From Psychrobacter sp. DM4 (lineage in GTDB: Bacteria > Pseudomonadota > Gammaproteobacteria > Pseudomonadales > Moraxellaceae): a stretch of 32,000 nt of DNA. Below, piece by piece: positions 1-32,000 of this stretch. Made by a program: the position numbers and the translations under genes. Location of the stretch: the NCBI RefSeq assembly GCF_051307035.1, contig NZ_CP195536.1:600001-632000 (forward strand). The letters run 5' to 3'. The notes beneath the pieces were generated by a model. The model was not told the origin of the DNA and did not search any database. It was given only the letters and a program-made list of their open reading frames with translations. Numbering within the stretch: the first letter of the stretch is position 1; each line of letters starts with the position of its first letter.

Positions 1-180
1 TATCATAAGGTAAAGGAGCAGTTGTCAAAGGTTGTCAGCTGTGTTGTTATCTACACTGATCAAGATCAGGAATATAAGCTGCCAAACAGTTTAACCATTG
101 GCAAATCGATTGAAGGCTTTACTAAATTCTATAAGGTACCGATTGCTGTTCCTGTGCTTAAAAATCAGACTTCCTTATAA
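1..180 (+). CDS. 3' end of an unidentified gene truncated by the window edge (59 codons + TAA)
   Basis: Frame 1 is open from nt 1 to TAA at 178-180 (...VVIYTDQDQEYKLPNSLTIGKSIEGFTKFYKVPIAVPVLKNQTSL*). It is absent from the ORF track because it has no start inside the window. Composition is protein-like. No family recognised. Confidence 0.35.
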   Translation, partial: YHKVKEQLSKVVSCVVIYTDQDQEYKLPNSLTIGKSIEGFTKFYKVPIAVPVLKNQTSL

Positions 181-229
181 ACAATATCGTCAAATGGGAT
201 TAGTTACCACAACCAACTTTCAACAATCT

Positions 230-275
230 TGGTCACAAAATGGTCACCGTTTGGTCACCGAGCAGGTGGTCACCG
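230..275. repeat. Four direct TGGTCAC(CG) repeats (iteron-like), spaced 11, 11 and 15 bp
   Basis: TGGTCACAA at 230-238. Exact TGGTCACCG at 241-249, 252-260 and 267-275. Each GGTCACC is itself a GGT-N-ACC mini-palindrome. Confidence 0.85.
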
Positions 276-410
276 ATTTTCAAAAGATAGAGCGCATGCG
301 CAAAAACTTATCATTCATACATTGTTAAAGAGTAGACTATTTCGTAAATGTCAACCTAGGGGAAACATACAGTCCTTATAAATAAAGGCTTTAAGAGGAG
401 GTTTAGACAC

Positions 411-441
411 AAAAAAACCTCAAACAATATAATGCTTGAGG
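411..441 (-). terminator. Rho-independent terminator downstream of the displaced tRNA-Arg 3' end
   Basis: The minus strand reads CCTCAAGCATTATATTGTTTGAGG followed by TTTTTTT (stem 418-423/436-441, T-run 411-417). It lies about 30 nt past the CCA end of the tRNA fragment at 474. Confidence 0.6.
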
Positions 442-473
442 CAAAACTTGACTAAAACTTAAGTTTTAAATAG

Positions 474-518
474 TGGTGCGCTCGACAGGGATCGAACCTG
501 TGACCCTCGGCTTCGGAG
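474..518 (-). repeat. attL: displaced 3' portion of tRNA-Arg (anticodon loop to CCA), not a complete tRNA
   Basis: TGGTGCGCTCG (474-484) and GACCCTCGGCTTCGGAG (502-518) are identical to 8539-8549 and 8567-8583. The T-arm between them differs. There is no matching 5' acceptor strand or D-arm upstream. Confidence 0.85.
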
Positions 519-552
519 AGTCTAGGCCGTCTAGCTATAACTATTTACACTA

Positions 553-1368
553 TTATTCAATCAACGATAAAGCAGCCACGTATTGAGCATAATCTAAATG
601 CGCGTAACGCATAGTGCTGTCGATGTCACCATGTCCTAGCAGATCCTTAACCGTATAAATACCAACGCCATTTTGCACCAACCACGACGCATAAGTATGT
701 CTTAAATCATACATAGTGCATACGACACCTGCGCGCTTTTTGCACCTGTTAAAGCTCTTTGATAGGCTCTGGTAACGATCATTTGTACGTTTATTAGTGA
801 AAACATAACGATCTGAGCGTGTTTTATTTTTTAACACATTAAATGCGGTATCATTTAAATACTTGTACATCGTCCTTTTGCTTTTGCTGTAGTAATTCCT
901 CACTACAAACTGCCTTTTATCAAGATGCACATTTGACCATTCAAGCGTTAATAACTCGATAGGCCTACAGCCTGTCATCGTCAGCAGTACAATAAAATCA
1001 TGCAAATCTTGGTTGCGTGTTACCAATGCAGAGATAAGCAGCTTATTGTACTGCTCTTTATTTAGATAATTTGCTATATAGTCCTCCTCAATAAACTTTA
1101 CCTTATTAAATGGATTATTTAATTTAATCTCATAATCTTCTCTGACTCGATTTATCGCTGCTCTTGCAAAACTACACTCACGGTTTATAGTGCTATTGGA
1201 GACAGTGACGCGCCTTAGCTGTGCATACTCTTTTACGTCTTTTTTGCGTAAATCCTTTAAATCATAGGCATCAAAAAAGCGCAGGTTATGCGCTCGGTAA
1301 TGATACTTATGCTTTGTTAAATGATAATCTTGGTAATACTCGATAACCTCTGATAATTTAGTAAACAT
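553..1368 (-). CDS. int: Tyrosine recombinase / phage integrase (271 aa)
   Basis: Catalytic motifs seen are TGCRPIEL (Arg I), LRHTYASWLV (H-x-x-R) and LLGHGDIDSTMRYAHL (His...Tyr nucleophile). The stop codon is 35 nt from the att core. Confidence 0.9.
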   Translation of the reverse strand: MFTKLSEVIEYYQDYHLTKHKYHYRAHNLRFFDAYDLKDLRKKDVKEYAQLRRVTVSNSTINRECSFARAAINRVREDYEIKLNNPFNKVKFIEEDYIANYLNKEQYNKLLISALVTRNQDLHDFIVLLTMTGCRPIELLTLEWSNVHLDKRQFVVRNYYSKSKRTMYKYLNDTAFNVLKNKTRSDRYVFTNKRTNDRYQSLSKSFNRCKKRAGVVCTMYDLRHTYASWLVQNGVGIYTVKDLLGHGDIDSTMRYAHLDYAQYVAALSLIE

Positions 1369-1406
1369 AATCTAATCTCCTACACGCGAAATTGCGCGCG
1401 CATAGA

Positions 1407-2576
1407 CTAACTATTATCGACTATAGGCGGCGGTGGATTATTTATATAATCTACGTCATCGGCGCTTGAAACTGGATTGCTGGACGCATTAGAATTAAAA
1501 TTACTATTCTGTGGAGACTGTGCGCGCTGTACTGTGCGCTTATGCGGCCTTGTCTCTGGATTAAGCAACATGCTCATACATTTATCATGCGGTATATTTA
1601 GGCCGTCGCCGTACATGTTAAAAGCCATGCACTTATCACCACTTGCCATAATACTATCGGGCCTTATGGCGTCATGCTCTGCTACGTCAACGGTATAATC
1701 ATCTAAATACTTTTTATAGAGTGCTAATAGCTCGGCATCTGTCAGACCATCGACAGTGGGCAGATCAGGCGCAGAACTAGAACCCCCTGTGATAGTCTCG
1801 ACGTTATCGGTTGTCTCGTTCATCATTTCATCACCGCGATCTTCTGCACCTGCTATAAAGCCGTAAACCTTACCAACGCCCCAAATACCAGCAGGTATAG
1901 CAACGAGGATTAAGAAGACGACTACACCTATCATGATTTTAACTTTTTTAGGTATAGACTTCTTTTGGTCATGGGTGGCCCCATCATCTACAGATTTATA
2001 GAGCTTTGATGTTTCTTCGTCTAATTTATGGGTGAATGTATCGGTTGCATACTCTTTGTATGCGCCCTTGTCGTCAATAGTAGACATAGCACCCGTGAAC
2101 TTAAACACTTTAGGCTTGCCGTCTTTGAATGGGTGGCTAACGTGATAATGCACGTCAACAAGTTTGCGTAAAGCAGAATGTACAAAAGTAGGATCTTGCG
2201 TGATAATAACAATATTGATATTAGCATGGCGTATCATAGTCATTTCGCGTATGCGCGGATCACTATTGATCTTTGTACTAGAGTTATCGGCCCACTCTAA
2301 GCGCTGGGCCTCATCATAGAAAATGGTGCAATTACCTACGCCATTGCTATCCATTAAATCTTGCCAATCTTTAGGCGACGGCTCGACACCTGCTATGTTA
2401 AGACCTGCTATATCTGCATAAACTTTATGCTCTGGGTGATTATCAACGATATACTTTATCTGACTTGTTGCAAAATGCGACTTGCCCGAACCTTTTTTAC
2501 CAGTGATTAAAACTAGCCCTTGTCCTTTTACCAGTCCATTGTCTGACATAAAATCCCCTGCCTTAGCAAGCCCCAC
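1407..2576 (-). CDS. Zot-like / pI-type inovirus assembly ATPase
   Basis: N-terminal P-loop GKKGSGKS, Walker-B-like IFYDEAQ, and a single TM segment (IMIGVVVFLILVAIPAGIWGV) followed by a periplasmic tail, which is the pI/Zot architecture. The track start at 2576 is GTG. The ATG at 2549 (MSDNG...) has a better upstream GGCAGGGGA and may be the true start. An internal ATG (M215, 1932-1934) sits just before the TM, as for Ff pXI, but this parallel is speculative. Confidence 0.9.
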   Translation of the reverse strand: MGLAKAGDFMSDNGLVKGQGLVLITGKKGSGKSHFATSQIKYIVDNHPEHKVYADIAGLNIAGVEPSPKDWQDLMDSNGVGNCTIFYDEAQRLEWADNSSTKINSDPRIREMTMIRHANINIVIITQDPTFVHSALRKLVDVHYHVSHPFKDGKPKVFKFTGAMSTIDDKGAYKEYATDTFTHKLDEETSKLYKSVDDGATHDQKKSIPKKVKIMIGVVVFLILVAIPAGIWGVGKVYGFIAGAEDRGDEMMNETTDNVETITGGSSSAPDLPTVDGLTDAELLALYKKYLDDYTVDVAEHDAIRPDSIMASGDKCMAFNMYGDGLNIPHDKCMSMLLNPETRPHKRTVQRAQSPQNSNFNSNASSNPVSSADDVDYINNPPPPIVDNS

Positions 2577-2623
2577 GCAAGCAAAAGGGTTTTGCTCTTG
2601 CGTTGGGGCTTGCCGCGTCTGTT

Positions 2624-2905
2624 TTATTTTGCTGCTTTAGATAAGGATAGCTTAGTGGCTCCAATACTAGCGCGAATAACAACAGCACCGATAATAATAG
2701 ATATAGCTGTGTCCATACCGCCGATGTGTAGTATTGCTGCCATGTCACCAAGTGCACCAGCAGATGAAACAATTTTGTTAATATAAAAGTTAATAACAGC
2801 TAAAGAGATAGCACCTGATGCTATACCAAGCCCCATACCGACAAGTACACGTTTGCCCATACCGCCGAAAAGATATTGAAATAATTTAGCCAAAGCACCG
2901 ATCAT
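2624..2905 (-). CDS. pVI-like small hydrophobic minor coat/assembly protein (93 aa; DUF2523-like by size, position and hydrophobicity)
   Basis: It has multiple Gly/Ala-rich hydrophobic segments. It lies between the pIII-like gene and the Zot gene, which is the position of g6/ace in inoviruses. Only 2 nt separate it from the upstream pIII-like gene stop. Confidence 0.65.
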   Translation of the reverse strand: MIGALAKLFQYLFGGMGKRVLVGMGLGIASGAISLAVINFYINKIVSSAGALGDMAAILHIGGMDTAISIIIGAVVIRASIGATKLSLSKAAK

Positions 2906-2907
2906 TT

Positions 2908-4203
2908 TTAAGACTCCCTAGCCCTACCGCCTGATATGATGAGCATACCGCTTATCCATGCGCCCAAGATAACAGCAGGCTTTATCATGCTTGCAAAATG
3001 ACAAAAAGGGCCATAACTAATATCAAGTGTTGTTGATGCACCCATATAATCTATGGGTATAGATACATCAGCAGGACATTGGCCAGAAAAATCGACGTAA
3101 CCTGCGGTTGCTTTACCTTGCCAATCGCCTATATCTGGTTGCTGTATATAAACTTGTGTTTCTTCAGGCGATGGCTCCCATGCTTCCATCGACCAGTTAT
3201 AATAATCACAAGCTAGAGACGCCCAATCGCAAAATGCGGGAAGTTGAAACGCTGGTGCGTCTTGACCATCTTGTCCGTCTTGACCATCTTGTCCGTCCTC
3301 TCCATCTTGCGGTTGGTCTTCGGGATATAGATTGTCATCATCTGGATTTTCACCAGTTCCACCGTCAGGGTTTTCGGAGGTTACAGCGTCAGGGTCAGGC
3401 TGGGGAATGTCGCTATTTCTGTCAAACGCTTCATCGTGTAGTCCTGCTTCTATTTCATCTATTGCGTTATCTGATAGTGCTTCGAGAGCAGCAGATTTGC
3501 CATTATACGCGTCATCGACAATTTGCGATGCTACGTCTTCAATGGGTATTACTATGTCTTGCGGCGGAGTAGTGACAGACGTGATAGGTGCAGGTCTTTC
3601 ATCTGAGCCGTATTGCTCATGCACCATAGTGTAGTAACATGTGTCAGGCGCATCAGGCTTTATATTACCGCCGCTAAAATAATAGGGCTTATTTCTTCCA
3701 GCAATTGAATCATTTTTATAAACTGTATGAGCTCTACAAGCCGTTTCGGCAGTTGAATAAAGACGTTCGTTGCTGCCAACTTTGTATCCTACTTCTTCGT
3801 CTGATTTGTATTTTACGCCATTGTTTTCAGGATCAAGAATCCAATCCACAGCTTTACCAGCGATTGCGATAACAGCTTGTGTAATTGCGAGTGCAGGAGC
3901 ACGTTTAAGCAATGATTTGCCGATTGATTTTGGGTTGGGTGTTAGCTTAACAGTAGATTTTGCTGTTCTGTTTTGTACAATAGGTTTTCCGTCGGGGCCG
4001 AGCGTGGATACAGGGTATGTTTTTTGAGCATTTACTTCTAACGTCATTTTTTTGTATTGTGTATCAACATCTTTTTTTAAGTTCTCTAAACGCCATTTCA
4101 GGTGCTGTGGGTCGCCGTCGTGAGCAGCAAGGGCTGTTAAAGGAAAAAGAGCGAGAGATAAAGATAAAAAAACATAAAGGACTTTACGACACAAAATATT
4201 CAT
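2908..4203 (-). CDS. pIII-like minor coat / host-adsorption protein (431 aa)
   Basis: It has a signal peptide (MNILCRKVLYVFLSLSLALFPLTALA|AHDG), a central acidic Pro/Asp/Gly/Gln linker including (DGQ)n, and a C-terminal membrane anchor (AVILGAWISGMLIISGG). It lies downstream of the major coat gene, separated from it only by a 27-aa ORF. Confidence 0.7.
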   Translation of the reverse strand: MNILCRKVLYVFLSLSLALFPLTALAAHDGDPQHLKWRLENLKKDVDTQYKKMTLEVNAQKTYPVSTLGPDGKPIVQNRTAKSTVKLTPNPKSIGKSLLKRAPALAITQAVIAIAGKAVDWILDPENNGVKYKSDEEVGYKVGSNERLYSTAETACRAHTVYKNDSIAGRNKPYYFSGGNIKPDAPDTCYYTMVHEQYGSDERPAPITSVTTPPQDIVIPIEDVASQIVDDAYNGKSAALEALSDNAIDEIEAGLHDEAFDRNSDIPQPDPDAVTSENPDGGTGENPDDDNLYPEDQPQDGEDGQDGQDGQDGQDAPAFQLPAFCDWASLACDYYNWSMEAWEPSPEETQVYIQQPDIGDWQGKATAGYVDFSGQCPADVSIPIDYMGASTTLDISYGPFCHFASMIKPAVILGAWISGMLIISGGRARES

Positions 4204-4245
4204 AACTTAGTAAAGTCCTTTATATATTCTGTTAAATCTTACAAG

Positions 4246-4329
4246 TTAAAGATTGAGTGCATCACGTATTGCTACGATCATGCAAACAATGGCGATAACT
4301 TGTAAGATGAAGTCAGGGTGAAATGACAT
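4246..4329 (-). CDS. Unlisted 27-aa hydrophobic ORF (MSFHPDFILQVIAIVCMIVAIRDALNL), candidate pVII/pIX-like minor coat protein
   Basis: Its ATG overlaps the major-coat TAA (TAATG at 4331-4327), suggesting translational coupling. It has a single hydrophobic core and lies between the coat and pIII-like genes. It is below the ORF-track size cutoff. Confidence 0.45.
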   Translation of the reverse strand: MSFHPDFILQVIAIVCMIVAIRDALNL

Positions 4330-4574
4330 TAGAACGCAGTCTTAACCCATTTGAACACTTTAGCAGTCGCGTAAACTGACAAGACAGCCATACCAACAGA
4401 CCCAACAACAGCGACGAGGCCATTAATCATAGTGACAATCGGTGTCATATCGGGAGCGGCTACGCCCTCAGCATGTGCACCTGTAGTGACTAGGGCCATA
4501 GTGGCAGCCGTACCAACTTGATAATACTTGTTAGTAGCAGCACTTTTCACTTTTGCAATTTTACTTTGAGACAT
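4329..4574 (-). CDS. Major coat protein precursor (pVIII-like, 81 aa)
   Basis: A long leader ends in AHA|EG. The mature part (~46 aa) has an acidic N-terminus (EGVAAPD), a hydrophobic core (IVTMINGLVAVVGSVGMAVLSVYA) and a basic C-terminus (KVFKWVKTAF). This is the canonical inovirus coat layout. Confidence 0.85.
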   Translation of the reverse strand: MSQSKIAKVKSAATNKYYQVGTAATMALVTTGAHAEGVAAPDMTPIVTMINGLVAVVGSVGMAVLSVYATAKVFKWVKTAF

Positions 4575-4583
4575 GATCTTTCC

Positions 4584-4769
4584 TTAGAAGAATGAGCGTT
4601 TGATAAGTTTAATCGCTGCGACAGTGGCAAAAAGTACAGCGATGGAAAAAACAAACTCGGCCATTTGCTCATTAGTTAGTTTATAGCCACTGTGTTCAGG
4701 TACGGCTTGCCAAGATATGCAGTTATTTGTCACTGATAACTCTATACATTGATAAACCGTGTTATTCAT
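4584..4769 (-). CDS. Small phage membrane protein (61 aa), unknown function
   Basis: It has a C-terminal TM segment (FVFSIAVLFATVAAIKLI) and is tightly packed between the ssDNA-binding candidate and the coat gene, where small virion-cap proteins sit in inoviruses. Confidence 0.5.
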   Translation of the reverse strand: MNNTVYQCIELSVTNNCISWQAVPEHSGYKLTNEQMAEFVFSIAVLFATVAAIKLIKRSFF

Positions 4770-4779
4770 AATTTACTCG

Positions 4780-5184
4780 TTACGCTTTGGCAGGTGATGC
4801 CGTAGGTGGTCTTTGTTGCGACTTGTTACGCGGTACAAGCTCCATTTCTTGAGCATTGGCAAAGTCGGCCCATAAGATAACTTGGATCGGATCACCGTTT
4901 TTATCGCTAGTCGTCGTCATCTTAGTTTTAAGCTGGAACGGATATTCATGGTCATTAAAGCTGTGAATATCTGATGCTGTGCCGTATCTGTATTGCGCTT
5001 GAGCGACACCGCCAGACTTTAGGCCGTTGGCTTCTTTACGGTTTTTATGATTGACAAGTACGTTCACATAATCGTATTGCTCGTAGCTTGTCGGCTGTGC
5101 ACCGTGTACTGTAATGGTACGCTCGTAAATCTCGTCAGCGTCGTAAGTAATACCGTTTACTGTAATATCATTTTGATTGCTCAT
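4780..5184 (-). CDS. Putative ssDNA-binding protein (pV-like, 134 aa)
   Basis: This is a positional call: it lies immediately downstream of the replication initiator. Its size and Pro/Gln/Ala-rich C-terminal tail (QQRPPTASPAKA) are reminiscent of Pf1 gene 5 protein. No diagnostic motif verified. Confidence 0.45.
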   Translation of the reverse strand: MSNQNDITVNGITYDADEIYERTITVHGAQPTSYEQYDYVNVLVNHKNRKEANGLKSGGVAQAQYRYGTASDIHSFNDHEYPFQLKTKMTTTSDKNGDPIQVILWADFANAQEMELVPRNKSQQRPPTASPAKA

Positions 5185-5199
5185 TTTTTACACTCCTGC

Positions 5200-6501
5200 C
5201 TAGTGGCTTAGTTTTGGAATTGTGAGCGGATCTATCCGCTCGGGAACTGCCTTGTTTTTGATGTCTGTTAGCAGGTCAAGTAAGACCGTATCATCATCAT
5301 AAACTTGGCGGAAAAAGTATAAATATCTGCCATATTGATTTTTTAAAATGTCAATGGCTTGCTCAAAGGTCATCAGGTTTTGCTTTTCTACGCGCTCAAA
5401 CTTGCTAATATCTGTCTGACCATCGAAAATATGAAAGCATGGATAACTTGCTAGAAAAAATTGACTCGGATTTATTAGCACATCAAGCGGTATAAAAATG
5501 TCACGGCTTTTGTATTCAACTTCGGTGCGTAGCCATAAACTGTTTTTATCGCCTAATTGGCGGCCCTTTTCATAAATTCGGGTGAACTTGGAGGAGTCAC
5601 GAGAGCCTATGTATAGGCTTCTACCTTTACCGTTTGGCTTCTTCCAGTCTCCGCGGAACTCAACGGCTGGAGGTCTGCCACCATTAGTGAAACCGCCTAT
5701 AGTGTGCTGTTCATTGAACCAATCAATGTCGGTATACTCGCCATATAGATCATCATGAGCTAGATCAATACGTGTGATTTTTGGTTCTTGGCAATACAGG
5801 TTAAGCCATGCGTTAAAATGGCCCTCCCAGCCTTGTTTACCATACGTGCAACCTACGCCGTTAATTGAAATCATGATCGTATCGTTCTGGCCACCAATGC
5901 AGACAAAACCAGCATTGTGTTCTAGTGTGTAGCTACGCTCATAAAAATTGCGTCCAGATTTATTTTCTTTGTCGATGCCAAAACCAAATATATCGCGGAG
6001 GACTTGACCGACGTTATCTATAAGGGCGGATTGTCTAAAAGTTTCGTGATACTGTTCTGACGTTATATTGTTTTCAAAAGTGTACGCTTGCATAGTGATA
6101 CTTAGCCAGTCAATAACGCACTTTTCACCCTTTGCAGGTCTACGGATCATTTCAGTTTGGAGACCGTCGGCAGTTATCACGCCGTCAGTATTGAGCAAAG
6201 GATATAGCTTGTAATCGTCTGCTGTAGCTGTGACAGCGTTTAGGACAGTGGCGTCAAGCGCTGGATTTAAGAAAACTTGTTTTGTGGAATTTGCAACGCT
6301 TAGGAATGGAATGTCAACGTCAGGCGCTGGCAGCTTCTTATCTTGCTTAGCTTTTAGGCTTTGCATGTACGCTTTGGCGTTTTTGTCGAAGTCCGTCATG
6401 TTGTGCCAGTCCTTTGTTAGTCTTACCAATCCTAATTGTTGAAACTCTTTCAAAGTCGCTATGTTTATTTTGCTACTTCTCAAACCTTGCACTTTGACCA
6501 C
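5200..6501 (-). CDS. Rolling-circle replication initiation protein (Rep_trans / RstA / Cri-like)
   Basis: Motifs ITRIDLAHDD and SLYIGSRDSSKFTRIYEKG...LRTEVEYK match my recollection of the Rep_trans (pfam02486-type) signature. The track start at 6501 is GTG without an SD. The ATG at 6397-6399 (MTDFDKN...) is preceded by AAGGA 10 nt upstream and may be the real start. Confidence 0.8.
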   Translation of the reverse strand: MVKVQGLRSSKINIATLKEFQQLGLVRLTKDWHNMTDFDKNAKAYMQSLKAKQDKKLPAPDVDIPFLSVANSTKQVFLNPALDATVLNAVTATADDYKLYPLLNTDGVITADGLQTEMIRRPAKGEKCVIDWLSITMQAYTFENNITSEQYHETFRQSALIDNVGQVLRDIFGFGIDKENKSGRNFYERSYTLEHNAGFVCIGGQNDTIMISINGVGCTYGKQGWEGHFNAWLNLYCQEPKITRIDLAHDDLYGEYTDIDWFNEQHTIGGFTNGGRPPAVEFRGDWKKPNGKGRSLYIGSRDSSKFTRIYEKGRQLGDKNSLWLRTEVEYKSRDIFIPLDVLINPSQFFLASYPCFHIFDGQTDISKFERVEKQNLMTFEQAIDILKNQYGRYLYFFRQVYDDDTVLLDLLTDIKNKAVPERIDPLTIPKLSH

Positions 6502-6652
6502 GCTTGAATGTTCGCTCTTGGTACTTTACCCCCGTATTACTAGTGGGGAAATTTACGCTACACTCTCACGTTCCTTCACTTCCTCTTACTGTACTTATTC
6601 TTGCAAACTCTAAACTACGCTAACGCCCTTCGGTTGTTTGCTGTCTGTCTCA

Positions 6653-6695
6653 CTAAAAAGCAAAAACTGCACTGCGTTTGTTTTCTGCTTTTTAG
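6653..6695. promoter_or_regulatory. Long hairpin in the phage intergenic region (candidate origin or packaging structure)
   Basis: CTAAAAAGCA (6653-6662) pairs perfectly with TGCTTTTTAG (6686-6695). The stem is extended by AAAAC (6663-6667)/GTTTT (6680-6684) with a 1-nt bulge. Confidence 0.6.
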
Positions 6696-6807
6696 ATTCG
6701 TCAGCCCAGCCCCTATACAATCTCTTTTTGTTTTCTTAATTTTCTTATTTACTGCTAAACGCTTGTTACAATGCATTTGCGGAGCATTTGAGCTTTAGGG
6801 AAATTAC

Positions 6808-6845
6808 TCACCCTAGAGCTACGTTTTTAAGTAGCTCTAGAGTGA
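6808..6845. promoter_or_regulatory. 15-bp-stem hairpin in the phage intergenic region (candidate origin or packaging structure)
   Basis: TCACCCTAGAGCTAC (6808-6822) pairs with GTAGCTCTAGAGTGA (6831-6845) with one mismatch and an 8-nt loop. The core 10 bp are perfect. Confidence 0.65.
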
Positions 6846-7309
6846 AATCCCTTGCTTGATCATCGTTTAATGCTCTCGCATCGCACCATCGCACATAGGG
6901 CCATTGGTCATAGTGTTCTGCCAATGGAGGATTGATTACGACAACACACGCCGCCTTTGCACAGTCAACCCGCCCACAACAACAAGCCTACGCAAGCAAG
7001 GGCAAAAAACACCCAATATACCGCTACGGCATCACATGTCATGGTCACTCATACTGTCGCTAGTTATGCAAAGTTACCCCAGTAACTAGCTTGCTTATCA
7101 AGTCGTGTCGCCCTGTCGTCACTTAGTCCTGCCACCAGCGACACGCTTTATATCATTTGCTTACACTGGATGCTTGAGCCACCAGCGCAACAATCTCATA
7201 ACTAGTATAGTTCCGATAATCACTGCAAATATTTGTAGCAGTGGCGGTATAACTGCCAAAAAAGCATCAGATAGCAATACGTGCATGTTTAAAAAAGGCT
7301 GATAATTCA

Positions 7310-8155
7310 TCATGCGACCCCTTGCAACTGTTTGACCTTGCGATATAGTCTAGCCGTCTTAATCGCATCACCTGCGGCCCTATGATTAGGCACATCACGG
7401 CAGTCAATACGCTGCTGTGTGCAAGCATTTGTGAGCGTAGTCCATCTATAGGAATGATGATAGTCAGACCATATGCGGCCATAATTACGCGCGTAGAATT
7501 GCATCAAACAAAAGGTTTTGTTATGTGGGAATAAATCGGTAAACTCTTTCGGGATAGGGGAGTCAAACGCACTTGCTACAGACTGTCGGATCATGCGCGT
7601 ATCAAAGTCAGCATTATAAAAAACAATAGTCTTTGTACCAATAAGGCTTGATAGCTTGGCCCATATTTCGGCAAAAGATGGGGCGTCTTTGACATCAGCG
7701 TTTGTTATGCCGTGAACGTCTGTAGCGGCCTTAGATATAGGCTTGGTAGGTTTTACAAGAGACTCAAAGAGGATATTTTCATTTTCATCAACAACGGCAA
7801 TCTCGACTATTTCAGCGTCACGATCTAAACCTGTCGTTTCTGTGTAAATAAAGATGCCCTGTCCCTTAGCTGCTGACTTGGCAGGAGCAGGGGCAGGGGC
7901 AGGGCAAGAGGTTTGCTTTTCATCGGCTACGATGTCAGCAATCTGGTTTGCCTTGGCAAATGCGACAAAAGCAGAATAAGATTTGATTTTTGCTACTTGG
8001 TTTTTTAGCTCAAGCGGCAATTTATAAAGGTTGAGCTTTTTACCAGTTTTGACACTATTAACACTTACTACCAACGTTTCGCCCTGTGAGCCTTTAAGAC
8101 CAATAACATGAGCATGTGCGGTGCGTGTCTTTGTGTAAAAAGATTTATGTTCCAT
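7310..8155 (-). CDS. Phage cargo protein: unknown N-terminal domain + PAPAPAPA linker + DEDDh (DnaQ/epsilon-like) 3'-5' exonuclease-like domain with an atypical Exo I motif
   Basis: Exo I region is IFIYTETTGLD (Y104-x-E106 where D-x-E is expected). Exo II is VFYNADFD (D185). Exo III is HRAAGD (H258, D263). Residues 1-84 match no family I recognise. It is the first gene of the leftward operon next to the operator cluster. Confidence 0.7.
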   Translation of the reverse strand: MEHKSFYTKTRTAHAHVIGLKGSQGETLVVSVNSVKTGKKLNLYKLPLELKNQVAKIKSYSAFVAFAKANQIADIVADEKQTSCPAPAPAPAKSAAKGQGIFIYTETTGLDRDAEIVEIAVVDENENILFESLVKPTKPISKAATDVHGITNADVKDAPSFAEIWAKLSSLIGTKTIVFYNADFDTRMIRQSVASAFDSPIPKEFTDLFPHNKTFCLMQFYARNYGRIWSDYHHSYRWTTLTNACTQQRIDCRDVPNHRAAGDAIKTARLYRKVKQLQGVA

Positions 8156-8190
8156 TGTTATTCACTCCTGCCTAGTGATAGAATTTAATT

Positions 8191-8278
8191 AAACCCTTTT
8201 GGGATTAATCCCTTTTGGGAATATAGCTAGATAAAAAAATATCTGTCTATAGCTGTCATTATAATCCCATTTGGGAAT
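8191..8278. promoter_or_regulatory. Three-operator switch with divergent promoters between the repressor and the leftward phage operon
   Basis: Sites are AAACCCTTTTGGGATT (8191-8206), AATCCCTTTTGGGAAT (8207-8222) and AATCCCATTTGGGAAT (8263-8278), each with a TCCC-N4-GGGA core. Candidate rightward -10 is TATAAT at 8260-8265, overlapping site 3. Candidate leftward promoter is -35 TAGACA (8249-8244), an 18-nt spacer, and -10 TATATT (8225-8220), overlapping site 2. Confidence 0.6.
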
Positions 8279-8298
8279 ACTAGCAAGGAGTATTTACA

Positions 8299-8604
8299 AT
8301 GATTACGCAATTATTTGATAAAGCAGCAAAAAAGATAGGGAGCCAAGAAGAACTAGGCAAAAGACTTGGTATCAATCAAGGCAGAGTATCAGCGTTTAAG
8401 AACTACAAAACTGGAGACAAGCGAAAGCCTAATGATGAGACCATACTTAAAATAGCCGACATACTAGGGCTAGACAAAGGAGAAACACTATATAAAGCTA
8501 AATTAGAACTAGAGCCAGAACAGGCCTATTTATGGGAATGGTGCGCTCGGCGCGATTCGAACGCGCGACCCTCGGCTTCGGAGGCCGATACTCTATCCAA
8601 CTGA
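8299..8604 (+). CDS. Cro/C1-type HTH transcriptional regulator (putative prophage repressor); 3' end reads through attR into the tRNA antisense
   Basis: HTH_3-like segment is GSQEELGKRLGINQGRVSAFKN...ETILKIADILGLD. It is preceded by AAGGAG and is divergent from the phage structural/replication operon. Residues 81-101 are encoded by DNA antisense to tRNA-Arg. Confidence 0.75.
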   Translation: MITQLFDKAAKKIGSQEELGKRLGINQGRVSAFKNYKTGDKRKPNDETILKIADILGLDKGETLYKAKLELEPEQAYLWEWCARRDSNARPSASEADTLSN

Positions 8605-8615
8605 GCTACGAGCGC
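8539..8615 (-). tRNA. tRNA-Arg (anticodon CCG), 77 nt with encoded CCA; carries attR in its 3' half
   Basis: Hand-folded cloverleaf: GCGCTCG TA GCTC AGTTGGATA GAGT A TCGGC CTCCGAA GCCGA GGGTC GCGCG TTCGAAT CGCGC CGAGCGC A CCA. Confidence 0.9.
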
Positions 8616-8952
8616 TTAACATTGATGCTGTCATATGTACTGGCTAGTATGGGTAGCATAGACCGCAAAAATTTAAGAGCGCTTAGTCTAGCAAATAACG
8701 CTACCAAAACCAATAAGTGATGACAGCTATCACGGCTATTTACGAAAAAACAGCCGAGTCAACAAACAGGCATGGCAATCTACTGCGCTTTTCCCTTATA
8801 ATGTTAACAATAACGAATTTGATCTATATTCACCGATTACACTTGCGCGAAAGAATGCAAAGACCGTCTATTGTTGATGTTTGTATTATTCATCGAATCA
8901 TAAAGTCTTTGTATGACTTGCCATTTGTGTATGTAATAAGAGAACGTGACGA

Positions 8953-9630
8953 ATGAGAAAAGTAGTGATGTTATCGGCAGCTGCCATTCTAGGAATTGCT
9001 AGTATCGCGGTGAGCCAAGCTGAAGAGGTTGTAGATACAACGACAGTCACTGAGGTAGCACAAGCAGAAGAAGTGGTCGAAAACGCACCAGAGGTACTTG
9101 GTGACGACGTACAAGCTGCTGCGGATACGACCGATGCCGCGCTTGTGGATGCAGAGGCAGCTGACGTTGCTGCTGGTACAGATGAGACCGCTGCTGTCGA
9201 CGAGAACCTCGAAGCGACTGCGGCGGCTGAAGAAGAGCCTATTCCAGAAGACACCCCACAAGTACAAAAACTGGTCGCGCTCTATCCCAATCTTGTCGCT
9301 CGTATCCAGCCAGTAGGCCGCGTTTGTTTTGAAGAAGGCGAGATTTGTGACGTAACCGTTAGAGCTGCAAGCGCGTCAGCTGACGGTGGTCCACGTGATG
9401 GCGCAGCCGTTTATAGCGCGGTTTGCCAGACGTGTCATGCATCAGGCTTGCTCGGCTCGCCTATGTTAGGTGATGCGGGTGCTTGGGGTCCACGTATCGC
9501 TAAAGGTGCTGATACACTATACACCCATGCGATTCAGGGTTTTAACGCGATGCCAGCTAAAGGCGGCGCTGATATCCCAGACGAAGAAGTACAGAACGCC
9601 GTTGATTATATGATCGCGCAGGCCAGCTAA
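8953..9630 (+). CDS. Cytochrome c5-family protein with signal peptide and long acidic low-complexity linker
   Basis: Haem motif CQTCH, then GLLGSPMLGD...NAMPAKGG typical of cytochrome c5. N-terminal signal MRKVVMLSAAAILGIASIAVSQA. About 90 aa of Ala/Glu/Asp/Val/Thr-rich linker. Confidence 0.85.
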   Translation: MRKVVMLSAAAILGIASIAVSQAEEVVDTTTVTEVAQAEEVVENAPEVLGDDVQAAADTTDAALVDAEAADVAAGTDETAAVDENLEATAAAEEEPIPEDTPQVQKLVALYPNLVARIQPVGRVCFEEGEICDVTVRAASASADGGPRDGAAVYSAVCQTCHASGLLGSPMLGDAGAWGPRIAKGADTLYTHAIQGFNAMPAKGGADIPDEEVQNAVDYMIAQAS

Positions 9631-9688
9631 ATACTACTCTAGCCTTGAGCTGATTTGCAAAAGTAGCACTAGACCCAAAGTCATAAAA

Positions 9689-9724
9689 AAGCGTCTATTT
9701 CCATAAAGAGATAGGCGCTTTTTT
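9689..9724 (+). terminator. Rho-independent terminator after the cytochrome c5 gene
   Basis: AAGCGTCTAT (9689-9698) pairs with ATAGGCGCTT (9711-9720) with one G-T pair, followed by a T-run to 9724. Confidence 0.7.
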
Positions 9725-9864
9725 GTGGTCTATCGCTATCAATTGATATTACTAATACCGTCCTTACTACGATGTACGCTTGAAATACACCATAGGTAGC
9801 CTCACTTTAAGGGCTACACTATTTGTTATAAAAATAAATACTATTACTTAATAAAGAGGTTTGC

Positions 9865-10827
9865 ATGTCTGAGGTACCAGCACTCGAAATTAAAAACTTA
9901 TCAAAAACCTATGATAATGGGTTTTCAGCGCTAAAAGGCGTTGATCTGACAGTACCGCAAGGTGGGTTCTTTGCGTTGCTTGGGCCCAATGGCGCAGGCA
10001 AATCGACGATGATTGGTATCATAAGCTCTTTGTTTAAACCTACTACGGGTAGCGTAGAGATTTTTGGTACGGATCTATTGGCTAACCCTTCTGTTGCCAA
10101 GCAGTACCTTGGTGTAGTACCGCAAGAATTTAACTTTAATATGTTCGAAAAAGTCGAAGACATCCTAATTACTCAAGCAGGATACTTTGGTATTTCTGCT
10201 AAAGATGCTAAGCCACGTGCTGAGCGTTTGCTTAAAGCATTAGGGCTGTGGGATAAACGTGATAGCAAATCGCGCGAACTCTCCGGCGGTATGAAAAGAC
10301 GTCTGATGATTGCACGTGCGCTCATTCATAAGCCTAAGCTATTGATACTTGATGAGCCAACAGCAGGCGTCGATATCGAGCTGCGCCGTTCTATGTGGGA
10401 GTTTATGCAACAGATCAACATCGAAGAAAATACGACTATTATTCTGACGACTCACTATTTAGAAGAAGCCGAGCAGCTATGTAAGCGCATCGCTATACTA
10501 GATCATGGTGAGATTCGTATTAACACGGAAATGAAAGATTTGCTAGCACAGCTATCGGTAGAAACCTTCGTTTTAGATTTGACCAAACCGCTTACCCAGC
10601 CTTTGGTTATTGAGCAGGTTACAGAGATCGCGCAGCCAGATGAGATGACTGTTGAAGTTACTTTGACGCAAGGCGAGACACTAAACTGTGTGTTTGAGCA
10701 GTTGACGGATCTTGATATTGAAGTCGCGAGTATGCGTAACAAGTCTAATCGATTAGAAGAGTTATTCATGCGTTTGGTTGAAAAAAATATTCAAAGTGCT
10801 GATAGCATGAAGGAGGCAGGATTATGA
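9865..10827 (+). CDS. ABC transporter ATP-binding protein (ABC-2 exporter type)
   Basis: Walker A GPNGAGKST, signature LSGGMKRR, Walker B LLILDEP. The stop overlaps the next start (ATGA at 10824-10827). Confidence 0.9.
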   Translation: MSEVPALEIKNLSKTYDNGFSALKGVDLTVPQGGFFALLGPNGAGKSTMIGIISSLFKPTTGSVEIFGTDLLANPSVAKQYLGVVPQEFNFNMFEKVEDILITQAGYFGISAKDAKPRAERLLKALGLWDKRDSKSRELSGGMKRRLMIARALIHKPKLLILDEPTAGVDIELRRSMWEFMQQINIEENTTIILTTHYLEEAEQLCKRIAILDHGEIRINTEMKDLLAQLSVETFVLDLTKPLTQPLVIEQVTEIAQPDEMTVEVTLTQGETLNCVFEQLTDLDIEVASMRNKSNRLEELFMRLVEKNIQSADSMKEAGL

Positions 10828-11633
10828 GAGAGCCCGTCGTTGTAGACCCGAATGAGACCATGTCTTGGAGCAAAAAAGGGATCGCTTTTCGCACGATACT
10901 GCTAAAAGAGATTCGTAGAATTCTACGTATTTGGCCACAGACGCTTTTGCCTCCTGTAATTACGATGACGCTGTATTTTATTATCTTTGGTCGGATGATT
11001 GGGGATAGAGTCGGCGAGATGGGCGGCGTACCTTACATGCAGTTTATCGTGCCTGGTCTTATCATGATGGCGATCATCACTAATAGTTATTCCAATGTGG
11101 TTTCGAGTTTTTTTAGTGCCAAATTTACGGCAAGTATTGAGGAGCTTTTGGTTTCACCTGTCTCTAAACATGCTATTTTGACCGGTTACGTTAGTGGTGG
11201 GATTTTTCGCGGTTTGGTGATTGCAATCATTGTCTCTATCGTCGCCCTGTTCTTTACAGAGCTTGGTATTGAGCATTTATTTGTCACTGTATTTACCGTT
11301 TTGGGAACCTCTATCTTGTTCTCACTAGGCGGCTTTATTAACGCCGTATACGCACGCTCATTCGATGATATCTCTATTATTCCAAGCTTTGTATTGACGC
11401 CACTGACTTTTTTGGGTGGGGTGTTTTATTCAATGGAAGACTTATCGAGCTTTTGGCAAAATGTCTCACTATTGAATCCTATTGTCTATATGGTCAATGC
11501 CTTTCGTTATGGTATTTTGGGCTACTCAGACGTCAATGTCTGGTACTCAATGATAGCGATCTTTGTATTTTGCGTCATCTTTTATGTCATTTGTTATCGC
11601 TTACTGAGTGATGGCTCACGTATTCGCTTGTAG
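10824..11633 (+). CDS. ABC-2 type transporter permease
   Basis: About six hydrophobic segments. Translationally coupled to the upstream ATPase. Confidence 0.85.
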   Translation: MREPVVVDPNETMSWSKKGIAFRTILLKEIRRILRIWPQTLLPPVITMTLYFIIFGRMIGDRVGEMGGVPYMQFIVPGLIMMAIITNSYSNVVSSFFSAKFTASIEELLVSPVSKHAILTGYVSGGIFRGLVIAIIVSIVALFFTELGIEHLFVTVFTVLGTSILFSLGGFINAVYARSFDDISIIPSFVLTPLTFLGGVFYSMEDLSSFWQNVSLLNPIVYMVNAFRYGILGYSDVNVWYSMIAIFVFCVIFYVICYRLLSDGSRIRL

Positions 11634-11658
11634 ATCATTTTAGAATTAGGGTATTGAG

Positions 11659-12522
11659 ATGAGTATTCACGGTATCTTGGGTGAGCAAACTACAGACTAT
11701 CCTACTGAGTATAGTCCAGAGACGCTATATCCGATTGCCCGTAGCATGGGGCGTAATGTGATCGGCTGGCAAGACGACAAACTAGCTATGGGTGTTGATT
11801 GGTGGCAGGCATTTGAGATGTCATGGCTTAATCTACAAGGTATCTCGCAAGTAGCGATGGCCCGTTTTAGCGTGCCTGCAAGCTCGCCTTATATTATCGA
11901 GTCCAAGTCCCTCAAGTTATATCTCAATAGTATCAATTTTACTGAGTTTGCTAGCTGGCAAGACGTACGAATTTTGATCGCAAAAGACTTATCAGCCTTT
12001 GCACAAGCAGAGGTACAGGTTGAGCTGTTTGCATTAGACGATGAGCAGTCGCGGTTGATGATTGGCCAACCTAAAGGCATCTGTATCGATGAGGCTTTGG
12101 CGAATACGACGGATAAAGTCAAACTTACAACCCACCCAGACGCCTCACTTTTAACGAGTAGTCAATCGAGCTCAAGTTCTGCTAAGAGCGATCATCATGC
12201 GTATCATTTTTACTCTAATCTGCTGCGTAGTAATTGCCCCGTGACCAATCAACCTGACTGGGGGACATTGGCGGTTGAAATAAGCAGTGACATAGAGGTA
12301 GACGATGCGGCTATGCTGCGTTATATTCTAAGCTTCCGTCAGCACAACGGCTTTCATGAGCAATGCGTGGAGCAGATATTTGCGGACTTGAGTCAGCACT
12401 ATCAGCCAAGTCAATTAATGGTTCGAGCGTGGTACACGCGTCGCGGCGGTATCGATATCAATCCTTGCCGCGTTAGTGATTTGAGCTTACTGCCTAAACC
12501 GAGTCGATTAATTCGTCAGTAG
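11659..12522 (+). CDS. queF: NADPH-dependent 7-cyano-7-deazaguanine (preQ0) reductase, bimodular type
   Basis: QueF motif IESKSLKLYLNS, SNCPVTNQPDWG (catalytic Cys region) and FHEQCVE. The 287-aa length fits the type II enzyme. Confidence 0.85.
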   Translation: MSIHGILGEQTTDYPTEYSPETLYPIARSMGRNVIGWQDDKLAMGVDWWQAFEMSWLNLQGISQVAMARFSVPASSPYIIESKSLKLYLNSINFTEFASWQDVRILIAKDLSAFAQAEVQVELFALDDEQSRLMIGQPKGICIDEALANTTDKVKLTTHPDASLLTSSQSSSSSAKSDHHAYHFYSNLLRSNCPVTNQPDWGTLAVEISSDIEVDDAAMLRYILSFRQHNGFHEQCVEQIFADLSQHYQPSQLMVRAWYTRRGGIDINPCRVSDLSLLPKPSRLIRQ

Positions 12523-12560
12523 TTGAAGAAGCCAGTTTTTAGTATTTAGCTTACAAAAAA

Positions 12561-12591
12561 AGCGCTTATCTTATGGAGTAAGATAAGCGCT
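12561..12591. terminator. Bidirectional rho-independent terminator between convergent queF and proS
   Basis: A 13-bp perfect stem AGCGCTTATCTTA/TAAGATAAGCGCT with loop TGGAG, flanked by A6 upstream and T5 downstream. Confidence 0.8.
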
Positions 12592-12619
12592 TTTTTATGT
12601 TTAAACTTTATAGCTTGAA

Positions 12620-14338
12620 TTATTTGCTAATCACTTTAGCCAATACTTCGTCACGGCTTAGCATCTGCTTTTCGCTATCGCGGCGATTGACGTACTCGTA
12701 CTTATCCTCTGCCAAGTTGCGATCGGAGACGACGATACGATGCGGAATACCAATGAGTTCTAAATCAGCAAATTTGACCCCTGGGCGCTCGTTGCGATCA
12801 TCGAGTAGCACATTGACGCCTTGCGCTTTTAGTTCTTCATATAGCGCCGTCGCCGTTTGCATGACGGTATCTTCTTTGGATTTCATCGGTACGATAACGA
12901 CCTCAAAAGGTGCGATCGAATCAGTCACGCTTGGCGTTTGCGGCCACATGATGCCGTTTTCATCATTGTTTTGCTCGATAGCAGCGGCAATAATGCGGCT
13001 AACACCAATACCATAGCAGCCCATCATAAGCGTGACAGGTTTGCCGTCTTCGCCGGAGACCGTACAGCCCATTGCCTGCGAGTATTTATCACCCAATTGA
13101 AAGATATGGCCGACTTCGATACCGCGTTTGATTCTGAGTGAGCCTTTGCCATCTGGCGAAGGGTCGCCTTCCTTGACATTACGTACATCGACGATACGTG
13201 TGATGCTAGTATCGCGCGCCCAGTTCATACCGATAGTATGCTTGTTGATCTCGTTAGCCCCAGAGACAAAATCTGATAGGGTAGCCGCCGCGCGATCAAC
13301 GAACACTAGCATGTCTAAATCAACACCGATGTAGCCTTTGTGCAGGCCTGCCGCTTTTAGCTCTTCATCTGAGGCCAAAGTTAGCGGCACGTTTGCCTCT
13401 TCTATCTTTTCAGCTTTTACGGTGTTCAATTGATGATCACCGCGCAAGACAATGGCGATAAGCTGCGGCGTATCGTCTTCTTTATGACCATGAACGATCA
13501 AGGTCTTAACCGTAGTCGCTAGCGGAATGTCTAAATGCTCTGCGACCATTTTACAAGTGGTCATGTCTTCTGTTAAGACGTCCTCACGCGCCTGCGTTGG
13601 CGGCTGGCGCTCAGCTGTACTTACCGATTCGGCAAGCTCTACATTAGCGGCATAATCAGAGGAGTCAGAGAAAGCAATATCATCTTCGCCACTATCAGCA
13701 AGTACATGAAATTCATGCGAGGCAAACCCGCCTATAGAGCCTGTATCCGCTTGCACCGCCCGAAAGTCTAAGCCCAGACGAGTAAAGATACGAGTATAAG
13801 CGTCGTACATATCGTGATAAGTCTTTGCCAGTGAGGCCTGATCGATATGAAAGGAGTAAGCGTCTTTCATAGTGAATTCGCGCGCACGCATCACGCCAAA
13901 GCGGGGACGTATCTCGTCACGAAATTTGTTTTGAATCTGAAAAAAGCTAATAGGCAGCTGCTTATAACTACGCAGTTCGCCTTGAGCGAGGTTAGTGATG
14001 ACCTCTTCGTGCGTGGGCCCTAACACAAAATCGCGATCATGGCGATCTTTGAACCGTAGTAGCTCAGGGCCATAATCATCAAAACGTCCAGTCGTCTGCC
14101 ACAGCTCAGCCGGCTGAGTCATCGGCATGAGCACTTCTTGTGCGCCGATACTTTGCATCTCCTCGCGCACGATCTGCTCGACCTTTTGCAAGATACGTAA
14201 ACCCATAGGCAACCAGATATAGAGTCCAGAGGCGATCTTGCGAATAAGACCGGCTCTGACCATCAATTGACTTGAGGCGATATCAGCATCGCTTGGCGTT
14301 TCTTTTAGCGTGGCAAATAAAAACTGACTGGCTTTCAT
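12620..14338 (-). CDS. proS: Proline--tRNA ligase (bacterial type with editing insertion)
   Basis: 572 aa. Class II motifs seen are [17 protein letters not shown] and [10 protein letters not shown]. The N-terminus [18 protein letters not shown] is typical of ProRS. Confidence 0.95.
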
Positions 14339-14725
14339 AAATAAAGCAAAACCTTATCTTTTATAAAGAATAAATAAGTCGCGCAAGACGAAAAACCGCA
14401 AGCGCAAAATAGGAGGAGAGGCCAGCTCAGTATTCACCAGCACAATCAGACTATGGTAGGTAAACTTTGGGCTAGACGCAATGACTTTTTAGCTTTTGCT
14501 TGAGAATGAGGGTAAAAGGCTACAATGACATTGAAAATAATAGTTAAATCGTCACAATAAAGGACGTTCTACAGAGGGCTAATGTGTAGCAATTGGTAGC
14601 CGTAACTTGAAGTGTTGCGTAGGCGGTAGCATTTATATCAAATCTTGTATTGTTTATACACGCAGTCTTGTTTTGTGCGCTGCGCTAATTATCTCTAAGC
14701 GAATGACTCTCAAAAGGATATTGCC

Positions 14726-15478
14726 ATGACAGCGTCTGATAATCGACTCTCTACTAAACCTAAGACGAAAGTAGCCAAAACGTCTTGGCTGTTTTTGATC
14801 ATAGGTCTGCTTGCTTTGGTAGCGGCCTTTTATATTATTCAAAATCAAGCGGAAGAAGAGCCTGTTGAGACGATCACTCGCGCAGGGGTAGTGACGCAAA
14901 TTCAGAAGCTTAATCGCTTGCAAACCGTTGGATTTAGCGTAGATACGGTGATTACCAGCCAGCGCGAGGGCAGCTGGCAGAAGCTGTGGACTGATGAGCA
15001 AAAGGGGTTGTTTATCGTTAGTGGTCGCGTAGAGGCGGGCGTTGATTTGAGTGCTCTGACGCCTGACATGGTAAAAGTTACGCAGCCTAGCGCAGAGGAC
15101 AGTGAAGCGTTTGAAAACGCTAAGAGCACTGCTGAAAATGACGGGAACTTAGATAGTAACCCTATCGTACTAATGCCAAAGATCGATATCACTTTGCCGC
15201 AATCGGAGATATTCTCAGTCTATTTAGACGACATTGAGATCTACGATTGGCAGTCGGGAGTCTTTGGTATGACGCAAGTTGATCCCAAGATCTTTGAGCA
15301 AGCGCAAAGCATGGCAAAAAAAGAGGTGCTAGAGAAAGCTTGCCGCGGTGATGTGATGACCCTTGCCCTTAATAATGCCCAATCACAGTTGCAGCAACTA
15401 TTTGCCTTAACGGGTGCTACTGTGACCGTCACTACTCAAGGCGCGGGCCCATGTCGTTTGCCAGCGGCTGCTTCATAA
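14726..15478 (+). CDS. DUF4230-like membrane-anchored protein
   Basis: N-terminal TM (WLFLIIGLLALVAAFYII) and the pattern ...VSGRVEAGVDLS...ITLP... recalled from DUF4230 family members. Not verified by search. Confidence 0.55.
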   Translation: MTASDNRLSTKPKTKVAKTSWLFLIIGLLALVAAFYIIQNQAEEEPVETITRAGVVTQIQKLNRLQTVGFSVDTVITSQREGSWQKLWTDEQKGLFIVSGRVEAGVDLSALTPDMVKVTQPSAEDSEAFENAKSTAENDGNLDSNPIVLMPKIDITLPQSEIFSVYLDDIEIYDWQSGVFGMTQVDPKIFEQAQSMAKKEVLEKACRGDVMTLALNNAQSQLQQLFALTGATVTVTTQGAGPCRLPAAAS

Positions 15479-15548
15479 GACTTGACAATAAGACAAACGA
15501 AAACGCTCGCTACTGGGTTTCTAGTGAGCAGTCTTTTTTAAAAGGTTT

Positions 15549-17165
15549 TCACTCTTTTTTAAATTCTGCGATAGCCAGTTGCCGCGCTTCTTTGTGATTG
15601 ACCATAGGAGCAGGGTAATCAATGTTGGCAAAGTCGCCACCTTTGGTCAGCGCTTTACGCAGTTTATTCTCATCATGCAATATGCTGGCGGGGATGTCTT
15701 TGAGCTCAGGTAGCCAAGTTTTAATAAACAGGGCTTTTGAGTCATGACTCTTGGCTTGGCTGAACGGGTTCATAATACGAAAGTAGGGCGCAGAGTCCGT
15801 ACCTGTCGAGGCGCTCCATTGCCAGCCGCCATTATTGGAGGCAAAATCACCATCTATAAGTTGACTCATAAAGTAGCGCTCACCCCAGCGCCAATCTATC
15901 AATAAATCTTTGGTCAAAAACATCGCTGTGACCATACGCAAGCGATTATGCATAAAGCCATTAGTATTTAAGCTGCGTATCGCGGCATCAACCAAAGGCA
16001 CGCCTGTTTTACCGGTGTACCATGCCTCAAAATCTTCTTCGTTATAAGACCAATTAATCTTGATATCAGTCTCTTCTTTATAAGCTTTATGGCGTATCAG
16101 TTCAGGTTTGACCGTCAATACATGACGATAAAAGTCACGCCACGCCAGCTCGCTAATCCAGCGATTGATATCCTCATTACCACTAGCATTGTCGCCATCA
16201 TTGCCATGTAGTTCTTCTTGCGCTTGCACCGCTTGTAGATAGCACGCTCTTGGACTGATGCTACCAATAGTCAGATAGGCAGACATATGGCTGGTGCCTT
16301 GCAAGATAGGTTTATCACGGCTGACATTGTAGTCATTGATATCATCGCCTGTAAACTGCGTTAAGCGCTTACATGCCGCGTCTTCACCAGCGGGGTAGTG
16401 CTCGCGCGCTTGCTCTAATTGCGTATCATAATCAATATGCTGATAGTTTTCGTCCAAAGACGCTTGATAGTCTTTGACAACTTGATGGCTTAGTTTTTCA
16501 ATATCTTTGAGCGTGCTTGCGCTGTTACTGACTGACTTTAATTCAATCAGTGCATCAGTGGCCTTATTATTGTTTTTTACCCGTACCGCGTCATGATTCT
16601 CTAGCTGACTGACTTCTAGCGTGTGTCGCCACTTTTTATAAAACGGCGAAAACACTTTGTACATCGTGTCGTTGTCATTAGTCGTAATACTTTGCGGCGG
16701 CAAAATACACTGATCATGATGACGTATAAACTTGATATTTTGCTTGCCAAGATGCTCAGTTAACGCCTTATCGCGATCGATCTCACGCCCTTCGTACTCG
16801 TGATTGGCCATCACGCAGCTGATATGCTGTTGTTCACACAGCTCGGTAATGGCGTCGATACTGTCATCGAACTGCGCACAGACGTAGACCTGAAGAGTGA
16901 TGTTGAGCGTCTCTTTCAAACTATGAGCCAAAATAGGTAAAGTACGAGCGATATGATCGACTTGCGTAAGCGACATATCATGAGTGTGCCACTGCTTTGG
17001 CGTATAAAAATAGACGGCGGTTACTGACGCATCATTATCATGGGCCTGCTCACATAGCGCAGCTAGTGCGGTGTTATCATGTATGCGCAGATCTCGGCGA
17101 AACCACATCAAATAATGCGGCGCGCGCACGTTGTCCGTATCTGACTTCTTGTCATTGTTCGCCAT
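15549..17165 (-). CDS. phrB: Deoxyribodipyrimidine photolyase (class I CPD photolyase/cryptochrome family)
   Basis: FAD-binding domain motifs LAWRDFYRH, TGVPLVDAAIRSLNTNGFMHNRLRM and DGDFASNNGGWQW. Confidence 0.9.
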   Translation of the reverse strand: MANNDKKSDTDNVRAPHYLMWFRRDLRIHDNTALAALCEQAHDNDASVTAVYFYTPKQWHTHDMSLTQVDHIARTLPILAHSLKETLNITLQVYVCAQFDDSIDAITELCEQQHISCVMANHEYEGREIDRDKALTEHLGKQNIKFIRHHDQCILPPQSITTNDNDTMYKVFSPFYKKWRHTLEVSQLENHDAVRVKNNNKATDALIELKSVSNSASTLKDIEKLSHQVVKDYQASLDENYQHIDYDTQLEQAREHYPAGEDAACKRLTQFTGDDINDYNVSRDKPILQGTSHMSAYLTIGSISPRACYLQAVQAQEELHGNDGDNASGNEDINRWISELAWRDFYRHVLTVKPELIRHKAYKEETDIKINWSYNEEDFEAWYTGKTGVPLVDAAIRSLNTNGFMHNRLRMVTAMFLTKDLLIDWRWGERYFMSQLIDGDFASNNGGWQWSASTGTDSAPYFRIMNPFSQAKSHDSKALFIKTWLPELKDIPASILHDENKLRKALTKGGDFANIDYPAPMVNHKEARQLAIAEFKKE

Positions 17166-17350
17166 TCACCTATCCTTATCTCAATCATAAACAAAACGAA
17201 TAATAAAAGTATGCTAGGATAAGTTTTTGGATGCAATTGATTTGCCTACCAAGTAACAAATCATCATCATATCTTTTGATAACTTCTTTTATGATAAATT
17301 TCTATTTCGCGCCTCCCAATTGACTCCATTTAGTGTTTAAAGGTTATCTC

Positions 17351-18010
17351 ATGCATGTTAAGTTTTGCGGATTTACTCGTCTTGATGATATCCATACAGC
17401 AATAGAGTTGGGTGTGGATGCCATAGGTCTAGTGTTCTATCCGCCAAGTCCACGTGCGCTGACCATAGCTGAAGCGCAGGCATTAACTAGCGCTATTCCT
17501 GCTTTTGTTAGTGTGGTCGCTTTGGTCGTCAATATGTCAAATGACCAGCTAATCGAGTTAGCTGACAACGTAGGTTTCGATGTTATTCAGTTCCACGGCG
17601 ATGAGAGCGCCAAGCAGTGTCAAATGCTCGCCGCTAGTGTCAACAAGCGCTGGATAAAAGCCTTGCGTATCAATACTGAAGAAGATACACCCACTAGCGT
17701 AAAATCTCAGATTGACAATTTTTCTGATGCTGGCGCAAGTAGTATATTGCTCGACGCTTATCATAAAGAAAAATACGGCGGTACAGGCGCGCGCTTTGAT
17801 TGGAGCTTGATACCCAAAGATAGCACGCTACCAATTATCTTAGCAGGTGGACTCGATGCTAAAAACGTCGCCTCTACGCTTGATCTCCCTATTTATGCTT
17901 TAGATGTCAGCGGCGGTATTGAGCAGGACAAAGGCGTTAAGGATAATGCAAAAATGCGTGCATTTATGAAAGCGGTTAAGCGTGAACGATGGCAAAACGA
18001 GACGCCCTAA
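17351..18010 (+). CDS. trpF: Phosphoribosylanthranilate isomerase
   Basis: MHVKFCGFTRLDD..., QFHGDE and ILAGGL are typical of PRAI. The ATG at 17351 is preferred over the GTG at 17333 given in the track. Confidence 0.85.
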   Translation: MHVKFCGFTRLDDIHTAIELGVDAIGLVFYPPSPRALTIAEAQALTSAIPAFVSVVALVVNMSNDQLIELADNVGFDVIQFHGDESAKQCQMLAASVNKRWIKALRINTEEDTPTSVKSQIDNFSDAGASSILLDAYHKEKYGGTGARFDWSLIPKDSTLPIILAGGLDAKNVASTLDLPIYALDVSGGIEQDKGVKDNAKMRAFMKAVKRERWQNETP

Positions 18011-18096
18011 GCGAACTCTAAAATATCAGTAATTATCCTGATGACAATACCAACCCTATCTATCCTAAAAACATTCCATATTAAGTAGGAACTATC

Positions 18097-19359
18097 ATGA
18101 GTCAGCTCGCCAATAAAGACACCTCTACCATCAACACTTTCGCCAATCCAGAAGATGTACAAGATTTTAATCAATATCCAGATGCACGCGGGCATTTTGG
18201 CGTACACGGGGGACGTTTTGTCTCTGAGACGTTAATGGCAGCGCTTGAAGAACTCGAAACGCTATACACTAAAGTAAAAGCTGATCCGGCGTTTTGGGAG
18301 GAATATCACAATGACTTGGTCAATTATGTCGGTCGTCCTACGCCGCTATATCATGCCAAGCGTTTGAGCGATGAGATTGGCGGAGCACAGATTTACTTTA
18401 AACGTGAAGACCTAAATCATACGGGCGCGCACAAAGTCAATAACACCATCGGGCAGGCGCTCCTTGCCAAAATGTGTGGTAAAAAACGCATTATCGCTGA
18501 GACCGGCGCAGGTCAACACGGCGTGGCAACGGCGACCATTGCCGCGCGTTTGGGACTTGAATGTATCGTCTATATGGGCGCAGATGACGTCGAGCGCCAA
18601 AAGATGAACGTCTATCGTATGCGTTTGCTGGGCACTACGGTTGTGCCAGTCACGTCAGGTTCACGCACGCTCAAAGATGCGATGAACGAGGCTATGCGTG
18701 ATTGGGTCACTAATGTCGATACGACCTATTACATTATTGGTACGGTCGCAGGTCCGCATCCTTATCCGCTGCTCGTACGTGATTTTCAGGCGATCATCGG
18801 TAAAGAGACACGTATTCAGCATTTGCAACAGACAGGAAAACTACCTGATGCGCTAGTGGCTTGCGTTGGTGGTGGCTCGAACGCTATTGGTCTATTCTTT
18901 GATTTCTTGAACGATACGGATGTCAAAATGTATGGTGTCGAGGCGACAGGTGACGGTATTGAATCCGGTCGTCATTCTGCGCCATTGGCTGCGGGTCGTA
19001 TTGGTGTCTTGCATGGTAACCGCACGTATCTCATGGCGGATGACGATGGTCAGATTCAAGAAACCCATTCGATCTCAGCAGGTCTCGATTACCCAGGTGT
19101 TGGCCCTGAGCACAGCTTCTTAAAAGATATGCACCGCGTAGAATATGTCGGCTGTACGGACAAAGAGGCGTTAGAGGGTTTCCATGAAGTTACGCGTAAA
19201 GAAGGCATTATCCCAGCACTTGAGACCGCTCACGCTTGCTACTATGCTTTAGAGCTTGCCAAAACAATGACGCCAGATCAAACCATCGTCGTCAATATGT
19301 CAGGTCGCGGTGATAAAGACTTGCATTCGGTGATGAGCGCCGAAGGTCTTGAGTTTTAG
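18097..19359 (+). CDS. trpB: Tryptophan synthase beta chain
   Basis: PLP-lysine motif [21 protein letters not shown] and GGGSNAIG. Confidence 0.95.
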
Positions 19360-19383
19360 GACAAAAAAAGAGTAGGTACTAGA

Positions 19384-19413
19384 AAAAGGCTGTGAATAGC
19401 AGCCTTTTGTTTC
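19384..19413 (+). terminator. Terminator-like hairpin between trpB and trpA
   Basis: AAAAGGCTG (19384-19392) pairs with CAGCCTTTT (19400-19408), with a 7-nt loop, followed by GTTT. Confidence 0.4.
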
Positions 19414-19443
19414 GAGCAATATTGATTAATTTTAGAGACCCTT

Positions 19444-20268
19444 ATGACCCGAATTGAAAGCACCTTTGACACCCTAAAATCGCAAAATAAAAAAGCCTTA
19501 ATTCCTTATGTAATGGCAGGCGATCCTAATCCTAGCAACTTCGTTGGTTTGCTTCATGATCTCGTCAAGCACGGCGCAGATATGATCGAAGTGGGCTTGC
19601 CTTTCTCTGATCCTATGGCAGATGGGCCAACCGTTGCCTTAGCAGGCGAGCGTGCACTAGCAGCGGGTACGAGTACCCGAGAAGCACTCAAAATGGTGGG
19701 CGAGTTTCGCAAGACAGATACGCAAACGCCGATTATTTTGATGGGGTATCTTAATCCCGTTGAGATTATCGGTTATGATAGTTTCGTCGCTTTATGTGAG
19801 CTGTCAGGCGTTGATGGTATCTTGATGGTCGATCTGCCGCCAGCCGAGGCGGGGAGCTTTACTCAGCATCTAACGGACAATGCCATTAACGAGATTTTCT
19901 TGTTATCGCCGACTACCTTGGCTGAACGTCGCCAGCAAGTATTGACCCATTGCGGTGGTTATATCTACTACGTTTCACTCAAAGGCGTAACAGGTTCAGC
20001 GACCCTCAATACCGATGATGTCGCAACCCAAGTACAAGCGATTAAGGCTGAGACTGATCTACCTGTCTGCGTGGGCTTCGGTATTCGTGACGGGGCTTCA
20101 GCTAAAGCGATTGGCGCTCATGCTGATGGTATTATTGTCGGTAGCGAATTGGTACAGAACTTTGCTGATATCGATGGCAATGACGCTAGTGCCGTTGCTA
20201 CTGCTCAGCAAAAGATCATGACTAAGATGGACGAGCTACGATCAGCATTGGACAGTCTAAGCGCATAA
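19444..20268 (+). CDS. trpA: Tryptophan synthase alpha chain
   Basis: GADMIEVGLPFSDPMADGPT and GFGI motifs. 274 aa. Confidence 0.95.
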   Translation: MTRIESTFDTLKSQNKKALIPYVMAGDPNPSNFVGLLHDLVKHGADMIEVGLPFSDPMADGPTVALAGERALAAGTSTREALKMVGEFRKTDTQTPIILMGYLNPVEIIGYDSFVALCELSGVDGILMVDLPPAEAGSFTQHLTDNAINEIFLLSPTTLAERRQQVLTHCGGYIYYVSLKGVTGSATLNTDDVATQVQAIKAETDLPVCVGFGIRDGASAKAIGAHADGIIVGSELVQNFADIDGNDASAVATAQQKIMTKMDELRSALDSLSA

Positions 20269-20557
20269 ACTGCCAACTCACATTGCTAAGGCAATAGGTT
20301 AATTGGCGTTATTTGATAATTCAATGATAGCGCTTTTGGCTACTTATCGATAGCTGGGATTAGCTTTGCTAAATTTAGTTTACGTGTGTAAACTAAACCT
20401 GTACATATATTACTGCTCCGTAAAAGGTATCGTATAGCTGCCAAAGATAACTGCTAGAGCTAGGGTGCTATATAAGGGATTATCGCAACGACATTTAACA
20501 ACTAGCGACAAGCTTGTGAGTAAACTTGTCAAATAGCCTAGGATAAGGGCCAATACT

Positions 20558-21475
20558 ATGACTGATACAATAGAAAAACCAGAGGCCACTAGTAATGGCG
20601 CTAGCAAACCTAGCACTTGGTTTGACAGGCCTGTACCTGGGGTCAAGCACCAACTGACGCCCGCGTTGACTGCTATTGAAACAGAGCCGTCAACGGAATG
20701 TAGTAACTGCCACTCTAAGATTACCAATACCGCGCTCATTTTTAATTGCTACGTCTGCCCGCACTGTGAGCATCATTTGACGATGACCGCACGCGAGCGC
20801 TTACAGTGGTTTTTGGAGCAAATAGACGGTGAGCTTGGCCAAGAATTTACCGCAAAAGATCCGCTACATTTCGTCGATAGTAAACCTTATCCCAAGCGTA
20901 TGCTTGAGGCGCAAACCAAGACGGGCGAAACAGAAGCGCTAATCGTTATGTACGGCAAGCTGCGTAACATTGATGTGGTGGCTTGTGCTTTTGATTTTCG
21001 TTTTATGGGCGGCTCGATGGGGTCAGTGGTCGGCGATCGATTCGTGCAAGCGGCTGAGAAGTCATTGGCAGAGCGCAAGCCGTTAGTATGTTTTGCTGCA
21101 TCGGGCGGCGCACGTATGCAAGAGGGCTTATTGTCGCTTATGCAAATGGCACGTACGGCGGCGGCTATTGAGCGATTGCGTTTAGCAGGTATCCCTTACA
21201 TTGTTGTATTGACCAATCCTGTTTATGGCGGGGTGACGGCGTCACTTGCGATGCTAGGAGACATTCATTTGGCTGAGCCCAAAGCGATGATAGGATTTGC
21301 AGGCAAACGCGTCATTGAGCAAACGGTGCGCGAAACTTTAGAAGAGCCGTTTCAGCGTGCAGAGTTTCTGCTCGAGCACGGTGTGGTTGATGAAGTGGTA
21401 CATCGCCATCAGATGGTAGATACGATCTATCGCTTGCTGGCAAAACTTTGCCATCAGCCTAATGTTGATGCTTAA
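20558..21475 (+). CDS. accD: Acetyl-CoA carboxylase carboxyltransferase beta subunit
   Basis: N-terminal zinc ribbon CSNCHSK...CYVCPHCEHH, then MGGSMGSVVG and GGARMQEG. Confidence 0.95.
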   Translation: MTDTIEKPEATSNGASKPSTWFDRPVPGVKHQLTPALTAIETEPSTECSNCHSKITNTALIFNCYVCPHCEHHLTMTARERLQWFLEQIDGELGQEFTAKDPLHFVDSKPYPKRMLEAQTKTGETEALIVMYGKLRNIDVVACAFDFRFMGGSMGSVVGDRFVQAAEKSLAERKPLVCFAASGGARMQEGLLSLMQMARTAAAIERLRLAGIPYIVVLTNPVYGGVTASLAMLGDIHLAEPKAMIGFAGKRVIEQTVRETLEEPFQRAEFLLEHGVVDEVVHRHQMVDTIYRLLAKLCHQPNVDA

Positions 21476-21501
21476 TTTCTATTCCTGATTCGTTTGATTA
21501 C

Positions 21502-21546
21502 AAAATAGCATTTATCGTCAATGAGCGATGAGTGCTATTTTTTTAG
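21502..21546 (+). terminator. Probable rho-independent terminator after accD
   Basis: AAAATAGCA (21502-21510) pairs with TGCTATTTT (21533-21541), followed by a T-run to 21546. The loop is large (22 nt), so this is less certain. Confidence 0.45.
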
Positions 21547-21644
21547 ATTTGGTTTTTGCCAAGGGTGTTATACACTGACCCGTTCGTCGCTTGTTACTAT
21601 CACCTGTTTTCGTACTTGTTTGTCATTTTAATATAGGCTTTATC

Positions 21645-22994
21645 ATGTCTGTCTCTAGCGCATCACATTCCAGTCCAGATAGCACCGCCAGCCTCACACA
21701 GTGGCTCAACTATATGCAGCAGATTCATGTCTCAGCGATAGACATGGGACTGTCACGGGTATTGCCTGTCGCAGAATATCTAGGCGTGGTGCAATCAGCG
21801 AAAGATAATGCTTATGTGTTTACCGTTGCTGGCACCAATGGTAAAGGCTCAACGACCGCAGTAATTGCTGCGATGACTGAGACAGCTGGATACAAAACGG
21901 CACTGTATCAGTCGCCGCATTTAAGCGTGTTTAACGAGCGTGTGCGTATCAATGGCGAGATGGTCAGTGATGAGACTTTGATTAGCGCGTTTGATAGCGT
22001 TGAGCGCGCAAGATTGGCTTGCGAATTGACATTATCGTTTTTTGAGATGACGACGCTTGCGGCACTACTGATATTCGCGGAGGCTGATTGTGATGTTTGG
22101 GTCTTGGAGGTTGGATTAGGTGGACGTTTAGATGTCGTCAATATTATCGATCCAGATCTAGCGATCATTACCAATGTCAGTATCGATCATGTCGACTGGT
22201 TAGGGGACAACGTTGAGGATATTGGCCGCGAAAAGGCAGGTATCTTGCGCAAAAATATACCGCTAATCTATGGCGCTACTGAGATGCCAAATAGTGTCAG
22301 GCAGCAGATTGACGAGTATCAAGCAAAGTGTTATCAAGTTGGGCAGGACTTTAGCTATCGCGTACTTGACGATATGAGTTGGCAGTACAGCAATGCTGCG
22401 GTCACGCTTGAGCTACCGCGCCCTGCGTTATCGCTTACCAATACAGCCACTGCCTTGTCAGCTGTGCTAGCGAGCCCTTTAAAGATCGATGTTGCTGATA
22501 TAAAGCAGGCCTTGCAAAGCGTAAAGTTAGCAGGACGTTTTGATTATCGCCATATTGAAGACCGCCATTGGCTGTTTGATGTGGCACACAATGAGCAAGG
22601 GGTTGCGTTTTTGCTAATGCAATTATTACCGTTTTGGCAACAGCATCAAAATGCTCAGCTAGAAAAAATCCCTAGTGTTCAGACAGGCACGATCAAGATG
22701 CTATTTTCTATGCTTGCTGACAAGGATATTGATAAAGTAGTACAGCGCTTAACGCAAGCTGACTTGCCTTTAAGCGAGTGGTTCATCGCCGAGATTGACT
22801 ACCCTCGTGCGGCCAATACAGATCAGTTGATTGAAGTTATGACTACCTATATAGATAAAGAGGATATAAGCGCGTTTGCAAGCCTAGCGCAAGCTACAAA
22901 AGCCGTCATTGCTGGGAGTACCAATCAAGACTTGATCGTCGTTTGCGGCTCTTTTCATACCATAGGTGAAGCGCTTGCCATACTTAACCTATGA
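21645..22994 (+). CDS. folC: Bifunctional folylpolyglutamate synthase / dihydrofolate synthase
   Basis: Mur-ligase P-loop GTNGKGST, plus EVGLGGRLD. The ATG at 21645 (MSVSSASH...) is preferred over the upstream TTG in the track. Confidence 0.9.
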   Translation: MSVSSASHSSPDSTASLTQWLNYMQQIHVSAIDMGLSRVLPVAEYLGVVQSAKDNAYVFTVAGTNGKGSTTAVIAAMTETAGYKTALYQSPHLSVFNERVRINGEMVSDETLISAFDSVERARLACELTLSFFEMTTLAALLIFAEADCDVWVLEVGLGGRLDVVNIIDPDLAIITNVSIDHVDWLGDNVEDIGREKAGILRKNIPLIYGATEMPNSVRQQIDEYQAKCYQVGQDFSYRVLDDMSWQYSNAAVTLELPRPALSLTNTATALSAVLASPLKIDVADIKQALQSVKLAGRFDYRHIEDRHWLFDVAHNEQGVAFLLMQLLPFWQQHQNAQLEKIPSVQTGTIKMLFSMLADKDIDKVVQRLTQADLPLSEWFIAEIDYPRAANTDQLIEVMTTYIDKEDISAFASLAQATKAVIAGSTNQDLIVVCGSFHTIGEALAILNL

Positions 22995-23246
22995 TTCATT
23001 GTTTTTGTGTTATAAAATCGATTGAGCGTTCCCTCTGCCATGTCGCCTAGTAGCAGACAGCACCAAAAATATACTTTATACTCAGAGCATCAATAACGTG
23101 ATGTGCGCGTTGCTAGCGTAGTGAGTTACTATAGGCAGTGGTCTACTCAAAGACTGATACATAGTCATTTATATATCGTGATTTGCATTCAGACCACTAG
23201 CGACGCCAACAGATCAGACTTATAACCAACTAAGAGACGTAAACGA

Positions 23247-24488
23247 ATGAACTTTTCGAGACAAGCCTTATTGGGCATTGGAATGATTGTAGGCGGTAGC
23301 GTCATGCTATATGCAATGGTGCAGCAAGTTGGCGGTGATAATAGCCCTGAGCAAACCACCACTATTGTCGATATCGCAAACTCTGAGACAGTTGCAGCGC
23401 CAGCACCGCTCACGACCGATATCGAGACTGAAAAGCGACTCTTAGCGCAAAAACAAAGAGAGCGCGCGATGCGTGTCGCCGAACAAGAAAAGCGTGCCGA
23501 GCAGTTTTTAGCCGAACAAGAAACAGCTGAGAGTCAAGCCTTGGCAAAAGCCCGTGCTGAGAATGAGCAATATAGAGACAATATCGCTGGGGCAGCAGTT
23601 GAAGATGCAGAGCCAGAACCGAAAGAGCCAGATTCACAGTCATCGACGACGTTAGAAGCTCCAACGGTACAACCGCGGGCAGTAGCGGATACTAATGTAA
23701 GTACTTCTATAGATAGCCAAACGACTACTACAGCCCAGCAGCAAAAGGAGCTACAGGCGCAAGAAGCTGCTAGACGTGCCAAAGTGCAAGAGGTGGCTAA
23801 GCGAGTTGAAGCGCAAAAACAGGCACAAGCTGAGCGCGCAGACACTGAAGCTAAAGCTAAAAAAGAGCAAGAGCAAGCCGCTGGCCGTAAAAGACAAGCT
23901 GAAGAACAAGCCGCTGCCGAAAAGGCCAAAAGCGAGCCACCAACATCACCTACAGATTACAAAGTTAAGCGCGGTGATGGTCTCATCAAGTTGGCTCGTC
24001 AATACAACGTACCCGTTGGCGTATTGGCTCAAGCGAATGACATCTCGCCTTCGGACGCATTACAACTGGGTCAAACCCTTACCATTCCCTCCAACCGACA
24101 GATTGAACGTCTAGAGCGCGAAGCCCTTAGCGCCCAAAGATCTCGTGAAGAAAAACGTCAAAAAGAAGAATCTCTTGCCAAAAAGTCGACTGAAGCCAAG
24201 CGTGACGCGCAGCAAAAACTTCGAGAAGCTCGTCAAACCGTCAAAGAGACAGATGCTAAAGGCAGCTTTGGGGTACAAGTGGCATTAGCGGGCAACCAAA
24301 CCAAGGCTGACGAGGTTGCTAAAAGGTTTAAGTCTGCAGGATACCAAGTCAAAACGAGCGCGACCAGTCGAGGTGTCCGCGTCGTCGTCGGTCCCGAGCG
24401 CGGCAAGATTGCCGCATTGGCGCTAAAAGATAAGGTCAATAGTGATCCTAAGGTCGATACGACTGGTGCTTGGGTTCTGTATTGGTAA
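23247..24488 (+). CDS. Membrane-anchored LysM + SPOR domain protein (DedD-like position after folC)
   Basis: N-terminal TM, then a long Ala/Glu/Lys/Gln coiled-coil-like region. LysM segment is YKVKRGDGLIKLARQYNVPVGVLAQANDI...LTIP. C-terminal SPOR-like segment is FGVQVALAGNQTKADEVAKRFKSAGY...VRVVVGP. Confidence 0.75.
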   Translation: MNFSRQALLGIGMIVGGSVMLYAMVQQVGGDNSPEQTTTIVDIANSETVAAPAPLTTDIETEKRLLAQKQRERAMRVAEQEKRAEQFLAEQETAESQALAKARAENEQYRDNIAGAAVEDAEPEPKEPDSQSSTTLEAPTVQPRAVADTNVSTSIDSQTTTTAQQQKELQAQEAARRAKVQEVAKRVEAQKQAQAERADTEAKAKKEQEQAAGRKRQAEEQAAAEKAKSEPPTSPTDYKVKRGDGLIKLARQYNVPVGVLAQANDISPSDALQLGQTLTIPSNRQIERLEREALSAQRSREEKRQKEESLAKKSTEAKRDAQQKLREARQTVKETDAKGSFGVQVALAGNQTKADEVAKRFKSAGYQVKTSATSRGVRVVVGPERGKIAALALKDKVNSDPKVDTTGAWVLYW

Positions 24489-24520
24489 ACTAAAAGGTTC
24501 AGAGTATAAAGGTTTATTGT

Positions 24521-24555
24521 AAGACACGACAATGATTGTCGTGTCTTTTGTTTTG
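24521..24555 (+). terminator. Rho-independent terminator after the LysM/SPOR gene
   Basis: A 12-bp perfect stem AAGACACGACAA/TTGTCGTGTCTT with loop TGA, followed by TTTTGTTTT. Confidence 0.85.
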
Positions 24556-24683
24556 TGAATTGCTGATTGCGGTCAGCTTAGCTACGATAGCAGTATAGTC
24601 TGATTGTACTGTCATATTTGTTTTTGTATGACTAATTGGCCCGTAAAGGCTGCTTAGTCTTTAGTTATTTATAAGGTAAAACC

Positions 24684-25214
24684 ATGTCATTTGGCGTTAT
24701 ATTTTTGCTCTCAGCAGTCGGGTTTTTGGGACTGATAATAGTCATCAGACAGCAGTCAGTTGTAAAAAGAGCAGACCCTGAGCCGCAGCCTGTTCGTGGT
24801 GATGATCTGGCTATCTGGCCCTTTGCGCCTATTCCCATCATGACAGATACTGAGGTTGTCTTCTTTAACAAGCTCAAAAACGCCCTACCTGAATATCATA
24901 TTTTTGTACAAGTGCAGCTGTCACGCATTATCGAGTCTAATAGCGAGGAAACTGGCGAGCGCAGTTTTTGGTTCAATCGTATTTGTCGCCAAAGTGTGGA
25001 TTATGTCATCACAGATATCGATATGCAGACGACGCTTGTCGCTATAGAGCTCGATGACTGGACTCACAATAGTAAAGCGCGGCAAAAGGCAGACGACAAA
25101 AAGGACAAGGCGCTCGCCAGCGCTGGTATTGCTATTGTACGCTTCCATGCTGAGCGTATGCCTAGCGCTGATCTGCTCAGGTATGAGTTGATGCAAGTAA
25201 TTGAGACTTATTAG
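24684..25214 (+). CDS. DUF2726-like protein (endonuclease-fold domain with N-terminal TM)
   Basis: TM segment VIFLLSAVGFLGLIIVI. The segment SVDYVITD...VAIELDDWTHNS...DKALASAGIAIVRF resembles the DUF2726/Vsr-like pattern as I recall it. Confidence 0.6.
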   Translation: MSFGVIFLLSAVGFLGLIIVIRQQSVVKRADPEPQPVRGDDLAIWPFAPIPIMTDTEVVFFNKLKNALPEYHIFVQVQLSRIIESNSEETGERSFWFNRICRQSVDYVITDIDMQTTLVAIELDDWTHNSKARQKADDKKDKALASAGIAIVRFHAERMPSADLLRYELMQVIETY

Positions 25215-25230
25215 GAAGTTTTTAGAACTC

Positions 25231-26175
25231 CTATAGTGTGTCGTCACTCATTCTAGGGTAAATAACGATAGGTCTTTGATCTAAAAAATACAACCCTGTC
25301 GTTGGTCGCGTATTTTTTGATACTGTTGCATCATCATAAAAGTCACGCTTGGTAAACCATTCAATATAATGAGCGGCTCTGAGTTTGGAGCTATCAAGCG
25401 TGGCAAGCATGGCCTCATCATTTTCATCGCACCATTCATGGATGGGAAAATTAGGCGATAACCAATCAGGCTTATCAAAGTTATTCATATTTACAGGTAA
25501 GAAAAACCGTCCTTTTATCACCCCATAACGCTTATCAATGCGGACGCGTCCACGCGATTTAGTATCGACCCAAACTGCCCGAAACTGCTTGGTTTGCATA
25601 TACGTCATCTTACGTTCCAAATTGTCATTGGAGTTGATACCGACCCAATGCTCAGGGGCAAAAGGTGGCGCGCCCATAAAGAACTTAATTGCCAGCTCCC
25701 AATGCTCAATTAATTGCTCGTTGTGATTGTACAAAATCAGATCCAGCTCACCGACGGTTTGTTTACCATTGAACAGCTGTACGTTATTTGCAAGCGTCTC
25801 ATACGGGTGTAGTTCTCGCGCATACCCATCCTCCAACCAAAATGATAATAGGCCTTCAAAATGAAAGCCTAAACGGTTAGGGCTGGGACGTTTAAGTAAA
25901 TAACGGGTTAGCTCTCGATAGGCAGTTGTATTATCCAACTCGTCCAACCGAGCTTTATAAGCCTCAAATCGAGCCAACCAAAACGCGCTACTATGTACTT
26001 TAATAGCATGAGTATTTTGCTCAGGTGAAAAATCTAGCCACTTAGTTAAGACATTAGGGCAGGCCAGCACAAAAGCCAAATCGCGTACGTAAGGGCGCTT
26101 GAATTGCTCCCAAGGGTCATGATTGACGAGAGCAGAAGGACGATGCGGGGTAGACTCGGACATAATATGAATCAT
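25231..26175 (-). CDS. DUF1853-like protein (PD-(D/E)XK nuclease-fold)
   Basis: GELDLILYN...IEHWELAIKF fits a D...E-x-K nuclease-like core recalled from the DUF1853 family. An alternative start is at 26163 (MSES...). Confidence 0.55.
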   Translation of the reverse strand: MIHIMSESTPHRPSALVNHDPWEQFKRPYVRDLAFVLACPNVLTKWLDFSPEQNTHAIKVHSSAFWLARFEAYKARLDELDNTTAYRELTRYLLKRPSPNRLGFHFEGLLSFWLEDGYARELHPYETLANNVQLFNGKQTVGELDLILYNHNEQLIEHWELAIKFFMGAPPFAPEHWVGINSNDNLERKMTYMQTKQFRAVWVDTKSRGRVRIDKRYGVIKGRFFLPVNMNNFDKPDWLSPNFPIHEWCDENDEAMLATLDSSKLRAAHYIEWFTKRDFYDDATVSKNTRPTTGLYFLDQRPIVIYPRMSDDTL

Positions 26176-26318
26176 ATAGGGTATAGAGCATTTACCCTAA
26201 AGGGTAGACTCATAAAAGTCTATAGACTTATAGACCCTTTTTTGCAAAGGGACTCACTAGATTTTAGCTATTATTAGCGCTATATTAAGCCAAGCCCCTT
26301 ATTACAGCTCATAGATTT

Positions 26319-27659
26319 ATGACCAATAATCTAACTTGCACAGATGAAAAATACAACGCGCATACTTGTTCTGAAGTAGATCCCTTTGATCATCATCATC
26401 TTTGGCATCCCTACACCTCGCTACCGCCCACTTATCCCAACCTTGTTATTGAGCGCTGTGATGGGGTATACCTTTATACCAAATCGGGCGAACCCCTCAT
26501 AGACGGCATGTCGTCGTGGTGGGCTTGTACTCATGGCTATAATCATCCCAAATTAAATCAGGCCATTCGTGAGCAACTCAATAAAATGTCTCATGTTATG
26601 TTTGGCGGTCTCACGCACCAACCTGCCATAGATTTAGGTAAAAAATTACTCTCAATTGTACCTCAAGGTCTTGACGCTATTTTTTATGCAGACAGCGGCA
26701 GTATCTCTGTTGAAGTCGCACTAAAGATGGCCATGCAGTATCAACTGGCAAAAAACAAACCTGAAAAAAATAAAATTGCCACAACTTACTCAGGATATTA
26801 TGGCGATACTTGGCATGCTATGAGTATCTGTGATCCTATCGGCGGTATGCACAGTATCTACGGCAACCAGTTACCGGTACAGTTATTCACAGATAAGCCT
26901 ATAGATGGGTTTGAGAGTGAGATGACAGAGAATGAGAGAGAAAAACTGACTCAATTCTTTGAAGACAATCATAACGGTATGGCAGCATTTATTATTGAGC
27001 CTATCGTGCAAGGCGCTGGCGGTATGCGTTTTTATAGCCCTCAGTATCTACAGCTCATACGCAAGCTATGTAGTCACTATGATGTGTTGATGATTGCAGA
27101 TGAAATCGCCACGGGGTTTGGGCGTACAGGTAAAATGTTTGCCTGTAATCATGCCAATATATCACCAGATATTATGACTATAGGAAAAGCATTAACAGGC
27201 GGCTATATGACTTTCGCCGCTACACTATGTCAGCGCTATGTGGCAGATACCATTGCCAATAGTAAGTATGCAGCCTTAATGCACGGCCCGACCTTTATGG
27301 GCAATCCGCTAGCCTGCTCAGTAGCTATTGCGTCACTAGACTTAGTGATTGATTATGACTATCCTGCGCGCGCTAGACAAATACAGCAATTTTTGCAATC
27401 ACAGTTATCTGAAGTTAAGAGCCATCCTGAAGTAGTAGACGTTCGTGTGCTGGGCGCTATAGGTGTGATTGAGCTTAATGAAGCTGTCGATATGCCGACC
27501 TTTCAAAGACTACTTGTCGCTAATAAAATTTGGGTTAGACCCTTTGGCAAACTGATCTATATCATGCCGCCAATCATCATGACTGAATCAGAGATAGCGA
27601 CACTATGCCGTCGATTAAAATTAACGATTGAACAATATTTAGGTGTAAGTATTGGTTAG
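26319..27659 (+). CDS. bioA: Adenosylmethionine-8-amino-7-oxononanoate aminotransferase
   Basis: Class III aminotransferase motifs ADEIATGFGRTGKMFA and TIGKALTGGY. HLWHPYTS near the N-terminus is typical of BioA. Confidence 0.9.
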   Translation: MTNNLTCTDEKYNAHTCSEVDPFDHHHLWHPYTSLPPTYPNLVIERCDGVYLYTKSGEPLIDGMSSWWACTHGYNHPKLNQAIREQLNKMSHVMFGGLTHQPAIDLGKKLLSIVPQGLDAIFYADSGSISVEVALKMAMQYQLAKNKPEKNKIATTYSGYYGDTWHAMSICDPIGGMHSIYGNQLPVQLFTDKPIDGFESEMTENEREKLTQFFEDNHNGMAAFIIEPIVQGAGGMRFYSPQYLQLIRKLCSHYDVLMIADEIATGFGRTGKMFACNHANISPDIMTIGKALTGGYMTFAATLCQRYVADTIANSKYAALMHGPTFMGNPLACSVAIASLDLVIDYDYPARARQIQQFLQSQLSEVKSHPEVVDVRVLGAIGVIELNEAVDMPTFQRLLVANKIWVRPFGKLIYIMPPIIMTESEIATLCRRLKLTIEQYLGVSIG

Positions 27660-27705
27660 CATACCCTAGATGATTACCATGAAGAGTCACACGTGCTTAA
27701 AAGTC

Positions 27706-28920
27706 TTATAGCTGTGATATCAAACGGTCACAGTCCTCTATAGTTAGCTTTGCGTTCATAACGATGCGGATGCGCGCTGTATCTACAGGTACTGTGGGTG
27801 GACGGATGGGAAGGGCATAAAATCCAGCATCTCGAAGCTGTTGCGCTTTATCTATAGCACTGGCATTACTCCCTATTATGTAGGGGATAATAGGAGACTG
27901 ATAGCATGCTGTTGAGCTATCGTCTATAGCTTCTACCACTTGCAGCGAAAGCTTAGCAAGATGAGTACGCAAATGATGAAAGGACGGCATTTTTTCTAAT
28001 ATAAACCGCGTCCAGCTATGGGTAATAGGCGGTAGGGCGGTGCTAAAAATAAAGGAGCGCATTTGGTTGATTAACCACTGTCTCACCTTGTCATCACAGA
28101 TAACATAAGCGCCCATCGAAGCAAAGGCTTTACCAAAGGTACCGACGATATAATCTATGTCTTCTAAGGTTTGCGTCTCCTCAGCTAAACCTAGCCCATG
28201 ACGACCTAAAACGCCGACAGCATGTGCCTCATCGACATATAGTTCAATACGAGGATTGCGCGCTTTGAGTGTTACTAAAGCTTTTAAGTCTGCACGATCG
28301 CCATCCATACTAAAGATGCTTTCGGTAACAATGATAATGCGCTCAATAGACGTATCAGCGCCCTCGAGTATAGACGCTAAATGTGTCAGGTCATTATGGC
28401 GGTATCGTTTGCAAGTGCAGTGTTTGCTACTGATAAGACGTATGCCATCGATAATACTGGCATGAATCAATTCGTCTGACACAATAAGTGTATTCAGCGG
28501 GAGTTTGGCGAGTGCAGGCAAAACCCCGATATTGACATGATAACCACTGTTGATGACTAATACAGATTTTGTAGAAGCGCGGCGTTGCTGGGATGACAAG
28601 CCAAGCTGATACCACTTTATCAATTCTTCCTCAAGCAATTGCAGTTGTTCATGATTACCTGTGAGCAGGCGCGAGGAGGTAGAACCCATTTTTGGTAATA
28701 GCGATTCGGGTAGCGTTTGTAGCTGGTCTAAGAATTGTGTTTGCAAGCGGGTGTCGCTACCGAGACCTAAATAATCATTGCTTGAGATATTGAGTAATGC
28801 GTTATCATTGGCTATGATCCACTGATCTCTATGCTTGATAATAGGAAGCTGTCGATACTGGTCATTAGAATGTAGAGCCTCTAGATGATCCGTTAGGCTT
28901 GTCAGCGTAGGTATTGTCAT
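27706..28920 (-). CDS. bioF: 8-amino-7-oxononanoate synthase
   Basis: Alpha-oxoamine synthase features SNDYLGL, VDEAHAVGVLG and GTFGKAFASMGAY (PLP lysine). Confidence 0.85.
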   Translation of the reverse strand: MTIPTLTSLTDHLEALHSNDQYRQLPIIKHRDQWIIANDNALLNISSNDYLGLGSDTRLQTQFLDQLQTLPESLLPKMGSTSSRLLTGNHEQLQLLEEELIKWYQLGLSSQQRRASTKSVLVINSGYHVNIGVLPALAKLPLNTLIVSDELIHASIIDGIRLISSKHCTCKRYRHNDLTHLASILEGADTSIERIIIVTESIFSMDGDRADLKALVTLKARNPRIELYVDEAHAVGVLGRHGLGLAEETQTLEDIDYIVGTFGKAFASMGAYVICDDKVRQWLINQMRSFIFSTALPPITHSWTRFILEKMPSFHHLRTHLAKLSLQVVEAIDDSSTACYQSPIIPYIIGSNASAIDKAQQLRDAGFYALPIRPPTVPVDTARIRIVMNAKLTIEDCDRLISQL

Positions 28921-29153
28921 AAAAGCCGTCCTAAAATACTAAAATAAGGTGAAGAACAGATCTAGAGTCTGTTTGCTATTTGATCAGATAATCCCCACCT
29001 TTTAGACGATCCAAAGATAGCGAAAGTCGTTATTTTAACCTTATATTCTTCGCAATGAAACGGCAGTGGAGAGCTAATGCTTATTCTGCTAAATAATAAA
29101 AAGTTGGTAGAATCTTACCAAAGTTATACGTCTTAAATTGAGGAATAATCAGT

Positions 29154-29903
29154 ATGACTGTACTATTTATAAGCGGTATTGATACCGACATCGGTAAGAC
29201 CATTGCGACAGGACAGTTAGCAAAAGCTCTGTATCAAAAGGGACATAAGGTAATCACTCAAAAACTGGTACAGACAGGCTGTCATGATATTGCAGAGGAT
29301 CTCATAACTCATAGAAATACGATGGGAATGCCTTTGCAAAGGGTAGATAAAGAAGGAACGACTTGCCCTTACGTTTTTAGCAAGCCTGCCTCCCCGCATT
29401 TATCATCTGCTCTAGAACATACTATAATTGAGCCTGATATTATCACTGCTGCGACTGATAAGCTCTTGATGGATTACGATATTGTGCTCTTAGAGGGTGC
29501 TGGTGGGCTGATGGTACCTATTACTGATTCAGTATTGAGCTTGGATTATATCGCTAAGCAGGGCTATCCTATCGTCTTAGTGACCTCTGGTAGACTTGGG
29601 AGCATTAATCATACCCTGCTCAGCATTGAGGCGATAGAGAGCCGCTCATTGACCTTGCACGCGCTCATATACAATCAGTGGCAGCCTAACAGTTCTGGCA
29701 ATAATGACTTAAATTATCTAAAAGATGAGGAGATTGTCGATAGTACAAGACACTATCTACTTGAGTATCTGCAAGCTAATCACCCGCAGACCTACTGGGT
29801 CGATTTACCTGATAGCTCATCCGAGCAATATACTCAAGATTTCGATACTGATAACCCGTTTTCACTTACAAGCTACGCAAAGGTGTTGGCAGGTATACTA
29901 TGA
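29154..29903 (+). CDS. bioD: Dethiobiotin synthase
   Basis: N-terminal P-loop-like GIDTDIGKT, plus [11 protein letters not shown]. Confidence 0.85.
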
Positions 29904-29928
29904 AAACCCAAAAAACGCCCAAAATAAA

Positions 29929-29955
29929 GGGCATACGGTCTATGACGGTATGCCC
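29929..29955 (-). terminator. Hairpin terminator downstream of tRNA-Pro (also sits just after bioD)
   Basis: GGGCATAC (29929-29936) pairs with GTATGCCC (29948-29955). On the minus strand it is followed by the T-rich TTTATTTTGGGCGTTTTTTGGGTTTT. Confidence 0.6.
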
Positions 29956-29980
29956 TAACACTAAGCTCAAAAACAATGTT

Positions 29981-30057
29981 TGGTCGGAACGGCAGGATTT
30001 GAACCTGCGACCACTACACCCCCAGTGTAGTGCGCTACCAGACTGCGCTACGCCCCG
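29981..30057 (-). tRNA. tRNA-Pro (anticodon GGG), 77 nt with encoded CCA
   Basis: Hand fold: CGGGGCG TA GCGC AGTCTGGTA GCGC A CTACA CTGGGGG TGTAG TGGTC GCAGG TTCAAAT CCTGC CGTTCCG A CCA. The acceptor stem has two G-U pairs. Confidence 0.85.
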
Positions 30058-30149
30058 AATGACTGCTATTTTACGCAAATTTACTTTTATTGCAAGGGCT
30101 ATTTATTCTACCCAAATTTAGCAATGATATTTGACGTATAGCAGTCATT

Positions 30150-31652
30150 TTAGCCGAGTAGCCCTTTTAAGATCTCATTCACTTGCTGCGGATTAGCACT
30201 ACCACGACTGGCTTTCATCACCTGTCCAACCAGACCGTTAAAGGCTTTTTGCTTACCGCCGCGATACTCCTCCACCATCGCTTGATTATTAGCAATGACG
30301 TCTTCGACGATAGCTTTAATAGCACCTGTATCGGTCTCTTGCTTGAGCCCTTTTTCTTCAATGATCTTGTCAGCGGCATCATCGCTACTACCGCCTTCGC
30401 GAGCGTATAACGCGCTAAAGACCTGTTTCGCCATTTTTCCAGACAAGGTGTCATCTTTGATACGAGCGAGCAGCCCCGCCAATTGCTTAGCGCTGATAGG
30501 GGAGCCTGTGATGTCTTTGTCGTCTTTGTTGAGTGCACCCAGCAGATCACCCATGACCCAGTTCGCCGTCATTTTGGCGTCCTGCGCGCCGATTTCGGTT
30601 ACGACGTCTTCAAAGTAGTCGGCAAGCTTGCGGCTACCGGTCAAGATACGCGCGTCATATTCTGATAACTCAAGCTCATCCTCAAAGCGAGCACGGCGCG
30701 CCACGGGCAGCTCAGGCATTGCCGCCTTTATCTGATCGATAGTGTGTTGTTCGAGACGTACGGGCGTCAAATCAGGATCAGGGAAGTAGCGATAGTCATT
30801 GGCATCCTCTTTGGTACGCATGGTACGCGTCTCATCGAGATCAGGATCATAAAGCATCGTCGCCTGTACCACTTTACCACCATCCTCGATAATATCAATC
30901 TGACGCTCAATCTCGCGATGGATAGCACGCTCAATGAAGCGAAACGAGTTCAAGTTTTTCAGCTCAGTACGCGTGCCAAGCTCGCCGCCAGGCTGGCGTA
31001 CCGACACGTTGCAATCACAGCGGAACGAGCCTTCTGCCATGACGGCATCTGAGATACCCAGCCACGTCACCAACTGATGAATAGCTTTGATATAAGCCAG
31101 TGCCTCATGAGCTGAGCGCATATCAGGCTCAGAGACGATTTCAATCAGCGGTGTGCCTGCACGGTTGAGATCGACGCCCGTCATACCGTCAACCGCATCA
31201 TGTACTGACTTGCCCGCGTCTTCTTCTAAATGCGCGCGAGTGATGCCCATGCGTTTAGGGTACTCGTTTTTGTCGCCCTCGTTGACGACCACATCGATAT
31301 AGCCTTTGCCAACGATAGGATGCGCCATTTGGGTGATCTGATAGCCTTTAGGCAAGTCAGGATAAAAGTAGTTTTTGCGATCAAAGGTATTGAACAGTCC
31401 CAATTCTGCGTTGACACCGATACCGAACTTTAGCGCGCGATCCAACACGCCTCTGTTCAATACTGGCAAGACACCTGGTAGCCCTAAATCGACGATGCTC
31501 GCTTGCGAGTTTGGCTCATGACCGAAATCCGTTGGCGCGCTTGAGAATATCTTACTTTCGGTATTCAGCTGGCAATGAATCTCAATACCGATGATCACTT
31601 CATAGCCGTCGACGAGCAGTTCTTCACGAACAGCAAACTCTGTCATTTCCAT
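30150..31652 (-). CDS. gatB: Asp/Glu-tRNA(Asn/Gln) amidotransferase subunit B
   Basis: [31 protein letters not shown]-like ([17 protein letters not shown]) and a C-terminal YqeY-like tail ending [17 protein letters not shown]. Confidence 0.95.
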
Positions 31653-32000
31653 TGTAAAATCCTATCAAAACATTAAAATAAATAATTATTAGGTTATAAC
31701 GTGTTATTCGTTAGTTGTTATCAACATTTGCATAAAATTCTTGGAGCTAATATCGCTTTTCGCTACTATCTGCTCATCTAACCGCTGCGAGGGCTAGCGT
31801 TTGCCATGTCTCTTGCTCCGCGTAGCCATAGCAAAACGAAGCCCTCACAATACGCTTATCCGAGCAGTATATCCGCTTCAATCGCGGCTAAACGACCTCG
31901 TTATAGCAGGTCTCACTATTCATTAGTACCAATGTTCATTAGTACCAGTCAACTCATTCACGCTAGTGGTACACAGACCACATTCTATGGCTCTAATAAC

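Follow-up and report, generated by a model that had tools for sequence, protein, structure and literature searches.

A modular exonuclease-fold protein in a fixed early slot of a Psychrobacter inovirus lineage, with apparent recurrent loss of catalytic residues

Introduction

In an inovirus prophage of Psychrobacter sp. DM4, the gene that opens the leftward operon encodes a protein in which an orphan N-terminal domain (residues 1-76) is joined by a disordered Pro/Ala linker to a DEDDh exonuclease-fold domain of the epsilon/ExoX-like kind. It is very probably an early inovirus protein built of three modules and a member of a lineage-specific family confined to one genomic slot, in which the DEDDh fold has been kept by selection while catalytic residues were lost again and again. 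As an overall explanation we favor, with a confidence that falls a little short of even, a modular early protein with a conserved role that has no need of hydrolysis, most likely in conflict between genetic elements. The analysis covers a stretch of 32,000 nucleotides, here called the window, and follows up a preliminary description of the same DNA.

A few of the published inovirus genomes have annotated exonuclease genes, and no discussion of them was found in the inovirus literature searched. The word exonuclease is absent from the V. parahaemolyticus inovirus paper PMC10790759, and the only such mention in an A. baumannii filamentous-phage paper is the reagent ExoI. The family described here represents a natural experiment, with intact, singly mutated and fully dead versions occupying one genomic slot and all under selection, and it makes a non-cutting function of the DEDDh fold directly testable with few constructs.

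Gene and exonuclease fold

The prophage is about 8.07 kb in length and is integrated at tRNA-Arg; the features of the region are collected in Table 1. The exonuclease-like gene has an ATG start with GGAG 10 nt upstream, and its product matches the NCBI entry "3'-5' exonuclease [Psychrobacter sp. DM4]" at 100% identity. Residues 105-271 match Pfam RNase_T (PF00929) with E 1.4e-20 and a score of 74.9 bits, the cutoff being 24, and PHROG 192, the "DNA polymerase exonuclease subunit" of P2-like and other tailed phages, matches the protein with E 2e-43. AlphaFold2 modeled the full protein with a mean pLDDT of 87.5, the 10-residue block means exceeding 90 over most of the exonuclease domain. The best Foldseek matches were to the E. 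coli Pol III epsilon exonuclease domain (2gui, 1j53; E 8.5e-11 to 1e-9, target TM 0.80), with S. thermophilus DnaQ, ExoX, the DinG exonuclease domain and the PolC exonuclease domain also among the top matches. The DEDD exonuclease-like fold of the preliminary description is therefore borne out by both family and structure comparison.

Table 1. Features of the prophage region, with positions in the window
Feature	Position	Strand	Remark
Two-domain exonuclease-like gene	7310-8155	-	281 aa; gene 1 of the leftward operon; ORF list, sequence
Orphan N-terminal domain	7928-8155	-	Residues 1-76; AlphaFold2 models, no significant family or fold match
Pro/Ala linker	7856-7927	-	Residues 77-100; C84-PAPAPAPAKSAAKGQG; C84-P-A-P-A-P-A-P-A-K93
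DEDDh (DnaQ/epsilon-like) exonuclease-fold domain	7313-7855	-	Residues 101-281; Pfam, alignments, AlphaFold2, Foldseek
Tyr104 codon (TAC)	7844-7846	-	Position of the metal-bridging Asp of Exo I; aligned to 2p1j and 4fzx
E106 codon	7838-7840	-	Catalytic position, kept
D185 codon	7601-7603	-	Catalytic position, kept
H258 codon	7382-7384	-	Catalytic position, kept
D263 codon	7367-7369	-	Catalytic position, kept
Three 18-nt operator-like repeats, TAATCCCTTTTGGGAATA	8190-8279		Within the 143-nt divergent region
Divergent HTH_3 (Cro/CI-type) repressor candidate	8299-8604	+	Pfam HTH_3, E 9e-7; PHROG 638 transcriptional regulator, E 4e-11
Small hydrophobic ORF	7161-7313	-	50 aa; start overlaps the stop of the exonuclease-like gene (ATGA)
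Conserved intergenic region, small ORF to rep	6502-7160		Candidate origin/packaging region
15-bp hairpin	6808-6845		Invariant base, compensatory changes in the upper stem
Invariant stem-loop, CCCCC-ACTAGTAATAC-GGGGG	6529-6549		28-48 nt upstream of rep
Rep_trans rolling-circle replication initiator	5200-6501	-	PF02486, E 8e-24
Tyrosine integrase	553-1368	-	Last gene of the prophage; PF00589, E 3e-25
Left att core, GACCCTCGGCTTCGGAG	502-518		Inside the displaced tRNA-Arg 3' fragment
tRNA-Arg(CCG), integration target	8539-8615	-	Right att core at 8567-8583

The protein lies far below every NCBIfam equivalog cutoff, including those for DnaQ (best score 60.4 bits against 245 for NF004963; 57.4 against 222.7 for TIGR01406). 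The defining C-terminal segment of epsilon binds the alpha subunit and carries a clamp-binding motif. No epsilon-type C-terminal segment is present in the window protein, which ends about 10 residues past the Exo III helix. These points bear on a possible accessory role in rolling-circle replication: the nearest structures are replicase proofreaders (epsilon, the PolC exonuclease domain), which favors it, but the missing alpha-binding segment and the low DnaQ score weigh against it.

N-terminal domain and linker

For the N-terminal domain, AlphaFold2 predicts four beta strands, two helices and a short strand; conservation lies in the helix at 60-70 (SAxVxFAKANQI), and the sheet is hypervariable. 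Searches of Pfam, PHROGs and PADLOC with residues 1-80 returned nothing significant, and neither did a Foldseek search of the domain against the PDB and BFVD. A phmmer search of the region against 1.84 billion representatives gave six matches, of which one is the protein itself, two are clear relatives and three are weak (E 3e-5 to 9e-4), and an HMM of the domain found essentially no matches outside the protein family in all fetched loci. Its orphan status, first suspected because nothing in the region was recognizable, is confirmed by these family, phmmer and Foldseek searches. The top PDB matches, PUR-alpha repeat III and PBF-2/WHY1-3, are weak (E 0.4-1.5, query TM 0.35-0.42, from a model with pLDDT 77), and a possible resemblance to the beta-beta-beta-beta-alpha repeat of the PUR/Whirly-like ssDNA-binding fold is a lead only.

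The PAPAPAPA linker is present as previously described and is predicted to be disordered (pLDDT below 50 over residues 78-97). It is conserved even at synonymous sites, with a third-position identity of 0.62-0.65 against 0.35-0.5 elsewhere, and the alignments indicate that it is the breakpoint of domain shuffling. Pairwise dN/dS in the N-terminal region is 0.24-1.0, values that are near saturation and imprecise. N-terminal regions 89-92% identical occur with repressors that are 60% identical, a repressor 79% identical occurs with an unrelated N-terminal region, and two loci (L019, L021) with Rep 86-88% identical have N-terminal regions that are 67% identical or unrelated. Among the loci compared, no co-variation of N-terminal type with repressor or Rep type was found, and from these comparisons the domain appears to evolve fast and to be reshuffled without regard to repressor, Rep or exonuclease type.

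Tyr104 and the catalytic residues

Exo II reads Y180-N-A-D-F-D185 and Exo III reads H258-R-A-A-G-D263, so the Exo II Asp and the Exo III H-x4-D are in place, and the two motifs are as intact as first reported. Exo I reads Y104-T-E106, not the D-x-E of the DEDDh superfamily. Y104 aligns with the first catalytic Asp of 2p1j ("vlDfETTGLD") and of ExoX ("IDTETCGL"), and Asp stands opposite it in 7/7 aligned single-domain homologues, which confirms the Tyr-for-Asp replacement noticed in the preliminary description. The window protein shares with DEDDh/DnaQ-like exonucleases (epsilon, ExoX, PolC exo) the fold, Exo II, Exo III and E106, but differs from them in the replaced first Asp and the orphan N-terminal fusion, and most members of its family lack several or all of the catalytic residues.

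The first Exo I Asp of DEDDh enzymes bridges both metal ions (epsilon D12, TREX1 D18), so Y104 should abolish or strongly cut hydrolysis, and replacement of this Asp inactivates such enzymes (epsilon D12A, TREX1 D18N). It is moderately probable that the window copy binds 3' termini and hardly trims them; the pocket for the 3' end would be left intact in T107, G109, the HGITN helix, N181 and H258. An enzyme of altered chemistry, in which E106, D185, H258 and D263 or Tyr104 itself support hydrolysis or some other reaction, is very improbable. In its favor, four catalytic residues out of five are retained along with the substrate-pocket motifs, and the domain is otherwise strongly constrained, but the same replacement is inactivating elsewhere, no compensating carboxylate is apparent, and Tyr at 104 occurs in no other family member. 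A switch to the DEDDy type was considered and rejected, as the characteristic Tyr of DEDDy enzymes is located in Exo III and not in Exo I. Among the acidic residues that differ from the closest exonuclease domain (P0002), D157, E163 and E204 are common in homologues or lie within a variable insertion, so no alternative carboxylate is evident, and the early suggestion that another residue might supply the one of Exo I found no candidate.

Tyr at position 104 is unique among 50 aligned sequences. P0002 has Asp there and differs at 17 of 184 residues, and codon 104 is GAT in the nearest relative, L001. Since the nearest domain has Asp and Tyr is found in one sequence only, Tyr104 as such is, on the alignment, a strain-specific change; having been read in one genome only, it may reflect an error of sequencing or a lesion of very recent date. 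This privacy, together with a protein cluster of 1 member on 1 contig, is what a decaying moron would show, in which a dispensable exonuclease gene on the way to being lost has recently been inactivated by D104Y. We consider that quite improbable: the ORF is full length, 16 of the 17 differences from P0002 spare the catalytic residues, many of them being conservative, and the exonuclease-domain comparison with L001 gives a dN/dS of 0.05 (pS 0.61) at 18% nucleotide divergence. More than 25 diverged relatives without catalytic residues also remain intact and constrained.

Catalytic loss and chimerism across the family

Our main alignment (A1) contains 46 two-domain sequences, including the window protein, and the intact DEDHD set occurs in 12 of them. 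About 33 of the other 45 have lost one to five catalytic residues. The window protein has YEDHD and P0025 has DEDSD, three others (P0008, P0011, P0016) have lost three to five residues, and about 29 sequences form one clade with EESNN-like sets and an 11-aa deletion of the HGITN helix. This suggests that catalytic loss is recurrent, with at least five independent events, a count that rests on differing replacement residues and on the topology of an NJ tree without support values. The dead-type exonuclease domains have dN/dS of 0.10-0.34, which points to purifying selection, and the window copy would be one more step along the family's repeated path to catalytic loss. Because the HGITN helix, a part of the nucleotide pocket, is deleted in the dead-type clade, 3'-end binding may not be the shared function.

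These relatives bear on what the preliminary description had left to homologues. It had expected that, if homologues uniformly carried Asp, the Tyr would mark a simple inactivated moron; the Tyr is indeed private, but the homologues are not uniformly Asp, and most two-domain members are catalytically depleted yet apparently under purifying selection, which speaks against that reading. Its idea of a possibly non-catalytic binder survives in spirit, for the family has repeatedly lost catalytic residues and stays constrained.

Residues 1-95 of the window protein are 92% identical to P0003, and its exonuclease domain is closest to P0002. As part of the general reading that we hold to be very probable, the protein appears to be a chimera, with the N-terminal module of a dead-type relative, the exonuclease module of an intact type and a private D104Y. 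Separately, a candidate clamp-binding motif Q-x-x-L-F ("QGILF" in dead-type proteins) was rejected; the match falls on the first beta strand of the fold, and the corresponding residues in the window protein are "QGIFI".

Promoter, neighborhood and slot

The three operator-like repeats overlap two leftward promoter-like sites, each scoring 10/12, and support the earlier placement of the gene as the first behind an operator-bearing leftward promoter, from which it would be expressed opposite the repressor. The repressor candidate reads at its 3' end into the tRNA. The small ORF reaches a mean hydropathy of 2.65 (15-residue windows), and an ORF of 49-50 aa lies downstream of the exonuclease-like gene in most relatives. 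Of the 808-nt gap to rep, formerly called non-coding, about 660 nt is indeed intergenic, but the remainder holds this conserved ORF. The intergenic region is structured and highly conserved, with long near-invariant blocks across 11 phages with Rep 50-88% identical, and its invariant stem-loop is a candidate Rep nick site; the two together make a candidate origin for a group of inoviruses not studied so far. No intrinsic terminator-like sites were found between the exonuclease-like gene and rep, and an Rfam scan of positions 1-9000 gave nothing but tRNA above family threshold.

The order of repressor, exonuclease-like gene, small ORF, ori-like intergenic region and rep is constant in every related Psychrobacter-type inovirus recovered. 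In a Rep-anchored IMG/VR sample, drawn without the exonuclease-like protein as bait, the gene is present in 5/5 contigs with Rep at least 67% identical and in 0 of about 40 inovirus contigs that reach far enough upstream and have Rep 36-55% identical. It is thus not a canonical core gene, judged by presence across Rep/Zot-related inoviruses. A scan of a genome collection added one further species representative only, Psychrobacter sp. T6-5. A stand-alone DEDDh exonuclease fills the same slot in the Vibrio inoviruses VP24-2_Ke, vB_VipaK and vB_Vipa4291 and in a V. cholerae prophage beside rtxA. The exonuclease-like gene is a fixed component of one lineage of Psychrobacter inoviruses and is not strain cargo; the word cargo, used for it earlier, does not fit a gene found in the same slot throughout the Psychrobacter-type relatives, in all the close-Rep contigs, and with slot equivalents in Vibrio.

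The Vibrio exonucleases (VP24-2_Ke QGM12442.1, vB_VipaK QJD55413.1 and that of the rtxA-side V. cholerae prophage) are about 40% identical to the window exonuclease domain and are its sister group in the NJ tree. Their slot is the same, with a divergent regulator, exonuclease, small ORF and Rep_trans. They differ in being single-domain proteins of 186-207 aa without the N-terminal module, 4/4 in A1 having DEDHD, and their phages are without the long intergenic region before rep.

A switch or excision accessory was among the roles suggested earlier. The gene is the first of the promoter that faces the repressor, the position of such factors in many temperate phages, and the phage has a tyrosine integrase and no recognizable excisionase. 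A factor for the lysis-lysogeny switch or for excision (an antirepressor, a Cro/Cox-like regulator or a recombination directionality factor) is nevertheless improbable: searches of Pfam, PHROGs and NCBIfam brought up no HTH, winged-helix, excisionase or antirepressor family, N-terminal and repressor types vary independently of each other, and the slot-sharing Vibrio inoviruses are without a tyrosine integrase in the annotated set.

The main rival to a conflict role is that of a rolling-circle replication accessory, which would handle or protect the origin 3'-OH made by Rep or recruit the host replisome, active forms trimming and dead forms holding. The gene directly precedes the conserved ori-like region and rep and shares their operator-controlled unit. 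Homologous exonucleases stand just upstream of rolling-circle initiators in the Vibrio inoviruses and in phage 186, where the early operon carries Orf81 ahead of the rolling-circle replicase A. The family is also abundant on conjugative plasmids, which likewise make ssDNA by nicking. Because the gene is under a repressor-controlled promoter beside the ori-like region and rep, a replication role fits at least as naturally as defense. We still regard it as unlikely, since relatives with Rep at most 55% identical replicate without the gene, N-terminal type does not co-vary with Rep type (L019, L021), and dead types are without part of the nucleotide pocket. The 186 protein belongs to another virus realm, has a different domain arrangement and is annotated "not essential", with function unknown.

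Possible likeness to conflict systems

Conflict between genetic elements, by excluding competing phages or countering host defense, is the role that we tentatively prefer, by analogy with known systems. The variable N-terminal domain would set target specificity, and the DEDDh fold would serve as a module for binding nucleic-acid ends or for scaffolding. A fuller version, which we find rather doubtful, is that in a lineage of marine and cold-adapted inoviruses an ancestral active DEDDh exonuclease, of which Vibrio inoviruses still have the intact form, became a pseudo-enzyme and part of an arms-race effector that combines a binding or scaffold fold, a tethered, freely recombining hypervariable specificity domain and a small membrane protein. 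Such an effector would, for example, exclude pilus-dependent ssRNA or ssDNA competitors or neutralize host defense acting on 3' ends, and the D104Y allele would be an intermediate caught in the act of the transition from enzyme to pseudo-enzyme.

The TREX1 variant D18N binds DNA without cutting it. It is among the Foldseek matches (PDB 3mxi), and its substitution falls on the same first-Asp position as Y104. The PML "PXL" is described as a pseudo-exonuclease nucleic-acid-binding module (10.64898/2026.02.19.706916) and DinG-like proteins as carrying exonuclease-like domains (PMC11981726); with TREX1 D18N they would be cases of a DEDD fold without catalysis that is used for binding, in eukaryotic or cellular contexts.

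TONDOs are bacterial and MGE-borne ISG20-like DEDDh exonucleases with auxiliary domains, whose nuclease activity is sometimes dispensable and one of which requires an adjacent small ORF (Santos et al. 2026, PMC13344964); protection against ssRNA phages is a trait associated with them. The window protein resembles them in architecture, combining DEDDh with an unrelated, unrecognizable auxiliary domain on a prophage, with a small ORF adjacent; TONDOs occur on prophages and plasmids, and ISG20 is a weak sequence match only (E 0.24). The exonuclease-like gene sits in a repressor-controlled, replication-proximal slot and not in a defense island. If competitor exclusion or counter-defense is the true role, the recently described MGE-borne DEDDh immunity proteins would extend to filamentous phages, and a conflict role would help to explain why catalysis is sometimes dispensable in such proteins. 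An unrelated N-terminal domain of about 100 aa fused to DEDDh is also found on conjugative plasmids and adjoining an Abi gene.

Prophage Organization and Regulatory Setting

The exonuclease-like gene is part of an inovirus prophage, whose features are collected in the table below. Copies of the 17-nt core GACCCTCGGCTTCGGAG at 502-518 and 8567-8583 flank the prophage, giving it a length of about 8.07 kb, and the left copy is overlapped by a displaced 3' fragment of the tRNA. The repressor reading frame runs through the phage-supplied 3' half of the tRNA, such that its last ~20 residues are translated tRNA and would change once the prophage is excised as a circle. Three 18-nt repeats lie in the 143-nt stretch that separates the repressor from the exonuclease-like gene; they overlap two leftward promoter-like sites, an arrangement consistent with repressor control of the gene. 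A switch or excision role, which the preliminary description had listed among its candidates for a gene in this position, is less likely than the role in conflict between genetic elements discussed below.

Features of the prophage and its borders (window coordinates)
Feature	Position	Strand	Remarks
Displaced tRNA 3' fragment	about 470-518
att core, left copy	502-518		17 nt
Tyrosine integrase	553-1368	-
Zot	1407-2576	-
DUF2523	2624-2905	-
TspB-like adsorption protein	2908-4203	-
Coat B	4329-4574	-
Rep_trans	5200-6501	-
Intergenic region	6502-7160		~660 nt
Stem-loop CCCCC-ACTAGTAATAC-GGGGG	6529-6549		invariant, 28-48 nt upstream of rep
15-bp hairpin	6808-6845		compensatory changes in upper stem
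Small ORF	7161-7313	-	50 aa, strongly hydrophobic; ATG overlaps exonuclease-like stop (ATGA)
Exonuclease-like ORF	7310-8155	-	281 aa, good ribosome-binding site
Linker of the exonuclease-like protein	7856-7927	-	C-P-x-P-A-P-A-P-A-K-S
HTH repressor	8299-8604	+	sole listed prophage gene off the minus strand
tRNA-Arg(CCG)	8539-8615		contains right att core copy
att core, right copy	8567-8583		17 nt
Cytochrome c	8953-9630	+	adjoins att site

The cytochrome c protein has a long, low-complexity N-terminal region rich in Ala, Glu, Asp and Val, preceding its haem-binding domain. The ABC transporter and cytochrome c neighbourhood also borders related prophages in three other contigs (L001, L006, L022), and the tRNA-Arg site is therefore used recurrently.

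Fold and Catalytic Motifs

The window protein is a 100% match to a Psychrobacter sp. DM4 protein annotated as '3'-5' exonuclease', and Pfam RNase_T matches its residues 105-271 (E 1.4e-20, 74.9 bits against a cutoff of 24). An AlphaFold2 model, with 50 homologues as input, has a mean pLDDT of 87.5; the majority of 10-residue blocks in the exo domain average above 90, and disorder is predicted at residues 78-97. The top structural matches of the model in the PDB are to the E. coli Pol III epsilon exonuclease domain (2gui, 1j53; E ~1e-10, target TM 0.80), with further matches to S. thermophilus DnaQ, ExoX, and the exo domains of DinG and PolC. Profile and structure thus agree on the DEDDh fold that had been claimed from the sequence alone. 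The motif observation of the preliminary description, including the TAC codon at 7844-7846, is likewise correct, because Y104 coincides with the first catalytic Asp in alignments to PolC-exo (2p1j) and ExoX (4fzx), and the remaining four DEDDh residues (E106, D185, H258, D263) are present.

The interpretation that went with it holds in part. Since the Exo I Asp of DEDDh enzymes bridges both catalytic metals, and its replacement (epsilon D12A, TREX1 D18N) removes activity while binding persists, the Y104 copy would be expected to act as a poor nuclease with an intact 3'-end pocket. Altered chemistry is a less likely reading. A DEDDy-like mechanism is unlikely because the Tyr of those enzymes is located in Exo III, and no carboxylate compensating for Y104 is visible in the window protein.

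Recurrent Loss of Catalytic Residues

Catalytic sets were read from alignment A1, which holds 50 sequences, 46 of them two-domain.

Catalytic sets (positions 104, 106, 185, 258, 263) in alignment A1
Group	n	Set
Single-domain homologues	4	DEDHD
Two-domain, intact	12	DEDHD
Window protein	1	YEDHD
Homologue P0025	1	DEDSD
Homologue P0008	1	AKNKD
Homologue P0011	1	RSDSD
Homologue P0016	1	SEVRS
'Dead-type' clade	about 29	EESNN, EDSNN, EETNN, EESST, EESKS, EQSKS or EECNS

As read from this alignment, Tyr104 is private to the window protein, and catalytic loss is the rule in the family. The nearest exo domain belongs to homologue P0002; compared over 184 residues, it departs from that of the window protein at 17, with Asp at 104 (GAT vs TAC). 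Neither a conserved Tyr nor a uniform Asp, the two outcomes that had been foreseen, was found, and A, R, S and E also occur at this position. Most members of the dead-type clade additionally have an 11-residue deletion of the HGITN helix. In a neighbour-joining tree (no support values), the window protein and the partly degenerate sequences are interspersed with intact ones and do not share the residues that replace the catalytic ones, which argues for five or more independent losses, besides a single ancestral one for the large clade.

Simple decay is a less likely reading. Pairwise dN/dS among dead-type exo domains is 0.10-0.34 at pS 0.29-0.54, and it is 0.05 at pS 0.61 between the window copy and its Asp-bearing relative; judged by these rates, the dead-type domains are not pseudogenes.

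A Modular N-Terminal Domain

By sequence comparison, the window protein is a chimera. Its residues 1-95 are 92% identical to homologue P0003, whose exo domain is dead-type, and only 35% identical to P0002, despite the latter having the closest exo domain. The junction is the linker, and nowhere else is the protein so well conserved, third codon positions included (0.62-0.65 vs 0.35-0.5 elsewhere). This conservation at a breakpoint points either to a recombination hotspot that is kept homogeneous, or to an unrecognised element at the DNA or RNA level. Across the loci compared, there was no coupling of the N-terminal type to the repressor, Rep, Zot or integrase types.

In its model (pLDDT 77), the N-terminal domain combines four strands with two helices and a short strand; the sheet is hypervariable, whereas the helix at 60-70 is conserved. 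The preliminary description had recognised nothing in this region, and this was borne out, as neither sequence nor fold search returned a significant relative. The weak best fold matches, PUR-alpha repeat III and Whirly proteins (E 0.4-1.5), may serve only as a lead.

Distribution and the Region Upstream of rep

The forty-odd full-length homologues come nearly all from metagenome contigs of 1-10 kb, several of which, at 8.3-8.7 kb, resemble complete phage genomes. Wherever a contig is long enough for judging, the gene order is identical: a divergent HTH gene, the exonuclease-like gene, usually a small hydrophobic ORF of 49-50 aa overlapping its stop codon, a gap of 0.7-0.8 kb, and Rep_trans, followed by structural genes, Zot and integrase. 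Since these loci were recovered with the window protein as bait, the test was repeated with Rep as anchor. In IMG/VR, the gene is present in 5/5 contigs with Rep at least 67% identical, whereas no DEDDh homologue occurs in any of ~40 contigs whose Rep is 36-55% identical and which extend at least 1.4 kb upstream. The gene is therefore a fixed component of one Psychrobacter-type lineage, and more distant relatives lack it, except for the metagenomic contigs L010 and L012 (Rep about 51-55% identical), which make it patchy at that identity. With such a constant slot, the gene is not strain cargo. The interest lies not in a lone Tyr, but in a family that, at a fixed inovirus slot, has repeatedly made a non-catalytic yet constrained module out of an enzyme fold.

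The 808 nt before rep, earlier described as some 800-900 nt of non-coding DNA, include the conserved small ORF; only the remainder is intergenic. The ORF follows the gene in most relatives at 43-54% identity, being absent in L008 and L012, and Vibrio inoviruses have an ORF of 62-72 aa at the corresponding place. Among phages with Rep 50-88% identical, the intergenic region is conserved above the neighbouring genes, and it probably holds replication and packaging signals as a candidate origin/packaging region. The loop of its invariant stem-loop resembles the nonanucleotide of HUH-Rep origins, though Rep here is Rep_trans. The main rival to a role in genetic conflict, that of an accessory to rolling-circle replication, draws on this adjacency to an origin-like region and rep, and on the association of the exonuclease family with rolling-circle replicons; however, the protein does not co-vary with Rep, and related phages lack the gene.

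Relatives in Vibrio Inoviruses, Phage 186 and Plasmids

The nearest single-domain relatives, about 40% identical and ~190 aa long, are also inovirus genes in the corresponding slot, and none of the four Vibrio-type sequences of A1 has lost a catalytic residue. Both in V. cholerae (beside rtxA) and in V. cidicii, the genes run DUF3693 regulator, RNase_T, small ORF, Rep_trans, DUF1293, pIII, DUF2523 and Zot. An exonuclease in an inovirus has thus already been annotated, since VP24-2_Ke (genus Fibrovirus), vB_VipaK and vB_Vipa4291 carry a '3'-5' exonuclease' in the same slot; no discussion of it was found in the inovirus papers searched. Three V. cholerae contigs (L025-L027, 7401-13487) hold a CTX-like inovirus beside rtxA, in which an intact DEDDh exonuclease of 192 aa and an ORF of 67 aa separate the DUF3693 regulator from an RstA-like Rep; a PI-PLC-X domain gene comes next in L025.

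PHROG 192 also matches the exo domain (E 2e-43). Phage 186 Orf81 is a homologue; it is non-essential, and its gene precedes that of the rolling-circle replicase A in the early operon. Related exonucleases occur on >3000 plasmids, and proteins of 270-282 aa from E. coli IncI/K and Acinetobacter plasmids have an unrelated N-terminal region of ~100 residues ahead of the DEDDh domain. In L032 (E. coli IncI/K, 2691-3539) and L033 (Acinetobacter, 5719-6534), where proteins of 271-282 aa are labelled '3'-5' exonucleases', this domain is intact; the former gene follows the yacAB toxin-antitoxin pair near repA, and the latter has a Y-family polymerase gene on one side and an Abi gene on the other.

Possible Role in Genetic Conflict

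DEDDh exonucleases joined to an auxiliary domain on mobile elements are a known kind of protein, and the window protein is a variant of it. TONDOs are prophage- or plasmid-borne DEDDh exonucleases with unrelated auxiliary domains, which block ssRNA phages; the nuclease is dispensable in some, and one needs a neighbouring small ORF (PMC13344964). The window family is like them in pattern, with an auxiliary domain that evolves fast and recombines freely, catalysis that is dispensable, a small ORF next to the gene, and phage or plasmid carriage. Because of these features, we infer, with low confidence, that the window protein may take part in conflicts of genetic elements with one another.

The E. 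coli protein encoded in L032 has D189 as its Exo II Asp, near the D191 mutated in 'EcTon', and this proximity hints at a relationship between the two.
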